Below, in pieces: positions 1 to 64,000 of a DNA stretch of 64,000 nucleotides. Origin of the DNA: a virus. The translations under genes were made by a program, and so were the position numbers. Every line of letters starts with the position of its first letter. The stretch's first letter is position 1. The stretch spans positions 6,306 through 70,305 of IMG/VR virus record IMGVR_UViG_3300023104_000005. One strand, 5' to 3'. The notes under the pieces were generated by a model, which was not told where the DNA came from, did not search any database, and saw nothing but the letters and a program-made list of their open reading frames with translations.

Positions 1-50
1 AATCGGTTCAGCTAATAAACCGATGCAAGTATAAGAAATTATTTGTGAAT

Positions 51-87
51 AAAAAAAAGCCACTCAATCGGGAGACTGAAATGGCTT
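51..87 (-). terminator. Intrinsic terminator
   Basis: Minus strand AGCCAtttcagtctcccgattgagTGGCT followed by a long T tract. Confidence 0.6.
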
Positions 88-111
88 GGTATTTTTGGGT
101 AATTCGCACCA

Positions 112-119
112 CAAAAGTA
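112..119 (-). promoter_or_regulatory. Bacteroidota -7 promoter element (TACTTTTG)
   Basis: Intergenic match to the TAnnTTTG consensus. Confidence 0.5.
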
Positions 120-142
120 GTAATAATTATGCCAAAGTGAAA

Positions 143-685
143 TTAATCTTTCAAAACTACTAGTCTCCCCTTCTTCACTAGTTGAAGTTTATCTCCTGAG
201 TACCAAAATAGTTTCCCATTTCTTTTAACCCAATATTTAGGGAATGATGTTTCTTGACAGGCACCTATTGGTTCAATCTCCACTAGTTTACCTGTTACGT
301 GCATCAATTTGTCTGTGATCCTTCCGTCTTCGTCCATTTTGTTAGAAACGAATCGTACTGTATCGCCTAATTCTATTGTTAGTTCCATTTGTTTAAGGTG
401 TTAGTTTTAAATAGAGAATTTCCTTAATTCTTCATAGTTATTGATAAACCCGTTTTCTTTGATGTATGATAGAATAAAAGGCAAACTATATACGTTAGCG
501 TCATTGTCGGCTAAAACAATCCCATCGGATGGTTGGTATTCTATATGAAAGAAATTAGGCTCATTTTCGTTGGGGCTTGAGAATTTAAAATATCGAAGTA
601 GTTCTTCTAAAACCATATCATATCTTATTTCTAGTGTTGTCCTAGCGTGATCAGCAAGTTCTATGCATTTTATTAATCGTTTCAT
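143..685 (-). CDS. Two small hypothetical proteins (143-388, 407-685)
   Basis: Packed, co-oriented ORFs with A-rich upstream regions. Confidence 0.7.
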
Positions 686-688
686 AAT

Positions 689-1127
689 TTAAAGAGTTAC
701 TTGAATGAATTTAATTACTGCTGATGCTATAGCTATTACCTCACATGCTACAAGAATCTTGAGCAGTGGATGATCTTTTGGGATGTTGGTTTGTGTTGTC
801 ATTTCTTTTCTCTTTTAATTTCAATGATAAGGTCGGACAATACACTTGATTGTGCTTGATATATCAGTGCCTGTCCATAGTTGCCAAATTTAGCAGATGT
901 TCCCTGCTTGTCATTTAGTATCCCAATTTTAATATCTAGGTGTGTGAGTATTTCTTCTGTTGTCATGGCTTTTGTTTAAATGATGATCTAATAAGTTCTA
1001 ATGCAAACCATAAGGTTACTACTGACAAAGGTATTAATACAACGTGGCTCTTAGCTTCTGCGTTGGGAGACCATTTCATGAAAATAACGGTTGCTATGAT
1101 AAACATTGATGCTAGCTGTAGTTTCAT
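689..1127 (-). CDS. Three ORFs under 60 aa (689-802, 799-966, 963-1127); two are hydrophobic
   Basis: Translated by hand; ATGA start/stop overlaps chain them. Confidence 0.65.
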
Positions 1128-1480
1128 GGTCTGTAGTTTTTACCTTGTTCCATTTTAAGGAATTGGTTTTGAATATTGTAGATAAATTCTTTAAGTTCTT
1201 TTACTTCGTCCTGTAGCTCAATCACAGCCTCTGTAGGGCTAAGAAAAGCAGGATGGTCAATAAGATCGGTCAACGGCACCTCAAGTACGTCAGCGATCAG
1301 TAAAACCATCGCCAGATCAAGCTTTCTATTTCCTAATTCTATAGCGCTCATTGTCCGGTAATCAATGTGTAATACCTCAGCAAGTTGCATCTGTGTGATT
1401 TTACCTTCTTTGCGTATGTTCTTGATCTTCTCACCAATAGTCTCTCTGATCTGTTGGTCTGTTTTTATGGGTTGTCTCAT
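1124..1480 (-). CDS. XRE-family HTH transcriptional regulator
   Basis: IGEKIKNIRKEGKITQMQLAEVL...MSAIELGNR is an HTH_3 pattern; C-terminal coiled coil. Confidence 0.85.
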   Translation of the reverse strand: MRQPIKTDQQIRETIGEKIKNIRKEGKITQMQLAEVLHIDYRTMSAIELGNRKLDLAMVLLIADVLEVPLTDLIDHPAFLSPTEAVIELQDEVKELKEFIYNIQNQFLKMEQGKNYRP

Positions 1481-1491
1481 TTGTTTTGTGT

Positions 1492-4045
1492 TTATATGTG
1501 CTTAATGCAAAATGGTTTAGGGTCAACATCTAAATCGGTATTGAGCCACTGTTCTGTTTTTGAATGGCATTTCTGAATCATGCCGTTTCTGAATCTGTAG
1601 ATTTCGTGCTTTGCGCTGTCTTTCATTTTCATGCTGTATCCCGCAAGCATTTCTCTTTCTGTGGCATCTTTGTATCCGGGTCTTTCTCCGTATGGTGTTG
1701 ACTTCTCCACGCTACGCTTGTAATGTTGATAGCATAGCCCTGCTTTGTATTCTTGTTTCTGGCATTGAACTTTGTTTCTTCTACCTAAGGGGCTATAACC
1801 TCCGTGATGCGACTGTAATATCATTTTGGTACACATGGTCGGTTAGATTAAGATATGCTCCACAACAGGCGTTGCAGTTCGTCAGAATGAATACCTAAGA
1901 AGTTAACAGAGATACCAGAGAGAGAAGCAAGTTCTTCAATGGCTTTAGAGTCTTTAACATTGGTAAATAGTATTGCCTGTAGGTCAGGTCTTTTCTCGAA
2001 CGCTCTGGTAAGAGATAGTTTTGTGTTTAGTTCCATTATTTGTGTTTTAGTTTTGTTAATCAATGTCTGCATAGGACATCCAAAAATTGTCTTGATTTAA
2101 ATTGCCATTATTGAATATGTTTATAAAATCATATAATCTAATAATGGTTATGTCGTCTGGATGATAATCATCTGGATCAACAAAGGCACACTTGACAGTA
2201 TCTCTGAGTTCGGCTATGCTCTCATAAGTCCCAATAGTTTCCACTAATTGTAGCGGATCAATTTTTCTTAAGTCCACCAATACGATGTAAGTTTCCATTT
2301 GTTTTAAAAATTAGGGTCGTTAGGATCAATTATCTGGTAATCGCACAGCACGTCTATTAAGACGATATAAGCGCATATAAGGCATATCCACATAGTTAGT
2401 TAGGTTTAAAGTGATAATAGCTATAAAAGACTAAAACGCAGGTTAAAACGGTAATCAGCCATATGACCCATACCATTGATTTGTCTTCGTCAGGTTGTTT
2501 AAGTTCCATATCTATGATTTAAGTGATTCAAGTGTGTAAATAAACCGTTGGTATAATTCCAACTTTGTTGTTTGCCGTTCTAGCATTATCGGATCATTAT
2601 ACATGTGTAGATAGTTTTTCATACTGGCAATGTATCTCTGATACTCTTTAATGATTTCGTCTATTTTATCATTCATGATGTTTAGGTTTAGCAGGGTGTA
2701 ACAATACCTCCATAGAGTTTCTAAGGGCTAAAGAGCCGGATAATATTTTAAGTTGAGGTGGTTTAGGTTGAGATAGGTAAATAGCATTCCATTTGTCCGC
2801 TATCTCTTTGAATGTTGGTTTCTTTCTTAATGCTGTCATGATTGAATTTCTAAAAGTCCCTTTTCATGGAACATGGTTACAAATGTTTGATTATCATATA
2901 TACATGCAATGAACTTAAATACTTTCTCTTTCCCGCTTATAGGGCTGATTATTGGTAATTCAAAAGGTTCAGATGTTATAGTTGAAATTACGCCCTTTGT
3001 ATTCCATGTTCCTGCTAACATAAGTTTAGGCCGTTCAGGATGTGTAAAATTTACTTCGTAGCTGTTGTCTATTGGAGTGTATAGTCTGCCTATTAATGAT
3101 TCTTCCATAATGGTCACTATCGGCAGTGCGATGTCTATTACTGTGTTCATGATCTTGCATTTAATTTATCACTTATCCATTTTGCGAATAAGGCAAAAAG
3201 AAATATAAATACTATAGGAGCAAAGAGCCATATAAATGTCTCTGTATAGTCCTGCTTTAGCTTAATGCGCTCTATTGTTTCTGTGAGTTTCATTTGTTTA
3301 GGGTTTAAGTGATCTTACTATATCGCTTACTCTTTTGTTAGATATTTCAGGCATCACACATGCTAAAAAACCTCTTAGCTTTAATTCTTTGTGATTATTG
3401 GAATTTGATGTGCCATTTATGAACCCAACAGTTTGACGAGTTAATGCCATTCTGTATTCAGGATCGTTCAATAGTCTTACTCTATCTTTCAGTTCCTTGT
3501 GACAATGATCACATAAATCAAAGCATTCATTTCTTTGTGTTTGTCCTTTTGCCCCACATTCGTTGCAATTAAAATCATATGTTTCCATTTTTATTTGTTA
3601 TTTATTTAAATTGACTACTACTGTAAATACCTTCCATTGATCGCACATCACCTTTAGATGAAATGTATCCGCTGAACTCTTTACCTGTTTTGATTTTAAA
3701 CCCAAAGATGTTTTTCTTTGTCATTTTGAAAAAACCAGTCATTGCTCCTGTCATTCTAGCACCTGTTGGAGAGTCTAACCATGTTGGAGCGCATTCACCT
3801 AAGAAGCCCGGAACCGTTGATAAATATGTTTTCATTTATTTTTCCTCCTCAAAGTATTCTAATTTACCAGTGGACATTTTTAGCTTCACATTAAAACTAC
3901 GTGTTTCGGTCTGTATATAGTCCCAACACGATAAAGGCCATATAGTCTCAAACTCTCCAGGTTCTTCGTTGTATCGTTCTTTAAATGCCTTGATTATGGC
4001 ACTTGTTACTTTATCTTTTTGCTTGGTTAAACGTTCTGTTGTCAT
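1492..4045 (-). CDS. Cluster of small early hypothetical genes (1492-1836, 1848-2072, 2056-2298, 2836-3150, 3298-3588 with CxxC pairs, 3602-3835, 3836-4045, plus several under 60 aa)
   Basis: Tightly packed, co-oriented ORFs; no function recognised. Confidence 0.65.
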
Positions 4046-4074
4046 TTGTTTTATGATTTAGTGAATGTTCTATT

Positions 4075-4133
4075 TAAATGTCCTCATACTTTCTAATCCC
4101 GGCTTGGAACGGGCAACGGCGTATTTACATTTA
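4075..4133 (-). ncRNA. Twister ribozyme, type P1
   Basis: UAAAUG UAA AUAC GC CGUUG CCCG UUCCAAGC CGGG AUUAGAAA GUAU GA GGA CAUUUA: P1, P2, P4, both pseudoknots (UCC/GGA, GC/GC) and the conserved UAA, AAGC and GA residues. Confidence 0.88.
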
Positions 4134-4410
4134 TTTTTACTGTTTCATTATTTCAGGCATGACAGATTGTTTCGCGTTCTCTCCATTTCTCTTAGAGATA
4201 CTGTCCATTACAGACGTTTTAACGGCAAACATTTTGATTCGGCTATGTTAATGCATACTTTATGCCTACACAGGAGTTTATAGCCCTCTGTAAGGCTTTA
4301 TTATATTGAATTGGTAGTCTACATCAGATTAAGGTTAAAGTCTCTTAAATCGTCTGTATTGATCCCTGAACAGTTGCAAGCTGTTTCTCCTATGCTAGCA
4401 GGGATTAGTA

Positions 4411-4677
4411 TTAAAGGCTCTCAATTATTCTTTCTGCTGAACCTTGTCCGTTATCACGATTGTATAACCATGTTTCCAGTTCATCGCCTGATAGATCAAT
4501 TTTCATAACCTTGCCATGTAGATAGTCAAAGTAAGTCTGACCGCTATCTAATAATTTTTGCGCCTCTGCTTCGCTCATTGCTCCCGGCTTTGCTTGAAAA
4601 ATACCCATGCCTTGAACTTTTGATCCGTTGTAAAGAGCGGCTAATACTTTTGCTTTTGATAATTTAGAAATGTTCAT
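4411..4677 (-). CDS. Conserved small phage protein of unknown function
   Basis: VLAALYN...YFDYLHGKVMKIDLSGDE...LYNRDNG pattern, which I recall recurring in viral proteins. Confidence 0.75.
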   Translation of the reverse strand: MNISKLSKAKVLAALYNGSKVQGMGIFQAKPGAMSEAEAQKLLDSGQTYFDYLHGKVMKIDLSGDELETWLYNRDNGQGSAERIIESL

Positions 4678-4703
4678 TTGTTTTAATTTTAAAGGTTTGT
4701 TGT

Positions 4704-4883
4704 TTAAATTTTAGTTAGGTTAAAGGGTTGTGCATCTAGATACCAATCAAACGTATATCCTAAAGGCAATATTAGGCTGTGTAAACGTCTCAGTTCCTCG
4801 TATTGGCATCCACATTCATTTCTTGTATGGAGTATGCTTAGAACCTCTGAGGGTATTAGTTCGGGTTTATCAAACAAGTCCAT
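4704..4883 (-). CDS. 59-aa hypothetical protein (MDLFDKPELIP...GYTFDWYLDAQPFNL)
   Basis: Translated by hand; fills the gap with a TAATG overlap. Confidence 0.7.
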   Translation of the reverse strand: MDLFDKPELIPSEVLSILHTRNECGCQYEELRRLHSLILPLGYTFDWYLDAQPFNLTKI

Positions 4884-5254
4884 TATTCAGCGTCCTCAGT
4901 TTCTTCAAAATCAAAGTCAAGCATATCAAAGTCGCTTTGATTCTCAATAGCATATTCTGCGATCACAGATACAAGTTCACAAATGTCACTACTGTCTAAA
5001 CTCGAATAGCTGTCAAGGTTTCCGTAACCATTAAACTGTACGTACTCATGACTAAAATTATAGTCGCCGAAATGTGCTGCTTTTACTGCTTCTATAGCCC
5101 TACCGTCAAAATAGGTTTCAAAGAACTCTTCATCATTCACATAGATTTCACTGTCTATGTTACAAGACTTGCAATAAGCATTGTTTAAGTCCATTAGTTC
5201 GTCACTTGACATATTTTCAATTTGTTCGATTACGTGTTGTGTTAAAGTTTCCAT
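4883..5254 (-). CDS. Highly acidic early protein, possible DNA mimic/antirestriction
   Basis: Very D/E-rich; FNGYGNL motif; located in the early region. Confidence 0.5.
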   Translation of the reverse strand: METLTQHVIEQIENMSSDELMDLNNAYCKSCNIDSEIYVNDEEFFETYFDGRAIEAVKAAHFGDYNFSHEYVQFNGYGNLDSYSSLDSSDICELVSVIAEYAIENQSDFDMLDFDFEETEDAE

Positions 5255-5311
5255 TTTAAAGGGGTTTTAAAGAGTTATAAGGGGTTATTGGTTAGTTGTT
5301 GATAGTTAGGG

Positions 5312-5620
5312 TTAGATTTCTTTTAATGCTCTCTTAACGGCTGTTTCAATATGTGTGTCGTTGCATCCATCAGGGTATAGTTCAAACGGTTCGTTTATGT
5401 CAACAAGTTTGCGCCAATCTGTAAAGTCTGTTATCTGATGACCACGTTTTAATATTCCGTTAGAGTTAACGTAAAACCAATTATGTGTTTGACCTTCGCT
5501 GAATTGTTGAAAAGCCATATAGTGTAAAGAACTTTCATCTATTAATTTTACTTCAAAATCCTCAGCGAAAATGTTTAATACACGTTTTAAAAGATCGAAT
5601 TGTTTAGCAGGATATTTCAT
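5312..5620 (-). CDS. Hypothetical protein
   Basis: ORF with a YPDGCNDTHIETA motif. Confidence 0.7.
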   Translation of the reverse strand: MKYPAKQFDLLKRVLNIFAEDFEVKLIDESSLHYMAFQQFSEGQTHNWFYVNSNGILKRGHQITDFTDWRKLVDINEPFELYPDGCNDTHIETAVKRALKEI

Positions 5621-5631
5621 AATATGTTAGT

Positions 5632-6102
5632 TTAAGATTTGAATAAATTACCGTCTGCTGTGAACTCATATTCATTAGCATTGATTGTTTCAATTATTGC
5701 TTCATCAGTCTGTAGGTAGTCCAACTCACTAAGAAGCATGTTAAGGTATTCAGCTAGGATAGCATCTTTGAATTGTTCCTCAACTTCCCAAAGGTCTTGA
5801 TCCTCTAATCCGGCTAGCATCTTACTGTACTTAGTTGCTATTTTAAAGCTATTACAGCCCTCACCATGACTTAACAGGATAGCACCTATACAATCATCCA
5901 CATTGGCAATATTTGCCCTTATATCCCTTGTATCGGTATCAAAAGATAATATCTCTATTCCTGACACCTTAGCGTGTTCGTCGATATGTTGCCACCAATC
6001 CCAATGATCAACGTTAATACCTGCTAGACTTGCAATAGCATTGTCTTTAGCCTCTTTGCTTAGTTCTTCAAACTTGAATACTTTAGTTCTTACTGTTCTC
6101 AT
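5632..6102 (-). CDS. Acidic early phage protein (FEELSKEAK...ANEYEFTADG family)
   Basis: Recurrent phage family pattern; ATG at 6102 is the likely start. Confidence 0.65.
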   Translation of the reverse strand: MRTVRTKVFKFEELSKEAKDNAIASLAGINVDHWDWWQHIDEHAKVSGIEILSFDTDTRDIRANIANVDDCIGAILLSHGEGCNSFKIATKYSKMLAGLEDQDLWEVEEQFKDAILAEYLNMLLSELDYLQTDEAIIETINANEYEFTADGNLFKS

Positions 6103-6163
6103 GATATACACGCCTGTTTAAGTCTGCGTCTGACTGTTTTAAGTGAATTGTTTAGTTTAACTC

Positions 6164-6763
6164 TTATCTGTGTGCTATTGCCGTACAGTACACTTCCTCG
6201 TTAGGGTCGTTAACCTTATAAGCCATAACCTTGACTATCTTTCCCGGCAAGTATTGAGTCATGAACCGTAGTTCAGTCTCTTTACATCCAAAGAATGTCA
6301 TTAACTCTTTTTTCCCTGCCTCAATAGCATTTTCTTGTGTTTGTTCGAGTATTGATATTGCTGATACATTCATAGCTGTATGTTTTACTTGTTCGTGATG
6401 TGATTAGATAATTCTACTGTTAAGGTATCAATGCACTGTGTTAATCTCTCTTTAATCACTGTAGCACTTGTAGAGTAGTTTAATACCGGACTTGATGCCG
6501 TAACCCTTTCCAATAACATTAAAGCTTTCTCCATTGACCTCAAAGCCAATCCTAGATTGTCATGGTCTTTCTTCTTAATTATAGTTGTCATCTGATTTAG
6601 ATTTAAAGATTGACTTACCAAATAAAACACATACAGCCGGAACAAAGAAGATAAACACAAACATTGCAAGCGACCAACTGATAATTAAGTAAATCATTAG
6701 TCCTAACATCAATGCCAATACTACCAGTAGTACAACGTCCTCATTAATTTTAAATGCTTTCAT
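6164..6763 (-). CDS. First early genes: 6164-6373, 6385-6591, and a 2-TM membrane protein (6575 to about 6760)
   Basis: ORFs downstream of the leftward promoter. Confidence 0.55.
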
Positions 6764-6830
6764 AACTTTAAGTTTAAAAACAAGTGCTTTAGATAACACA
6801 AGGTCAAATGCTTCATTGCTTTCGACACCA

Positions 6831-6838
6831 CAAATATA
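6831..6838 (-). promoter_or_regulatory. Leftward early promoter -7 element (TATATTTG)
   Basis: Consensus match at the head of the minus-strand block. Confidence 0.65.
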
Positions 6839-6844
6839 GTACAA

Positions 6845-7864
6845 TATTCATATAAACAAGAACTTTTGTAAATAAATATTCATGTTTTAGAGAATAACCC
6901 TTCTAATACCGTTTAAACAGTGATTCCATAAGCACATATTTATCACAAACACTAATATCAGACCTTTATAGACCTTAACTAGCCTTACCGATACTCTGAC
7001 ACCTACTAAGAATAATAACGTCTTATATCGTCTATAACAACTTATATACAGTCCTATCAATCAAATAATAACACTCGGTATTAAATACCAATAAGTATTT
7101 TTTATCTTAAACAACTATCCCTCAATCATATCAATCCGGCAAAAACAGGGATTTTAAGGATATTTTGGGTTTAAAGCGGAGGTATAATCCCTCTAATCAA
7201 TCCGTCTATAAACACCAAATAAGCACATTCGATTTAAGGCTATTTCAAGCCGTTCTAAGAGACTTTGACTATGATATGGCACTAGACCATTAATCAATAA
7301 GAGATCGTTGAAATCATACCTGACTATAGCTTAAACATGGTTTCTTATACAACATGAAAGAGAATCTATTTAGGAGACTAACCAATGTTATCTTATGACG
7401 GCGATACATAAGGTATGAGAGATTATCAAGCCTGACCAATAGCTTAGCTTCACTTTAACGATACAAGGCAACACAGGGCGCTAACACAAACAGAGATTGA
7501 TTTGGTTAATTAAGCCACCCCGGTAAATAGGATCGGTTCTTCTTTCGGGTAGGTAGGGGCTGAAACATGGGGGATTATAGTGCTCTCGTGGATGCACAGA
7601 AATTTTTTAGATTTTTTTTGATCCTGACTAACGGGTTGGTATTTATTATACGTCCTATATTATAGGTGAACTTTTAATTCGATAAAAAAGATGTGATTTA
7701 TTTGGTTTACGATATAAATGAGTGTGATTTAAAGCGAAATTGCCAAATCAGTGTATTGACATTTTGGGTAGATAAAATAGCCGTTATTGTCAACTGATTG
7801 ATTCAGGTAAAAAAGGGTATACAAATAAATAACGTCAATGTATTGACAATTTAATATTTATTGA
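6845..7864. other. About 1 kb divergent non-coding region (candidate genome end or origin)
   Basis: No long ORF; coding strand switches here; composition shifts near 7550. Confidence 0.5.
7747..7847. repeat. Three imperfect 14-bp palindromes (operator or iteron-like)
   Basis: ATCAGTGTATTGAC 7747, GTCAACTGATTGAT 7789, GTCAATGTATTGAC 7834. Confidence 0.65.
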
Positions 7865-7872
7865 TATCTTTG
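7865..7872 (+). promoter_or_regulatory. -7 promoter element (TATCTTTG), probably giving a leaderless mRNA
   Basis: Consensus match, 4 nt before ATG 7877. Confidence 0.65.
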
Positions 7873-7876
7873 ATGT

Positions 7877-8389
7877 ATGCAAAACAATAGGGGGCGACCT
7901 AAGATAAAACCAGAGATAGACGAGGACAAACTAGGTTTGAACCCGTTGGTAGAAGAAGCAGGGACAGACTTCGTGATACCAGTAAGAAAAACAATTAGAG
8001 ATGTGACCAATAAATTTGGTGATTTAGACCTTAGTGAATTTCAAAGAGAGGCGACACCGTTTACAAAAGTATTTGAGACGGCAGGATTTAGAGCAAGGAT
8101 GGTTGGATTACCGATACGTGCTAAAGAAATGATGTTGCATATCATCCATTCACTAGAATCTGGTCAGGAATATATTTGGATCAACAGGCAGTTGTACATG
8201 AGTGAGAATGGGATTAAGTCTGTGAACACGTATAAGAGCGCTATAGAGGCTTTGTCACTGAGACGGTACGTTTGCCCTCATATTAAGATTAAAGACCTCC
8301 TATGGATTAATCCTAAGCACTTCTTTAAAGGCGACCGGATAAGTAAGTATCCCAAGAATATTAAAATCATTGAAACAATTAAAAAATAA
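7877..8389 (+). CDS. RepL-like winged-helix DNA-binding protein
   Basis: SVNTYKSAIEAL...WINPKHFFKG pattern; N-terminal RGRPK. Confidence 0.55.
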   Translation: MQNNRGRPKIKPEIDEDKLGLNPLVEEAGTDFVIPVRKTIRDVTNKFGDLDLSEFQREATPFTKVFETAGFRARMVGLPIRAKEMMLHIIHSLESGQEYIWINRQLYMSENGIKSVNTYKSAIEALSLRRYVCPHIKIKDLLWINPKHFFKGDRISKYPKNIKIIETIKK

Positions 8390-11300
8390 CATGGAGACTA
8401 AAATTTACTTAATAGCATGCCATATCTGTGATGACGTTAACGGATATGATGAAGACAAAATCATTAGGGCATTTATGAATGAAGCGGATGCTAAGATTTA
8501 CTTAGAAAAGTTGGATGATCTGGTTTACCTGCTTCAAGAGCATAGAGACGGAGTAATGCGGAGACAGCAAGTAAAGCGTCCTATCTACAAAGGGATAGGC
8601 AATCTGGCTAAAGACATTTCATTAGTGAAAATAGAAACAGTAATACTAACAACCTAAACATGAAAACAACATTTACAACCAAAATTAAAGGATGCAGTCT
8701 TACTGCTAGACCTGTAAACAACTACCGAAGTACTAAAAGCGGTAAAAGAATCATGACTGGCGACCCTTGCTTTATGATGAACCTACAATTAGATATTAAA
8801 CATGCTGACGGAATGAGCGTTGGGAACATCTACGTGGACTTAGAGGGGACGCAGTTTGCCTATTTGACTTTTGGGACATTAACATCGGTTAAACAAATTC
8901 ATACAGCACAGGTAATCATAAAAACCGGAAGTGAGATCACACTTATACTTCTTGGAAGAACATTTAACGAAGCATCTAATAACCCAACCTAACATGAACC
9001 AAGAAACCTACATTAAAGCAAACAGACTGCAAGAGCGGATTGAATTGCTAAAGAAAGACCTAGAGATCGTTAAATCTTCATACGATGTGCAGATATTCAC
9101 CAGACCTCACTACGAGACAGAGGCTGTAGAAAGCGTGGTGTACACGAAATTCGACTACAGTAATCCATTTGATGACTCTAACAACTTGGAGTTTAATTAC
9201 CTATTATCGGTGGAAAAACGCATCCAAGACAACATAGAAAAGCTTACCCAAGAGTTTAACGAACTGTAATATGAAAATCATGAACGTATTTATGTCCTTA
9301 TTGGACGAAAGAGAATGGGGGTTTGATCTTCATTTTGAACCAAATCAAAAGATTGCCATGACTTTAGCATTTTGGTTTTTAGGCAGTGATTTTTTACATC
9401 ATGGATGTGTTCTGACCTATAATCTTGAATCAATAGATTTTGAAGAAGCAATTTTAAAGGCTGTGAATCTGATCAAAGAGGAATATCCATTGGAGAAAGT
9501 AGCTGAACTGAAAGCAGAACTAGATAAATTTTAGAACCCATGAACCTAACCACACCACTAGAGATCGGCATACTCTGGAATACACCGGAAGCCTCAGATT
9601 TATTAGACCTTGGGATTGAGTCTGAGGATGATTTCTTCAACCCCATGACCTTTTTCACTATCGACAATATAGGACACTATAGATTTAAACGCGGGAAGCA
9701 CGCTAACAAGCCCTACAGCGCAATAGTTTCCTCTGGCGAACTGTATGTAACAGAATTAACTTACGATGCCTTAAAAGGGCTAATTTCAAAGCATTTGTAG
9801 AATGGCATATCAGAAGCAATACAAATCAGACAGCAGGAGGTGCTACAGAAGTAGGATTGATCCCAAGGACGGAGAAAAGATATACGAGGTCATAAGCAAT
9901 AAAATCAAAGACAGACGATTTGCAAGACCAATCATTCTAACGGCAAAGCAAGCAACAGAGGAATTTTTAGCTATGTGGAGAGCAAACGGATGGACGGAAG
10001 GAGACGAGTGGTAGTGAAAGTAATCAAGATAGATATTCCCATTTACTACGGCTACCTGAGAATCATTATATGCAATGACTTTGTTAAAGCGGCTAAGAAG
10101 CTAAATATCTCAGATGAAGGAAGAAACTTATCTCTTTATGGAGCCTTTGTGTGTGTAAGCAGAGATAGAGACAGCATAGCAGAGTTCAACGTATTCTTTT
10201 ATTCTGACGTAGAATCAGACCTTATAGCGCACGAAGTAGTTCATTTGGTAAATGCCATCTTCATTGACAAGGGAATCGTTCTATGCCCTAGAAACGATGA
10301 AGCGCAAGCGTATTTGACCGGATGGGTAACAAAAGAAATTTATAAAGCACTTAAAAAGAAATAAAGATGAGAACAGCAGAAGAAACATTATACATACTTG
10401 AATACAGCGAGACAAGTAGGCTAGATTGGGAAGATATTACTCACGCAATGAAACGATACGCCAACTACAAGTTAGATGAAGCGGCTAAAAAAGCTACAAT
10501 CAAACAATCTGATGATTTCGGAATCTATTGGGTTGACAAGCAAAGTATACTATCACTTAAAGACAAGATATAATATGGAGACACCACAACAGATTTTAGA
10601 AAAACACTATGACAAAAATGGGATTTTCTATGAGTTTGAAAATAACTATGGCACTATTTCAGATGGAGTAGCATTGGTGCCTACGATAAAAGCAATGGAG
10701 GAATACGCTAGACAAGAGCAAACGCTTCTTGTTTTAAAGCTAAAACAGTTCCTATACGAGGAAATAATTAAAAGTAGACACAAGTCAGGATTTCAACTAA
10801 CCCTGCAAAAACTAAACGAGTTATACCCAACACCTGATTAATTATGAGCAAGCATATTTTAAACAAGAAACAAACGAAAGCGTGGCTAAGTCTACTTAAA
10901 GCGTTTGATAATGCTAAAAAATCAGGGTTGGTTTTGTATGGTAAATGCGGGAGTCTAGTGGCATACACAAAAGATGCAGAAAAATATGTCAACGACAATG
11001 GCGGCTTTAATAGATGTTTACGTGGTAGACATGGAGAAATACCACACGAATCCTCAGTTGTTCTTAATGACTCTAGCGCTGATGACTTTGTGGCATACAT
11101 ATCCGAATCTGACAGAAAAAAATATAATCCAGATAACTTTTAAACCTAACCAATATGAAAGCTAAACTACTCAAGAAGATGCGTAAGCGCTTTATCTTTT
11201 ACTACGACAGGCATGAATCGACTCCTAACCCTTGGAAGGTATATGACAAAGTTAAAAAGAAGCAGGTTTTTGGATGGGAAGGAGATTGGTTGATACCAAC

Positions 11301-11692
11301 ATACAATGAAAAGGCTCAATATTCAATGCTTTTAGTTCTTGGTTATGAACAAATATGGAGAAATCTACGCTACAGGAAAGAGGTTAGACAAAAAGAATGG
11401 ATAAGAAAACAAACTCAACTTAAATTTGAAAAATATGACCAATCTAGACAGAATTGACTACATCTCAAGGGGACTACAGGAGTTTCCGGGAAGCAAGCTA
11501 GTATTCATCTCCATACAGCCGGATGAACTGGTAAACCTCACTAAAGAACTACAGGAAGAATACTGTGACTGTAGCACTGCCTATGTGATTGTAAAGAACC
11601 AATCATGGGAGTATGAACTAAAGATATTCAACATCTGCTTTATCCTGACAATCATTGGATCGGCACCTCAAATTAAACTACATGAAGCGTAA
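8389..11692 (+). CDS. Run of small hypothetical genes; 9975-10364 has an HExxH motif (AHEVVH)
   Basis: About 12 tightly packed plus-strand ORFs. Confidence 0.65.
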
Positions 11693-12149
11693 ATCACTAG
11701 GAAGGATAGACCTTTCTGATCCAGAGAAACCTAAGGTCAATTTTGTCGATTTGAAGCACATGAGAAGCGTTATAAGCGAGTTCAAGGATCAAAGCAGAGT
11801 TTGGGTCGAGTTTAGCACTTACTACCGTAAAAGGACTGTAGAGCAGAACTCGCTTTTTCATGTATATGCTCAGTGTATAGCGGATGATACAGGTCAGGAA
11901 CTAGAATCAGTTAAGGCGACATTAAAGATGTTGTACTGCCGGAAACCACTGCTAGATAAAGAGGGTCATGAACAGTTTAATATTCAAACGGGCGAACTTT
12001 TAGAGTACGTAGAAGACACCTCTAACCTTTCTACTGTAGAAATGGGCAAATTGATAGACAACACAGTGATGTTTGCTCAGGACTTCTTTGGGATTATCTT
12101 AACACCTGTAGGGGAAACTTCTGAACTACGATTCAAAAATATTCAATAA
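11682..12149 (+). CDS. NinB/DUF1367-like recombination accessory protein
   Basis: RKRTVEQNSLFH and TSNLSTVEMGKLID motifs. Confidence 0.6.
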   Translation: MKRKSLGRIDLSDPEKPKVNFVDLKHMRSVISEFKDQSRVWVEFSTYYRKRTVEQNSLFHVYAQCIADDTGQELESVKATLKMLYCRKPLLDKEGHEQFNIQTGELLEYVEDTSNLSTVEMGKLIDNTVMFAQDFFGIILTPVGETSELRFKNIQ

Positions 12150-12164
12150 CTTAAATTATAAACT

Positions 12165-12356
12165 ATGACAAATACATTTCAACTTTGTCCTAAATGCAAT
12201 GGGACTGGCACAAGTTTTAATTACAACGCACTAAACACATCTGCAATATGTGATGTATGCAAAGGCGCTAAGATAATCTCTATGCTAACAGGACTTCCAC
12301 CACAACAAACAACAATTCAAACACAAACTAACACAACAAACAATGACAAAATTTAA
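12165..12356 (+). CDS. DnaJ-type zinc-finger small protein
   Basis: CPKCNGTG and CDVCKG. Confidence 0.6.
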   Translation: MTNTFQLCPKCNGTGTSFNYNALNTSAICDVCKGAKIISMLTGLPPQQTTIQTQTNTTNNDKI

Positions 12357-12636
12357 AAGACTATTAGGCGATAGAATCATCGTAAAACCCGCAGAGAAGA
12401 TCACAAAGACAGAAGGAGGGATTTATATGCCTGATTCAGCCGTTGAGAAGCCCATACAGGGAGAAGTAATCCAAGTTGGACAAGGAATACAGGCACCACA
12501 CAACGGAGTGCTTATAACGCCATCAGTGGTTGCAGGAGAACAAGTTCTTTATGGACGTAATGCAGGGACAGAAATCCCTATTGATGGAGAAATCTACCTG
12601 ATTCTAAGAGACAGTGAGATATGGGGGGTATTGTAA
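12343..12636 (+). CDS. groES: Co-chaperonin GroES
   Basis: LGDRIIV...KTEGGIYMPDSAVEKP..GEVIQVGQG...YLILRDSEI. Confidence 0.92.
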   Translation: MTKFKRLLGDRIIVKPAEKITKTEGGIYMPDSAVEKPIQGEVIQVGQGIQAPHNGVLITPSVVAGEQVLYGRNAGTEIPIDGEIYLILRDSEIWGVL

Positions 12637-12834
12637 TGGAAGAACAAACAGCAGTCCCATCTTTGGATGAACAAAAGAAAAGCGCTATAGACCACTATGA
12701 TGAAATATCAACAAAAGCTCATAACTGGCATAGCATTGTTCCAATAGCAATCAACTTCTATTTTGAGGCTAAAAAGAAAGAACAAGCAGAAGAAAATAAC
12801 TAAATTTGAAATCACCAATTAAAACAAAATCACA

Positions 12835-13398
12835 ATGCTAAAATTTAAAAAGATTACAATCACAACAAAACGCAAGCGACAGTTTGTAAAAGTCATTTTC
12901 TTCAAGGACGAGGTAGGCATCGAAGGTCAAGTGTTCTCTGCTAAACTGACCAAAGAAACAAACCAGATGCTTTCTAAATCTCTAGGAACAGCTATCAGCG
13001 GTTTAATCCCTCATTTGCTCTACAGCACAAACCTTACAGACAGTTCTATCAAGCTAGATGCAAACATGGACTATCCTAAATGGTTCAGAGAAGGTCATTA
13101 CGCTGACGACAAGCGCTTCGACAACATGGCGGTAACTTCTATTGAGTTCATTGGTAAAGAGGGCTTAGATGCCGTTAAAATCTTCGGATATAAAGAAACA
13201 GAATGGACAGACAAACCATTCAAAGTGAAATTAGAAACTCCGGTAATAAACTTAGATCGTGTTCCTGAGAATCATTATGCTTTAGTAGCTATTCTTGACG
13301 AGCAGATAGACGACATTATCAAAGGTATCGAGGACTTTTTAGAGAAAGGGGACACGCTCTCCAAGGCTCAACAGGCAGAACTTGAACTAACTTATTAA
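12835..13398 (+). CDS. Hypothetical protein
   Basis: 187-aa ORF followed by a terminator. Confidence 0.75.
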   Translation: MLKFKKITITTKRKRQFVKVIFFKDEVGIEGQVFSAKLTKETNQMLSKSLGTAISGLIPHLLYSTNLTDSSIKLDANMDYPKWFREGHYADDKRFDNMAVTSIEFIGKEGLDAVKIFGYKETEWTDKPFKVKLETPVINLDRVPENHYALVAILDEQIDDIIKGIEDFLEKGDTLSKAQQAELELTY

Positions 13399-13437
13399 TC
13401 AAATCATTTAAAATTTAAACCCATTCTTCTTACATTA

Positions 13438-13466
13438 AAGGCTGTCCAAAGTGATGGCCTTTTTTT
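13438..13466 (+). terminator. Intrinsic terminator
   Basis: AAGGCTGTC caaagt GATGGCCTT followed by a T tract. Confidence 0.7.
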
Positions 13467-13535
13467 ATGCTCAAATATTTCTTTACATTTGTTCAGCCAA
13501 TGAGCAATGTAGCCATTCGAGCAAAATATAAAAAC

Positions 13536-14048
13536 ATGAAAAGTAAAATCAGAGTCGAGTTTGATTTCGACAACAAACAGCCATTTATTCAAGTGTCTCT
13601 TGCAGAGAACAACGAACCCGGAACAGAAAATGATATGCGGGATCAAATGCTTAAAAACTTTATTGAAACTGTTAAAGAAACAGGTATTGAGGTTATGTTC
13701 CCTTCCAAAAATAACAACCCTATCATTGAGTTAAGACCAATGTTTGATACTACTGTTTTAAACCTAGCAGGTGAATCAATTAAAACAAAGTTAACAACAA
13801 GTATGTATGAGGCTTTTTGGGAGTCTATAAGTGGCGCTATGTGGGCTTCTGATGGAACAGAAAGGGAGGCATTAGATGTTATGAAAGGGTATATCACTGG
13901 TTTGGTAAACTCAGATAGGTTTAAGATTACAGATGAACAGAGAGAATTTATAAATGGATTCTTTGATTGGGTTAAAACACCTACTAAATACCCATTAATG
14001 AACGCTTTTAGCCAACCTGTTCCAACAGAAGTTACAGATTTTGATTGA
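13536..14048 (+). CDS. Hypothetical protein with its own promoter (TACATTTG 13484-13491)
   Basis: ORF; start reassigned to the ATG downstream of the promoter. Confidence 0.7.
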   Translation: MKSKIRVEFDFDNKQPFIQVSLAENNEPGTENDMRDQMLKNFIETVKETGIEVMFPSKNNNPIIELRPMFDTTVLNLAGESIKTKLTTSMYEAFWESISGAMWASDGTEREALDVMKGYITGLVNSDRFKITDEQREFINGFFDWVKTPTKYPLMNAFSQPVPTEVTDFD

Positions 14049-14070
14049 TAAGAATTTCCGTTAATCATTT

Positions 14071-14101
14071 AGCCCCTGCTGTCGAGAGTGGGGGCTTTTT
14101 T
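14071..14101 (+). terminator. Intrinsic terminator insulating the tRNA operon
   Basis: AGCCCCTGCT gtcgag AGTGGGGGCT followed by TTTTT. Confidence 0.75.
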
Positions 14102-14129
14102 ATATGCTATTTTATTTGAAAAACATTTA

Positions 14130-14137
14130 TATATTTG
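14130..14137 (+). promoter_or_regulatory. tRNA operon promoter -7 element (TATATTTG)
   Basis: Consensus match, 4 nt before the leader ATG. Confidence 0.65.
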
Positions 14138-14141
14138 TGGC

Positions 14142-14210
14142 ATGGAATTAAGAAACATACAACAGTGGCCGAATCAACCTGACATAATTGTCAAGCGGTT
14201 TGCTGTATAG
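14142..14210 (+). CDS. Putative attenuator leader peptide MELRNIQQWPNQPDIIVKRFAV
   Basis: Codons 7-13 are CAA CAG TGG CCG AAT CAA CCT, matching the amino acids of the downstream tRNAs. Confidence 0.75.
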   Translation: MELRNIQQWPNQPDIIVKRFAV

Positions 14211-14230
14211 TTTTAATTCTAAACGCATTT

Positions 14231-14262
14231 GAGCCTCTTGACAAAATCAAGAGGCTTTTTTT
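14231..14262 (+). terminator. Conditional (attenuator) terminator before the tRNAs
   Basis: GAGCCTCTTGA caaaa TCAAGAGGCTT plus T tract; its 5' arm can instead pair with 14188-14201. Confidence 0.85.
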
Positions 14263-14268
14263 ATGTCT

Positions 14269-14339
14269 GCGAACATAGTATAACGGTAGTACATTGGTCT
14301 CCAAAACCAATAGTCAAGGTTCGAATCCTTGTGGTCGTG
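14269..14339 (+). tRNA. tRNA-Trp(CCA)
   Basis: TTGGT-CTCCAAA-ACCAA anticodon arm; TTCGAAT T loop; one acceptor-stem mismatch; no encoded CCA. Confidence 0.88.
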
Positions 14340-14344
14340 CAAAT

Positions 14345-14417
14345 AGTGCAGTATATCAATTGGCAGATTACCACATTTGGGATGTGGAGGTTCCGGGTTC
14401 GAGTCCCGGTTGCGCTA
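14345..14417 (+). tRNA. tRNA-Pro(TGG)
   Basis: CCACA-TTTGGGA-TGTGG; CCGGG-TTCGAGT-CCCGG. Confidence 0.9.
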
Positions 14418-14423
14418 CAACAC

Positions 14424-14495
14424 TTTCCTATAGTGCAATGGTTAGCACGTCGCATTTTGGTTGCGAAGATTGGAGTTCGAGTCTCTGTGGGAAAA
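14424..14495 (+). tRNA. tRNA-Gln(TTG)
   Basis: TCGCA-TTTTGGT-TGCGA; acceptor stem TTTCCTA/TGGGAAA. Confidence 0.9.
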
Positions 14496-14769
14496 CAAAG
14501 AGTATTATGCCCTCTGCTATGACTTTACATGGCGAAAGTGGCAATGATCTACCACCTATCAGTTGAAACTCCACAGATGTTGAGATGGAGATGGTTATGG
14601 TGGATGTATTTGCTAACTGAGCGATTTTAAGGACTTCTGAGAGACTTTTTGTTATGAGGTGATAGTTTGGTTGGCTTTGAGGTTAATATCGCTTAAATCG
14701 ATATAAAAATAAATTAAAATATTTCTTGGTTACTATTGACAATATGTAAAATATCCGTATGTTTGTCTT

Positions 14770-14931
14770 ATGAAATCAACCAAAGAGATAACAATCGTTC
14801 CAAGTCAGACTTATACAAAGACTGAGTATGCTAAGGCGTACAGCATGAGCCGACCAACGGTAGATGCTAAAATCAAAAACAAACAAATCAAAGCAGTTGA
14901 AGTGAATGGGGCTACTCTAATCATAGCGTAG
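14770..14931 (+). CDS. 53-aa excisionase/Cro-like HTH protein
   Basis: TKTEYAKAYSMSRPTVDAKIKNKQIKAVEVNG; promoter TATGTTTG at 14758, 4 nt upstream; heads the replication operon. Confidence 0.75.
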   Translation: MKSTKEITIVPSQTYTKTEYAKAYSMSRPTVDAKIKNKQIKAVEVNGATLIIA

Positions 14932-14979
14932 TCTTTTTTGGCTTTAATAAATCGTAAAACGTAAAGAAAAATTAACAAA

Positions 14980-15237
14980 ATGGAAGTAAAATCACAATCA
15001 AACATCGAATTTTCAATGACCTTCACTGTCTCAGAAAGCGAAGCAAGAGCATTAGATGCCTTAGTGGGTTATGGGTTCAAGCCCTTTATAGAAGTCTTTT
15101 ATGAGAGACTAGGAAAGTCATTTATGCAACCTCATGAGAAGGGACTCAAGTCATTATTTGAAACGGTAGAAGCTGAAATACCTAAGCACCTGTCCAGAAT
15201 GAGCAACACACGTAAAACATTTAACTCAAACCTGTAA
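14980..15237 (+). CDS. Hypothetical protein
   Basis: ORF within the operon. Confidence 0.7.
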   Translation: MEVKSQSNIEFSMTFTVSESEARALDALVGYGFKPFIEVFYERLGKSFMQPHEKGLKSLFETVEAEIPKHLSRMSNTRKTFNSNL

Positions 15238-15238
15238 T

Positions 15239-15871
15239 ATGAACATTTTAGAAAAAGAATTAGAAGATTTAGTATTTGAAACTTTACAGTCAGGTAAGGT
15301 AGATTTATTAGTAAAAAGAGGATTAAGAAATATCGGTAAGTTCTCTGTTATTTCAAGACAATTAGCTTTAGGTGATTACGGCAGATTAGATATGGTTGGT
15401 TTCAATTATGATACTCACAATCAAACTATAGGACGTAAAAGGTTAGAAGTAGGTATTTTTGAACTTAAAAAAGGAGAAATAAATTTTGAAACTTTAAAAC
15501 AGGCAATGAGATACTGTAAGGGTATACAACATTATTTAGATGATACTATGCCTATTTTTGACATTGACTTCACAATAACGTTAATAGGAACGTCTATATG
15601 TAAAAGTGATTTTGTTTACTTAGCTGATTACATGGACATGTTGACTATTTACACTACCAAGCTAGACTTAGAAAAAGGCATAACATTTCAAAAGGAAAGC
15701 CATTACAAAATCATAAAAGCTAAATTACCAACTGAAAACTCTCAGGTAGAGAACTCTATTAAAAGAATGATCTTAAATAAGATAAAAACAAAAGTTACGG
15801 GGGTTAATCAATCTACATCTGCTTTTTCTGATTTTGCTTCTATTTTTGGTGATGATGATCAACCATTTTAA
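15239..15871 (+). CDS. PD-(D/E)xK (NucS-like) nuclease
   Basis: LEKELED...GRLDMV...IFELKK...QAMRY. Confidence 0.65.
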   Translation: MNILEKELEDLVFETLQSGKVDLLVKRGLRNIGKFSVISRQLALGDYGRLDMVGFNYDTHNQTIGRKRLEVGIFELKKGEINFETLKQAMRYCKGIQHYLDDTMPIFDIDFTITLIGTSICKSDFVYLADYMDMLTIYTTKLDLEKGITFQKESHYKIIKAKLPTENSQVENSIKRMILNKIKTKVTGVNQSTSAFSDFASIFGDDDQPF

Positions 15872-15876
15872 TTAAT

Positions 15877-16575
15877 ATGGCTAAGTCACCTGCATTTCAG
15901 TTTTACGCCTCGGACTTTCTTACAGACACTCAAAGTTGGGATATTACGGAAGTAGGTATTTACATACGCTTACTTTCTAACCAGTGGGTAAATGGAAGTC
16001 TACCAAAGGACTTAATTAGGCTGTCTAGGATAGCCGGATGCACACATGAAGAAATAAAAAAGGCTTGGGTTATTTTGGGTTTTAAGTTTTTAGACAATAG
16101 TGAAGGAAACATATACAACCGAAAATTAGAGTCAGTAAGAGAGGATCAAAAGAAGTTTAAAGAGAAACAAGCGTCAAATGGCTCTAAAGGCGGTAGACCT
16201 AAAAAAGAAGAACCCAAAGAAAACCCAGATAAAACCCAAAATAAACCCAAAATAAACCCAGATGATAACCCAAACAAAACCTCTTCTTCTTCTTCTTCCT
16301 TTAGTAATATAAATATTACTTATAGTGATTTTTGGGATGCGTATGAAAAGAAGGTAGGTGATAGAGTAAAGGTTGAAAGAAAATGGAACTCACTAAAAAA
16401 TGAAGAAAGAGAACTAATTATGGAATACCTACCTCCGTATAAAGATTCTACACCAAATAGAAAGTTCCGTAAAGACCCACTTACTTTCTTAAACAACAAA
16501 GGATGGTTAGATGAAATAATAACAGACGATCTGTTCTCACAAAAAAAACAATCACTAGAAACAATTGAAATGTAA
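15877..16575 (+). CDS. DUF1376/YdaU-like replication initiator
   Basis: SPAFQFYASDFL...GIYIRLL; NGSKGGRPK; C-terminal FWDAY...DPLTFLN. Confidence 0.8.
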   Translation: MAKSPAFQFYASDFLTDTQSWDITEVGIYIRLLSNQWVNGSLPKDLIRLSRIAGCTHEEIKKAWVILGFKFLDNSEGNIYNRKLESVREDQKKFKEKQASNGSKGGRPKKEEPKENPDKTQNKPKINPDDNPNKTSSSSSSFSNINITYSDFWDAYEKKVGDRVKVERKWNSLKNEERELIMEYLPPYKDSTPNRKFRKDPLTFLNNKGWLDEIITDDLFSQKKQSLETIEM

Positions 16576-16578
16576 ATT

Positions 16579-17601
16579 ATGAAACTAATCGACTATACAC
16601 CCCAAATTATACATCACCACAAGAACGGACAAGCTAGAGGCAAAGAAATTGGATTTAGATGCTTGAAGGACTTAGTGACGTTCAAACCTAAATACACTAC
16701 TTACTTACTAGGGTTTCCTAGAAGCGGTAAAACAGAGTTTCACTTGGAGATATTATTCAACCTTACTCAGCAGTATGGAGACAAGCACGCATTAATGTCA
16801 CCGGAGATCGGTGGAGTAGAAGATGTAATCGCAGAGTTAGTCAGTAAATACCTAAGAAAAAATTTCTTTAAATCTGATTTTAGTTATTCGGCTACTGAGT
16901 CTCAGATTTATCAAGCTATGACTTATCTTTCTGAATATTTCTTTGTGCTTGACAATGACAGCAAAGATTACAACATTGATATGTTTTACGAGGATTGTGT
17001 TAAAATTGAGACAGACAATGGCATTAAGCTAAACACTACATCAATTGATCCTTGGAATGACTTAGATGAAAATCTAGCTGACTACGGTGGCAGAGAAGAT
17101 AAATACCTAGCGGCCGCACTAAGAAAAGTTCGTTCTACAGCTAAAAAGAATGACTGGCATAACTTCATTATCACACACGCTAAAGAAATGCCCGTATTCG
17201 AATTAAAAAGCACTTATGGGGGAAAGGTTGCCTGTACTGCTATTCCTACCTTACAGAGCTTCGCAGGGGGTCAGGTTTGGTCAAGACGAGGCTTCAATGT
17301 GATAGGGATGTGGAAACCTGAGAAAGGGGCAATAAACAAGACGACCGGACATCCTTTTGCTGATAATGAAGCGATGGTAAAGATTTTAAAATCAAAACCT
17401 AAAGGCTCTGGAAATTTAGGGTTCACTTATCTGTTCTATGATTGGAAAAAAAACAGGTACTACGAGATGATCGGGGATAAGATTTATTATGCTTATGAGC
17501 ATTTGAAGATTGAAGACGAACCTGTGATTGAAATAGTCAATCCTGTAGAGCCTAAAGAGAAAATAACTACTGAACAGTATTCTAACGAACTGCCATTCTA
17601 A
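16579..17601 (+). CDS. DnaB/SF4-like replicative helicase
   Basis: Walker A GFPRSGKT; IDPWN; IITH. Confidence 0.8.
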   Translation: MKLIDYTPQIIHHHKNGQARGKEIGFRCLKDLVTFKPKYTTYLLGFPRSGKTEFHLEILFNLTQQYGDKHALMSPEIGGVEDVIAELVSKYLRKNFFKSDFSYSATESQIYQAMTYLSEYFFVLDNDSKDYNIDMFYEDCVKIETDNGIKLNTTSIDPWNDLDENLADYGGREDKYLAAALRKVRSTAKKNDWHNFIITHAKEMPVFELKSTYGGKVACTAIPTLQSFAGGQVWSRRGFNVIGMWKPEKGAINKTTGHPFADNEAMVKILKSKPKGSGNLGFTYLFYDWKKNRYYEMIGDKIYYAYEHLKIEDEPVIEIVNPVEPKEKITTEQYSNELPF

Positions 17602-19040
17602 TGGCAACAATAGACGATTGGAAAGAGGATCAGATGACTCCAAGGGAGAAAAGGTTCTACGATATGTCAGAGGTGTTTTTAGCGCAGTTGCAGGATGTTA
17701 AGGAACCTATCTACAAAATTCTAATTGCTAAAGGCATTTTGATTGAAATGGAAAGTGACTTAGTTTTTTTCCTTAAAAAAAAGCCGGAGACAGAAAAGTC
17801 TAAAGCGCAACAGGAGCGATTAAAGATATTGACGGAATTAGTAGATTATTTTTCAGGTATAAGTTCTGTAAATGAACAAATGAAGCTAATGCTTAGAAAA
17901 GCCGCTGTAGATCGACATAAGCTACATCAGGAGAATGCAGAATTAAACTTGAGGATTGATATTTTAGAAAAGACCTTGCAAGATGATTGATGCTTCAAAA
18001 ATAGATATTACATCCTACGACCGTATGATCTTTAAAAAACTAGGCAAATGTGTCTTGAACACTTACTATGAGATTATAAGATTTGATTTTGAAGACAAGA
18101 ACGAGTTCGTAAGTGCTTTAAAAAAACGAAAGTGGCTGTTTAAGGATTTAGAGTTCAATGAAGAAAGGACTCATTTCAAGGTCATAGAGGCGATACCAGA
18201 GACTTTAAGCGAAGGGTTGGATAAAGACAGGCAAAAGCATAAAAACATGCTATTGGTACATTCACATCACGATAAACACTCGAATACTATATTCGATAAA
18301 ACCCTAGTACAAAAAATAAATAGTTACTCCCAAAAGGATTGGGATAGAAAAACAGGAAGAAACAAATAAACATGGACAGAGAAAGATTTATCAGTTTAAG
18401 ATTTAAGGCATATATGGAGGTATGGTATATCCCAAGAAGACCAATAGACAGACACGATCATATTGAGTGTATGCTTTTAGCCTGTGATTTCGATAATGAT
18501 GTGATGAAAATTCAACCTATACCGGATAGCTACTTTGAAGAAAAGGAATTTTGGGTATCTATTGATTGGGTTGATCTGCCTAAGAGAAAAATGAAAATTG
18601 TAAACAAATAAACAGAAGACATGAAAACAATAATCGAAATTTTAGACGAGATAGCCGTCCGCGAAGGATATAGTGGTTGGTCACATGCTACAAAAAGCGA
18701 GGATGATAAAGATATTAATTTAATTGCGGTAGAAGCGGCAGAAATCTATGCTAACCAGAGTAAAGTAATGTATGTTAATAACATGGTTGCTGAGGGTAAT
18801 ATGGAATATGATAGGGGGCAAGATCGGTCTAAAAAAGGTAAGTGGATTGATGTAGAAATTTTAGAATCAAAATTATTACCTAGATGTTGGGAAGCTAAAA
18901 CAATACCTAAGAAAAATGGTGATCCCGGATACTCTGAAATAAAGGAAACAAAACAGGAGGCTATGAAAGCTCTGGTTTCAAAATTAAATTCAGAAGGTTT
19001 TAAAATATGGTGCTGTAATGAAAGTTATAATTTAAGTTAG
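17601..19040 (+). CDS. Four hypothetical proteins (17601, 17983, 18372, 18621)
   Basis: Packed ORFs. Confidence 0.7.
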
Positions 19041-19042
19041 TT

Positions 19043-19192
19043 ATGTCTCCCGAAAGAGTTAAACAAATGATCTACGAAAGAGAGATGACTCTTGCTAAGA
19101 TATACTCGAAAAAGTACATGTTGGCTAGATGGAAAAAGATAAACTACACCCCACCAAAGCCTAAGCAACTCTCAATATTTGATTTGGATTGA
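19043..19192 (+). CDS. 49-aa protein with a QLSIF clamp-binding-like motif
   Basis: Translated by hand; ends PKPKQLSIFDLD. Confidence 0.6.
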   Translation: MSPERVKQMIYEREMTLAKIYSKKYMLARWKKINYTPPKPKQLSIFDLD

Positions 19193-19239
19193 AATTTGAT
19201 ATATTTGAACCACAATTGTAAACTTAAAAAGCAAAAGTC

Positions 19240-19611
19240 ATGACTAACAAAGCAAAAGAAACACCAGTAAAAGAAGTACCTGTAAAAGACGAAGGCGCTC
19301 AGGTTCAAGATCCATCAGAAGTACAACCAAAGTCACAGATTGAAGATGTAACATTCGTTGATCCCGCAACTCACGATTCACATGAACCGGCAAAGACCGA
19401 GATTCAAGAAACAAAAGAGAACAAATCAATTCTTAAAGACGACGAGGAAATGAAAGAGAAAGTTAGAGAGGGAGGTGTAAACCTAGCATCTAGTGCGGCA
19501 GACCTTAGCGAACTTCAACGCAACATGGTTCCACATCCTTTATCTGGTAAACCTGTATACGAGACAGCATCTCAGCAAATCATGGCAGAAGCCCTGAAAG
19601 GCAATTTGTAG
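19240..19611 (+). CDS. Low-complexity acidic protein with its own promoter (TATATTTG 19200)
   Basis: ORF between a promoter and a terminator. Confidence 0.7.
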   Translation: MTNKAKETPVKEVPVKDEGAQVQDPSEVQPKSQIEDVTFVDPATHDSHEPAKTEIQETKENKSILKDDEEMKEKVREGGVNLASSAADLSELQRNMVPHPLSGKPVYETASQQIMAEALKGNL

Positions 19612-19627
19612 AATTTACTACCAACAA

Positions 19628-19661
19628 AAAATCCCCTAATCGTAAATGACTAGGGGATTTC
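19628..19661. terminator. Bidirectional terminator
   Basis: AAATCCCCTAATC gtaaat GACTAGGGGATTT between convergent genes. Confidence 0.7.
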
Positions 19662-19680
19662 TGTTTTTAAGGACTAACCG

Positions 19681-19935
19681 TTAGGTAGCCGCATTAGCCG
19701 CAGTGATAATTGCCGCCACCGCCTCAGTAACAATCAAGTTAACCTGATAGTTCATGTTGTTTACTCCCAAGTTATAGAGCACATTAGTGACCCCAGTCAC
19801 ACTATACGCGACAGGACGTGTTTGTACTGAAATAATCCTTGATGTGTTGATCGTGATTGGCGTTGCCGCTGTGTTCACAAGTTGTTCGTTGTTGGACAGC
19901 TTGTTCCATGCCGTCAGTTGAATTAATGTTGCCAT
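19681..19935 (-). CDS. Inverted small gene, possibly a virion decoration protein
   Basis: A/T/V/N-rich; own promoter TACATTTG at 19969-19976 (minus strand). Confidence 0.6.
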   Translation of the reverse strand: MATLIQLTAWNKLSNNEQLVNTAATPITINTSRIISVQTRPVAYSVTGVTNVLYNLGVNNMNYQVNLIVTEAVAAIITAANAAT

Positions 19936-20129
19936 ACTAATGTTGATTAAGTGAATAAATGGACAAACCAAATGTATAATTTATTTTTCATACTTTTGAA
20001 ATGCTTATTTAGATGACCATGTTAGACACACACAGAAAAAATTCTCCACCTAAAAATATACCCCGCGATAAGGAATCACTTGGTTTAACTCATTTGAATA
20101 AGCATCCTTTGACCGGGGTTAATTCTCAA

Positions 20130-20804
20130 ATGGAAAGTAAAAAAGTAAAGATTTATGCGCTCATTGATCCTATTACCAAAAGAACGAGGTATATAGGCAA
20201 GACCGAAGTAACCTTGGAAAGGCGATTAATGCAACACATTGGCGAAAAGAAAAGTAATACTCATAGAGTAGCTTGGATTGCCGGACTAGCTAAGAAAGGA
20301 AAGAAACCTATTATTCAATTGATAGACATTATTGACATTTCAGAATGGATAGAAGCAGAGAAATACTGGATTAGGTTTTATAAAGAGTTGCATGGAGATA
20401 TGCTTAACTTAACCGGAGGTGGTGAATGTGGATATGGCAAGAAACCCAGAAAACCACATACTCAAGAATGGAAAGACAAAATGTCTGTAATAATGAAAGG
20501 TAATAAACATTGTCTTGGATATAAACATACTGATGAATATAAGAAAACAAGGAGCGAACTTTTAAAAGTAATGTATGCGGACGGAAGAAGAACACCTATC
20601 AAGAATTACAAGGGTAAGAATGTTCCCGTTGTTCAATTAACACTAAAAGGGGAGTTGATTACAGAACATGAATCTGTAACCGGAGCGGCATTAAATACAG
20701 GATTGAAAAGAACTAACATAACTGAAAATTTAAGAGGCGTTACTAAATCAGCAGGAGGTTATATTTTTAAAAGAAAAACAGAATATGAAGTTATTAAGCG
20801 GTAA
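20130..20804 (+). CDS. Free-standing GIY-YIG homing endonuclease with NUMOD3/NUMOD1-like C-terminus
   Basis: KIYALID...RYIGKT...RRLMQH; HTDEYK; PVVQLTLKGE...KSAGGYIF. Confidence 0.85.
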   Translation: MESKKVKIYALIDPITKRTRYIGKTEVTLERRLMQHIGEKKSNTHRVAWIAGLAKKGKKPIIQLIDIIDISEWIEAEKYWIRFYKELHGDMLNLTGGGECGYGKKPRKPHTQEWKDKMSVIMKGNKHCLGYKHTDEYKKTRSELLKVMYADGRRTPIKNYKGKNVPVVQLTLKGELITEHESVTGAALNTGLKRTNITENLRGVTKSAGGYIFKRKTEYEVIKR

Positions 20805-21384
20805 AATAGGCGTTATCTTTGACGAGTCACATCTTAAGACGTACAACCTAAACGGCATTGAGTTAGTCAGAGCAACAAGTTGGGTAGCAAGAGAAGATGA
20901 TGGAGAGACAGGTACCAAAAAAGAAACCAACGTAAATCACCTAGAGATAAACCCTCAGCTTGCACTATTAGCGATAGAGAATGACAACTTTCCTTATAAA
21001 CTTGGGGATATGTTGTTCTTGCATTACTTAGCGTATGAATGGAGTGACGAGAGAGTGCCAATAGGAGGTCAAGACGCTTACTTGGTAGACGGAGCAATGG
21101 TTTTGTTCACTATTGAGAATGGATCGCCTGTAATGCCTGAAAAGGCTTACATTGGAGAGTTGGTAGTGGAAGAAGCACCAAAGACCTCTAGCGGTATCTT
21201 TTTAACCTCAGCAGAAGATGTTCAATCGGAGTTTAAGATCAAAATAACCCATACCCCAATAAGTTCTATCTGTTCAGTAGGAGAAGTTGTCTGTTCGGTG
21301 GACAAGCATAACTATCCGTTGGTGTTTGAGGGTAAGAAATATATATTCATCAAAGAAGATGACATTTTAGGAGTAATGAACTAG
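20785..21384 (+). CDS. Tandem GroES-like protein
   Basis: KTSSGIFL and GKKYIFIKEDDILGV; two degenerate Cpn10-like halves. Confidence 0.6.
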   Translation: MKLLSGKIGVIFDESHLKTYNLNGIELVRATSWVAREDDGETGTKKETNVNHLEINPQLALLAIENDNFPYKLGDMLFLHYLAYEWSDERVPIGGQDAYLVDGAMVLFTIENGSPVMPEKAYIGELVVEEAPKTSSGIFLTSAEDVQSEFKIKITHTPISSICSVGEVVCSVDKHNYPLVFEGKKYIFIKEDDILGVMN

Positions 21385-21387
21385 GCT

Positions 21388-22230
21388 ATGGCAGAGCAAG
21401 AAGACGACGATCTGTTTTACAAAATTGAGAAAAGGGTATATAAGAAACCTGAACGTGGAGCATTTGTGCCTTGGAACAACAAAGCATCAAAGGAGATGAC
21501 TCGCAATAGTTACCTTGGAAAGTCAGGAGTATACCTGCGGGAGGTCATCATACCTTACAAGAACAGGGCGATCAGGGATTTGAAATACCAACTAAAGAAA
21601 ACTAAGCGTGAACTTGCTACTAAAGGCAGAGAAGAAAGAAAGAAGGGGACTGTCAGAAAGAACGTTGCGGTAAAGTCAGCGGTTAGAATCGCAGTTAAAG
21701 AAGCTATAGACAGAAGAAGACAACTCAAGAGCCGTAGAAGAAACCTAAAAAACAAGATCACCCTAAGGGACATTAGAAATAAAGCCAAACAGGTAACGTA
21801 TGCTAGAATAAAAATTAACAGGATACAGAACTCTCCTTTGATTGACGGCATCAGCAACTTCCCTTTGATCTTGGATTGGTGTGAGAAGAACAAGTTTGAC
21901 TACAAGATATTCTCTATATTCGTTTTAATGAACCATTACAGGTGGTTTAATAAGCATGACGCATTTTATTACGGATATACGGACTCTATGACCAAGAAAC
22001 TAATTAGTAAGCTTAGAAGGGCTGAATTAGTGGATAGAACGGAACTGGCGAAAGACAGCTTTGTGGTTACAGTAAAAGGAAAGGAGTTGTTCAACAAAAT
22101 GAGAGTAGAGATATACGAGAAGACAAAAGAATTGTTTAGGAATTGGGACAATAACTTCCCAAGACGAGAACTAACCGGATTAAAATTTGAAAAAGGAGAA
22201 TTTGCCGGAAAATGGGAGGGACAAGAATGA
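21388..22230 (+). CDS. Basic protein with a C-terminal winged-helix-like domain
   Basis: K/R-rich; ISKLRRAELV...FVVTVKGKEL. Confidence 0.5.
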   Translation: MAEQEDDDLFYKIEKRVYKKPERGAFVPWNNKASKEMTRNSYLGKSGVYLREVIIPYKNRAIRDLKYQLKKTKRELATKGREERKKGTVRKNVAVKSAVRIAVKEAIDRRRQLKSRRRNLKNKITLRDIRNKAKQVTYARIKINRIQNSPLIDGISNFPLILDWCEKNKFDYKIFSIFVLMNHYRWFNKHDAFYYGYTDSMTKKLISKLRRAELVDRTELAKDSFVVTVKGKELFNKMRVEIYEKTKELFRNWDNNFPRRELTGLKFEKGEFAGKWEGQE

Positions 22231-22568
22231 AAGAAGTAAAACAAGAGTTTTCAAACATCAAAAAGCTGTTTGAGGCATGTGATGAAATAGCAGGTGTGAT
22301 TGCAGATGACGTTATTCTACTAAAGGAACATGGTAACGATGACGAGATTGACAACAGACTACAGATGCTCGGATCAAAGAAGAACAAAATCTACGAAAGG
22401 TACTTACAGTTAGTGAGTAATCTAAAGCATTTTAAAGCCATAGAAGACCTTTACAGCCAAGACAAAGGAAAAACATCATCAAAAGATAATAAAGAGCCTG
22501 ACGAAGCTATAAATACGCCTAAGGCCAAAAAGAATATTCAAGACTTTGTAATCAACAAAAATGTCTAG
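22227..22568 (+). CDS. Putative terminase small subunit
   Basis: Position immediately before terL; helical character. Confidence 0.45.
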   Translation: MKEVKQEFSNIKKLFEACDEIAGVIADDVILLKEHGNDDEIDNRLQMLGSKKNKIYERYLQLVSNLKHFKAIEDLYSQDKGKTSSKDNKEPDEAINTPKAKKNIQDFVINKNV

Positions 22569-25500
22569 ACAACGGGACTTATTATACGACGCTATTAGAA
22601 ATTTTGTTACCGAAAGGGTGATTGGTGAGATAACAGTTTACTTACCTAGTCCACCTGCGATTAATAAAATAGCCAATTACAAAGTTGACATTCCAAAACA
22701 GAAATTCCAGTATACAGAACAACCTAAAAGAGGTGAGGAACCAACAGATGAATTTCTAGAAGCTGAGTTTGAAAAGATCACAAACGGATATTGGTTCTTT
22801 AACAATGGCAATCTTGAATACATTACGGGCTACCATTACTTTTTTCTTAACTATTGGAAAGATCGTGGAAAGACTTTGGTTTTCATAGATGCACAGAGAG
22901 ATGCGTTCCTTTGGTGGAATCAAATTGAGATAAATCACAACCTTGCTTTTGGAAACTTAGTCTCGAATCGCCGTTTCGGTAAGGCGCTTGATGTTGATAC
23001 TCCTATTCCGACTCCTAATGGATGGACTACTATGGGAGAATTGAAAGTTGGAGATTTTGTTTTTGATTCAAATGGGAAACCGACTAAAGTGCTAGAGGTG
23101 ACACCATACCAATACAATAGAACTTGTTACGATGTTAGATTCTCTGACGGATCAAATGTGATAGCGGATGAAGATCACTTATGGATAGCTCACAATAAGA
23201 GAAGTAGAAGCAGGATGTTAAGGAATCCTGAGTTGTCCTACACAGAAATAGTTTCTACAAAAACAATCTTAGAAAGTTTAAGGGTTAATAAAAATCAGGA
23301 AACAAATTGGAGCGTCGTTAATTGTAAACCATTACAGTATCAAAAAAGAGAATTAAAAGTACCGCCATATATACTTGGAACTTGGTTGGGAGATGGAACT
23401 AGCGCTTGTACCGCATTAACATCCGTAGACGAACAGGTTTATAATTCGTGGAAAACATACGCAGAGGAAAATGATATGTTGTTTAACGCTTGTCCTCAAA
23501 ATAACAGGTGTACAACATATAGAATATCAGGAAAATTCGGGGCGGGTCAAAATCATACTAACCATTTCTTGCATGGTCTAAGACATTATAATCTGATTCA
23601 AAATAAACATATCCCAATTGATTACATGCTTTCTGATGAACATGATAGAATGGAATTACTCAAGGGATTAATGGATACTGATGGTTGTGTGTATAGCGGA
23701 GGTAATTGTTTTGAATGGTGTTCTAAATGGGAATCTTTAGCTAGGCAAATGAAAGAATTAGCTGAAAGTTTAGGTTACAAAGTAGTATTCGCATCCAAGA
23801 TTAATAAAAAATATGGCACTACATTTTGGTACATTAGATTTGGTAATACATCTGTTGCACCATTTAAGCTTCAACGACACTTAGACAAGATCAAAATAAA
23901 CCAACGATCAGGAGGTATTAGATATGACCACCGTTATATAATTGATGTTGTTCCGGTAGAAACAAGACCAGTTAAATGTATAACTGTGGATAGTCCTGAT
24001 AGCAGTTATTTATGTGCTAATCATATTGTAACTCACAATACAGTTTGGGGGACTTGTATAACCTATATCCGCAGTGCAACACGTAAATTTCAGTACGCAG
24101 GTATACAGTCAAAAACTAATACAGATGGTAAAGGTGTTTTCAATAAATTGATTGGTTCATGGTCTAAATTACCAGAATGGTTAAAGCCTTTGGATACAGG
24201 TGAAACACGTCCTGCTAGTGTTCTTGAGTTTTTCGAGGCACGTAAGAGGTCAAGCAAGCTAAAGAAAGTATATGGTGAATCTCTAGACTCCAAGATAGAT
24301 TTTAAACCTTCATCAGTGTTAGCTTACGATGGTGAGGAACTAGATACTTACTTTGGCGATGAAGAGGGCAAGACCCTTGACGCTAACGTTAAAGAGAGGC
24401 ATGACGTTGTAACTAAGTGCCTTATGAAAGGCCCGACTATTCGTGGTAAAGGTTTAAAGACCACTACGGTTGAGGAAATGGAGAAGAAAGGTGGGAAGAA
24501 TTTCAAAATGATTTGGGATGCCTGTTCCATGAAAAAGGTTAACGAGAAAACAGGCCGGAATCCCGGACTAGGAACCAATCTTTTTATTCCGGCAGACTAT
24601 GGATACTACGGACAGCACCCTGTTACTAATGAATGGTTTGTTGATGAATATGGATATTCTAAACGTGAGTTAGCTAAACAGTACATCTTGGATTCTTGGG
24701 AAGGATTGGAAGGAGACGATTTATCATCTGCTCAACGTAAAGACCCGCTTAACTTAAAGCATGTATGGCAACTTAAAAACTTTGACAGTACTTTCGATAA
24801 TGAGTTGTTAGAGCATCAAAAGGATTATTTAGAGCGCACTAATGATAATGAAGAAGATAATGCTCCTAAGAACCTAATACGTGTTGTAACCTTTTACAAG
24901 GACGAAGACGGTATGGTTAAATGGAAAGATGATCCTAAAGGCTTCTTTAAAATGGTATGGGACTTTCCTAACCCTAAACAAAGCAACAAAATAAAACCAC
25001 ACGAGTCAGGGTTAATGCAACCGGGAAACACAGAGTCTTACGCTATTGGTGTCGATCCATTTGCCGCTACAATCACAACAGGTACTCAAAAATCAATGGG
25101 GGTGGCGTACGTTTACAAGAAAGCAGATATTTCTGACCCTGAGAATAGTGGTTTTTGTGTTGTTAGGTATGCACAGAGGACTAGATACAAGAGACAGTTC
25201 CATGCTAACGTAATGCTATTATGCCAGTATTTTGGTTGTAAAGCCAATTATGAGTCCAATGTTGATGATTACTACGAGGAATTTATCGCTCAGGGATTCA
25301 AACACTTTGTAATGTGGAGACCTAAATGCACTATAGACCCTCAGAGAAAGAAATTCAAGGTTAAGTATGGTACACCGTCAAACGATGCTTTCGCGCTTCA
25401 AAAGCAAACTTTAATAGCCGATGAATATATCAAAACAAGGTATCACAAGATTTACTTTATAGAATTGGTGTTACAGCTAATAGAATTTGACCCTGATGAC

Positions 25501-25629
25501 CGTACTAAATCCGATGATGCAATTGCGTTTATGATGGCAATAATTGGGGGTCAGGAATCTACTGGCAAAACCGATGATGTTAAACCTCTAAAAATGATGG
25601 AACTTCGGAAAAGTAAAAAATATTATTAA
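22561..25629 (+). CDS. terL: Terminase large subunit (crAss-like) with intein
   Basis: YITGYHYFFLNY; Walker A NRRFGK/T split by an intein; GDEEGK; nuclease IGVDP. Confidence 0.93.
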   Translation: MSRQRDLLYDAIRNFVTERVIGEITVYLPSPPAINKIANYKVDIPKQKFQYTEQPKRGEEPTDEFLEAEFEKITNGYWFFNNGNLEYITGYHYFFLNYWKDRGKTLVFIDAQRDAFLWWNQIEINHNLAFGNLVSNRRFGKALDVDTPIPTPNGWTTMGELKVGDFVFDSNGKPTKVLEVTPYQYNRTCYDVRFSDGSNVIADEDHLWIAHNKRSRSRMLRNPELSYTEIVSTKTILESLRVNKNQETNWSVVNCKPLQYQKRELKVPPYILGTWLGDGTSACTALTSVDEQVYNSWKTYAEENDMLFNACPQNNRCTTYRISGKFGAGQNHTNHFLHGLRHYNLIQNKHIPIDYMLSDEHDRMELLKGLMDTDGCVYSGGNCFEWCSKWESLARQMKELAESLGYKVVFASKINKKYGTTFWYIRFGNTSVAPFKLQRHLDKIKINQRSGGIRYDHRYIIDVVPVETRPVKCITVDSPDSSYLCANHIVTHNTVWGTCITYIRSATRKFQYAGIQSKTNTDGKGVFNKLIGSWSKLPEWLKPLDTGETRPASVLEFFEARKRSSKLKKVYGESLDSKIDFKPSSVLAYDGEELDTYFGDEEGKTLDANVKERHDVVTKCLMKGPTIRGKGLKTTTVEEMEKKGGKNFKMIWDACSMKKVNEKTGRNPGLGTNLFIPADYGYYGQHPVTNEWFVDEYGYSKRELAKQYILDSWEGLEGDDLSSAQRKDPLNLKHVWQLKNFDSTFDNELLEHQKDYLERTNDNEEDNAPKNLIRVVTFYKDEDGMVKWKDDPKGFFKMVWDFPNPKQSNKIKPHESGLMQPGNTESYAIGVDPFAATITTGTQKSMGVAYVYKKADISDPENSGFCVVRYAQRTRYKRQFHANVMLLCQYFGCKANYESNVDDYYEEFIAQGFKHFVMWRPKCTIDPQRKKFKVKYGTPSNDAFALQKQTLIADEYIKTRYHKIYFIELVLQLIEFDPDDRTKSDDAIAFMMAIIGGQESTGKTDDVKPLKMMELRKSKKYY
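22984..24039 (+). mobile_element. Class 3 intein with LAGLIDADG endonuclease (352 aa)
   Basis: Starts ALDVDTPIPT; HLW, VKCITV, VTHN/T; LGTWLGDG and LKGLMDTDG. Confidence 0.9.
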
Positions 25630-25657
25630 TTAGCATATCTTTGAACTAAATAATTGC

Positions 25658-28141
25658 ATGACAATGATGGATGACAACACATATCCCAACATACTAAGTA
25701 ACGATTCAGACAAGAACTCAGCTGAATTTGGGCTAAGAATAATGAAATCTGCTTTTGATAAATGGAGAAACGGAATAGGTGGAGAGTCATCATCTCAACG
25801 CAAGAACAGATACGACTATAATAGGGCGTTTGCTTCGGGAACACAACCTATGGAGGAATATAAAGACATTTTGGATTTGGATGGGGATATGTCCGTAATC
25901 AACTTGTCTTATGACCCGCTTCCAATAGCAATACCATTCTTGAGCAGACTTACTGACAGGTATATGCAGAGGATAGAAAAAATCCAATGTAATGCAGTTG
26001 ATCCCCTGAGCCAAACAAAAAGGGAGAAAGCCAAAGCTGATGCCTTATTCAAGTTAAAAGAGAAGCAAAGAATCCAAGCGCTACAAGCCGAAGCAGGAGT
26101 ACAACTACAAGAATTTACAGATGATGATCCTGAGGACGAGAAACAGTTAGAGTTAGAATTTGGGTTCAAATACAAGCAGAGAGAAGAAGTTATTATGGAA
26201 CAAGGCGTTGACCTTGTTTTTTACGATAATGACTGGACAGGCGTTTTAAAGAAGCGAATTTTCAAAGACCTGCTAGAGTGCGGAATTTGCCAGATCAAGC
26301 CTTATATCAACGCTAATGGTAGAATAAAGATAAGATTCACCAAGCCAGAGAACATCATTTCTTCGTACACAGAATGGGATGACTTTAGAGATGCACAGAT
26401 TCAGGGAGAGGTTTACGATATGACCATCGCTGACGTTCGGATGAAGTACCCTAGAAAGATCGGAGAGGTTAAGTTATTTGAATTGGCACAATCTCAAAGT
26501 GGAAAGAGTGGCAATCCTGCATTTGGATGGAGTTGGGATGTAAACTACAACAATGCCGTTGCAAGACCTTATGATTCATTCAGGGTTACGGTGGTAGAAT
26601 TAGACCTTAAGACACTCTATAACCTCAAGTATGAGTCTAACGTTGACCGTTACGGTAAAGAGGTCTTAGATCGCAAGAGAGGCATTAAAACAGAAGGGAA
26701 GAACTACATAGAGTCTGATCCTTACGAGGTAGACTACAAAGGTGTATGGATAGTTGATACAAGCTATGTACTTGAGTGGGGACTAGCAAAGAACATGATC
26801 AAACCGGAAGACAATCTGCAAGAGGTTAAACTTCCTTGGGTAACATACATGTACAACAATGAGAAGATGTCTAACAAGCCTTTCATTGAGACAATGATTC
26901 CTTCCATTAAAAAAATGCAGTTGATTGAACTCCAAGAGCAGAAGATCATTGCCAATGCCGCACCGGACGGTTTTAAGGTTGATATATCCACCATGAGTGA
27001 CATTACCCTTGGTGACGGAATGGAAAGCTTATCTCCTTTTGACTTATACAAAATCTACAAGCAGACAGGAGTTCAGTATTACAAGGGGATACCCGATGAA
27101 AACTCTGAGGGACAAATGAGGCAAGAGCCTATCCAACCCATGAACGTTCCCTTCTCTGGCAAACTTGAGCAGTTGATGAATAAGTGGAATCAGGAGTACG
27201 ACAAACTCATGAGAATCGTAGGATCAAATAACCTAGACTCAGGAAACATCACTAATCAAGCCACAGGAAAACAAGTTTTAAAAGAAGCAAGACAAATCGG
27301 AGAGAGTTCTTCAAACTATATTTATTCAGGGTATATCAACGTAATGGAGCGCACAGCACGACTTGTTCAGCTTCAACTATGGGATATACTAGTTTACGGA
27401 AAGAAGTCTGGTATCGCTTATTATGATGGCTACAGACAAGCATTAGGACAGGATAGGATAGAATACATCAAGATCGAGGGAGATGACAAGTTTGAGAGGA
27501 CTAACTTCGATGTTAAGATTCAAGCGGTTATAGATGACCAAGAGGCTCAGTATCTAGAAAACAACATTCAGGTATGCCTAGCTAACGACACGATAACCCT
27601 ACAGGACGCTATTGAAGTGAGACTGCTTGCTAAAACCAACATCAAATACGCCACGTATATGCTTGCTTTCCGCGATAAAAAACGTCGCAGGGACAGAATG
27701 GAAGAAGCGGCTAAGAACAATGAGGCAAACACTCAAGCGGCTGTTGCGGCGGCAAACGCAAAAACGGACGGAGAGATGAAATTGGAAGACATGAAGTTCA
27801 ACAACTCTATGGCGCTGATGAAAGAAGAAACTGAGGCGCAAAAGGAAAGGGAAATTAGCAAGTTCGCATCAATACTCAAATCAAACGTGGCAAGTGCTAT
27901 CCTAGGAAAAGAAGGAACGACTATCGCTGATGTACCTGCATTTGTCTTTGACGGAATCCAAGAAATTTCCAAGAGCAATAAACAGATCATCATGGAAGAA
28001 TTGAGGGATACCCAGATGGAGATAGATCAGCAGATGCAAGCACAGGCTCAGGAAGAAGAAGCAATGATGCAACAACAAATGCAACAAAACCCTGAAATGG
28101 ATGCTCAAAATGCAATGCAACAGGAGCCAGTTTTGCAATAA
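25658..28141 (+). CDS. Portal protein
   Basis: Size and position after terL; Q/M-rich coiled-coil tail; promoter TATCTTTG at 25636. Confidence 0.88.
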   Translation: MTMMDDNTYPNILSNDSDKNSAEFGLRIMKSAFDKWRNGIGGESSSQRKNRYDYNRAFASGTQPMEEYKDILDLDGDMSVINLSYDPLPIAIPFLSRLTDRYMQRIEKIQCNAVDPLSQTKREKAKADALFKLKEKQRIQALQAEAGVQLQEFTDDDPEDEKQLELEFGFKYKQREEVIMEQGVDLVFYDNDWTGVLKKRIFKDLLECGICQIKPYINANGRIKIRFTKPENIISSYTEWDDFRDAQIQGEVYDMTIADVRMKYPRKIGEVKLFELAQSQSGKSGNPAFGWSWDVNYNNAVARPYDSFRVTVVELDLKTLYNLKYESNVDRYGKEVLDRKRGIKTEGKNYIESDPYEVDYKGVWIVDTSYVLEWGLAKNMIKPEDNLQEVKLPWVTYMYNNEKMSNKPFIETMIPSIKKMQLIELQEQKIIANAAPDGFKVDISTMSDITLGDGMESLSPFDLYKIYKQTGVQYYKGIPDENSEGQMRQEPIQPMNVPFSGKLEQLMNKWNQEYDKLMRIVGSNNLDSGNITNQATGKQVLKEARQIGESSSNYIYSGYINVMERTARLVQLQLWDILVYGKKSGIAYYDGYRQALGQDRIEYIKIEGDDKFERTNFDVKIQAVIDDQEAQYLENNIQVCLANDTITLQDAIEVRLLAKTNIKYATYMLAFRDKKRRRDRMEEAAKNNEANTQAAVAAANAKTDGEMKLEDMKFNNSMALMKEETEAQKEREISKFASILKSNVASAILGKEGTTIADVPAFVFDGIQEISKSNKQIIMEELRDTQMEIDQQMQAQAQEEEAMMQQQMQQNPEMDAQNAMQQEPVLQ

Positions 28142-28177
28142 GAATAACAAATCATACATTTGATTAATAATTTGACA

Positions 28178-29242
28178 ATGGAAACAACAGAAACAACCCA
28201 ACCACAAACACAGGAAACAACAAAATCAGTAGCAGACTTCAATCTTTACGACACTCCCGCAACGAACGTAGGAGAGCCTGTAGAGATTCAAACTCCTGAG
28301 ACTGCCGAAACTACCACTGATACAACAACGACCGCTACAACGCCTGAAAAGCCTGTAGAAACGGTAACTGAACCAGTAGTAACAGAGAAAGTAGTTGAGA
28401 AGATTGTAGAGAAGTATCCTGAGTTTAAAGACGAATACTCTAAACAGCTATTTGAGGCTATTCAGAACGGCAAAGAAGATGAACTGTACGCTTACCTGTC
28501 CAAAAAGAACAAGGACTACGAGGTGATGGCAGACATTGATGTTGTAAAGGAAAACCTTAAACTTCAAAACCCGAAGTGGAGCGATAAAGATGTTGAGATT
28601 GAGGTAAAGTCTAAGTTTGGCAGGATCAGTGAGAAGAAAGACCTAGAGTCAATTGACGAAACCCTATACCCTGAGGAATACCAAAAGGCGTTAGAGTTCA
28701 ACGAAAGAATTGAAGAAAAGGAAATGCTTCTTAGCAGAGAGGCAAGAGATGCAAGGATTGCATTAGAAGAATCGAAGAAAAATATTGAGTTCCCAAAAAT
28801 AGCACAGGAAGCACCTGAGCAAGTAACCATAACCCAAGAGCAGATTGACGAATCCTATCGTGCGGTTATGGCTGAATTAGAAAGTGAGATGCCAAAATTA
28901 ACAGAGTTCAAGTTTAAGGTTGGGGACGAGGATGTTTCCTACAAGATAACTGACGCTGACAGACAGACTCAGACTGACTACATGAAGAAGCTTGTGAATG
29001 GAGAGGCGAATGTTGCACTGGATTTAGGATGGATTGATGCAAACGGTAAAGAGAACTTTTTGAAGATAGCAGAGGATATGCTTAAATTAAAAAATCTTGG
29101 TCAGATCGTTTCATCAGCCGGATCACAGGTCAAAACGTCCACTACTAAGGAGATTGTAGCCGACATTAAAAACATTGACCTTACACCTAGCAGTTCAACG
29201 CCTGATACTTCTTTAAGTGTTGCGGACTTGATATGGAAATAA
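28178..29242 (+). CDS. Putative scaffolding protein
   Basis: Acidic, T/E/P-rich N-terminus; between portal and MCP; promoter TACATTTG at 28155. Confidence 0.7.
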   Translation: METTETTQPQTQETTKSVADFNLYDTPATNVGEPVEIQTPETAETTTDTTTTATTPEKPVETVTEPVVTEKVVEKIVEKYPEFKDEYSKQLFEAIQNGKEDELYAYLSKKNKDYEVMADIDVVKENLKLQNPKWSDKDVEIEVKSKFGRISEKKDLESIDETLYPEEYQKALEFNERIEEKEMLLSREARDARIALEESKKNIEFPKIAQEAPEQVTITQEQIDESYRAVMAELESEMPKLTEFKFKVGDEDVSYKITDADRQTQTDYMKKLVNGEANVALDLGWIDANGKENFLKIAEDMLKLKNLGQIVSSAGSQVKTSTTKEIVADIKNIDLTPSSSTPDTSLSVADLIWK

Positions 29243-29268
29243 TAATCACACTTTAAACACAAAGAAAA

Positions 29269-30621
29269 ATGGCAATTACAGTTCCAAATAGCACCCCTGC
29301 TAATTACTCTGATCCGTCGATCACCAGAGCAGGACTAATCTCAGGATTAAACATCGTTAACGTTCATGCTCTAGACAAGTTCTATGAGACTTATGGATGG
29401 GCACCTTACAGTTCCCTAGCTGAATTGATGGGTAACGAAGAAAAATCACCAAACAAACAATTCTTATGGTATCAGTCAAGAGGACGTGTCATGGGCTTTG
29501 TAACAGCATCTGCGACAGTTTCAGTAGCGGCTAATGCTCCGGCAACCATTACTGTAGGGGCAGGTTCTTACTCACAAGCGGGAACAAAATCACTTCCTGC
29601 ATTAGGATTTATTTTCCGTAACTCACGTACAGGCGTTGATTCACGCGTTTCGGCTGTTCCTAACAAGGCTACACCAAATGCACACACATTTGTTATCACT
29701 CCACTTGTAACAGGCCAGAATGCTTCGGTATTGGCAGGAGACGAGTTGTTGGGTCGTGGATTTGTTTACTTAGGTGAGCAATCTGACAAAACTGATACTA
29801 TCATCCGTAACATTGACAAGTATAGCAACTACTGTACTGAGATTCGTAAAGACGATACAATCGGTGACTTGGCTGATGCTGAGAAAGTAGAGTTCCAGAT
29901 AAACGGAAAATACTCTTACACCTACAAACAACTTCAAGACTCAAACATGCGTTTGATGATGGAGCGTGACTTTCTGATTTTTGAGGGTACTCAAACTTCA
30001 AACATCGGTTATGCTGAAGAAGGATCGAATGGTGTAATCAAACAAGTTCAAGCGAACGGTATCAACATGGACTACGCTACTTGGAGTATCTCACAGCTTG
30101 CAACATTGGACAGAGCATTAAACTCAGTAGGTGCGCCTAAAGAGTACGATATTCTTTCTGACAGTGCCGCTAACCAAGAGATGCAGAACTCTATCTTCAC
30201 TGAGATCAACAACGGTGGTATTATCTACGCTTCTGAGGCAGGTACAAGAAACGGTATTAACTTAAATCGTGATTTCCAGTCGTTGAAAATCTACAACAGG
30301 AAGTATAACTTCTCTAACTACGGTTTATTTGACGAGCAGACTACTTACGGTTCATCTGGTTTAGGTGCGCGTAACAGGTTCTCTCTGTTGATGCCTACAG
30401 GTAAAACTTCTTCGGAGCGTGAGGACGGAAGTACAGTAACCCTTCCAAGGTTCTCAGTAATGTATCAGACACCATTTAATTCAAACAAATGGCATATGAA
30501 AGAGAATGGTTTGTTCTCTGACGGAGGTGGTACAAGAGCAGAAAAAATCTACACTACTATCGGATATTTCGGTGCTAGAGTAATTGGAGCGCAACAATAC
30601 GCAATTCTGAAAGGTAACTAA
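29269..30621 (+). CDS. Major capsid protein
   Basis: 450 aa; synteny; codon bias suggesting high expression; followed by a hairpin at about 30630-30660. Confidence 0.85.
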   Translation: MAITVPNSTPANYSDPSITRAGLISGLNIVNVHALDKFYETYGWAPYSSLAELMGNEEKSPNKQFLWYQSRGRVMGFVTASATVSVAANAPATITVGAGSYSQAGTKSLPALGFIFRNSRTGVDSRVSAVPNKATPNAHTFVITPLVTGQNASVLAGDELLGRGFVYLGEQSDKTDTIIRNIDKYSNYCTEIRKDDTIGDLADAEKVEFQINGKYSYTYKQLQDSNMRLMMERDFLIFEGTQTSNIGYAEEGSNGVIKQVQANGINMDYATWSISQLATLDRALNSVGAPKEYDILSDSAANQEMQNSIFTEINNGGIIYASEAGTRNGINLNRDFQSLKIYNRKYNFSNYGLFDEQTTYGSSGLGARNRFSLLMPTGKTSSEREDGSTVTLPRFSVMYQTPFNSNKWHMKENGLFSDGGGTRAEKIYTTIGYFGARVIGAQQYAILKGN

Positions 30622-30680
30622 TCAATTTATATCCCCCTTGTAGAAATATGAGGGGGATTTACTTTAAAACAATATAGAAC

Positions 30681-31613
30681 ATGTCAATGACAGCAGTAGC
30701 CCCAACCACAAAAAGAGGAAACCCTAATTTGGGTAAGAAACAAGAAACAGATTCAATAAAGAGTACTAAACTAACGGTTCCTGAGAAGGGATTTTTTGAG
30801 TTTGTATTAGCTATTGATTATGAGAAACAAAAGCCAGTAGATAAACTTACAGGCGCATTATTAGATAATCCATTTCCTGATATTTATATTGTACCAAATG
30901 CAGGAGTTGCTTATAATGAAGCAACGGGAAGTTTTGAGACATGGAGATACCTTTATGGGTATAACTCTATTTGGGAAAAAGACCAACAGTTCCCTAAACC
31001 AGACAAAAGCAGACTAAGCAATGTTGATGGTAAGAACGATATTATGTTCCGTCAGGGTCGTATTAAAGTGATGCCTAATGATGAAGCTAAGTATTGGGCT
31101 TTAATAGTTCAGGATGAATGTGCTGACTGTGAGAATCCAAGAAACGAAGCGGTAGTACCTAAATATAAGTTGGTAGACGAAGATAAGGCGTTAAATGCGG
31201 CTTATGATGTAGCAGAAGAAACTTACTTAGCTGAGAAATACGCTAGAGAGTGTACGGATGGTGAGATGATCCCGGTAGCACAAGCCTTAGGTTTAAATAC
31301 CAACAAGATTGACAATAAAGACCAGTTATTCACTCTAAGGAAGCATTTCGTGCTAAAGGCCAAAGCATTTCCAAAGTTGTTCCTAAGGGCTTATAATGAG
31401 CCGGGAAACAGAATTAAATACTTGGTAGGTCAGGCTATTGCTACAGGAGTCACAGCGATGGATGGTGGAGCATTAAAATATACAGAGAGTGGAAGACAGG
31501 TATTGAGCCTTGATCCTGACATGGATATCGCGGAGCAGGTTGCTATTTTAGCGATGAACAATGACGAAGATGCGTTAGCGTTTATTAAGGAATTAAAAGG
31601 GTTGAGCCTCTAG
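30681..31613 (+). CDS. Conserved post-capsid protein of unknown function
   Basis: Synteny with crAss-like modules. Confidence 0.6.
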   Translation: MSMTAVAPTTKRGNPNLGKKQETDSIKSTKLTVPEKGFFEFVLAIDYEKQKPVDKLTGALLDNPFPDIYIVPNAGVAYNEATGSFETWRYLYGYNSIWEKDQQFPKPDKSRLSNVDGKNDIMFRQGRIKVMPNDEAKYWALIVQDECADCENPRNEAVVPKYKLVDEDKALNAAYDVAEETYLAEKYARECTDGEMIPVAQALGLNTNKIDNKDQLFTLRKHFVLKAKAFPKLFLRAYNEPGNRIKYLVGQAIATGVTAMDGGALKYTESGRQVLSLDPDMDIAEQVAILAMNNDEDALAFIKELKGLSL

Positions 31614-31635
31614 GTTGGGATTCAATGTTTGGTTC

Positions 31636-31670
31636 GGGGGATGTGGCTAGAGATAGTGCATCCCTTTTTT
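31636..31670 (+). terminator. Intrinsic terminator
   Basis: GGGGATG...CATCCCT followed by a T tract; next promoter TACATTTG at 31685. Confidence 0.7.
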
Positions 31671-31710
31671 GTTTTAAAATGTCTTACATTTGGGTTAAAA
31701 TAGTTAGCAA

Positions 31711-33752
31711 ATGGCACTCATAAACGAAGCATATCAATTACTTAAGTACAGGGCGGCAAAGAGCGGCTTTAATGGTAACATATCTCCTAATGACTTCAAT
31801 CTGATCTGGAAAAGGGCAGAGATACGGTTCTTCAACGGTAAGTACAAAACTTTTCAGATCAACCAAGACAACACAGACTCAATTTTAGCCTTTAAGACCG
31901 ATCCTTTACCGATTACGGTAGATGGTGCCGGAAAGTATATAAAACCTGCTGACGTGCTTCATATTGACGCTCTAACCCATAATTACAACAGCACACAGGT
32001 AGAGATCAAAAGGGTGGAGAATGATAGACTCGGAAACAAGCTGAGTTCAACGTATGATGCACCAAATGCTGAGTTTCCTATTTACGTGGAATATAAGACA
32101 TACTTACAGTTTTATCCTACCAATCTGGCTAATGCAAACTTTGTGTATCTGAAACGTATTACTCCGGCATTTTGGGGATATGACTTGGTTGGTGGAGTTC
32201 CGGTTTATAATGAGAGCAAGTCAACACAACCTGCATACGACGAAACGGAATTGGATGATGTGCTAAACCTTGCTTTACTAGATGGCGCAATAAACATGAA
32301 AGATTCACAATTGGAATCAACAGCAGAAAGACAAATTCAAAAAGATCAATAGATGGAACAGACCACATATAGAAAGCTATCAGAGTTGATAAGCGACTCA
32401 TACTATATACTGAAAGCAAGTGACGATGCGGCAATACCACTTCGTAGAATAGCAGAGATGGTCGCAATGGAGGTTGCAGAGATGGCTACAATGAATGCTA
32501 TAGAGGCAAGTCAACAGGGCGAAAGCACGTACGCCTCAGATCAATTCATCTCAGTATTTAGAAACTTACCCTTGCTAGAAGATACCGATGGGTATAAATA
32601 CAGTGTCCTTCCAAGTACGCCAACAGCAATGCCTAACAACCAAGAAATTTCAGAGGTTAAGATCGTGGGAAGCACGTGTATGGCAGCAATACATATGACT
32701 AGCAGAAGTTCTTTCTCACAGAGCCTAATAGGGCTTCCTAAGGGCATGTTATTATACAAGATAGAAGACGGAAGGATTGTATTTGAGACTAGCAACCCTT
32801 TGTTAGATGGAACGGTTAATGTTAAGATGGTAGGGGCTGTAAGTGGAGATGACCTGTTGACCTCAAGACTGAATATTCCTAAGAACTATGAGTCAAGGAT
32901 CATGACTAAGATCATGGCTAAGTTACTGCCGACAAAGAACCAACCAATAGATTATGTAAATGACTCAATATCTAACCCTAGTTAAACATGAAGATTTCAG
33001 TAAAGAGAATAATAGGAGAATTTTTAAGTAGCACCGATGAATCACAGCATCGGTTTTTGCGCTTATGGAACATTGCTAAGTTCGGCATGGAGACAGAGTT
33101 CAACTTAGACCTTACGGGGGTGATAAAGACTGTGCTGTTGGATGTGAATGCTAACAAGACGGTAAATCTTCCATGCGACTATGTTTCATACTCAAAGATC
33201 GGAGAGATTAACGGAAAAGGAGAGGTGGTGACTTACAAAAGAAATAACCAACTAACCACTTTACTTCAATACGGGAACAACAGGGTTAACAAGGCACCTA
33301 TGGTTGGATCAAGGGGAGACTTTAATTTATTTCCTTATGACCTGAACTATTACAACAACTACTTTTCGGACGGAGTTACTTACAACTTATATGGAGCAAA
33401 TAGTGGTACTCCAAACAGAGGCGAATACAAGGTCGATGAAGCCAATAGACTAATATTCCTCAGCATTGATATCTCAGTGTCTCAGATCGTATTAGAATAC
33501 CTGTCAGATGGATATGACCAGAGTGATGATGACTATTCTGTGGATGTAAGAGCAAGTGCGGCACTACTAGCTTATATCAGGTGGAGAGATGCCTTAGACA
33601 AACCAAAGAAATTCGGTATTGGTCAAGTAGACTTTTTAAAGAAAGACTACTACAGAGAAAAAAGGTTGTGTCAGGTAAGAATGAATCCGTTTGTATTGAA
33701 TGAATTTGAACATGCAGGGCGCGTGGCGACAAAATTGGTTGCCCGGGCGTAG
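31711..33752 (+). CDS. Three tail ring/tubular proteins (31711-32352, 32353-32985, 32988-33752)
   Basis: 210-254 aa paralog-like trio between the capsid block and the muzzle. Confidence 0.7.
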
Positions 33753-33764
33753 TTAAATAAAGAT

Positions 33765-36700
33765 ATGCAGGAATTAAAAAGGTTTTTAAACACAGGTATG
33801 GATACCGACTCTGACTTAACTGCGGTTACTCAGGAGGATGTTATAGAGAGTTGGAATGTCAGATACAGAGGAACAGTAGAATCAGAAGATGGTATTGCTA
33901 CAGACATTGAGTCCAATGAGTTGATATCAGGCGCTAAACCCGCAGGAATAAACAAGACTATAGGAGCAGAAGGATTTGAGGATGTTCGTAAAGCGTATGC
34001 CTTTGTTTACAACTCAGCAGGCAAGAATCAGATTGTAGAGTTTGATTACGATACAGAGACAGAGACAGTGATCTTTGAGAACCTGACCATGACCAATGGG
34101 GTTAACATTCTTCCTTTAGACCCGCTATACTGTGTGTGCGATATTAAGATGATTCAAGGCAAATACCTGATCTTTAATGCAGGAAACATACAACCGGGGA
34201 TAATTAACCTAGACAGGCTTAAAAGCGGTGGTTATAGCGTTATAACTCTAGAGGATATTACTTTGGTAAAAGGACAGCCTATAACCGTTCCTACATACGT
34301 TTACAACGATGATTCAGGCAGATCAGTAAATACCATTAAGAAAAGATTATTTCAGTTCACAGAGCAGTTTATACGCCTTGACGATGAATACTCAGCATGG
34401 AGTACGTATTCTAAAAGAAATGTGCCGGAGAGTGAGGCTACTCCTTCATTTGGGACGGATGTTACTAAGGCAAACAACCTTATTGTGACTGTAGATGCCG
34501 GAAATGACAGGGTAAAGACAATAAATGTTGGCGCTAGATATGATAATCTAGATTGGTTCCTTGTTAAGTCTGTAGAACGGAAAGATGTTTTATTACTTCC
34601 TAATACCTTAGTCGATGTGGAGAACGAAATTTACGAAGCTTATGATCCTGCTACTAATACTTATTCTTTTGCTTTCTATAATGACGGACTGTATAATAAC
34701 CTGCCTGTCTTGGAGACCGACCTTCCCTACGACTACGTTCCAAAGAAATCCGGAGCATTAGAGGTAATCAACGGAAGCATCCTTGTTCTTGCTGACCTTA
34801 CTGAGGGGTATAAGAGACCTGTGGTGGACGTAAACATCAATGTTACTAACTATGACCCTGCGATCACTGTTCAACAGCCTGACAACTCTAATGGCTTAAG
34901 GGTAGTATCTCAGAATCAAAACAGGGTTAGTGGTTCGCATAAAAGAGACGTTCAGGTTAACTTTGGAGGAATAGCACATACAGGGGATGTGTTTGTGGTT
35001 AAGGTAAGAGATATCAGGGACTATGGTAACAATCGGACTTACACCTACACAGTCAAGCTGTCTCAGAATAATAACACAGCATTAGCGGTTCAGGGGTTAG
35101 CAACTGTGGTTCCATTCTCCAATGTAAGTGGTACACAGATTAACTTTAGAACGGAGGACTACTTTGAACTTGAGTCGGCTAGTATTAACTTACAAAATGC
35201 CGGAACAGGAGTTTCCAAGTCTATCCACTCGATTAAATTAAACTCTGCTTATCAGCTTGCATTAGCGCATTATGACCAGAACGGCACTTATTTTCCTGTG
35301 GTAAGCGATAAGAGATTTGTGGTCAAGACTCAATCTTATGCTCAGTCTCATGGTTTAATTCCTCAGATCAACTGGCAGATCAACAGTCTACCTCCTGTAG
35401 GAGCCACAAGCGCGCAATGGCTGATCTCACGTAACAATACCCATGAGACTGATCTTTATATTAACGGTGCTTTAGATACCGACAAATCAGATAATGACTA
35501 TCTCGTCTTTAATATCTCGTCTTTAAAGAAGTTCAACGATACAAACTCAAGTTCAGTTTTAAGCTATGATTACTCAGAAGGAGACAGAGCGACATTCATG
35601 TTTACTTTCTCAGGTACAGCTACACCGATCAAATGGTTCGATGCTCCGGCGATAGATGTTGAGGTTGTAGGATTCGATATTGAGGTTGACACTGCTGTAA
35701 CGCCTAATGTCACTAAATACTTTCTAAAGGTTAGAAAATCATCTGCACTTAATTTAGCTGATATAACAGCAACCGGAGTCTTGATGGAGATTTACTCACC
35801 TAAGAAAAGAACGTTGACCACAGGAGATGTAACGACACTACAAACGACTTTATTTTATGAGATAGGTGAACAGATCAAAATAACCAACGGAGACTATGAA
35901 CAAAAGCAGGGAATCATCAAAGAGGGAGATGCTTATTTCAAGACCAGAGAGGTTACAGGAGTTTTAAATCCCAATGTTGCTTATACGTTTTTGGTGGAGG
36001 ACTTTAACTTTAGTGACTTCTATAAATCCAATTACTATTCTTATGGAAGGGCTAGGCTGTACGATGATGTTCAGGACGAGATCAGAAAGAAAGCCTCAAT
36101 CAGATATTCGGACACTTTTATCACAGGAAGCAAGATCAATGGCATCTCTAGATTTTACGGAGAAAGGCTATACGGAGAGAGCAATGGTGAGACTTCCTCT
36201 AAATATGGTGCTATTGTTAAGTTGAGTGAGCGAGATTCTTACTTAGTGTGCTTGCAAGAGTTAAACGATGTGCATATCCCTGTTAACATCTCTATCTTGG
36301 AAGATCAGGCAGAACAACAGAATGTGGCGATTTCTGATAGACTCTTAAATAAGGTAAGGTATACGAAGTCGGGTGTGTTTGGGATAGGGCTTGCAAAGGA
36401 GAGTTTTGCCAGAAGCCAGAACGGAACGATATATTTTGTTGATCCGAACAATTCATTGCCTGTTAGGGACGGATATAACGGTGTACAGCCGATATCTGCT
36501 AAAATGACCAAGTTCTTTAGAAGGATACTTCAACAAGCAAAGAAAGACGGTAGAAAGATATTTGGGTTCTATGACAACTTCAATGACGAATACAACATCC
36601 ATATTGAGACTGCCGCAGGAGTTCTGGTTAGCTTTAAATTCAATGCTACAAATTGGGATTACTTAGAGGCTTATACAATCAATCCTGCGACTTTAGCCTT

Positions 36701-38216
36701 GACAGGAGTTAGCAATGGATCAGTCGCGATAAATAACACTACAGGACAAGCGGTATTTACGCCCAATACAGGTTATTCAGGGAATGCAGGGTTCAGTTTC
36801 TCGTATTCAAGTCCTGATGGCACAATCACAAAGAATGTCTGTGGGACAGTAACTCCGGGGATCACTACAATTGATCCATTTTACTTCACAGATTTAACCA
36901 ATCAACCTTTAAACACGTTAACAGCCTCAAATACTATTTTGATCGGTGGAAATACAATAGCGGTTCCAATCTCAATCACAGGTGGTGAATATTCGATTAA
37001 CGGTGGCGCTTGGGTTACATCCGCAGGAACAGTAAATGCCGGAGATACAGTTCAGGTTAGACATACTACCTCAGGGGCTTATGCTACAACTGTAAACACA
37101 ACCTTAGTTGTTAGTGGGTACTCCGATACTTTTACAACCACCACGATAGCTGCTCCTGTACCTGTTACGATCAATTACAACCTTTCTAGGGACACTTCTC
37201 CGTATGTTGATGGTAATGTGTCATTCCTTAAAAATGGAGTCTTCTCAGAGCTTATTACGTTTGTTGGAACAGGGACCTTGTCAGGAGGCTATTTAGTGGG
37301 AGATACTTTGACTGCTAGTGCTTTCCATTACGCTACAGGATACAGATGGCCGGATGATGCTAGCCTAAGAATGGTGATCACTGATGCTGATGGAACTGTT
37401 GTATTTGACCAGACAGGTGGAACAGTTACGGATGATGTTGTTTTTGCTCCTGAGATTCTATTGGTAGATACGCTGTATACGGTTACAATAACCACAAATA
37501 GCAATGATACGAGCCTAATCACCCCTAGCTATGATCTTGTAAACAACAATACGCTTATAGACGAGGCAGACTTACGACTAGGTGTTACTGATCTCACGAC
37601 TAACATTGAGATGTTGAGTATAGATATGCCGGGATTCCATGTGCCTAGGAATGGTATTTATAACCTCAAGGATGATGCTAACCTGCAAAGGATAGTTATA
37701 CCTGTTCCAGAAGGTAAGGATACTAACATCAGGATTCAGACTCAAAGTGGTTTTGATCAGACATTCAGCATCTACGGAGGGTATTCTTTAGACCAGAATG
37801 TACCTAAGTCAGGTATATTAATCACGCTAGAAGACTTTTCAAACCCTTCGATTGCGTGTGGAGTAAGTACAGGATTTGCAGGAGGTGAATCTTACCCTAG
37901 TGAGTTTACTGTTACCTTAGGGACAGCATTAGGATCGGTAGTGCTTAACTTTGATGGTCAGTCTATCCCTGATAAGTTCATTGTGATCTTCGATGGAGTA
38001 GAAGTAATAAACACAGGGTATCGAGGGAATACATATTATCAGGCACAGTTGAACACTGCTCTAGCTGATAGGGGTCTTCCACCTGAGACTGTTACTGCTC
38101 CGGGAACAGGAACGGCATCATTTAACAAAACTACTGCTACTACCACTGCGATAGTAAGGGTTTATGCACCTTTATCAGGCACAGGATGGACTTGTAAATT
38201 AAATTGTCCAGTTTAA
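33765..38216 (+). CDS. Tail muzzle/stabilisation protein (P22 gp10-like) with C-terminal Ig-like/beta domains
   Basis: GMDTDSD N-terminus; SIRYSD; YGAIVKL; IFGFYDNFNDEY; then a T/G-rich extension. Confidence 0.75.
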   Translation: MQELKRFLNTGMDTDSDLTAVTQEDVIESWNVRYRGTVESEDGIATDIESNELISGAKPAGINKTIGAEGFEDVRKAYAFVYNSAGKNQIVEFDYDTETETVIFENLTMTNGVNILPLDPLYCVCDIKMIQGKYLIFNAGNIQPGIINLDRLKSGGYSVITLEDITLVKGQPITVPTYVYNDDSGRSVNTIKKRLFQFTEQFIRLDDEYSAWSTYSKRNVPESEATPSFGTDVTKANNLIVTVDAGNDRVKTINVGARYDNLDWFLVKSVERKDVLLLPNTLVDVENEIYEAYDPATNTYSFAFYNDGLYNNLPVLETDLPYDYVPKKSGALEVINGSILVLADLTEGYKRPVVDVNINVTNYDPAITVQQPDNSNGLRVVSQNQNRVSGSHKRDVQVNFGGIAHTGDVFVVKVRDIRDYGNNRTYTYTVKLSQNNNTALAVQGLATVVPFSNVSGTQINFRTEDYFELESASINLQNAGTGVSKSIHSIKLNSAYQLALAHYDQNGTYFPVVSDKRFVVKTQSYAQSHGLIPQINWQINSLPPVGATSAQWLISRNNTHETDLYINGALDTDKSDNDYLVFNISSLKKFNDTNSSSVLSYDYSEGDRATFMFTFSGTATPIKWFDAPAIDVEVVGFDIEVDTAVTPNVTKYFLKVRKSSALNLADITATGVLMEIYSPKKRTLTTGDVTTLQTTLFYEIGEQIKITNGDYEQKQGIIKEGDAYFKTREVTGVLNPNVAYTFLVEDFNFSDFYKSNYYSYGRARLYDDVQDEIRKKASIRYSDTFITGSKINGISRFYGERLYGESNGETSSKYGAIVKLSERDSYLVCLQELNDVHIPVNISILEDQAEQQNVAISDRLLNKVRYTKSGVFGIGLAKESFARSQNGTIYFVDPNNSLPVRDGYNGVQPISAKMTKFFRRILQQAKKDGRKIFGFYDNFNDEYNIHIETAAGVLVSFKFNATNWDYLEAYTINPATLALTGVSNGSVAINNTTGQAVFTPNTGYSGNAGFSFSYSSPDGTITKNVCGTVTPGITTIDPFYFTDLTNQPLNTLTASNTILIGGNTIAVPISITGGEYSINGGAWVTSAGTVNAGDTVQVRHTTSGAYATTVNTTLVVSGYSDTFTTTTIAAPVPVTINYNLSRDTSPYVDGNVSFLKNGVFSELITFVGTGTLSGGYLVGDTLTASAFHYATGYRWPDDASLRMVITDADGTVVFDQTGGTVTDDVVFAPEILLVDTLYTVTITTNSNDTSLITPSYDLVNNNTLIDEADLRLGVTDLTTNIEMLSIDMPGFHVPRNGIYNLKDDANLQRIVIPVPEGKDTNIRIQTQSGFDQTFSIYGGYSLDQNVPKSGILITLEDFSNPSIACGVSTGFAGGESYPSEFTVTLGTALGSVVLNFDGQSIPDKFIVIFDGVEVINTGYRGNTYYQAQLNTALADRGLPPETVTAPGTGTASFNKTTATTTAIVRVYAPLSGTGWTCKLNCPV

Positions 38217-38226
38217 AATATAGATT

Positions 38227-39144
38227 ATGGGATTCACAACGATTCAAAATACACCCATCACCTTAGATTTACTCACATTGGGTAAGTCTAGGGGTTGGGA
38301 GGTCTTCACAGATTATGCTATACACGAGGTATGTAACGCAGGGAGTATGGTTTTAAAGCAATTTACACTCACCTCAGGGCATTCTTATCAGATCAGCTAC
38401 AACCTAGAGTATATCAATACAGGCTTTATTAGAGCGGACTTAGGAACGGCATCAGGTGCAAACAGAACAACTCCGGGGTTTGTAACTCAAACCATCACTG
38501 CATCGGGAACTAACCCTTTATTCTCGTTTTATTCTAATGCCAACCTTAAAATCACTTCTTTTGATATTCGGGATACCACAGAGGACTTAGGACTTAAACA
38601 AAGAAACACGATCTCTTGGAGTGAGAAATCTAATAAGTGGGTAAGCTATAAGACATATAACCCTGATTGGGGGTTCTCAATGTTCACGAACCTGTTCTCA
38701 TACAAGGCAGGACAGTTATGGTCTCACAAGGCTTCTTTGACCCCTCGAAACAACTTCTACGGACAGCAATATAAGAGCATCATCAATATGGTGTTTAATT
38801 CGGGGATAGGACAGCCTAAGACTTTCCATGCTATCAGCTATGAAGGGAATAACCTAATGATCACTACTGATGGTGGGGTTAAGACTTCGTTAGGACAAAT
38901 CTCAGACTTGGTAGAGGCTAACTTTCTAAAGGATGTTTTGGATGATGGGGTTAGTCAGGTTGATATTTACTCTGTAGAGGGCGTGTTTAGCAGTTCGTTC
39001 AGGAGAGCCTTACCGGATGTTATCAATGGATCAGAGTTGAAGGGCAGTTATATTGTTGTTGAGTTGATCAATGTAGAAAACGATCTGTTGAGACTAGAGA
39101 ATGTAGCAGTAACAAGTGTTCCAAGCAAGATCGGAGCGAGATAA
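38227..39144 (+). CDS. Detached C-terminal part of the muzzle protein
   Basis: TISWSEKSNKWVS; FSYKAGQLWSH; RNNFYGQQY; KTFHAISYEG. Confidence 0.65.
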   Translation: MGFTTIQNTPITLDLLTLGKSRGWEVFTDYAIHEVCNAGSMVLKQFTLTSGHSYQISYNLEYINTGFIRADLGTASGANRTTPGFVTQTITASGTNPLFSFYSNANLKITSFDIRDTTEDLGLKQRNTISWSEKSNKWVSYKTYNPDWGFSMFTNLFSYKAGQLWSHKASLTPRNNFYGQQYKSIINMVFNSGIGQPKTFHAISYEGNNLMITTDGGVKTSLGQISDLVEANFLKDVLDDGVSQVDIYSVEGVFSSSFRRALPDVINGSELKGSYIVVELINVENDLLRLENVAVTSVPSKIGAR

Positions 39145-39437
39145 TGTTTAAATGTTCAGGGTGCGGGGTTTGTTGTCATCATGTAGATAGGGCTGTAGAG
39201 TCTTCTAAAGACTTAGGATTGGATTTTCCTTATGGTTGGAATGAAGACGGGAAGTGTGATATGCTAGGTGATGACAACAAATGCACTGTGTACGACAAAA
39301 GACCTTTATTATGCAATGTAGATAAGCTGATAGAGGTGTTTGATATCAAGGATAAAGAAGGATTTTACGAATTAAATAAACAGGCTTGCAATGCCATGAT
39401 GGGTGATGCCGGGATAGATTTGGCATTCAGGTTGTGA
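39144..39437 (+). CDS. YkgJ-family cysteine cluster (CxxCxxCC) protein
   Basis: FKCSGCGVCC...CDML...CTVYDKRPLLC. Confidence 0.85.
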   Translation: MFKCSGCGVCCHHVDRAVESSKDLGLDFPYGWNEDGKCDMLGDDNKCTVYDKRPLLCNVDKLIEVFDIKDKEGFYELNKQACNAMMGDAGIDLAFRL

Positions 39438-39481
39438 AATACATATCTTTGATATATTAATTCACTTAAAAACATATATCT

Positions 39482-40132
39482 ATGCCACTCCCGATCGCAG
39501 CATTAGCAATAGCTTCTGCACCAAGCATTCTTAAAGGGGTTAGCGGACTTTTTCAGTCCATCAAAGGAAACAAGATGGCTAAGAACAACCCCTTCCCTAC
39601 AGCACAAGTAAACCAGAACATAGCCAAGAATGCCGCAATAGCAGAACAAATGGCTCAAACAGGACTCCCACAGCAACAGTACAACCAAGCGTTACAGAAT
39701 ATGCAACGTAACCAAAATGGTGTATTGACTTCCTTGGGTAGAAGTGCTAATTCATCTGCCGGACTTGCCTCAGTGCTTAGAGCATCAAATGATGCTTCTT
39801 TAAACTTAGATGTAAACGATGCTCAGGCACGCATGCGTAATCAGGGAATTTCAATGCAACAAAGAGGTCAATTAGCAGGTGAGCAGAACAGGGTTTGGGA
39901 CTGGAATAATCGGCAAAAATATTTACAGCAAGCACAGGCGGCATCAGCAATGCAAGGAGCCGGAAAACAAAACATGTTCGGAGCATTGGATGGGTTATCC
40001 CAAGTCGGGCAGTCGTTTTTAGCAGGAGGCGGTTTAGGTTCAGGTTCAGGAGGTGCTAACCAACTTGGTTCTGTACCTCAGCTTGGACAGTTAACTCAAC
40101 CTTATCAAAGTCAATTCACAAAATTATTCTAA
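39482..40132 (+). CDS. Ejection/cargo protein 1
   Basis: A/G/Q-rich; promoter TATCTTTG at 39444. Confidence 0.65.
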   Translation: MPLPIAALAIASAPSILKGVSGLFQSIKGNKMAKNNPFPTAQVNQNIAKNAAIAEQMAQTGLPQQQYNQALQNMQRNQNGVLTSLGRSANSSAGLASVLRASNDASLNLDVNDAQARMRNQGISMQQRGQLAGEQNRVWDWNNRQKYLQQAQAASAMQGAGKQNMFGALDGLSQVGQSFLAGGGLGSGSGGANQLGSVPQLGQLTQPYQSQFTKLF

Positions 40133-40137
40133 GCGTA

Positions 40138-41526
40138 ATGATTGAGGGATTAAATTCAAATAGTGGTATAGGAACTGGGAATGCACAGATTTTTGATGCT
40201 AGAGGTTCAGTAAACAAGTATACAGCAGAGATACAGCGCCAAGCAAACGCTAGAGCGGCAGAACAAAAGGCTTTACAAGATGAACTAGGCAAAGTAAAGA
40301 TGGATGGACTGAGGGAAGCTGATAAGCCAGAGTACTTCAAGGGATTTGAGGATTGGAGAACTACAGCACAAAAAGCATCTGCATCAAGAGACTTTAGAGA
40401 GAAAGCAAATCTTAAAAGTGAGGCTGATAAGAAATACATGGAACTCAATAACCTTGTTGCTAAATCCAAAGAGTACAACAGGCTTCATCAGGATGTATCA
40501 AATAAGTTCTTGGATAACAATTTCAGAGATCAGTTTACAGACGATGCAGTGACTCAATGGCAACAATCAGACAAACTACCTCTATCAGACCCAAGGCTTG
40601 TAAAAGACCCTAGTACCTTATCTAGGCAGTTAGATTTAAGTAAAGTTGATGACAAATTAGCAAAGATTGATGCAGGACTTTTATCTAAACAAATTGAAGC
40701 AAATCCCATTGCAGGAGACAGATTGAGTGTAGGGAATAGAAAAGGAACGAACTTGGTTTATAAGACCTCTGTAGACCCTAAAAGACAGGCATTCGAGTAT
40801 GCTATGGCTTATGATACAGATAAAGACCTGAAACATTACATTAAGACGCAATACGCTGACCTGTACGCCTCTAAACCTGAGGATGAAGCCAAAGCATTAG
40901 CTATTCAGGATATGGTCGGTAAAAGACCTGTACAGAAGCAAAGGAATCAATTTGTGATGGATGAAGCACCTGATCTCTTTTATGCACATAAAGCATGGGA
41001 AAGGGCACATCCTGACCCTGAGAAATCTACTAAGAGTGAATCAGAGTTATACCGTCAGAGTTGGATTGACAGCATGATCAAAGGAGAACCCGGAAGTGGA
41101 GAGTACCTCAAGTCTATTGTTGCTTCTCAAGGGGAATATACAGAGCCTTTAAAGATTCGTAAAGTAGGTGACGTTATAAAGATTGGCGTTCCACAGAAGA
41201 CTGTAATGAGTTTTGATGCTGATGGAAAGGCTAAAGCTAAAGTCATTCCCGGTAGAGTTATTGACGTTAACACGAAAAACGAAGCTGACAGAAGCAAGCT
41301 GAACAATCTACTGAACGAACTTACTAAAGAAAAGGTAAGCGAATCTAAGTTTCAGACAGGGAATGCCGCAGGTAAAGTTCCAAAGACAACCTCAACAACT
41401 CCTAAGTCCAATAAGACTGTACCTCTTTCTAAAGTAGAAGGACTAGTAGGTAAAAAAGGCTACGAAGGTTATACTAAGAAAGAACTAATTGACTATTATA
41501 AATCACAAGGATATACTATAAAATAA
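40138..41526 (+). CDS. Ejection/cargo protein 2
   Basis: Helical, charged; synteny. Confidence 0.6.
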   Translation: MIEGLNSNSGIGTGNAQIFDARGSVNKYTAEIQRQANARAAEQKALQDELGKVKMDGLREADKPEYFKGFEDWRTTAQKASASRDFREKANLKSEADKKYMELNNLVAKSKEYNRLHQDVSNKFLDNNFRDQFTDDAVTQWQQSDKLPLSDPRLVKDPSTLSRQLDLSKVDDKLAKIDAGLLSKQIEANPIAGDRLSVGNRKGTNLVYKTSVDPKRQAFEYAMAYDTDKDLKHYIKTQYADLYASKPEDEAKALAIQDMVGKRPVQKQRNQFVMDEAPDLFYAHKAWERAHPDPEKSTKSESELYRQSWIDSMIKGEPGSGEYLKSIVASQGEYTEPLKIRKVGDVIKIGVPQKTVMSFDADGKAKAKVIPGRVIDVNTKNEADRSKLNNLLNELTKEKVSESKFQTGNAAGKVPKTTSTTPKSNKTVPLSKVEGLVGKKGYEGYTKKELIDYYKSQGYTIK

Positions 41527-41527
41527 C

Positions 41528-44500
41528 ATGGAAGAAGATTTCTTACTGCCTCCACCGCCACCAAAGCGTAAGGCTACTCAACCTGATAATAATGAAGGCG
41601 ACCTACTACCAAGGCCGCCCTTAAAAAAATATACCCCTCTCTACTTCTGGCACAGATTCCTCCAAGTCCTCAACATTCGCATTTTCTAAACCATTTGACA
41701 CTACCCCTGTTGAGGTTGCCCCAACTGCAAAGGCTACTAAACAGCCAAAAGAATCTATTCGACTTGATTTTAGTAAGGTTGATCCTGAATTAGCAAAGGA
41801 ACTTAAACCGTATGGCACTACTGCTTCTGAGATTTCAAGAGTTGATCCAACTAAGTTTACTGCTAACGAGAAAGAGAAAGCAACCAAGATCAATGACTTC
41901 AATGCCGCTATTATCAAAAAGCAAGAGGACGAGTGGAAAGACAAACATGGGGATGGATTCTTAAGTGGGATAGGTCTTGGAATGTCTTATGCAGGTTCTA
42001 AACTTGCTACAGGAGCGTCTAACATTGTTCCTGCTATCACATATCTAGCTGACAGGGTAAATAAAGGGCTTACAGGGCAGTCTTTACTTGACGACGATGA
42101 AAAGGCTGATTTGCTTACTGCTACCGAGGAAACGGCTAGAATGGGGCTTAATAAAGAATACCAAGGATCAGATAAAACCATGACCGCTGTTGGAGGACTT
42201 CTTGAGTTTATCCCTGCGGCACTGGCGGCTGAGAGTACTGGTGGAGCATCATTTTATTTGAATGGGATTGGTAATGCCTATAAAGAGGTTCAACAGCTTA
42301 AAAAGGACGGTGCTAAGTTTGAGAATGGTGCTGAGGACTTGTATATCCAAGGGAAGGGGATAGCGGATTATTTCTTAATGACTAAACTAAATGCTCACTC
42401 TTTATTTCCTACACTCCCATCTGCTTTAAGAAACGTTGCCTCTAGGGAAGCGTCTATGACAGCAATCAAAGATTTGGTTAAGGCAGGTAAACCGCTGACT
42501 AGCGAAGGAATCACACAGGCGTTTAAAGACTCTGCGATTAACATGGCAGATCAGATCAAGACTAAAGGCGTTCCGTTCTTAAAAGAACTATCTAAAGGGT
42601 ATGCAAAGACTTCTGCGGATTTGATTGGTCTTAGTGCGGCAGATGCAGGACTTAAGAAACTTTCTAACGTTGTAGCAGGAGAAGACAACTTCAAACAAGA
42701 GAATGGAGAGTTAGGACAGAATATAGCACAGATATTAACAAGTGATGCACCCTTATTTGCGGCTGTAGGAGCAAGAAATAACCTAGGGTTACTGTTTGAT
42801 AAGTCTCCGGTGAGAAACGAGGTTGTAGAGGCTCTAAAGAACGATGCTAGTCCTGAGAATATCGAGAGGATCAAACAATCGGTTCAACAGGAAGGAGCAA
42901 ATAGGGAATGGAGTGCTGATGACCTTGAGGGAACGTTAAAACATATTGATGTACTAGCAGGTGCGGTGCAGAAGATTCCTAAGACATTGAGTGAAGGAAA
43001 ATATAGTGAGGCACTAGACATTGTTTTAGGCAAACAGAACTTAACCGAGCAACTCTCAAAGGTTCAGGAACAGAATAAAACACTAGACCCGGCGCTTGCT
43101 GAGGTTGGTACTCCTGAGGAAAGAGCATTAACAGCTAAACTTGAACAGAGTGATGATAAACTAAGGGAGGTTGTTACAGGCAAGAAGACCAAATACTTTG
43201 AAGAAACGAAAGAAGGTGGAGAGACGGAGTACTTTAAACAGCTTGGTGGAGATGGAAAACCCGAGAAGATCACCAAGGAAAGGTTTGAACTTGAACAGGT
43301 AGAGAAAGAAGCAAAGGATATTGGCAAGGAACAAGCAGAAGAAGCCGCACAAGAAGCTGTTACCCCTGAGGTGGTAGAAACACCTTTCCAAGAAAAAGAA
43401 GTCGTTGTAGAGCCTGAAATTAAGCCAGAGGCCATAGAAGAAGTTAAACCTAAAATAGAACCCAATGAAGAAGTTAAACCAATTGTATCTGAGAAAGAGA
43501 ATGTGGTTAAGAATCCGGTATCAGCCGAAAGAACTGCGGAAGTCTTAAAGAAAGCTGAGGACGACCTAGAGGGACTTAAACAAACCACTAAGAAGCAACT
43601 TAAGCATGAGGCATCACTAAAACGCCTTACAGAAGCCAAGAACAAGGGAGAGATCAGTGAGAAAGAGTTCAACGACCTAAAGAACAGATTTGACGATGTA
43701 TTAGCGGAGAATAGCGGAAATGCAGAGGTTAAGGATGAAACACCTCCACAAGTCTTAGAAGACCATAAGAAAGATATTCATGAGAAGTTCAGGAAAGAGT
43801 TCAAGAATGAGGGGAACACTGATGAACAGATAAATGCGGCACTTGCTTTAATGGAAGCCAGAGCAAAGAGTTGGGCTAAACAAACAGGTAAGAATGCTGA
43901 TGAATGGTATCAACAGATTGCAGACGTTAAGAGCGGTCAATTTGAATCAGATGATGTATTGTACCAATTTATTCCTAAGAAGCTAAAAACAACTGCTAAG
44001 TTCGCCACGATGATGGCTATGATCTGGAATATAAATGCAAAGATTCCAAATAAAATATTCCAACATAGAGATGACGCTAAGACGGTTAAATTTCTTAAAG
44101 AATTATCAGATAAAGGGTTTATATACATAGATAAAGAAGGTAAGACAGATAAATATAATTCAGAATCTTTCAAAGGCAATGAATCGTTTACTTATTTACA
44201 GAAACTATGGGCTAAGTCAGGCTACCCTAAGATAAATATTGAGGTCGGCGGCAGGTCAAAATACAATCCTGCACTTAATGAGCTTGATATACGTGTATCT
44301 GCTGTTGAAGATGGTGTGGCTTCGGAGACTGGTAAAGATGGTAAGACTGAGTATATTCTTGATCAAACAATAATATTAGCTGAAATGTCTCATGCTTTAC
44401 AGGCATCAAAAGGAGAGTTGTCAGTAGGTAGGTTCCTGAAAGACCTTGTTTCTTCAAAAATGAACTACGAGAAACAGTATGGAGAAAAGGGGACTATAGA

Positions 44501-47500
44501 GAATGATGCCCATGAAAATATTCAAAAAGAGTTAGAAGAAGGATTCAGCAAGTCTATTAAATACCAAGAAGAATCAGGAGTTAAGAAAGGAGCCTTAGAA
44601 ACACTACAAGACGGCAAGGTTGTGATCCATGCCTTAGAGTCACCTGATTTCTCTACTATGGTACATGAGATAGCGCACATCTTTGAGAAAGACTTAAATA
44701 AGATCGAGGCTAAGGTTGTAAAAGACTTTGGAGGTAGCGAAGCATTTGCTAGGGGATTTGAGAGATACCTAAGGGAAGGTAAGGCTCCTACAGAACAGCT
44801 TAAAGGACTGTTCGATCAGTTTAAAACATGGCTTACTGATATTTACAAGACTTTGAAAGGAAGTCCTATTGAGAAAAAGCTAACACCAGAGATTAAACAA
44901 CTATTTGACAAACTATTAACTGAGGAAGGAAATGATACTACATCACGTAAAGAACCAACAACAAGCGCTGAGGCTACTAAGGAAGTTGTACAACAACCCC
45001 AAGATGACACAAGAGGAAGCGGATCAGAAGATTCAGGAAGTTCAAAAGAGCAAAGCGGAGAACCAAAGTCAAGTGTCAGCGACAAATTCACAGAACTAGC
45101 ACATAGAAGCGTTCAAACAGAGGAAGTAAGAAATACCTTAAACAACATTGAGAGGGAGACCGGAAGGGAACTGAGTTCTCAAGAGAAGGAGTATCAACGT
45201 ACAAGTCGTATGGAGGCTGTACAGCATGGCAATAACGTCGTAGAGGAAGCCAAAGCAGAATTTGGGGATGACTATGCCACTAAGCTAATTGAGTACCTCC
45301 AAGAGGCTAAAACGATGTCTATAGAGAACAAGAGTTTGATCACTATCTCCTTAGAGAATGACCTAGAGAGAAGAATCCTTGCGGAGCCGGAGAATGAGGT
45401 TCAACTCAACAAGCAACTTAAGCTAGTCCGGGATATCTCCACTAAACAGCAAAGGAGTGCGGCTATTGCAGTTGGGTATGGTGTGTTAAGACAACTTGCT
45501 AGAGTTGGATATGATATTAACCAAGTAACTGAGAAGTTCTTTAGTTCAGAGCAGAACGAGAGTAAAAGAAAGATCAATAAAGCAGTAGAGGCTACAGCGG
45601 AGGATATTCAAAAAGAATACGAGGCTAAGGAAGAGACTGTATCTCCTGATCTTGAGGAAGCCATCTCTAAAGGCGTAGAGAAAGCTGTTAATGACATCTA
45701 CGAGAAGCTACCTAGCAAGAGACGTGAGAGTGCTGACAAGGCTATTGCGGCATTGGACAGGATTCAAAAGAAACTACGCTCAAAGGCTTATTCTGACCCT
45801 ACGATGATCGTTGCTACTATTGATGCGGGTATTACTACGATCAAAGCGGCAATCAAAGCAGGTGTTACTGTCGCAGATGCTATTGAACTTGGGATTAAGA
45901 AGATCAAAGAACTGCATGGTAAGAAGTGGGCAAAGGAAGACGACTTTAGAAAAGATATGCTCTCAGGGTTTGCTGAGGAAAACATTGATGTAAAAGAGGG
46001 GACACGTACGGCTAAAGTTAAAACTGATGCTGAGAAACTAGCTGATGCTAAGAAAAGAGTAAAGGAGAGGATCGAGGAACTGCAACAACAGATCATCGAC
46101 AAGAAGAAAGAACTCAAAGCAACCAAGAGAGTATCTGATCCTGAACTTACCGCATTACAAGCCCTAGAAGCTAACTTAAAGAAAGAGGCAATGAAATACC
46201 TGTCCAATGAGGCAAAGTCCCTTGTAGACGAACGTATGAAAGCCACAGCTGTAAAGAAATTACAGAATGAGATAGAGAAGTTAAATCAGCAGATTGCTAA
46301 AGGAGAAAAGGACGAAATGGAAGCAAAGAGAAACCCTATCAATTCTCCTGAGATTGAAGCGCTAAAAGCAGAGAAGAAAGCTAAACTTGAGACCTTAGAG
46401 ATTATTGACCCTACACCGAAAGATTTTATCAGGAACGCTTTGATTGAAAAAGGTTTCAGCAGAACGATTAAAGTTAATGGCGTAGAGAGGGAGACTTTAG
46501 ATTGGAAGAAACTTGCCGGAGAGGAAGGAAGCATTGACAAGATGCGTGGGCATGTTGAGGAGGTATTGAAGGAGAAAGGTTATTCGGAGGGTGAGATCAC
46601 TAAGATTCAGGAGTCTTTTGAACAGGAGTACAATGACCTTAGGGCTAGTGTGATTGAGAAGGGGTTAAATGAACTTGCTAACCGGAATAAAGAGAAACCT
46701 AAGGCAGATGTGAAGTCTACAGCAAAGAGACTTGCAGAATTGTACAACTATGGGCTGTTTGAGTCTCAACACGACACTTACGATTACTTAATGAACAATG
46801 CCTTAGGATTAAGTGGAATTGGTCAGGAGGCTTTCTTTGAGGGTAAGGTTTTAGCTAAGTCTTTAGCGGAGTTGTATGCCTCTAAAGCAGATGGTAGAAC
46901 AATCAATGAGTTTGGGTTAAATAGCGCTGTGAATCAAATCAACCACCAGATTGAACAACTGCTTGCTAAGATCGCTTGGAACGAGAGTAACGGAGCATAC
47001 AAAGCCGCTAGGGTTGCTCAAGAGTACTTAAGTATGTCTCAACGTGCTATTCTAACCACCTTAAAGCAATTAGGAGATAACAGCCTAAGTGGGTACATCG
47101 AGAGAACCTTTAACAAACTAACCTTTGCTTTTGAAAAGAACGATGCTAAAGCACTAAAACAACAAAGAAGTGCTTTGGGTAGAACGATGCTTAAGGATGC
47201 CACTTACAATGCAGGTCTTGACTATGGGGATATTTCTAATCCATTCCTGATTAAGAGTGCTACAGAGAACTATATCAACAATGTCTCAACAAGTTCAACC
47301 TACCATGCTTTTGTTTCAGCGGTAATGGGTAGGATTTACTTAGAGGGGATGGACGGTATGCACAAGGCGGTGCTTACAGAGAAATACTTTACACGCAATC
47401 TTGTGAAAGTCCTTACAGACAAGAATAACCCTAAGAGAATGCCTCAGGAAGAAGCTGTTCAGTATGTAGCAGAAAACCTAACCGGACAGAAGTTTAGTGA

Positions 47501-48608
47501 TGCTGTTAAAACGGCTCATGAGATCGTAGAGAAAGTGAATAGACTAGCAGGTAAGAAAGTATTACCGGAGAATAAAGAGTTTGAACACAGGCTCGCCATG
47601 GACATTGTAAAGGAGTCTTTGGTTACAGGGGATAAAGTTACCCTTGATCAGATTGAAGCGTCTTACGGAGCAGGATATACAGTTGCAGGTCTAGGTATGG
47701 GTCATGAGGCTAACAACTTTGCTTCTAGGACTGTTGGACTGCTTAACTCTTACAATGAAGGGAAACTTAAGGATGCGATTAAAGAAAAGAGATGGAATGA
47801 GGCGGCTATGCTAACGTTTACTTCTATCTTAAGCAAGAACATCTTGAATCCTTTTGTTGGTGGAGCAAGCAATTGGGTGACACTGACGCTTCAAAAAGCA
47901 GGAGTTGATGCTTGGAGTCCATTAGAGAATTTTGTAAAGCGTAGGAAGCTAGATTTGACCACAGAGAAAGGTATCAAGGATATGGAGTATGCTTTAATGA
48001 GTGAGGCTAAAGCAAAAAGTACAGCAGGAAGGGTATTCATTGGAGCGGCAGTATCGTTATTAACGGCATCCATTGCTATCTCAACAGGAAAAGATAAGGA
48101 CTTGGCAGAATGGAGAGCAAAGAACAAGTGGGCAGAGAAGTATTTTGGTGTGGTCTCACCTCCTTCGTTGTTGTTCTTACTTGCTTTGAAGGATAAGAAG
48201 ATGGGTAAGTTCCTGCAAGGGATATTAAACCAAAAGGTTCCTGCATTTGATGATGGTACTAAGGTGGTGAAAGGAATTACTAGCGCTACTGAGGGAGACC
48301 TAAAGAAAGCGGGTGCTTATGCGGGAGATGTACTTGGAAGTAAAACTTCTTTACCTATTGTTCCTTATCGGTTCGGTAGACAGGTTCAGAACGTTTATAG
48401 GGGACTTACAGGTCAAGGGCAGATTACTCCTGACTATTCTCAAAAGAGTTTCTTGAACAGCTTCTATAGGGATGGGTTTGTGAATTACTTAGGACTAACA
48501 CCGGAAGGGGAGCCTGACAAGCCCTTAACTAAGGAGGAACTGAAAGATAAGATAGAGCAAGCTAAGGCTAAGGTCAATGAAACGATCAAAGCGATGAAAG
48601 AAAAATAG
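41528..48608 (+). CDS. Giant cargo/polyvalent protein (about 2,360 aa via a frameshift near 41625), with a zincin-like HEIAH motif
   Basis: ATG 41528 abuts the upstream stop; the frame of the 41982 ORF is open back to 41625; STMVHEIAH..EAFARGFERYL. Confidence 0.7.
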
Positions 48609-48611
48609 TGA

Positions 48612-48646
48612 AAAGGGGTGGATTAACGTTCATCCCTTCTTTGTTT
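48612..48646 (+). terminator. Intrinsic terminator
   Basis: AAGGGGTGGA ttaacg TTCATCCCTT CTTTGTTT. Confidence 0.6.
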
Positions 48647-48682
48647 ATAAAATATTTACATTTGTTTAAAAAATACACGATC

Positions 48683-50231
48683 ATGATATACACCAATTAC
48701 TTACCGTTTAGTTCGTCCACTAACTACTCAAACGTGCTGATCACAACAAACCAGATGTTTTCAGACCTATTGGAATCTGTAGGTTGCTGTGCAGATAAAC
48801 AATCTGATGCCATACTCATCCAATCAGACCTTTTCTTGACGGGTGCGGAGGTTGATTTTATTAGTGGTGATACGGCTCGCTATCAGGATAACATAAAAGC
48901 GGCATATCTTATACTTTATAATTACGTATCACAATGAGTAGCGTAGCAGATGTACAGGCGGCTCTATTACGTGCGTCTGGAATGTATTCTGACCTCACAG
49001 CAGAGTATCTAAGCGACTTAAAGAAAGGATGTGGTGATTGTCTACCTAAGAACTATAAGTGTCTTAAAAGACTCCGTAGAGCCTTAGAATTTGAAGTAAC
49101 AAAGGGAATTATAACCCCAACAGCAGAAAGCCTCTATACACAGCTTCTTTTGGTCTTAGGAACCTATCAGGCAAGCGCTCCACCTGTGACTAGTTATAAC
49201 CTTCCATTTGGGTATACTACTATCGCTCCTACTGTGAGTAACATCCTAGATTTTGTATTGCAGTTCACTAAACAGGTGGCTATTGGTTCTACAGAGGTTA
49301 ACCTAAACTTCACCACAGGTTCTTATGGAAGGTATCTGATTGCAAGAGTTCCATCAACTGAGCCTATTTGGACTTCATGGTTTAATGATATATTCTCTAA
49401 CAGTGGTGATATTCCAGATGAAACATGGACTTCGACGGTTAACGGAGCGTATAGGTATTACTTTACTAGGGTTCCTGTTACTTTAGATATGTCTAATCCA
49501 TCAATTAAATTCAACGCATAATGGTTAAAATCTATAAACCAACAGAAACTACGAATGTAGGAAAGCCTTGGGGGTTCTCAGGAGTCCCTAATGATGGCAG
49601 GAGCATGCCGATAGACACTGATGGGAATTATTACGTCAGAAGGGCTTATAGGAGTATTGCTGAGGCTGTGCAAGTTCTACCTGTATTAAACGAAGGTGGA
49701 ACCATTACTAGAAACAGGGAGGGAGGTTATCCGATCATCATTAACTCTACAGGAACTTACAATGCTTCTACAGGAACAATCACCGGAGGGAAGTATGAGA
49801 TCTATAGGTGGACTAAGGGTCTTGAGAGTACTGATACTGATATAGAGCCTTGGACAGACCTTTCAGACTATGTTACCAGTGAACAGTTGACTGAGGCAAT
49901 AGACTCACTGTCAGCCTCTATAGTGGACTTATTAGGAGCAGATGGGACTTATACTACAACAGACACCGGACAGACAAGAATAACTATTCCTCATACATTA
50001 AGTGCTAAACCAAGGAGGTATGATATCAACCCTAATAATCAGAATGCAGGAAATCTATCTATCTCTTGGAAAGATGCTGATGACACTAATCTGTATGCTT
50101 ATTTAGGATTTAGTCAGAATGATTCAGCAAGTCTTAGGTACGTATGGTGGGCATCACAACCGGGAGAGCCACCAACTCCGGGAGAGAATAATTATGCAGA
50201 TGGATATGTTACGTCAGGATATGTAAATTAA
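48683..50231 (+). CDS. Three tail hub/fibre-associated proteins (48683-48937, 48934-49521, 49521-50231)
   Basis: Downstream of promoter TACATTTG at 48657; precede the fibre genes. Confidence 0.55.
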
Positions 50232-50253
50232 CAATACTTAAATAAATAAAATT

Positions 50254-52374
50254 ATGGCAATTACTTACAGGAGAGTCAAAGGCTCAAATCTAACACCAGA
50301 CGAGGTTGATGACAACTTCTTGGACTTATCCACAAATAAGGTAGACAAAGTTTCAGGGAAACAGCTTTCCACTGAGGACTACACTAGTACGGAGAAAACA
50401 AAGTTATCAGGCGTAGCTACAGGCGCAACAGCTAATAATACTGATGCTTTCTTGGTCGCAAGAGGGAATCATACCGGGACGGAGAGTGCAGATGTATTAA
50501 CAGATGGTACAACCAATAAAGCATATACAGCTACGGAGAGAACTAAACTTTCTGGTGTTGCATCCGGGGCTACGGCTAATCAGACTGACACATATTTACT
50601 CGATAGAGCAAATCATACAGGTACACAATCTGCCGATACTATTATAAATGGTACAACGAATAAGGTGCTGACAGCATCAGAGAAAACCAATGTAGGTAAT
50701 ATTCCTACTTTAACGGCACAAGTTGCGGCCATCTCACCTACAATTCAAACAGAAACCGCCGCCTACATACAAAGAATCATAGCCGCAGGTTCATCTATTG
50801 ACGCTTTTACCATTAATGCTATAGATGAATTTGTCGTAAGAGGTAAAGCGGAGGGTTGGTATACTTCTATTCTGAACTTTGCACCTATATTAGGTGGTAG
50901 TTTAGCGGGTGCATTAGTTAAATTAGTTACAGAACCGGGGGGAGCATCTTCAATGGTTGCGACAAATTTAGTTGCCGCAGACTATAACCCGCGTTATGGA
51001 TTTAGGATTTTAACCAACTCCTTAGCTATAGGTAAATATGTTAATACTGGTCTTTCTCCTGATGCACTTGGACTTACCACAACTGGTATAGGTTTAGGAT
51101 TATTTGTAACCGAGGATTCCACATCAGCAACGGAATCTTTTATCATGGGTAATAACGGTGTACCCGGATCAACTCCGGCACAGTTTGATAAAATACAAGC
51201 GACTGTGAATTTAGGAAGATTGACTATTTCAAATGTATCTTATAACGTTGCTGTAGGTGGTAACAGAATGCAGTTTATTAATATTAATGGTGCAAATAAT
51301 TTTCAGGGTTATAAAAATGGAATACGAACAAATGATAGCACTGCAACTGCTTTAACTGCAACTGCTTTAACAGAGCCTATTACGCTTTTTAGAGGCATCG
51401 GAGGTAGTGCTTTTGTCTGGGGAGTAGGTTCTATTGGTTCATTTATTCTTACTCAGCCTTTAACTTCTGTTAGAGCATCCCAATTAACAAAGGCGATTTA
51501 TAACCTTTACATTAGGACTGGACGTGTCCAAACTCAAGGTAGCAATATTGAATGGGATGGAGATTCAATTACCGCGGGTCAAGGAGTTACACTACCCTCA
51601 GATAGATTTAGTAATATAGTAACAGCTTATATTGGTGGTAATATGTTTAATTTAGGTATACCATCTGGTAGAACAAATCTTGCCGGAGGAAATAATGCCG
51701 CAGCACCTGTACCTTTAACTCTTACCGCATTAGATGTTGACATACCAATTAACACTAGCATTATAACCATGGGTGTTAACGATGAATTAGCTACAGGTGA
51801 TGTGACTTCGCAAGGATATCAAGCGTCTTTGGAAAGTATTATCCAATATAAAAAAGATAAAGGCCAAAGAGTTATATTAAATTCTCCTACATACTTATCA
51901 AGTGAGACTAGTGGGACTTTAGTAACTCCTTTAGCAAGACAAAGAACATACTTACTTGCCGCTGCTAATGCCGCCGCAAATAAAAGTGTTCCTTTCGTTA
52001 ATCTGTTAGATGCTTTTTTAGATTTAGATAACCCGCTTTCTTATACGACAGATGGAGTTCATTACAACGCAGCCGGACATAAAATTATAGCGGCTAGGAT
52101 TATTGCCGTTTTACAAGGGCAGATATTCAGAACTCCAAAATTAGATTTTCCATCTATCGCCGCAGGGGCCTATTCAGATTTGACAGTTGATTATATGTAT
52201 GGTGCCAGAACAAATATGAATGTAATGGTTGGACAGCCTGTAACACCTGTGGTGGGCTTGACTTATCAAGCTTTTGTGTCAGCGAATGATGTCGTTACAG
52301 TAAGGGCTATCAATAATACGGCATCGGCAATAGATGCGGCTTTACAAGTTTTAAAAATTACAGTAATTTTATAA
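50254..52374 (+). CDS. Tail fibre/spike with an SGNH/GDSL hydrolase domain
   Basis: 48-aa N-terminal repeats; GDSIT, G, GVND and DGVH catalytic blocks. Confidence 0.8.
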   Translation: MAITYRRVKGSNLTPDEVDDNFLDLSTNKVDKVSGKQLSTEDYTSTEKTKLSGVATGATANNTDAFLVARGNHTGTESADVLTDGTTNKAYTATERTKLSGVASGATANQTDTYLLDRANHTGTQSADTIINGTTNKVLTASEKTNVGNIPTLTAQVAAISPTIQTETAAYIQRIIAAGSSIDAFTINAIDEFVVRGKAEGWYTSILNFAPILGGSLAGALVKLVTEPGGASSMVATNLVAADYNPRYGFRILTNSLAIGKYVNTGLSPDALGLTTTGIGLGLFVTEDSTSATESFIMGNNGVPGSTPAQFDKIQATVNLGRLTISNVSYNVAVGGNRMQFININGANNFQGYKNGIRTNDSTATALTATALTEPITLFRGIGGSAFVWGVGSIGSFILTQPLTSVRASQLTKAIYNLYIRTGRVQTQGSNIEWDGDSITAGQGVTLPSDRFSNIVTAYIGGNMFNLGIPSGRTNLAGGNNAAAPVPLTLTALDVDIPINTSIITMGVNDELATGDVTSQGYQASLESIIQYKKDKGQRVILNSPTYLSSETSGTLVTPLARQRTYLLAAANAAANKSVPFVNLLDAFLDLDNPLSYTTDGVHYNAAGHKIIAARIIAVLQGQIFRTPKLDFPSIAAGAYSDLTVDYMYGARTNMNVMVGQPVTPVVGLTYQAFVSANDVVTVRAINNTASAIDAALQVLKITVIL

Positions 52375-52376
52375 TC

Positions 52377-52655
52377 ATGAAAATAACAAAACGACTTTTA
52401 GAAAAAAATGGGTTTGAGTTTAAACAGTACCCTGCCTCGGTAGAGTTTTTAAGAAATGATATTGTTGGTTTTTTTCAACAGGAATCAGAACAAATAGATT
52501 TAGAAAATTTGAAATTAAAATTCACTGTATTGTCTGTTAATGATTCAAGTGGGTGCGAATACGATCTTCATATGTCTTCTGAAATTGAAGATGCAGATAG
52601 GTTGTCATATCTGATTTTTGGGTTGGTAGGGGCATATTTAGATACGGAATCATGA
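52377..52655 (+). CDS. Hypothetical protein
   Basis: ORF. Confidence 0.6.
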   Translation: MKITKRLLEKNGFEFKQYPASVEFLRNDIVGFFQQESEQIDLENLKLKFTVLSVNDSSGCEYDLHMSSEIEDADRLSYLIFGLVGAYLDTES

Positions 52656-53944
52656 AAAAAATATTAATAGCATTTTTAGTACTGTTCAGTCAGTACGCGT
52701 ATTCTCAGGTAGGAGTTGCTACAGCAGATACGTCTTTAAGAGCAACGGTAAGCGGAACAGTTCAGATATGGAAGTCAAAAACCTACTACGCTTCGTTGTT
52801 CGCCACTATTTACAATAAAGTCCAATCAGACAATTTGCTTGCTACTAAGATTGGTTTAAGTCAGAAAGGTAATGCTTTAGGCGTAGCTACATTAGATGGG
52901 TCACAGCAGGTTCCAATCGCTCAGATACCGTCAACTATAGCAAGGACTTCTGATTTGTCAGGCTATGTACCTACAACGAGAACTGTCACTATAAACGGTG
53001 TCTCTCAGGATTTATCGGTAAACAGGTCTTGGACTATCCCATCAGCAGATTCAACCGTATATAGAACAGTAGCTAATAGCCTGTCTCTTTCTCAATTACA
53101 AACGAAGTTCAACCTTAAAGCTAATACTGGCGGAGGTAACGCTACAGGCACTTGGCCTATAAGTATTACGGGGAATTCAGCTAATGCTACTACGTGGAAC
53201 GGGGCTGTATTCGATGGTCAGTCTGTCCTAACAGGAACGTATACTTATATATTAGGGTATAATGGTACTAAGTGGATGCCCTCAAGTGCCGCGCAAGTTC
53301 AAACATTTTTAGGTTTAGGGTCTAATGCCTATACGAGTACCGCGTACACTCCCACAGCACGAACAATAACAATTAATGGTGTTACTCAGGATTTAAGTGC
53401 AAACCGAACTTTTACTGTAACAAGCTCGACCCCTACATTAGATCAGGTTTTAACAGCGGGAGCATCAAGTAATCAAACTGCGGGTTTTGGGAATGTTAAT
53501 GTAATAGGTAACGTTACGACCGCTGGATATAATGCCACAAGCGGAACAGTGGCTAATGCGCCTACTGCAAGTACAGATGTAGTTAATAAATCGTATGCTG
53601 ATGCTTTAGGCAAGGAATTTTTAACGGTTAATAGTTGGGGATCAAATCCTACTCTATATATCACAGGAAGTTCGTTTTATGCAGGGGGTAGTGTTTCGGT
53701 TGTTTATATAGATTGTTCTACGGGGAACAAAACATTATACTTGCCTACAATAGCAGATATGTTTGGCAGAAAAGTTGTTGTATATAAAACAGATGCTTCT
53801 GCTAATACAGCGACTATTACTTCCACTGCTGCATTAAATATCAACGGTTCTCCCACTTATACACTTACAACACAATACCAGTCTGTAGAAATAAGGGCAG
53901 GCAATAATGGTTACACAACTCCAAATCAATATTATGCAAGGTAA
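52652..53944 (+). CDS. Tail-fibre-like protein with a Sec signal peptide
   Basis: MKKILIAFLVLFSQYAYS/Q; GVATLDG; two PTxRTxTINGVxQDLSxNR repeats. Confidence 0.65.
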   Translation: MKKILIAFLVLFSQYAYSQVGVATADTSLRATVSGTVQIWKSKTYYASLFATIYNKVQSDNLLATKIGLSQKGNALGVATLDGSQQVPIAQIPSTIARTSDLSGYVPTTRTVTINGVSQDLSVNRSWTIPSADSTVYRTVANSLSLSQLQTKFNLKANTGGGNATGTWPISITGNSANATTWNGAVFDGQSVLTGTYTYILGYNGTKWMPSSAAQVQTFLGLGSNAYTSTAYTPTARTITINGVTQDLSANRTFTVTSSTPTLDQVLTAGASSNQTAGFGNVNVIGNVTTAGYNATSGTVANAPTASTDVVNKSYADALGKEFLTVNSWGSNPTLYITGSSFYAGGSVSVVYIDCSTGNKTLYLPTIADMFGRKVVVYKTDASANTATITSTAALNINGSPTYTLTTQYQSVEIRAGNNGYTTPNQYYAR

Positions 53945-54521
53945 AACCCTAACACTCGCGCTACTATTTGTAGCCCTATTCGCAAAAGCACAAAATTACT
54001 CAGTGGCAGAGCCTCGCATGAGGGTAAATCGAACGGCTTCATTGGTCTTGTCTACTTCATGGCAAACATTAGCCTTTAATGGTGCGTCAACATTGAACTT
54101 CAATACCTACGGCATGAATCCTGCTACAGGTACACAGATGGTGAACTATAACACCACATCAAATCTTTTCCGAGTCTACGGAGAGTACGATAAAAATATA
54201 CTTGTTCAGCTTTTCTTTAATACGACTACTACAGCGGTAGCTATTGGCACAACCATGCAATACAGATTCGTGATACCTAATGGAGGTGGTGCAGGGGTAG
54301 ATACATACTTTCCTTTTCCTGAGAATGGTGGATATGGTGAGATTGCTAGCTTAGGACTTGCTACTGTTGGTATGAATAGTATCTCAGCACCTTTGGCTGT
54401 GTACGCTAATAGTGCTGTAAGAACAAATGGATTTTACATTCAGGTCAGATTATCTAACACAATAACTTTAGGCAATAGTACTATTAACTCAGCGGCTTGT
54501 GTGATCACATCTAGGTATTAA
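53934..54521 (+). CDS. Beta-rich protein with a Sec signal peptide
   Basis: MQGKTLTLALLFVALFAKA/Q. Confidence 0.65.
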   Translation: MQGKTLTLALLFVALFAKAQNYSVAEPRMRVNRTASLVLSTSWQTLAFNGASTLNFNTYGMNPATGTQMVNYNTTSNLFRVYGEYDKNILVQLFFNTTTTAVAIGTTMQYRFVIPNGGGAGVDTYFPFPENGGYGEIASLGLATVGMNSISAPLAVYANSAVRTNGFYIQVRLSNTITLGNSTINSAACVITSRY

Positions 54522-54541
54522 CTTAATAAAATCATCCTTAT

Positions 54542-54579
54542 ATGGGCGTAATCTTCACTGGTTATGCCCATTCTTCTTT
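54542..54579 (+). terminator. Intrinsic terminator
   Basis: ATGGGCGTAAT...GTTATGCCCAT TCTTCTTT. Confidence 0.6.
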
Positions 54580-54628
54580 ATAGGAAAAAATATTCTAATT
54601 TTATGCCTTAATCAGTAATAAATATCTC

Positions 54629-55281
54629 ATGAAAGAAGAAGTACAAAAAGGCAGAGTAATAAACACCAAATGGTGGATCATCCCATCGTTCTTATTGGCG
54701 GTAATGGGTTTTATACTCTCTACTACCACCAAAGATGAAAAGTCACTAAGGGTTACTTATGATCCTGCGACTACCAAGCACTATGTTAATGGATTGCTAT
54801 GGGACTTACCTGTAAAGGTGTTGCACTTTAAAGTCAATCCTAGTGTCTCTAAGAATGCTGTTGTAGATTTGAAAGGTGCGGACCTAAATGAGATATTTGA
54901 TGTTCAGGTTACTGCGATAAGGGATGTTATAAGTCCATTAGAGGTGCCTTTGGTGAGCGTGAAGACCATATCTACTAATGGCATACTTTATGACTTAACT
55001 GACAAAAATAACGTGCTTATAAAGCGTCCTAGAGAGTGTGTTTTATACTTCATGGTTACTGGCTACTAATACTAACAATTTAAATATATATTATGAAAAA
55101 GAAAGAGAACGAAGAAATGAAAAAGGTTGTTCCTATTATGAACAGAGTAGGTGATGATGAAGATACACCTGATGATGGTGGTTGTGAAGGACTTCCGCCA
55201 AGTGAACCGGGAGGTACTGGCGCAGGAGATTGGGCTTGCAGAGGCGGTAAATGGCAGTGGATTCAAGACATAGGAGGCTAG
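54629..55281 (+). CDS. Membrane-anchored protein (54629-55069) and a 62-aa acidic Gly-rich peptide (55093-55281)
   Basis: N-terminal TM segment; the peptide ends in IGG. Confidence 0.6.
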
Positions 55282-55283
55282 TT

Positions 55284-56444
55284 ATGAAAAGGTATATTCT
55301 CCCTGTCTGTGCGTTATTATTCTGCATTAGCTATAACCTGTTTCTTATAGAGAAGGAAGCTGGTTTATTTGGATTGGATGCGTTGTATATGAAATCATGG
55401 TTCAACGCTCAGATGCTAGTTCCATCATTAATTTTATTTGTGTATGGGTTTAGAGGTGTGTATAAAAACTTAGACAGGGAGTTTTACATTCTAAATGCCA
55501 GTCTGATCACGTTTGTTTATTTATGGGTTGTGTTTAATAACATGGGGATGTGTATGTTCGAAATACGACCAAAGATTGTAATATTTAATTCTTTTGTACT
55601 TTTGTTCACAGGGTTAGTCTTGTGGAGTGCTAAGGTTCAAGGACTCTTTAAAGAAAAGAAATGACACACGTACGCAGGATGGAAAACACAAAACTCGTTG
55701 AGTTACTTTTACAAGCACAGTGGTACTTCATGTTTCTTATGGCAACGGGTTTGGGTGTAGTGGCGATGGATAAGTACCGTAAGTTGAGGGATAAGGAAAA
55801 AATGGACAAGTTGGGTATACAAACCTCAATAGTGAGGACTAAGTTCATCGACAAGTTTTGTTTAGCGGTCTTTGTTTGCTATCTAGTCCATGGATTTTAC
55901 GACTACCGGGGCTATCCACCGAAACAAGAACCGTTTTTCATTCTTCTGGCATCGTTTCTGCACTACCCGATCGCAGGGTTTATTGTAAACAGATTATGGC
56001 CGATCATTCAAAAAGCAATTACAGGAGGAAATACAGATGTATAGAATACTAGTTGATATAGCGATAATCTTCTCAAGCATTCTAAATGTTGTTGGGATTG
56101 CACTTTGGGGGTTCGTATCCCTGATAATGATGGAAGTTTTGCTTTGTAAGCACGCAAAAGACATGGAGTTCAGTTCAATTGTAAGGAGTGTATTTAGCAG
56201 GAAGATGTGCTTAACGTTAAGAAAGATCAGGAGACGCTACAAGCAAGGATTTATCAATGGCTTACACATATCATCAATATTATTTTTTGTTGCCTCCTAC
56301 ATCGTTATATACTACCGTTTGACAGAGTTAACGGAGCATGTTAGAGGTCTTTCAGATTACTTAAGGACATTAAGCAGTGTTATTCTCCCTGCGGGTATTA
56401 TAGTTTTGTATAGATTTATGGGATATAAAGTTTCAATAGTTTAA
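55284..56444 (+). CDS. Three multi-TM membrane proteins (55284-55664, 55661-56044, 56037-56444); holin/antiholin candidates
   Basis: Hydrophobic stretches; overlapping genes upstream of the endolysin. Confidence 0.6.
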
Positions 56445-56470
56445 TAGAGGTTTAATTTAGGTTTAAGATT

Positions 56471-56508
56471 GGTCGTTTCATGGATGTGGAGCGACCTTTG
56501 TTGTTTTA
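56471..56508 (+). terminator. Intrinsic terminator
   Basis: GGTCGTTTCA...TGGAGCGACC TTTGTTGTTTT. Confidence 0.6.
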
Positions 56509-56547
56509 GGTGCTGATGTTTTATCTTTGAATAAAAAACACAACGTT

Positions 56548-57018
56548 ATGGCAACAGACAAAGAATCAATGGACAAGCTAAACGAGTTACATCCGGCAGT
56601 CCGACAATCAGCAATAGACGCTTATACAGAAGCATGTGCTATCACTCCTAAAGGTGTCCATCCGTCAATTACAGAGACCTACAGGACATTTAAACGCTCA
56701 GATGACCTATATGCTCAAGGGAGGACTAAGCCCGGCTCTATAGTAACAAATGCTCGTGGTGGAGATAGCGTTCATAATTACCGTATGGCTTTGGATTTCG
56801 TGATTTTAGTTAATGGTAAAATGTCATGGAAGGTTGATGCCAATTGGATGAAAGTGGTAGAATGCTTTAAGAAGCGTGGCTGGAAATGGGGCGGTGAGTT
56901 CAAATCTATCACAGATTATCCGCATTTAGAAAAGACTATGGGGTATACTTTAAAACAGCTAAAAGCTAAGTATGCAAAGAATGACTTTATTCAGGGAGAT
57001 AAATACTTAAACTTATAA
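56548..57018 (+). CDS. Endolysin, M15 L-Ala-D-Glu peptidase
   Basis: LYAQGRTKPG.IVTNARGGDSVHNY..ALD...WGG...DYPHLE; promoter TATCTTTG at 56522. Confidence 0.92.
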   Translation: MATDKESMDKLNELHPAVRQSAIDAYTEACAITPKGVHPSITETYRTFKRSDDLYAQGRTKPGSIVTNARGGDSVHNYRMALDFVILVNGKMSWKVDANWMKVVECFKKRGWKWGGEFKSITDYPHLEKTMGYTLKQLKAKYAKNDFIQGDKYLNL

Positions 57019-57020
57019 TC

Positions 57021-57341
57021 ATGGCAGTAGAAAATCAAGACAATCATTTCGATAAAATCTTTTGGTACATCGCAGGGGCTACATTCCTTGTGCTTTTGTA
57101 TGTAATGCTGATTACATTCTTCCCGGTTCCTGAGAAATCTCAGAGGTTCGTTGATATAGCGCTAGCCTTTTTATTGGGATGGGTCAGTTCAAATAGTCAA
57201 TACTTAACAGGTGGAAATGCTACAAGCAAGAAAGCTGAACAAAGAACCACAACGGAGATCACACCTGATGGCGGCACTACTGTAACAACCGAACCTGTTA
57301 CACCTATTGTTCCAGTAACACCTGTAGAAGATGGAAAGTAA
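57021..57341 (+). CDS. Holin (2 TM)
   Basis: Two TM segments; directly follows the endolysin. Confidence 0.65.
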   Translation: MAVENQDNHFDKIFWYIAGATFLVLLYVMLITFFPVPEKSQRFVDIALAFLLGWVSSNSQYLTGGNATSKKAEQRTTTEITPDGGTTVTTEPVTPIVPVTPVEDGK

Positions 57342-57876
57342 ACAGATAGTTTCTCCTACATGGGGGACAGTATTAGGATATATAGTTATTTGGACTTTAA
57401 TCTTTATGCTTGCACTATGTGGTTGTGGTGCTAGAAAGACTCAGACTGAGATAGCCAAGAAAGAGACCGTACAAGACGTTAAGTCCTCCGAGTTAAGCAA
57501 TGTATCCACTAAAGAGAGTTCGAGTCTTGTAGAGGCTAAAACAGACCAAACAGCTAAAGTCAAAGAGGGTAGTATTACTACAACCACAGAAGAATATGCT
57601 AATGGAGGTTTAGTAAAGAAGACGGTGAGTGTGGAGAGTAAAAAGAGTACTGACAATTCTAGTAAGAGTTCTACAAGAACGTTTAATCAGACAAGGGTTA
57701 GAGAGGAACTTAAGGTTGTTACTATTACTCTGCATGTGAAAGAGACAGAGAAGCTAAAGGTTAAGTCTACGGATGCTAACAACAATAAGATTTGGATTGT
57801 GATTGGATGTTGTGTGGGGTTAGCTATTCTTGTTTGGGGATTCTTGAGGTTTGTGAAAGACAAGTCTCCGATTTAA
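57331..57876 (+). CDS. Unimolecular spanin-like lipoprotein
   Basis: Lipobox-like LCGC, S/T/K-rich linker, C-terminal TM. Confidence 0.65.
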   Translation: MESKQIVSPTWGTVLGYIVIWTLIFMLALCGCGARKTQTEIAKKETVQDVKSSELSNVSTKESSSLVEAKTDQTAKVKEGSITTTTEEYANGGLVKKTVSVESKKSTDNSSKSSTRTFNQTRVREELKVVTITLHVKETEKLKVKSTDANNNKIWIVIGCCVGLAILVWGFLRFVKDKSPI

Positions 57877-57895
57877 AGATCGTTTTTATTGGTGT

Positions 57896-57928
57896 AAGCC
57901 CTGCCGGATTAGTCTGACAGGGCTTTTT
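57896..57928. terminator. Terminator at the convergent boundary
   Basis: AAGCCCTGCCGGA ttag TCTGACAGGGCTT TTT. Confidence 0.75.
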
Positions 57929-57931
57929 AGT

Positions 57932-59069
57932 TTATGCCTTTACATATCTAGCAATAAAATTATCGTATTCATCCTGAGAAATATTCAGGTTCTCAATTAG
58001 CACTGATGCTTTAGGTGATACAGTGTCTTCTGAGATTAGATCAGGTTCTACTAATTGTAGGTAGTCTGCTACCTCGTCGATGTTGCATATTGTCGTGTCG
58101 TAGTCCAATACAGAACAGTTCTTAAATGTTATTTTTACGTAATTACTCATGGTCTTCTAATTTAAATGTTAATGATCTAAGTGTTTCTATGCGTATATCT
58201 CTTTGGGAATCTCCTTCGGTATGAACGTCGAATTTTATCAATGTGGCAGTCTTACCTGTCTTCTCAGATATAATGTCTTGGAGGTCTTGTAATGAGACCA
58301 CACAGGTGGTTTTAGTGTCTATCTTCATGGCTTCTTGATTAGTAATACCCAATTCCCTACTCTTTCTTCCAACTCTTTCCATTTACGATACAGTTCGCGT
58401 CTTCCCTGAGTAAAGGCTCCTAAGTGAGGAATGTCTTCTGGTTCTTTTTCGCCATAAGGATTTTCTTTAAATACCTGCAATGAATACGTAAGCGATTCAA
58501 AGGATTCTTTTGCTGTGTCTACTGGTGTATTGTCTTCGTAGGACTTATGGATTTTAGTATGTCCAAAGATTAATCCCGGCATCAGGAAATCACATTTAGC
58601 CTCACTTAATTCAAAAGGATCGCCTAATATCTCCCATTCTCCTTCTGGCAATATCTCGTCGGCTGTATGGTCTACATTTAGGTCAGTTGTATATATCAAA
58701 GCAGATGAAGGTATTTCAGGTGATAATTGTGAGATTCTAAAGTCTCTGGCATCAGGAGCAACTTTCATAAACACAAGTTCGTGTTCTCCTATTTTAGCTT
58801 CTACTGTCATATGTTCTGTTTCTAAGTGTCTCATGAAGTTTAACTATGCTTCCTCTTAATTGCTGTATTTCTTTAGCGGCTGATTCTAAGCTTCTCTCAA
58901 GCCTCCTGATCTCTAAGGCATGGTTTACTGCCGGACAAAGTTTCATGCCCTCATAAGTCAGCAAAAGAGCATCTTGAAAGCCTTGACGGTATTCAGCATC
59001 ATGTTCGGGTATTTTAGCTAGGTAAGCCTTTAGTGTAGCGTATATGCTAATGATTGAATGCTGTTCCAT
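57932..59069 (-). CDS. Four small hypothetical proteins
   Basis: Packed minus-strand ORFs. Confidence 0.65.
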
Positions 59070-59071
59070 AG

Positions 59072-59371
59072 CTAGTCCTTGATAAACGTGCCATTCACAG
59101 TTTTACCTGTCCTTTTAGCAATTACATTATAAGCAGACTCTAGGCATTCATCATAACTCCATCCTAATTGATAAGCTAAAAGAATTAAGGTCACCTGAAC
59201 ATCACCTATTGCATCAACCTGCTCGTGCAAATCAGCTTTGATGATGGCATCACCAAGTTCCCCTGCTTCTGAGATAAACTTAGCAAACTGTTTAAGTGCG
59301 TTCTCTGGCTTTAATAATCCTTTGTTGTCTGCCCATTCTAGGACTTTAACCTGTAGTTCGTTGTTGTTCAT
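59072..59371 (-). CDS. MazG-like NTP pyrophosphohydrolase
   Basis: KFISEAGEL...DAIGDVQVTLI...AYNVIAKRTGKTVNGTFIK. Confidence 0.85.
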   Translation of the reverse strand: MNNNELQVKVLEWADNKGLLKPENALKQFAKFISEAGELGDAIIKADLHEQVDAIGDVQVTLILLAYQLGWSYDECLESAYNVIAKRTGKTVNGTFIKD

Positions 59372-59372
59372 C

Positions 59373-59887
59373 TTATTTGTACATTTCTTCGTTAGTAAAT
59401 AATTCGTTGATTTTAGCGTGTAGTAGAGCCTCTGCATGGTGGTATACACCAAAGAAGTATTCAAAGTCTCCGGGTCTTCCACTCTCTATTTGATTCATCA
59501 TTGACTGAGCCTCGTCTTGAATGGCTTTTAAGTCTGCGGGGGTTAGGTTATTCATGATTTGAGTTCTAAAATTAATTCGGTAAAAAACTCTAATTCTTCC
59601 ATAGAGTCTAGTCTATCTTGCTTACATTGATTGGTACGTGTAGCGTTATTCAATTTTATGTTATAATAATCGTCTATTGTGCCACCTTCCAATAAAACCT
59701 GTAGACAATCATGAAGCACTGCGTTGATACGTCTGTCACGTCTTGCTGAGTTCATAACAGACTCTGTGATCTCTACCTTAGTCTTATAGTGAAATTCGGT
59801 TCCTATTGATTCTAGGTTTTTATAACTTTCTTGCGTTTTGTAGGCTATTAATCTGATAAGCCTTTCTATTTCTTCTCTGTTTTCCAT
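59373..59887 (-). CDS. Two hypothetical proteins
   Basis: ORFs. Confidence 0.65.
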
Positions 59888-59888
59888 G

Positions 59889-60266
59889 CTATACTAGTTT
59901 TAATACTGCTTCTACTTTTGCTGTAAATGGTTTGTCTAATTTGTATAAGTCTTTAAAGAGGTTGTTCATGTAGATGATGCTCGTATGATGCATACCTCCA
60001 AATAAAACGCCTACCCTCTTTAATCCATAGTGAGGGTTTACTTGCAAAATCATGCCTATAGCTATGCATCTAGCCTCTGCTACAAGTCTTGTTCTGTTTC
60101 GCTGGACGATTGTGTTTCTCGATACATTTAAGACCTCACATACGATCTCTATGATGTTGTCAGGGTCACTTTCTCGTCTTCCTGATTTAACCATTAATTG
60201 CTTTTCTTCTGTTAACCCTATATACATCAGTGGGGATACAGGTTCTTTTTCTTTAGTTGCTATCAT
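59889..60266 (-). CDS. DnaA C-terminal (domain IV)-like HTH protein
   Basis: IIEIVCE...RNRTRLVAEAR..LKRVGVLFGGMHHTSII. Confidence 0.75.
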   Translation of the reverse strand: MIATKEKEPVSPLMYIGLTEEKQLMVKSGRRESDPDNIIEIVCEVLNVSRNTIVQRNRTRLVAEARCIAIGMILQVNPHYGLKRVGVLFGGMHHTSIIYMNNLFKDLYKLDKPFTAKVEAVLKLV

Positions 60267-60634
60267 GATTCTGTTTGTGAAGGTTCTACAATTTCCGTTG
60301 GCGGGTTTTCTCTGTCGAATTGTTCGTACTGATCGAGTATTGATCTGAGTTGATTTGTCTCCATAGTCCCAAAATACCTGAACAGTCTGTGCATCTCAAA
60401 GTGATGATCGTACTTCATTTGCTCTCTGTTGGTGTGCTTTACTGCGAACGCTAGGGCTAACTCAATTTGTCCTAGGCTCTCTTTGATCCTTCTGATGTGA
60501 TTGTTGACTCTAGGGTCTGTAAACTTCGCTGAGTGTAAGTCGTAGGCCATCTCTATCTCTAGGCAACCTACAAGTACATTCATGGTTTGGCAATGGCGTA
60601 GTACACGCTTTATTTTTTCTGATGGTTCGTTCAT
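60263..60634 (-). CDS. Hypothetical protein
   Basis: ORF. Confidence 0.65.
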   Translation of the reverse strand: MNEPSEKIKRVLRHCQTMNVLVGCLEIEMAYDLHSAKFTDPRVNNHIRRIKESLGQIELALAFAVKHTNREQMKYDHHFEMHRLFRYFGTMETNQLRSILDQYEQFDRENPPTEIVEPSQTES

Positions 60635-61071
60635 AATTCTAGTCTGCTTTTTAAATAACCTAATTCTCTTGATTCTTTATCGTTGTCATGGATGTGTCTA
60701 TGATGCTCGGAACAAACTGCCATCCACTCTGAGGTGTCTAACATATATTTTTCACCTCTACCTCGAACATGGTGGCATTCCGTTGACGGTCTGTGGCAAC
60801 CTTTGAACATACACTTGGGGTTTTGCTCCATGTACGTCTTTCTTAGCGCCATATAAGCCGTATTAAGCTTCTTTTGCTTGTCAGAGACCTTAGCTATTTG
60901 TTTGCGTGGTTCGGTGACTTCTAGGGTCTTAAAAGAACTCTTAATCCCATTAACCTCTGAGGTTCGTTTCAAAGCACAGTTCTTACATAGACCATCGTGT
61001 TCTTTACACTTTGCTTTCCATAGTCCTCCTATGTAGTTACAGTTCTCTCCTGAGCATTTCTTAGCTTTCAT
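60631..61071 (-). CDS. HNH-like/zinc-binding nuclease
   Basis: C....C...STECHH.RGRG...VCSEHHRHIH. Confidence 0.65.
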   Translation of the reverse strand: MKAKKCSGENCNYIGGLWKAKCKEHDGLCKNCALKRTSEVNGIKSSFKTLEVTEPRKQIAKVSDKQKKLNTAYMALRKTYMEQNPKCMFKGCHRPSTECHHVRGRGEKYMLDTSEWMAVCSEHHRHIHDNDKESRELGYLKSRLEL

Positions 61072-61072
61072 T

Positions 61073-61378
61073 TTAATATGCCCCTCTTATGTTAAACGCT
61101 ATGTGAATTTTCACTCCTTTGTACTCTATTTCGATCTTTTCATCTTTAATATCCAGTATTTTAAAGTTCCATATAGCGTGTACTCCATTAAGAATATAGT
61201 TATATAGAGTTTGAAATTCTTTTCTATTGCAGTTTACGTTTTCGCTTGACAGTATCCTTTCTTGCCCGCTGTCAATAGTATGAAAAGCATTTTCTATTTT
61301 TTCCATTCCGAAGTCAAGTAGTTGTTCCATCTTGTTTAAATCTAGTTGAGAAATATGTTCCTTCTTCTTTTGGTTCAA
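61073..61378 (-). CDS. Hypothetical protein
   Basis: ORF; start uncertain. Confidence 0.55.
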   Translation of the reverse strand: MNQKKKEHISQLDLNKMEQLLDFGMEKIENAFHTIDSGQERILSSENVNCNRKEFQTLYNYILNGVHAIWNFKILDIKDEKIEIEYKGVKIHIAFNIRGAY

Positions 61379-61486
61379 AGAACTTAGCTATGAGTATGTC
61401 TACTCCACACATCTTAATCCTTTGGTGCTGTTGTTCGATCTGAGACCTTAATAGGTCGTTCATCTTTCGATCCTTGATCTTTAGCA

Positions 61487-61945
61487 TTACTTTAGGTTTT
61501 TAGCGTATTCAAGAATAAGTAAAGCATCTGCACTCCATAGGGTTACTTTCACGCTTGGGAAAATCTGTTGAGCCTTAGCCTTTAGTTTGTTCTTCCATTC
61601 AGTTTTAGACAGACCGCTTGCATTGCCGATCATCATTGTCTTTTGCCATTTTTGAGGCGATAGGGTTGTTGTCTTGATCTCAAGGGCAAGTAATGCCATT
61701 TCAAGGTGTCCATAGCCTTTGCCGAAATTAAACATAGCGGCACCTCCCATACCCGGACGTCCTGCAACTTTCTCCATGTGGCATTCAACGATATATTTGT
61801 CTGTGAACGATTTTAATAGGTCATACAGGTCTTTTGGAGTCTCAGGCATCTTATATACCGAAACAGTATTAAATTCGCTTATAAAGGCTAATCCACCAAG
61901 ACTACCGGGGTCAATTGCTAAGGTGCCTTTTATTTTACTTTCCAT
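61487..61945 (-). CDS. RuvC-like Holliday junction resolvase
   Basis: LAIDPG..GGLA; MEKV; FNFGKGYG; PQKWQK; ADALLI. Confidence 0.85.
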   Translation of the reverse strand: MESKIKGTLAIDPGSLGGLAFISEFNTVSVYKMPETPKDLYDLLKSFTDKYIVECHMEKVAGRPGMGGAAMFNFGKGYGHLEMALLALEIKTTTLSPQKWQKTMMIGNASGLSKTEWKNKLKAKAQQIFPSVKVTLWSADALLILEYAKNLK

Positions 61946-61946
61946 A

Positions 61947-62991
61947 TTATTTTAGTTTTAAATTGAAAATGCCGCAAATAGTACGACACGTTATAATTCC
62001 ATTCTCGTATACTTTGTAGTTACCCGCAGGATAGTCATTGATGATCTCTACTACTTCTCCTTCTGGCAATTCCTCTGTTTCAATACATGGTTTTTGTCTC
62101 AGGTAATAAATACCTTCCCAATTATAGAAATCAATTCTTTTATAATGTTCAGGAATAGTGTTGTCTACTAGAGGCACGCTCAATACATCTCCATCAGGAG
62201 TGTTTATTAGCCCTTCTAAAGCGTTAGCTTGATCTGATTGGTTAATTGGTTGTTTATCTTCTTTCATGATCTCTTGAGTCAGGTATTTCAGTCCATTTGT
62301 TAACTATTATTTCTTCGCAGTCTAGGTCTTGGTGTCTGTCTGTAGTCCAATGATCTTTTTGCCATGTTCCTATTGTTGTAATCTCTGCCATATGACTTGT
62401 TCCGATGAAGTCAGCTTCTATGAGTACAGCCTTGAATGATTCTGGTTGTTCAACTTTAGCATCTCTCCATCTGAATTTATCAAGCAAATAATGATTACAT
62501 ATTTGAATGGTGTCTACAAGAGGTATTACTTGGAGGTTATATCCATATTCACACGCAAGACCTGCTTTGGAGATTAGTCGTTCTTCAAGTTCTTTCATGG
62601 CTTTATACCTCGTCTTTTAGTGACAGAATTAACTTTTCATTCCAGTATCGGTCAGCGGTTAATGATGCGTCCCATATCCTTTCTTTAGCCTCGTCAAGTT
62701 TAGCATTGGCGTAATGTTTCATTGCTTCAATGATATAAGGTTTGACCATTGAGTGAATGTGAAAAGGCATTGCCTCATACATTGTTTTGTAGATCTCTTC
62801 TGCTGTTTTCATGGTTTAAGTGTTAATGTATGAGTATCAGGACTCGATTTTGAAATTTCTGTAACTCTGAACGTCTGCCTGTTTCTCTTTTTATAAGCCT
62901 TTTTCATCTTTCTTGGAAGATTGTAATATATCTTCCCTTTGTGTAAATACCAGAATATCTGATTTACCTTAACTTTTGGTCTGTATGACAT
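61947..62991 (-). CDS. Four small hypothetical proteins
   Basis: Packed ORFs. Confidence 0.65.
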
Positions 62992-62993
62992 GA

Positions 62994-63779
62994 TTATTTA
63001 AGTTTAACTTTCTCAATGTAACTACGGCATTCATCTACTCTGCCTTTGATTTGCTTGATCACTTTTTCATCCCTTACAACCTCAAAGATTTTAATCCTTA
63101 AGTGTGCCGGAAGATGTGAATAAGTCATCTCTTGTTTCACTTTCTGGTACAATTCATCAGGTATCTCTCCCCTTAGTCCCTCAGCCCAAGACAAACGTCT
63201 CATTTCAGCCTTCATAATGTCTAAAGGAGCATCCATAAGCACGTACACCAAGTAAGCCTTTTCGTAGCCTGTAAGCGCCATATAAGCCTGTAGTTGATAG
63301 TCATACCCTTTAGTAGGTATCTCTGTCTCAAACAAAGGAAAAGTATAACAGTCGTAAGAGTTCTTAATATCAATCACTACTGATTCTTCCTCGATTAAAA
63401 TGTCTGGCGTTCCTGTGAAGTAGTCATCTTCAAACCATTCATCGTTTTTGGTTATGTCCTCTCTCCAACCAAGCTGTTCTTTGACGTATTGGATTGCTTC
63501 GTCTTCCATTACGATACCCTTCTCAGTGTATTTGTTTTTGAAGTTCTTTCTACGGTCGTACAGCGATTCTTTTAACCAATTGGAACAGAATGTCTCTCCT
63601 GTCTTTCCGAGTCCCTTAACACCCATTATATCCCCTATTCCAGAGGCACGTATCTTAAACTCTTTGAGTTCTTTCATTTCTTCAACCACCACCTCTCTGA
63701 AATGGCTGTCTGCATCTATTGTTCCTTCCATTGTTTTAAAATCTACACAGGTAACATATTTTTCTATCGTTTTCATCAA
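62994..63779 (-). CDS. YqaJ/lambda-exonuclease-like nuclease
   Basis: IRASG; KGIVMEDEAI; TGTPD...IDIKNS...YQLQAYM; start uncertain. Confidence 0.85.
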   Translation of the reverse strand: MMKTIEKYVTCVDFKTMEGTIDADSHFREVVVEEMKELKEFKIRASGIGDIMGVKGLGKTGETFCSNWLKESLYDRRKNFKNKYTEKGIVMEDEAIQYVKEQLGWREDITKNDEWFEDDYFTGTPDILIEEESVVIDIKNSYDCYTFPLFETEIPTKGYDYQLQAYMALTGYEKAYLVYVLMDAPLDIMKAEMRRLSWAEGLRGEIPDELYQKVKQEMTYSHLPAHLRIKIFEVVRDEKVIKQIKGRVDECRSYIEKVKLK

Positions 63780-63984
63780 AGCCTAACATAGAACCGCATC
63801 TACTGCAATTATTAGGGTCTAACCTTTCTTGCATGTCTTTTATCCAAGACTTTCTTTTCTTAAAAAGCCTAATTAACATTTCATTTGTTTTTAAGGTGTC
63901 AGGTAAAGAGTTGAAGTAGGCTTCTAAGTCATATACTTTTTTAAACTTACCTATGGCTTCTGTTGCTTCTATTGTTCCTTCCAT
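63736..63984 (-). CDS. Hypothetical protein with a C-terminal zinc ribbon
   Basis: CSRCG...CYLC. Confidence 0.6.
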   Translation of the reverse strand: MEGTIEATEAIGKFKKVYDLEAYFNSLPDTLKTNEMLIRLFKKRKSWIKDMQERLDPNNCSRCGSMLGFDENDRKICYLCRF

Positions 63985-64000
63985 GATTATTTTATTTGTG

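What the first reader, a model, noticed from the sequence alone, without database searches (positions are those of the whole stretch)
4075..4133. Twister self-cleaving ribozyme embedded in the early operon
Seen: the minus (sense) strand aligns element by element to the type-P1 twister architecture. It has P1 UAAAUG/CAUUUA, a UAA cleavage loop, P2 AUAC/GUAU, P4 CCCG/CGGG, L4 UUCCAAGC, and pseudoknots UCC/GGA and GC/GC. Predicted cleavage is between 4127 (U) and 4126 (A). It lies 30 nt upstream of the ATG of gene 3836-4045 and 3 nt after a possible 31-aa ORF (4137-4232). Inference: it processes the early polycistronic mRNA and gives downstream genes a 5'-OH, structure-protected end.
Basis: partly seen in the sequence, partly recalled or inferred. 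Interest (0 to 1): 0.75.

Follow-up and report, generated by a model that had tools for sequence, protein, structure and literature searches.

The report
Twister ribozyme in phage gene spacer
A small self-cutting RNA of a well-known class (a twister ribozyme) sits in the one long gap of a block of small phage genes, just before the next gene, where it most likely cuts the phage message; the kind is ordinary, though the whole gap seems to move between phages as a unit.

Summary
Window 4075-4133 (minus strand) is a complete type-P1 twister of the basic form without P3. Rfam RF03160 matches it end to end (38.6 bits; E 4e-07 locally, 7.2e-05 window-wide). That is below the curated cut-off of 67.2, but so are 12 of 12 twister-P1 matches in three other phage loci.

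[quoted passage not shown] In viral relatives the helices covary. T1 is fully complementary in 7 of 7 copies where it was left free.

The host genome is a ~70-kb uncultivated leaf-litter phage that does not use Shine-Dalgarno sites. The ribozyme lies in the only long gap (365 nt) of a leftward block of small genes, 29 nt before a conserved 69-aa gene. Across 86 viral twisters this sense-strand, intergenic, just-before-a-start-codon placement is strongly enriched. Message processing is therefore the best reading, but cleavage and its effect are untested.

New here: DNA contigs from other samples carry the same spacer plus ribozyme between different genes.

The kind is known. This scan has noted phage twisters in at least 560 other genomes, but never this stretch.

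The parts
4075..4133 (-). Complete type-P1 twister ribozyme, basic form without P3 (P1 taken as 6 bp)
   Evidence: Sequence. Rfam RF03160 match 4077-4131, model positions 1-68 of 68, 38.6 bits. The MFE fold gives P1/P2/P4.
4128..4133 (-). P1, 5' strand (UAAAUG)
   Evidence: Pairs with 4075-4080. P1 columns covary in 46 aligned copies; 5 of 5 pairs change on both sides.
4125..4127 (-). UAA cleavage loop; predicted scissile bond between U4127 and A4126
   Evidence: Aligned to the invariant UAA of the Rfam consensus. The U-A cleavage step is described in PMC6154101. Cleavage itself was not tested.
4121..4124 (-). P2, 5' strand (AUAC)
   Evidence: Pairs with GUAU 4086-4089. 4 of 4 P2 pairs change on both sides across copies.
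4119..4120 (-). T2 pseudoknot, 5' strand (GC)
   Evidence: Complementary to GC 4102-4103. Invariant in all 46 aligned copies, but these letters were fixed by my search patterns.
4114..4118 (-). C plus a 4-nt linker (GUUG) that takes the place of the optional P3 stem
   Evidence: P3 positions are deleted in the model alignment. 46 of 86 viral twisters have the same 4-nt linker.
4098..4113 (-). P4 hairpin: CCCG 4113-4110, loop L4 UUCCAAGC 4109-4102, CGGG 4101-4098. L4 carries the T1 5' strand (UCC 4108-4106) and the T2 3' strand (GC 4103-4102).
   Evidence: 3 of 4 P4 pairs change on both sides across copies.
4090..4097 (-). Junction J4/2 (AUUAGAAA), ending in the conserved AAA
   Evidence: The identical junction and P4 occur in L089 and L151 with different P1, P2 and T1.
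4086..4089 (-). P2, 3' strand (GUAU)
4081..4085 (-). GAGGA. G4085-A4084 are invariant; G4085 is the probable catalytic guanine, inferred by position. GGA 4083-4081 is the T1 3' strand.
   Evidence: Aligned to GAGGG of the consensus. 'GA' is invariant in 46 copies, though fixed by my patterns. T1 is complementary in 7 of 7 copies where it was left free. The review speaks of a highly conserved guanine at the bottom of P2 (PMC6154101).
4075..4080 (-). P1, 3' strand (CAUUUA)
3836..4045 (-). Downstream gene, 69 aa, ATG 29 nt after P1; function unknown
   Evidence: ORF. Two homologs at 90% and 69% identity (aligned). No Pfam or PHROG family.
4046..4410 (-). 365-nt spacer that holds the ribozyme at its 3' end. 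It is the only long gap in the gene block and appears to be a portable unit.
   Evidence: The other 11 junctions of the block measure -8 to 57 nt. Contigs of other samples match 4043/4064-4409 at 95-99% identity and are unlike the window beyond both ends.
4233..4247 (-). 15-mer shared exactly with the spacer upstream of the twister in relative G001; role unknown
   Evidence: It occurs once in each genome. The local alignment scores 30 against a shuffle maximum of 27.
4411..4677 (-). Upstream gene, 88 aa, widely shared among related phages; function unknown
   Evidence: 15 viral loci encode a homolog at 50-80% identity. No Pfam or PHROG family.
4137..4232 (-). 31-aa ORF ending 3 nt before P1; probably not a gene
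   Evidence: No PHROG family. G001 has no start codon at the matching place. It is too short for the homology search.

Best explanation
Window 4075-4133 (minus strand) encodes a genuine twister self-cleaving ribozyme. It is type P1, in the basic form without the optional P3 stem.

When the leftward block of small phage genes is transcribed, the RNA should fold into P1-P2-P4 locked by pseudoknots T1 and T2. It should then cut itself between U4127 and A4126. That leaves an upstream piece ending in a 2',3'-cyclic phosphate. The downstream piece begins with a 5'-OH and almost the whole folded ribozyme, 29 nt before the AUG of the 69-aa gene.

The most likely role is to uncouple the downstream cistrons from what lies upstream. 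Those cistrons get a fixed, processed 5' leader.

What is shown and what is inferred:
- Shown: the sequence, the fold elements, the model match, covariation in relatives and the genomic placement.
- Inferred: that cleavage happens, that transcription reads through, and which way expression changes.

My odds are about 0.93 that it is a real twister, and about 0.55-0.6 that its role is cis-processing of an mRNA just upstream of the gene.
For: Model match:
- Full-length RF03160 match, E 4e-07 locally, 7.2e-05 window-wide and 1.8e-8 for the family alone.
- All consensus single-stranded letters are kept. Differences in P2, P4 and T1 are compensated.

Covariation in viral relatives:
- I scanned the viral collection with patterns that fixed only the core letters. 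This gave 99 unique matches.
- Their unconstrained helix positions pair 84% (P1), 93% (P2) and 94% (P4). Shuffled partners give 54%, 74% and 64%, and none of 200 shuffles reached the observed values.
- 86 of 99 form all three helices. 46 of those 86 have the window's 4-nt linker.
- In a 46-copy alignment, 95.8% of cells pair against 26-41% when partners are slid. 15 of 18 pairs change on both sides. 0 of 500 shuffles reach any measure.
- T1 is fully complementary in all 7 copies where it was left free, with five further triplet types.

Context in this phage:
- The leftward block is continuous from about 6850 to the end of the record.
- The ribozyme sits in its only long gap.
- The downstream 69-aa ORF is conserved as protein.
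- Relative G001 has the same layout: a 450-nt gap, then the twister, then 35 nt, then an ATG.

Placement across 86 viral twisters:
- 28 have a same-strand ORF starting 9-48 nt downstream. Random places give a mean of 4.8 and a maximum of 10 in 200 trials. The opposite strand gives 3.
- 38 have a same-strand ORF ending within 100 nt upstream, against 11.8 at random.
- Only 4 lie inside a same-strand ORF, against 35 at random.

Literature: the processing hypothesis for twisters near phage genes is stated in PMC6765202, section 13.
Against: - The score is under Rfam's gathering cut-off (38.6 against 67.2), so the default scan is silent. Twelve of 12 other phage twister-P1 matches are also under it, at 35.6-62.3 bits.
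- No experiment or RNA data bear on cleavage.
- Folding energy alone is unremarkable (z -1.75).
- The MFE fold of the whole 365-nt spacer does not contain the twister fold.
- Only 1 of 10 related phage records scanned whole has a twister. It is therefore dispensable for this phage group.
- Downstream genes of viral twisters share no family: 74 ORFs fall into 62 clusters.
- The sigma-70 scan found no leftward promoter or terminator in the spacer. That scan does not suit a host that lacks Shine-Dalgarno use, so a promoter in the conserved spacer is not excluded.
- A 5'-OH end may lead to decay rather than protection, as the review says for glmS (PMC6765202).
- My covariation sets were gathered with patterns taken from the window's own core, and the alignment was pre-filtered for pairing.
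Confidence: 0.62

Rival explanations
1. Leader trimming rather than operon processing. The conserved 365-nt spacer carries its own promoter, and the twister removes the 5'-triphosphate leader of a transcript that starts inside the spacer.
For: - The spacer is the only long gap in the block.
- Its 276 nt upstream of the ribozyme are 95-99% conserved in contigs with different flanking genes, so they hold something under selection.
- G001 has a similar long gap and shares a 15-mer.
Against: - No promoter-like site on the sense strand of the spacer in the sigma-70 scan. That scan may not suit this host.
- The 15-mer occurs once per genome, so it is not a repeated promoter motif.
- Many viral twisters have a same-strand ORF ending within 100 nt upstream (38 of 86). 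That fits read-through from an upstream gene.
Confidence: 0.2
2. 3'-end maker for a non-coding RNA. The conserved part of the spacer (4134-4409) is a functional RNA, and the twister defines its 3' end with a cyclic phosphate.
For: - Near-identical spacer in other samples next to different genes.
- Cleavage falls at the very 3' edge of the conserved part.
- Earlier notes of this scan describe ribozyme-bounded phage RNAs in other genomes (unchecked leads).
Against: - No Rfam family matches the spacer apart from the twister.
- The fold of the whole spacer is not exceptional (z -1.55; 6 of 100 shuffles fold as well).
- Beyond one 15-mer the spacer is not alignable with G001.
- The few variants seen are too sparse to test for covariation.
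Confidence: 0.08
3. A recombination joint or selfish module. The ribozyme persists mainly because its conserved core lets phages swap gene cassettes at that point, and cleavage matters little for expression.
For: - Other-sample contigs break from the window exactly at the module's edges (4409; 4043 and 4064) and, in two samples, at the cleavage loop (4125).
- The early regions of the 15 relatives share only the 88-aa gene with the window.
- Some phage loci hold dense arrays of twisters.
Against: - Helices and both pseudoknots are kept by compensatory change. That implies selection on the folded RNA, not only on DNA homology.
- The strong sense-strand and pre-start-codon bias implies a role in RNA.
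- The break points come from short, low-depth contigs that I could not read.
Confidence: 0.07
4. A chance look-alike or an inactive relic that no longer cleaves.
For: - The score is below Rfam's cut-off.
- Weak twister-P1 matches at E<=1 occur by chance in 2 of 14 control genomes.
- One such match lies in this window at 50810-50859.
Against: - E 7.2e-05 for the whole window.
- All core letters are intact and T1 is compensated.
- The ribozyme stretch is laid at 95-99% likeness in two other samples: X2 over 4043-4190 and X5 over 4064-4129. Within it only a 1-nt deletion at 4130, in X2, is listed.
- The chance match at 50810 lacks the whole P4/L4 core, unlike this one.
Confidence: 0.03

Closest known systems
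Type-P1 twister ribozyme, basic form without P0/P3/P5 (Oryza sativa Osa-1-4, PDB 4OJI; Rfam RF03160)
   Same: Same helices (P1, P2, P4), same two pseudoknots (T1, T2), same conserved loop letters and same U-A cleavage step. P3 is absent, as in the rice ribozyme. The review says P3 occurs in 78% of annotated twisters (PMC6154101, passages read; model alignment).
   Different: T1 is UCC/GGA instead of the consensus CCC/GGG. P2 is A-U rich. The junction after P4 is longer (AUUAGAAA). The score is under Rfam's cut-off. It is encoded by a phage of an environmental sample, and its activity is untested.
Twister and hammerhead ribozymes near phage genes in bacterial genomes, proposed to process polycistronic mRNAs
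   Same: Sense-strand, intergenic position among small phage genes. The hypothesis that cleavage separates cistrons with different stability or translation is the same as in PMC6765202, section 13. See also PMC8782182 (passages).
   Different: Here the ribozyme is in a free phage genome of a host type that lacks Shine-Dalgarno use. I also measured the placement statistics on 86 viral copies. I did not find such figures in the papers I could read.
[quoted passage not shown]
   Same: A small ribozyme, twister included, directly upstream of a viral ORF, so that the cleaved RNA begins close to the start codon (PMC13725137, abstract and passages).
   Different: Those are eukaryotic RNA viruses. That paper set aside ribozyme hits in DNA bacteriophages as already described. 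Nothing here shows an effect on translation.
glmS ribozyme
   Same: A bacterial self-cleaving RNA in an mRNA leader whose 5'-OH product decides the fate of the message (PMC6765202, section 13).
   Different: glmS needs a metabolite cofactor, has a different fold, and lowers expression through decay of the product. No ligand or regulation is indicated for this twister.

Membership tests
Twister ribozyme, type P1 (Rfam RF03160, clan CL00120) | Statistically significant, full-length match to the family covariance model | tested here: met
   Model positions 1-68 of 68. E 4e-07 on 351 bases, 7.2e-05 on 64 kb against 4227 families, and 1.8e-8 for the family alone.
Twister ribozyme, type P1 (Rfam RF03160, clan CL00120) | Rfam's curated gathering score of 67.2 bits. 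This is an annotation cut-off of a model that includes P3, not a structural feature of the class. | tested here: not met
   The window scores 38.6 bits. The same holds for 12 of 12 twister-P1 matches in phage loci L028, L059 and L089. These include four copies with P3 at 57.7-62.3 bits.
Twister ribozyme, type P1 (Rfam RF03160, clan CL00120) | Helices P1, P2 and P4 in the type-P1 order, with the chain entering and leaving through P1 | tested here: met
   6, 4 and 4 base pairs, read. The MFE fold gives the same helices. They covary in 46 viral copies and in the unfiltered set of 99.
Twister ribozyme, type P1 (Rfam RF03160, clan CL00120) | Double pseudoknot: T1 (L4 with the loop between P2 and P1) and T2 (L4 with the letters after P2) | tested here: met
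   T1 is UCC/GGA and T2 is GC/GC. T1 is complementary in 7 of 7 copies where it was left free, with the types CAC/GUG, CUG/CAG, GGC/GCC, CUC/GAG and CCC/GGG. T2 never varies in my set, which says nothing either way.
Twister ribozyme, type P1 (Rfam RF03160, clan CL00120) | Conserved core letters: UAA at the cleavage loop, GC(C) after P2, AAGC in L4, AAA before P2's 3' strand, and GA before T1's 3' strand | tested here: met
   All are present in the alignment to the consensus.
Twister ribozyme, type P1 (Rfam RF03160, clan CL00120) | Site-specific self-cleavage at the U-A step, giving 2',3'-cyclic phosphate and 5'-OH ends | not testable with these tools
   No RNA run holds the stretch, so nothing could be laid to look for ends. 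This needs a bench assay.
Twister-sister ribozyme | Similar P4 loop, but no twister-type double pseudoknot and different key letters near the cleavage site (PMC6154101) | tested here: not met
   Both pseudoknots are present. Within the clan the best model is twister-P1, and two lower-scoring overlapping clan matches were dropped by the tool.

The most novel reading that the evidence does not exclude
The whole 365-nt spacer, from the stop codon of one gene to the start codon of the next, is a portable expression module with the twister at its 3' end. Leaf-litter phages exchange it independently of the genes beside it. Twisters serve as the joints at which gene cassettes are swapped. Whatever gene lands downstream receives the same self-processed 5' leader, so it is insulated from its new surroundings.
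Probability: 0.3. Interest if true: 0.6.

Novelty: new member of a known kind. Interest (0 to 1): 0.33.

Why it matters
Twisters are well understood chemically, but their biological role in bacteria and phages is still open (PMC6765202, section 13).

This copy adds no new kind of RNA. It and its viral relatives do give three usable points.

- Rfam's twister-P1 cut-off misses it and all 12 other phage twister-P1 matches that I scored. Routine annotation therefore under-counts phage twisters.
- Phage twisters sit on the sense strand, between genes, and often 9-48 nt before a start codon. This holds even in a phage that has no Shine-Dalgarno sites, which makes a test of effects on message stability or translation straightforward.
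- The same spacer plus ribozyme lies next to different genes in other samples. That hints that such ribozymes travel as ready-made gene-junction modules.

Tried and rejected
Relatives and databases
- GenBank phage relatives: no match, near or distant.
- Homologs of the 69-aa protein in viral contigs and in JGI metagenome contigs: none.
- Pfam and PHROGs on the neighbouring small proteins: nothing useful. There were only PHROGs of unknown function and one weak FmdB-like hit at E 0.009.
- Pfam on eight large proteins gave only a GDSL lipase domain in the 706-aa protein.

Other ribozyme candidates
- The second twister-P1 candidate at window 50810-50859 (15.8 bits) is rejected. It lacks the whole P4/L4 core and lies inside a coding ORF.
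- The 12.1-bit partial match in G003 is at chance level (E 0.7).
- Other ribozymes in this genome: none at E<=1 in the window or in the 6.4 kb outside it.

The upstream spacer
- The global alignment of the two spacers (window and G001) misaligned the ribozymes and was not informative.
- Local alignment found only the exact 15-mer.
- A 24-mer of the spacer has no exact match in other viral contigs.
- The 14-mer joined to a twister 5' core found only G001, plus two chance matches inside a coding sequence (L152, L153).

Synteny test of the cassette-joint idea
- It could not be decided with the 15 relatives. Only the 88-aa gene, 1 of the 14 window ORFs tested, is shared (for G001).

Other checks
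- Pattern B (UCU/AGA) mostly hit non-twisters. L137-L139 and L143-L145 fail the helix test.
- The sigma-70 promoter and terminator scan gave fewer sites than shuffles and none on the sense strand of the spacer. It probably does not suit this host.
- No RNA holder is listed for this stretch. The runs laid are DNA contigs, so they say nothing about expression. Parts without cover there are not evidence.
- I did not build a covariance model of my own. My viral set was gathered with patterns taken from the window, so a hit back to the window would be circular.
- Roth et al. 2014 and Weinberg et al. 2015 are not held, and supplements are closed. What they say about P3-less forms, phage contexts or distances to start codons may bear on my novelty statements.
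- Searches for print on twisters in phage genomes. The theta-ribozyme paper does not mention twisters.

Full report
THE OBSERVATION

- P1: UAAAUG (4133-4128) with CAUUUA (4080-4075).
- Cleavage loop: UAA (4127-4125).
- P2: AUAC (4124-4121) with GUAU (4089-4086).
- After P2: GC (4120-4119), then C and a 4-nt linker.
- P4: CCCG (4113-4110) with CGGG (4101-4098).
- Loop L4: UUCCAAGC (4109-4102).
- Junction AUUAGAAA, then GA, then GGA (4083-4081).

UCC of L4 can pair with GGA to form T1. GC of L4 can pair with the GC after P2 to form T2. The minimum-free-energy fold of 4070-4140 is exactly P1/P2/P4, but the energy alone is unremarkable (z -1.75).

IS IT MORE THAN CHANCE?

The default Rfam scan at gathering thresholds reports only three tRNAs. 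With permissive filters the type-P1 twister model RF03160 matches 4077-4131 over all 68 model positions. Only the optional P3 stem is deleted. The score is 38.6 bits.
- E is 4e-07 for the 351 bases searched.
- E is 7.2e-05 for the whole window against all 4227 families.
- E is 1.8e-8 for this family on the genome.

The score is under the curated cut-off of 67.2. That cut-off is not reached by any of 12 twister-P1 matches in three other phage loci. These include four copies that do have P3, at 57.7-62.3 bits, and P3-less copies at 35.6-56.4 bits. The cut-off is therefore simply strict for phage copies.

A second weak match in the window (50810-50859, 15.8 bits) lacks the whole P4/L4 core and lies in a coding ORF. 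It is a chance match.

WHAT THE GENOME IS

The window is bases 6306-70305 of a 70,305-base uncultivated virus record judged 98% complete. It has no GenBank phage relative at the DNA level. DNA runs that hold it come from leaf-litter metagenomes.

Only 4 of 45 ORFs of 100 aa or more have a Shine-Dalgarno-like core upstream, against an 11% background. I did not otherwise test the host.

A leftward block of small genes runs without interruption from about 6850, next to a ~1-kb divergent region, through the ribozyme to the end of the record. None of the neighbours has a Pfam family, and PHROGs add nothing functional.

Gene junctions in the block measure -8 to 57 nt, except for the 365-nt gap that holds the ribozyme. 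The ribozyme ends 29 nt before the ATG of a 69-aa ORF. That ORF is conserved as protein, with two homologs at 90% and 69% identity.

The 31-aa ORF that ends 3 nt before P1 has no support. It has no PHROG family, G001 has no matching start, and it is too short for the homology search.

RELATIVES AND COVARIATION

The upstream 88-aa gene has homologs in 15 viral loci.
- A permissive Rfam scan of 11 of these loci found a twister in one, L003 (40.2 bits).
- Whole-record scans of 10 of the 15 found a significant twister only in that same record, G001.
- The ribozyme is therefore sporadic in this phage group.

The G001 copy differs from the window's in P1, P2, P4 and T1 (UCU/AGA). It keeps pairing everywhere and keeps all core letters.

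To widen the sample I scanned the viral collection with two patterns. They fixed only the single-stranded core letters and left the helices as N.
- I left out the own-genome locus and two duplicates of G001. That left 99 unique matches.
- Their free helix positions pair 84% (P1), 93% (P2) and 94% (P4). Shuffled partners give 54%, 74% and 64%, and none of 200 shuffles reached the observed values.
- 86 of 99 form all three helices. 13 do not, including 6 obvious non-twisters from the second pattern.
- 46 of the 86 have the window's 4-nt linker in place of P3.

I then re-scanned all 149 fetched loci with the T1 triplets left free. This gave 6 further copies, and all 6 have fully complementary T1. 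The types are CAC/GUG, CUG/CAG, GGC/GCC, CUC/GAG and CCC/GGG twice. Random triplets would pair fully about 5% of the time.

A pattern fixing only the window's P4 and junction found two more contexts, L089 and a metagenome contig, L151. Their P2 and T1 differ from the window's but are compensated. That makes 7 of 7 free T1 copies complementary.

A 46-copy alignment gives 95.8% of cells paired, against 26-41% when partners are slid. 15 of 18 pairs change on both sides, and 0 of 500 shuffles reach any measure. That alignment was pre-filtered for pairing, and T2 and most T1 letters were fixed by my patterns. Searches are the unbiased tests.

WHERE PHAGE TWISTERS SIT

I used a crude ORF rule (70 aa or more) on the 86 copies.
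- 28 have a same-strand ORF starting 9-48 nt downstream. Random places in the same loci give a mean of 4.8 and a maximum of 10 in 200 trials. The same places read on the other strand give 3.
- 38 have a same-strand ORF ending within 100 nt upstream, against 11.8 at random.
- Only 4 lie inside a same-strand ORF, against 35 at random.

Downstream genes share no family: 74 ORFs fall into 62 clusters. The window's layout is therefore the typical one, and G001 repeats it with a 450-nt gap, the twister, 35 nt and an ATG.

AN UNEXPECTED FINDING: THE SPACER TRAVELS

I laid the DNA contigs of four other leaf-litter runs on 3700-4500.
- In X2 and X5, identity of 95-99% runs from 4409 to 4043 (X2) or 4064 (X5). 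Position 4409 is 2 nt after the upstream stop codon, and the downstream ATG is at 4045-4043. The contigs then continue as sequence unlike the window on both sides.
- Read by hand, the loose ends past 4043 and 4064 begin different proteins.
- X3 and X4 keep the window's 88-aa gene.
- In X3 and X5 the likeness also breaks at 4125, the end of the UAA loop.
- In X5 about 230 other bases lie there before the window-like ribozyme resumes. That suggests two twisters in tandem.

These are short, low-depth contigs that I could not read in full. The linkage of flanks may be chimeric. The junctions themselves still show the same spacer next to different genes.

The 276 nt upstream of the ribozyme are thus conserved for a reason I cannot name. 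They share an exact 15-mer with G001's spacer, once per genome. They match no Rfam family and fold unremarkably.

HOW IT MOST LIKELY WORKS

The leftward transcript folds into the twister and cuts itself between U4127 and A4126. This releases the downstream cistrons with a 5'-OH and the folded ribozyme as their leader. The fold, the conservation and the placement are shown. Cleavage, read-through and the effect on expression are inferred.

The rivals are:
- trimming of a leader from a promoter inside the spacer;
- making the 3' end of a non-coding RNA;
- a mainly recombinational role;
- an inactive relic.

The direction of any effect is open. The review notes that cleavage of glmS mRNA is followed by degradation by cellular RNases (PMC6765202, section 13).

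COMPARISON WITH WHAT IS KNOWN

The basic P1 form without P0, P3 and P5 is the crystallised rice twister. P3 is present in 78% of annotated twisters, and the cleavage step is U-A (PMC6154101, passages).

Twisters near phage genes and the polycistronic-processing idea are in print (PMC6765202, section 13; PMC8782182, passages). A 2026 paper treats ribozyme hits in DNA bacteriophages as already described (PMC13725137, passages).

This scan holds 851 notes with the words twister, ribozyme and phage, from at least 560 genomes. None is a look-alike of this stretch.

I could not read Roth 2014 or Weinberg 2015, nor any supplements.

VERDICT

This is a real twister and a new member of a known kind, of modest interest. 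The portable-spacer observation is the one part that may be worth following.

Noticed in passing
window 4043-4409 (contigs of runs X2, X3, X5): The same spacer plus twister, at 95-99% identity, lies next to different upstream and downstream genes in other leaf-litter samples. Likeness ends at the stop codon, at the start codon and, in two samples, at the UAA cleavage loop (4125). X5 has about 230 other bases there before a window-like ribozyme resumes.
   Followed up: partly
window 4125, loose end of run X3: The 30 letters that follow the UAA in X3 read, by hand, like the 5' half of another twister. They have the same GUUG linker, P4 UACG/CGUA, and AC...GU in place of the usually invariant GC...GC of pseudoknot T2, which would be a compensated change. 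The 3' half was not visible.
   Followed up: no
window, 8-25 nt upstream of start codons genome-wide: TTAAA begins 8-25 nt before 32 of 82 start codons, peaking at -16 to -14, against a 6% background. Shine-Dalgarno cores are at or below background (4 of 45). It may be a gene-start or gene-junction signal of this phage or host type.
   Followed up: partly
window 4233-4247 and L142 1708-1722: An exact 15-mer, present once per genome, is shared by the spacers upstream of the twisters in the window and in G001. It lies about 105 and 59 nt before the UAA. The rest of the spacers does not align.
   Followed up: partly
L028, L059, L089 (viral contigs): Dense twister arrays. L028 has four copies with P3 in 3.6 kb, each 18-23 nt before an ORF. 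L059 has at least five copies in 2.4 kb. L089 has five in 3.3 kb, including a type-P5 twister over its Rfam cut-off at 54.9 bits.
   Followed up: partly
L026, L056, L057, L059, L067, L023, L074 (viral contigs): In several phages the ribozyme's own conserved GAGGA lies only about 7-12 nt before the start codon. The 3' strand of T1 could therefore double as a Shine-Dalgarno site that the folded ribozyme hides.
   Followed up: no
Rfam RF03160 cut-off, seen on L028, L059, L089 and the window: None of 12 twister-P1 matches in three phage loci, nor the window's copy or G001's, reaches the gathering score of 67.2 bits. Their range is 35.6-62.3 bits. Default Rfam annotation therefore misses them.
   Followed up: yes
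window 14269-14495: Three tRNA genes in a row on the plus strand.
   Followed up: no

Follow-up and report, generated by a model that had tools for sequence, protein, structure and literature searches.

A candidate leader-peptide attenuator ahead of a three-gene tRNA operon in a Bacteroidota phage

What determines when a phage makes its own tRNAs? The roles of these tRNAs are debated, and passages of PMC10264068 and PMC11555353 name codon compensation, the making good of host tRNAs that have been degraded, and evasion of defences that cleave tRNAs; how phage tRNA genes are expressed is likewise still debated. The question is raised here by a cluster of three tRNA genes in a 64,000-nucleotide stretch of DNA (the window) from what appears to be a soil phage of Bacteroidota, roughly 70 kb in size. 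The genes are preceded by a short ORF and an intrinsic terminator, and the preferred reading, given a probability of about 0.65, is that a leader-peptide (ribosome-mediated) transcription attenuator controls the operon. Every element named in the first-pass annotation of this DNA was recovered where it had been placed, and the locus is laid out as follows.

14071-14102, plus strand: intrinsic terminator of the upstream unit (stem 14071-14096, 10 bp, 6 G-C, then a T-run)
14130-14137, plus strand: -7 promoter box TATATTTG, Bacteroidota-type
14142, plus strand: predicted transcription start (A of the ATG), from box geometry
14142-14210, plus strand: leader ORF MELRNIQQWPNQPDIIVKRFAV, 22 sense codons, TAG at 14208-14210
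14143-14221, plus strand: 1:2 hairpin (segment 1, ~14143-14184; segment 2, ~14188-14221)
14160-14180, plus strand: putative sensor patch, codons 7-13 (CAA CAG TGG CCG AAT CAA CCT, QQWPNQP)
14188-14244, plus strand: 2:3 antiterminator (14188-14201 with 14231-14244, and a small hairpin inside)
14231-14263, plus strand: 3:4 intrinsic terminator of host type (stem 14231-14257, 11 bp, 5 G-C, T-run to 14263)
14269-14340, plus strand: tRNA-Trp(cca), Infernal 63.7 bits
14345-14418, plus strand: tRNA-Pro(tgg), Infernal 54.3 bits
14424-14496, plus strand: tRNA-Gln(ttg), Infernal 60.0 bits

The terminator at 14071 closes the unit of a 193-aa ORF (13467-14048; without a match in PHROG or Pfam or a usable one in Atlas) and insulates the module from it. 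The T-run of the second terminator ends 5 nt ahead of tRNA-Trp, the first of the three tRNA genes (Infernal cut-off, 29 bits), and the stretch that follows them, 14497-14735, has no significant structure (z -1.4). [quoted passage not shown] Helicase relatives in 100 phage records are from phages of Flavobacterium (79), Riemerella (15) and Cellulophaga (2), and prophage relatives are located in Parapedobacter, Pedobacter and Runella.

The leader ORF is distinguished by its codons. As had been claimed at first pass, six of the seven codons at positions 7-13 specify Gln, Trp or Pro, and these residues are absent from the rest of the peptide. The patch is the sole 7-codon stretch with at least six Gln/Trp/Pro codons in the six frames of the 64-kb window. 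Given the phage's own amino-acid usage, the probability that 21 codons contain a run of seven with at least six such codons is 2.5e-5 per ORF, and just 2 of 1140 amino-acid triples attain 6/7 in the leader peptide. In a 7-codon-window test of 242 phage tRNA clusters the leader patch ranked first. The Pro codons CCG and CCT require wobble decoding by the UGG anticodon, which counts against an attenuator, and Gln, Trp and Pro are used alike in early and late genes, which provides no rationale for choosing these three tRNAs.

The ORF could nevertheless be incidental and the terminator an ordinary one. The tRNAs would then be expressed through constitutive leak or a phage antitermination factor, on transcripts from 14130 or further upstream, and the patch and the 2:3 pairing would be coincidences picked by a very large scan. 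This explanation is unlikely. It needs four independent coincidences: i) the codon patch, whose chance rate of ~4e-4 per cluster is not negligible because the finding was chosen out of such a scan; ii) the antiterminator, reached by 4 of 2000 shuffles; iii) the spacing of the ATG; and iv) the point at which the predicted stall zone ends.

The spacing of the ATG follows a pattern known from the host group. Four nucleotides separate the G of the box (14137) from the ATG. In F. johnsoniae, according to passages of PMC6847099, the box spans -12 to -5, 4-5 nt before the start site, and a portion of PMC9723704 puts the box of F. psychrophilum at the same position. By this geometry the ATG sits at the predicted transcription start, and the mRNA would be leaderless. 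The same arrangement, TAnnTTTG-N4-ATG, is found at 7865/7877 (170-aa ORF) and 14758/14770 (53-aa ORF), and a relative in sequencing run X3 retains TATATTTG-N4-ATG ahead of its homologue of the 53-aa gene. In the window and 80 related loci together, 49 ATGs lie at a box spacing of 4, versus 11-29 at spacings of 1-3 and 5-8. Two features of the promoter count against the attenuator: it is weak, lacking the -33 TTG that is found at 19-nt spacing at 7865 and 14758, and a transcript start 1 base later would destroy the AUG.

A leaderless promoter layout is common to real genes, and the ORF has its own terminator. Both features would also suit a small functional peptide of 22 codons, its own promoter and terminator included, that came to lie beside the tRNAs through insertion of a cassette, and the mosaic make-up of the locus described below is in keeping with such an origin. 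This is the least probable of the explanations weighed. Neither the peptide nor its DNA has a homologue in the searched data, the cognate patch and the antiterminator would be left unexplained, and the tRNAs would lack any promoter; a scan for the TAnnTTTG box type alone found none between 14138 and 14757.

The attenuator reading depends further on the RNA, which was proposed at first pass to form mutually exclusive 1:2, 2:3 and 3:4 helices. Constrained folding energies bear this out. The free RNA folds into the 1:2 hairpin plus the terminator, and the 1:2 helices drawn in the first-pass annotation are those of the minimum-free-energy fold (-38.6 kcal/mol, z -3.9; 0/200 shuffles equally stable), while the 2:3 pairing drawn there appears in constrained folds. 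The 1:2 hairpin, which forms without a ribosome, has an energy of -20.4 kcal/mol for 14142-14228. The 2:3 helix ranges from -18.0 to -18.7 kcal/mol with the ribosomal A-site at codons 9-12 and the transcript end at 14244-14250; the 3:4 terminator, at -16.5 kcal/mol, is weaker than the 2:3 helix at -18.7. The antiterminator gain of -14.1 kcal/mol was compared with dinucleotide shuffles, which gave the 4/2000 quoted above, and with natural terminators. It is the strongest of 80 (mean -2.35, sd 2.3), matched by 0/79 others, the next best being -8.2. That this terminator alone has a strong alternative pairing argues against the incidental ORF.

In a scan of modelled ribosome positions, the antiterminator is predicted for A-site positions from codon 2 to codon 12/13 and disappears from 13/14 on, and a ribosome at the stop codon would allow none. 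The predicted stall zone that permits antitermination would end at codons 12-13, which is the end of the patch. The earlier claim that the leader codons name the tRNAs under control is supported by the uniqueness of the patch, the leaderless geometry, the exclusive helices and the place of the patch at the 3' edge of the stall zone. Counted against the attenuator is the finding that the terminator is favoured in all full-length folds at equilibrium; the switch would have to be kinetic.

Since the alternative helices are real, they might be operated by RNA alone, a bound factor shifting the molecule between the 1:2 plus 3:4 state and the 2:3 state without translation; the factor could be an uncharged tRNA pairing with displayed codons, as in a T-box, or a protein. 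Alternatively, the terminated transcript might be a small RNA. The minimum-free-energy fold leaves 14172-14179, within the patch, unpaired. There is also a weak likeness to the trpB riboswitch candidate (RF04312; 30.6 bits, below the gathering score of 59), which, according to passages of PMC11109978, occurs in Firmicutes and Fusobacteria ahead of protein-coding genes and, like the present module, combines a hairpin with an intrinsic terminator after it, the hairpin's right shoulder containing the antiterminator. But no Rfam family reaches its threshold, and apart from Phe_leader, which is below its cut-off, no leader family, the T-box included, appears in the list of 13 matches at E up to 10. 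A switch of RNA only, which we consider very unlikely, would leave unexplained an open frame running from the predicted start site to a stop inside segment 2, and six in-frame sense codons for exactly three cognate amino acids. The analogues in other phages, described below, are all ORFs with in-frame cognate codons.

From the parts, their energetics, the codon statistics and these analogues we infer how a leader-peptide attenuator would work here. RNA polymerase would initiate from the TATATTTG promoter on the A of the ATG or a neighbouring base and so make a leaderless mRNA, and a 70S ribosome would enter the 22-codon leader as the polymerase proceeds. When Gln-, Trp- and Pro-tRNAs are abundant, the ribosome would reach the stop codon and mask segment 2; the 3:4 terminator would then form 5 nt ahead of tRNA-Trp and transcription would stop. 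If no ribosome loaded, the 1:2 hairpin would form and the terminator would again be active. Slow decoding of CAA/CAG, TGG or CCG/CCT would stall the ribosome in codons 7-13 and hold segment 1, leaving segment 2 free to form the 2:3 helix with the terminator's 5' arm and loop. Read-through by the polymerase would then yield all three tRNAs. These products would relieve the stall, and control would therefore be a negative-feedback, supply-on-demand system for the three tRNAs during infection.

Analogous arrangements were sought with an architecture filter, which required a small ORF and then an intrinsic terminator immediately ahead of a tRNA array. In the first sample 19 of 276 clusters have this architecture, and three of the 19, that of the window among them, are enriched in cognate codons at p<=0.01; random amino-acid sets gave a mean of 0.38 clusters and reached three in 1 of 1000 draws. 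In the second sample 4 of 6 clusters have p<=0.01, a number reached in 0/1000 draws, with three of the four positives lying on one contig and hence not independent. Surveys without the filter revealed no enrichment, as expected if the ORF is incidental. For example, the 7-codon test of the 242 clusters, cognate versus reverse strand, gave 9 vs 12 at 1e-3, 4 vs 2 at 1e-4 and 1 vs 1 at 1e-5. A small-ORF test that left out the window gave 3 clusters at 1e-3, a number that 70 of 300 permuted sets attained as well (permuted mean, 1.7). The next-best clusters of the 7-codon test were rejected as analogues; their patches lie in long coding ORFs or lack a terminator.

Full analogues were found, which argues against an incidental ORF; the three, L122, L161 and L272, are independent and occur in unrelated phages. 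In L122 the leader is enriched in N, P, H, Q and W; together with a terminator it precedes tRNAs for Pro, Asn, Gln, His, Trp and Thr, which are only 57-66% identical to those of the window; the antiterminator gain is -13.9, reached by 4 of 1000 shuffles. L161 is another such case. In L272 there are three paralogous cassettes, the middle patches of which track their own tRNAs, and it is only in these cassettes of another phage that covariation of leader codons with tRNAs is seen. Like the present module, all three have a small cognate-rich ORF, a terminator just before the first tRNA and a pairing that sequesters the 5' arm of the terminator. Unlike them, the present module is compact, with three tRNAs, a single 7-codon patch, a -7-box promoter and a predicted leaderless start, and it has no sequence homology to the other examples.

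Within the data searched, no conservation of the leader was found, which favours the incidental-ORF explanation. No leader homologue was found in phage records, IMG/VR, a metagenome scan, 301 Bacteroidota genomes or four related runs. A blastn search of phage records with 13000-15500 matched just tRNA-Trp cores of unrelated phages (10 records, 2-3% coverage), the 193-aa protein and the helicase as single IMG/VR queries found 0 relatives, and exact terminator and tRNA-Trp patterns had 0 matches in IMG/VR. At the syntenic site, 0/22 related loci have nearby tRNAs or the module. In the 301 genomes, which belong to the family of one Pedobacter genome, the matches were all either generic terminators of similar sequence or due to chance. 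An identical copy of the stretch is present in run X2. A 226-nt contig of that run matches 14232-14261 only, with different sequence upstream; its depth of 3.2 does not sum with that of the tRNA contig (3.3), and it probably represents a different locus that has this terminator too. The closest relative, whose helicase is 88% identical, lies on an 80.7-kb contig. Close relatives in runs X4 and X5 diverge after 13510 and before 14570, and the module is therefore a recent mosaic cassette.

The terminator itself is of a widespread kind, which again favours an incidental ORF. The phage record contains a single copy of it. In Pedobacter-family genomes near-identical hairpins commonly serve as terminators, the stem being generic in genomes of Sphingobacteriaceae type, and the metagenome scan found the identical 25-nt hairpin in two unrelated contigs, there as an opposite-strand terminator without tRNAs. 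In relatives G002 and G004 a long ORF, not a leader, comes before a hairpin or terminator, and single tRNAs lie 3-5 nt past it; a contig of X5 has a T-run just ahead of a related tRNA-Pro. A terminator directly ahead of a tRNA is common in this phage group and functions without a leader, and because leaderless relatives share the layout, it is by itself no evidence for attenuation. The attenuator interpretation put forward at first pass is partly supported, its core having come through all of the in-silico tests applied.

Leader attenuators are classically known from amino-acid operons, as in trpL, hisL, pheL and leuL and the multivalent thrL and ilvL. The present module resembles them in its short leader, clustered cognate codons in the place of pathway codons, the division into four segments that form 1:2, 2:3 and 3:4 helices, the intrinsic terminator and a stop codon placed for a finishing ribosome to mask segment 2, and it is like thr and ilv in that several amino acids would be sensed together. 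It differs in being phage-borne and in having tRNAs as targets, not biosynthetic enzymes. With tRNAs under control, the signal that is sensed (charged cognate tRNA) would be the direct product, and the feedback loop would be closed. The module has no sequence similarity to Rfam leader families (Phe_leader, RF01859, 20.8 bits versus a cut-off of 55).

An attenuator also lies ahead of aminoacyl-tRNA synthetase genes in E. coli pheST/pheM. As in such systems, leader-peptide sensing here would govern the decoding machinery and not amino-acid synthesis; the differences are the phage setting, the tRNA itself as target, three inputs and a size of ~130 nt. Passages of PMC8079986 describe attenuator leaders of the synthetase genes alaS, thrS and trpS in Streptomyces lividans, and they report leaderless leader peptides in Streptomyces, leaderless leader mRNAs being known in Actinobacteria. 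Closer to the present host group, leader-peptide attenuation has been inferred in Flavobacterium, as stated in part of PMC9723704.

A different solution is the inducible extra tRNA operon of Anabaena, as portrayed in passages of PMC8421152 and PMC10272220. It too is a supplementary tRNA set, normally silent and turned on when translation is impaired, but control there is attributed to a protein repressor, TrcR, and the array is on a cellular megaplasmid, not in a phage; the text of PMC8421152 contains none of 'attenuat', 'leader peptide' and 'terminator'. A search limited to a library of open-access papers found no published description of leader-peptide control of tRNA genes.

A leader-gated tRNA cassette may have a bearing on the conflict between phage and host. 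The switch might conceivably sense host anticodon nucleases such as PrrC and PARIS. The module would then be a three-input counter-defence sensor, in which tRNA-targeting immunity, or infection-induced loss of tRNA-Gln, -Trp or -Pro, stalls the leader and calls up replacement tRNAs on demand. This extension of the attenuator reading is doubtful; if it is true, leader-gated tRNA cassettes would be mobile anti-defence units swapped between phages. The element is self-contained in ~130 nt and belongs to a host group (Flavobacteriia/Sphingobacteriia) with genetic tools, and the idea is therefore directly testable.

If the leader-peptide gate is real, the phage would gauge the decoding speed of specific codons and supply exactly the matching tRNAs. 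The module would be a natural, compact sensor for codon-specific translation stress, and the classic logic of attenuation would be extended from amino-acid supply to the tRNA pool.

A leader-peptide attenuator is the best explanation, with a probability of about 0.65, of the module upstream of three phage tRNA genes, as predicted from sequence and folding. The IMG/VR virus record is 70.3 kb long and estimated to be 98% complete; the window is its bases 6306-70305. The module is organized as follows:

14071-14096, + strand: intrinsic terminator, ending the upstream unit
14130-14137, + strand: promoter box TATATTTG, followed by four bases and then the leader ATG
14142-14210, + strand: leader ORF of 22 codons, MELRNIQQWPNQPDIIVKRFAV
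14231-14257 (stem; T-run to 14263), + strand: second, strong terminator, followed by five bases and then tRNA-Trp
3' part of the module (14071-14496), + strand: tRNA-Trp(cca), tRNA-Pro(tgg) and tRNA-Gln(ttg), in this order

The three tRNAs score 54-64 bits with the Rfam tRNA model and are the only ones in the window. The first-pass annotation had described these parts, and its coordinates, peptide, codons and helices all proved correct on re-inspection of 14071-14496. In the proposed mechanism, a ribosome stalled at the Q/W/P codons would free segment 2 (about 14188-14221), which would pair with segment 3 (14188-14201 with 14231-14244) before the terminator 3' arm exists, giving read-through. 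A ribosome reaching the stop codon would cover segment 2, and no antiterminator would form.

The main rival is that an incidental ORF happens to precede an ordinary terminator-then-tRNA junction, which is judged unlikely. Such junctions do occur in related phages. In two of five related records searched, tRNAs are found elsewhere in the genome (tRNA-Thr, a tca-anticodon tRNA and a weak tRNA-Leu); the tRNA-Thr and the tca tRNA lie 3-5 nt behind a hairpin or full terminator after a long ORF, with no leader. Placing a terminator immediately upstream of a tRNA is thus habitual in this phage group and does not, alone, amount to evidence of attenuation. The tca-anticodon tRNA of the related record G002 (L204:1501-1572), SeC according to ARAGORN, would read UGA; a full intrinsic terminator lies 3-5 nt upstream of it, after a long ORF. 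A tRNA-Pro differing from that of the window (14350-14418) by 3-5 letters and one inserted T is present on other contigs of sequencing runs X2, X4 and X5 (longest 5 kb, depth 12), inside a tRNA array and again right after a T-run; it may be the host's or another phage's.

An incidental ORF would have to carry by chance the patch QQWPNQP, encoded by codons 7-13 (14160-14180). Q, W and P make up 8.4% of the phage proteome, and the probability of at least six of them in some 7-residue window of a 21-residue peptide is 2.5e-5; as the 260 nt upstream of a tRNA cluster hold about 250 windows, the chance per cluster is roughly 4e-4. The patch at 14160 is the sole stretch with at least 6/7 Q/W/P in the six frames of the 64-kb window, and only 2 of 1140 amino-acid triples attain 6 of 7 in the leader peptide. 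In the 7-codon patch test, the window ranks first among 242 sampled phage tRNA clusters.

The predicted RNA structures would suit a switch. The leader region folds at -38.6 kcal/mol (z -3.9), far more stably than shuffles; without a ribosome, the RNA contains a long 1:2 hairpin (-20.4 kcal/mol) plus the terminator (-16.5). When the ribosomal A-site is put at codons 9-12 on a transcript that has reached 14244-14250, the stage preceding the existence of the terminator 3' arm, constrained folding pairs segment 2 with the terminator 5' arm and loop (-18.0 to -18.7 kcal/mol). A modelled ribosome at the stop codon masks segment 2, and the antiterminator is absent. The mutually exclusive 1:2, 2:3 and 3:4 helices that had been claimed are thus seen in folds with and without the modelled ribosome. 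Adding the terminator 5' arm to the 45 nt upstream gains -14.1 kcal/mol, a value attained in 4 of 2000 dinucleotide shuffles. In a set of 80 perfect-stem terminator-like hairpins, taken from the window and from 80 related loci, the next-best gain is -8.2 (mean -2.35, sd 2.3). In a codon-by-codon scan, on which three assumed footprint edges agree, the antiterminator is present for A-site codons 2 to 12 or 13 and absent beyond, so that the patch occupies the last stall positions giving read-through. The regulatory codons of classical attenuators are likewise at the final stall positions permitting read-through. Since the terminator wins in every equilibrium fold of the full-length RNA, the candidate switch has to be kinetic.

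The 25-nt terminator hairpin (14232-14256) is identical, in opposite orientation, in unrelated metagenome contigs (L082:2187-2211 and L083:993-1017), and near-identical hairpins are frequent terminators across genomes of the family of a Pedobacter genome. A 226-nt contig of run X2 has only the 30-mer 14232-14261 in common, with unrelated upstream sequence. The phage thus uses a terminator of host type, but with a different loop, one that fits segment 2.

The host is predicted to be a soil-dwelling member of the Bacteroidota because: i) window genes have no Shine-Dalgarno sequences and are preceded by A-rich regions; ii) TAnnTTTG boxes are located in intergenic gaps preceding operons; iii) the helicase (16579-17601), used as a tblastn query, matches 100 phage records, among them 79 Flavobacterium, 15 Riemerella and 2 Cellulophaga phages; iv) prophage-like relatives are found in genomes of Parapedobacter, Pedobacter and Runella; and v) the sequencing runs containing the stretch are labelled leaf-litter metagenome. 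The window also encodes a Cpn10/GroES co-chaperonin (12343-12636; Pfam PF00166, E 1.3e-24).

In Flavobacterium johnsoniae the -7 box is reported at -12 to -5, with a box-to-start distance of 4-5 nt (PMC6847099), and in F. psychrophilum at the same position (PMC9723704). With the box G at 14137, this spacing places the predicted start at the A of the ATG, 14142. The TAnnTTTG-N4-ATG arrangement also starts a 170-aa ORF (7865/7877) and a 53-aa ORF (14758/14770) in this phage. Across 1333 boxes from the window and 80 related loci, 49 ATGs occur at spacing 4 versus 11-29 at spacings 1-3 and 5-8, and versus 18 for a control triplet; most of the 49 begin ORFs of 50-180 codons. Furthermore, a relative in run X3 keeps TATATTTG and the ATG, with four different bases between, upstream of the 53-aa gene homologue. 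Leaderless translation of the 22-codon leader is therefore plausible from these sequence patterns. Sites of this kind lie at 7865-7879 and 14758-14772 in the window and at L002:5453, L003:5606, L005:3482 and others in relatives. Leaderless mRNAs account for 5.5% in F. psychrophilum (PMC9723704); the pattern suggests that, for first genes of operons, they are far commoner in this phage group than in hosts.

No leader homologue was found in searches of phage records, IMG/VR, metagenome data and 301 Bacteroidota genomes. The helicase search gave 423 relatives (E<=0.001), and 214 IMG/VR stretches encode one; none of the 22 closest loci scanned (out of 80 kept) has a tRNA within 7 kb. The related loci L002 and L003 are syntenic (NinB-like gene, homologue of 12835-13398, replication initiator, helicase) and carry about 1 kb of different sequence where the module would be. 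In runs X4 and X5, contigs of related strains follow the window as far as 13510, differ from it beyond that point, and match it once more from 14570. The leader, the tRNAs and an orphan ORF of 193 aa therefore form a mosaic cassette that travels as a unit.

Other phage tRNA clusters were surveyed in two samples. The first (80 IMG/VR loci matched by a tRNA-Trp pattern, plus the window) gave 276 usable clusters, with small-ORF enrichment at p<=0.001 in three versus none on the reverse strand. With the window omitted and amino-acid sets permuted among clusters, this was not significant (permuted mean 1.7; 70 of 300 permutations reached 3). Requiring a small ORF and then a terminator-like hairpin within 80 nt kept 19 of the 276. 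Three of these (L161, L122 and the window) reached p<=0.01, where random sets averaged 0.38 and attained 3 in 1 of 1000 draws, and two reached p<=0.001, versus 0.22 expected (14 of 1000 draws reached 2). The second sample, 79 loci matched by a generic tRNA D-arm pattern, gave 161 usable clusters, six with the architecture; four of the six reached p<=0.01, three of them on one contig, L272, where the draws averaged 0.38 and not one of 1000 attained 4. At p<=0.001 there was no cluster among the six.

Modules of this layout occur in two unrelated phage contigs, L122 and L161. In L122 (11322-11467), an ATATTTG box and 4 nt precede the ATG of a leader whose 25 codons are rich in N, P, H, Q and W; a terminator comes next, then tRNAs Pro, Asn, Gln, His, Trp and Thr. 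Its antiterminator gains -13.9 kcal/mol, a value attained in 4 of 1000 shuffles, and modelled stall competence stops at the TGG codon; its tRNAs are only 57-66% identical to those of the window, making it an independent case. Locus L161 (1258-1433) has an L/R-rich leader and a terminator ahead of tRNAs Leu(taa), Arg(tct) and Leu(tag); AGA serves as all four Arg codons and TTA as five Leu codons of the leader. The 67-kb IMG/VR contig L272 has three paralogous leaders, sharing their initial codons, each followed by a terminator and a tRNA block:

5244-5125, - strand: leader
3819-3745, - strand: leader
2323-2207, - strand: leader

A Lys/His/Phe/Trp-rich middle precedes an array of exactly those four tRNAs, a Ser/Arg-rich one tRNA-Arg and tRNA-Ser, and an Asn-rich one two tRNA-Asn. 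These cassettes show leader/tRNA covariation inside one genome, on DNA other than the window.

In anatomy, the module has the structural features of leader-peptide attenuators. It belongs to none of the Rfam families compared (trpB motif 30.6 vs 59 bits; Phe_leader 20.8 vs 55; no T-box). In F. psychrophilum, 'strong clues' for leader-peptide attenuation upstream of amino-acid operons are described (PMC9723704), and Streptomyces is reported to have leaderless leader peptides, and attenuators upstream of synthetase genes (PMC8079986). An extra tRNA operon of Anabaena is described as inducible (PMC8421152), in a text from which attenuat-, leader peptide and terminator are absent, and as controlled by a repressor protein (PMC10272220). 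A full-text search of the open-access literature found no relevant account of leader-peptide attenuation of tRNA genes or operons. The putative anti-defence purpose, with which the first-pass annotation had extended the attenuator reading, is doubtful. The predicted mechanism is rated as classical; its regulated product, tRNAs, and its carrier, a phage, would be new.
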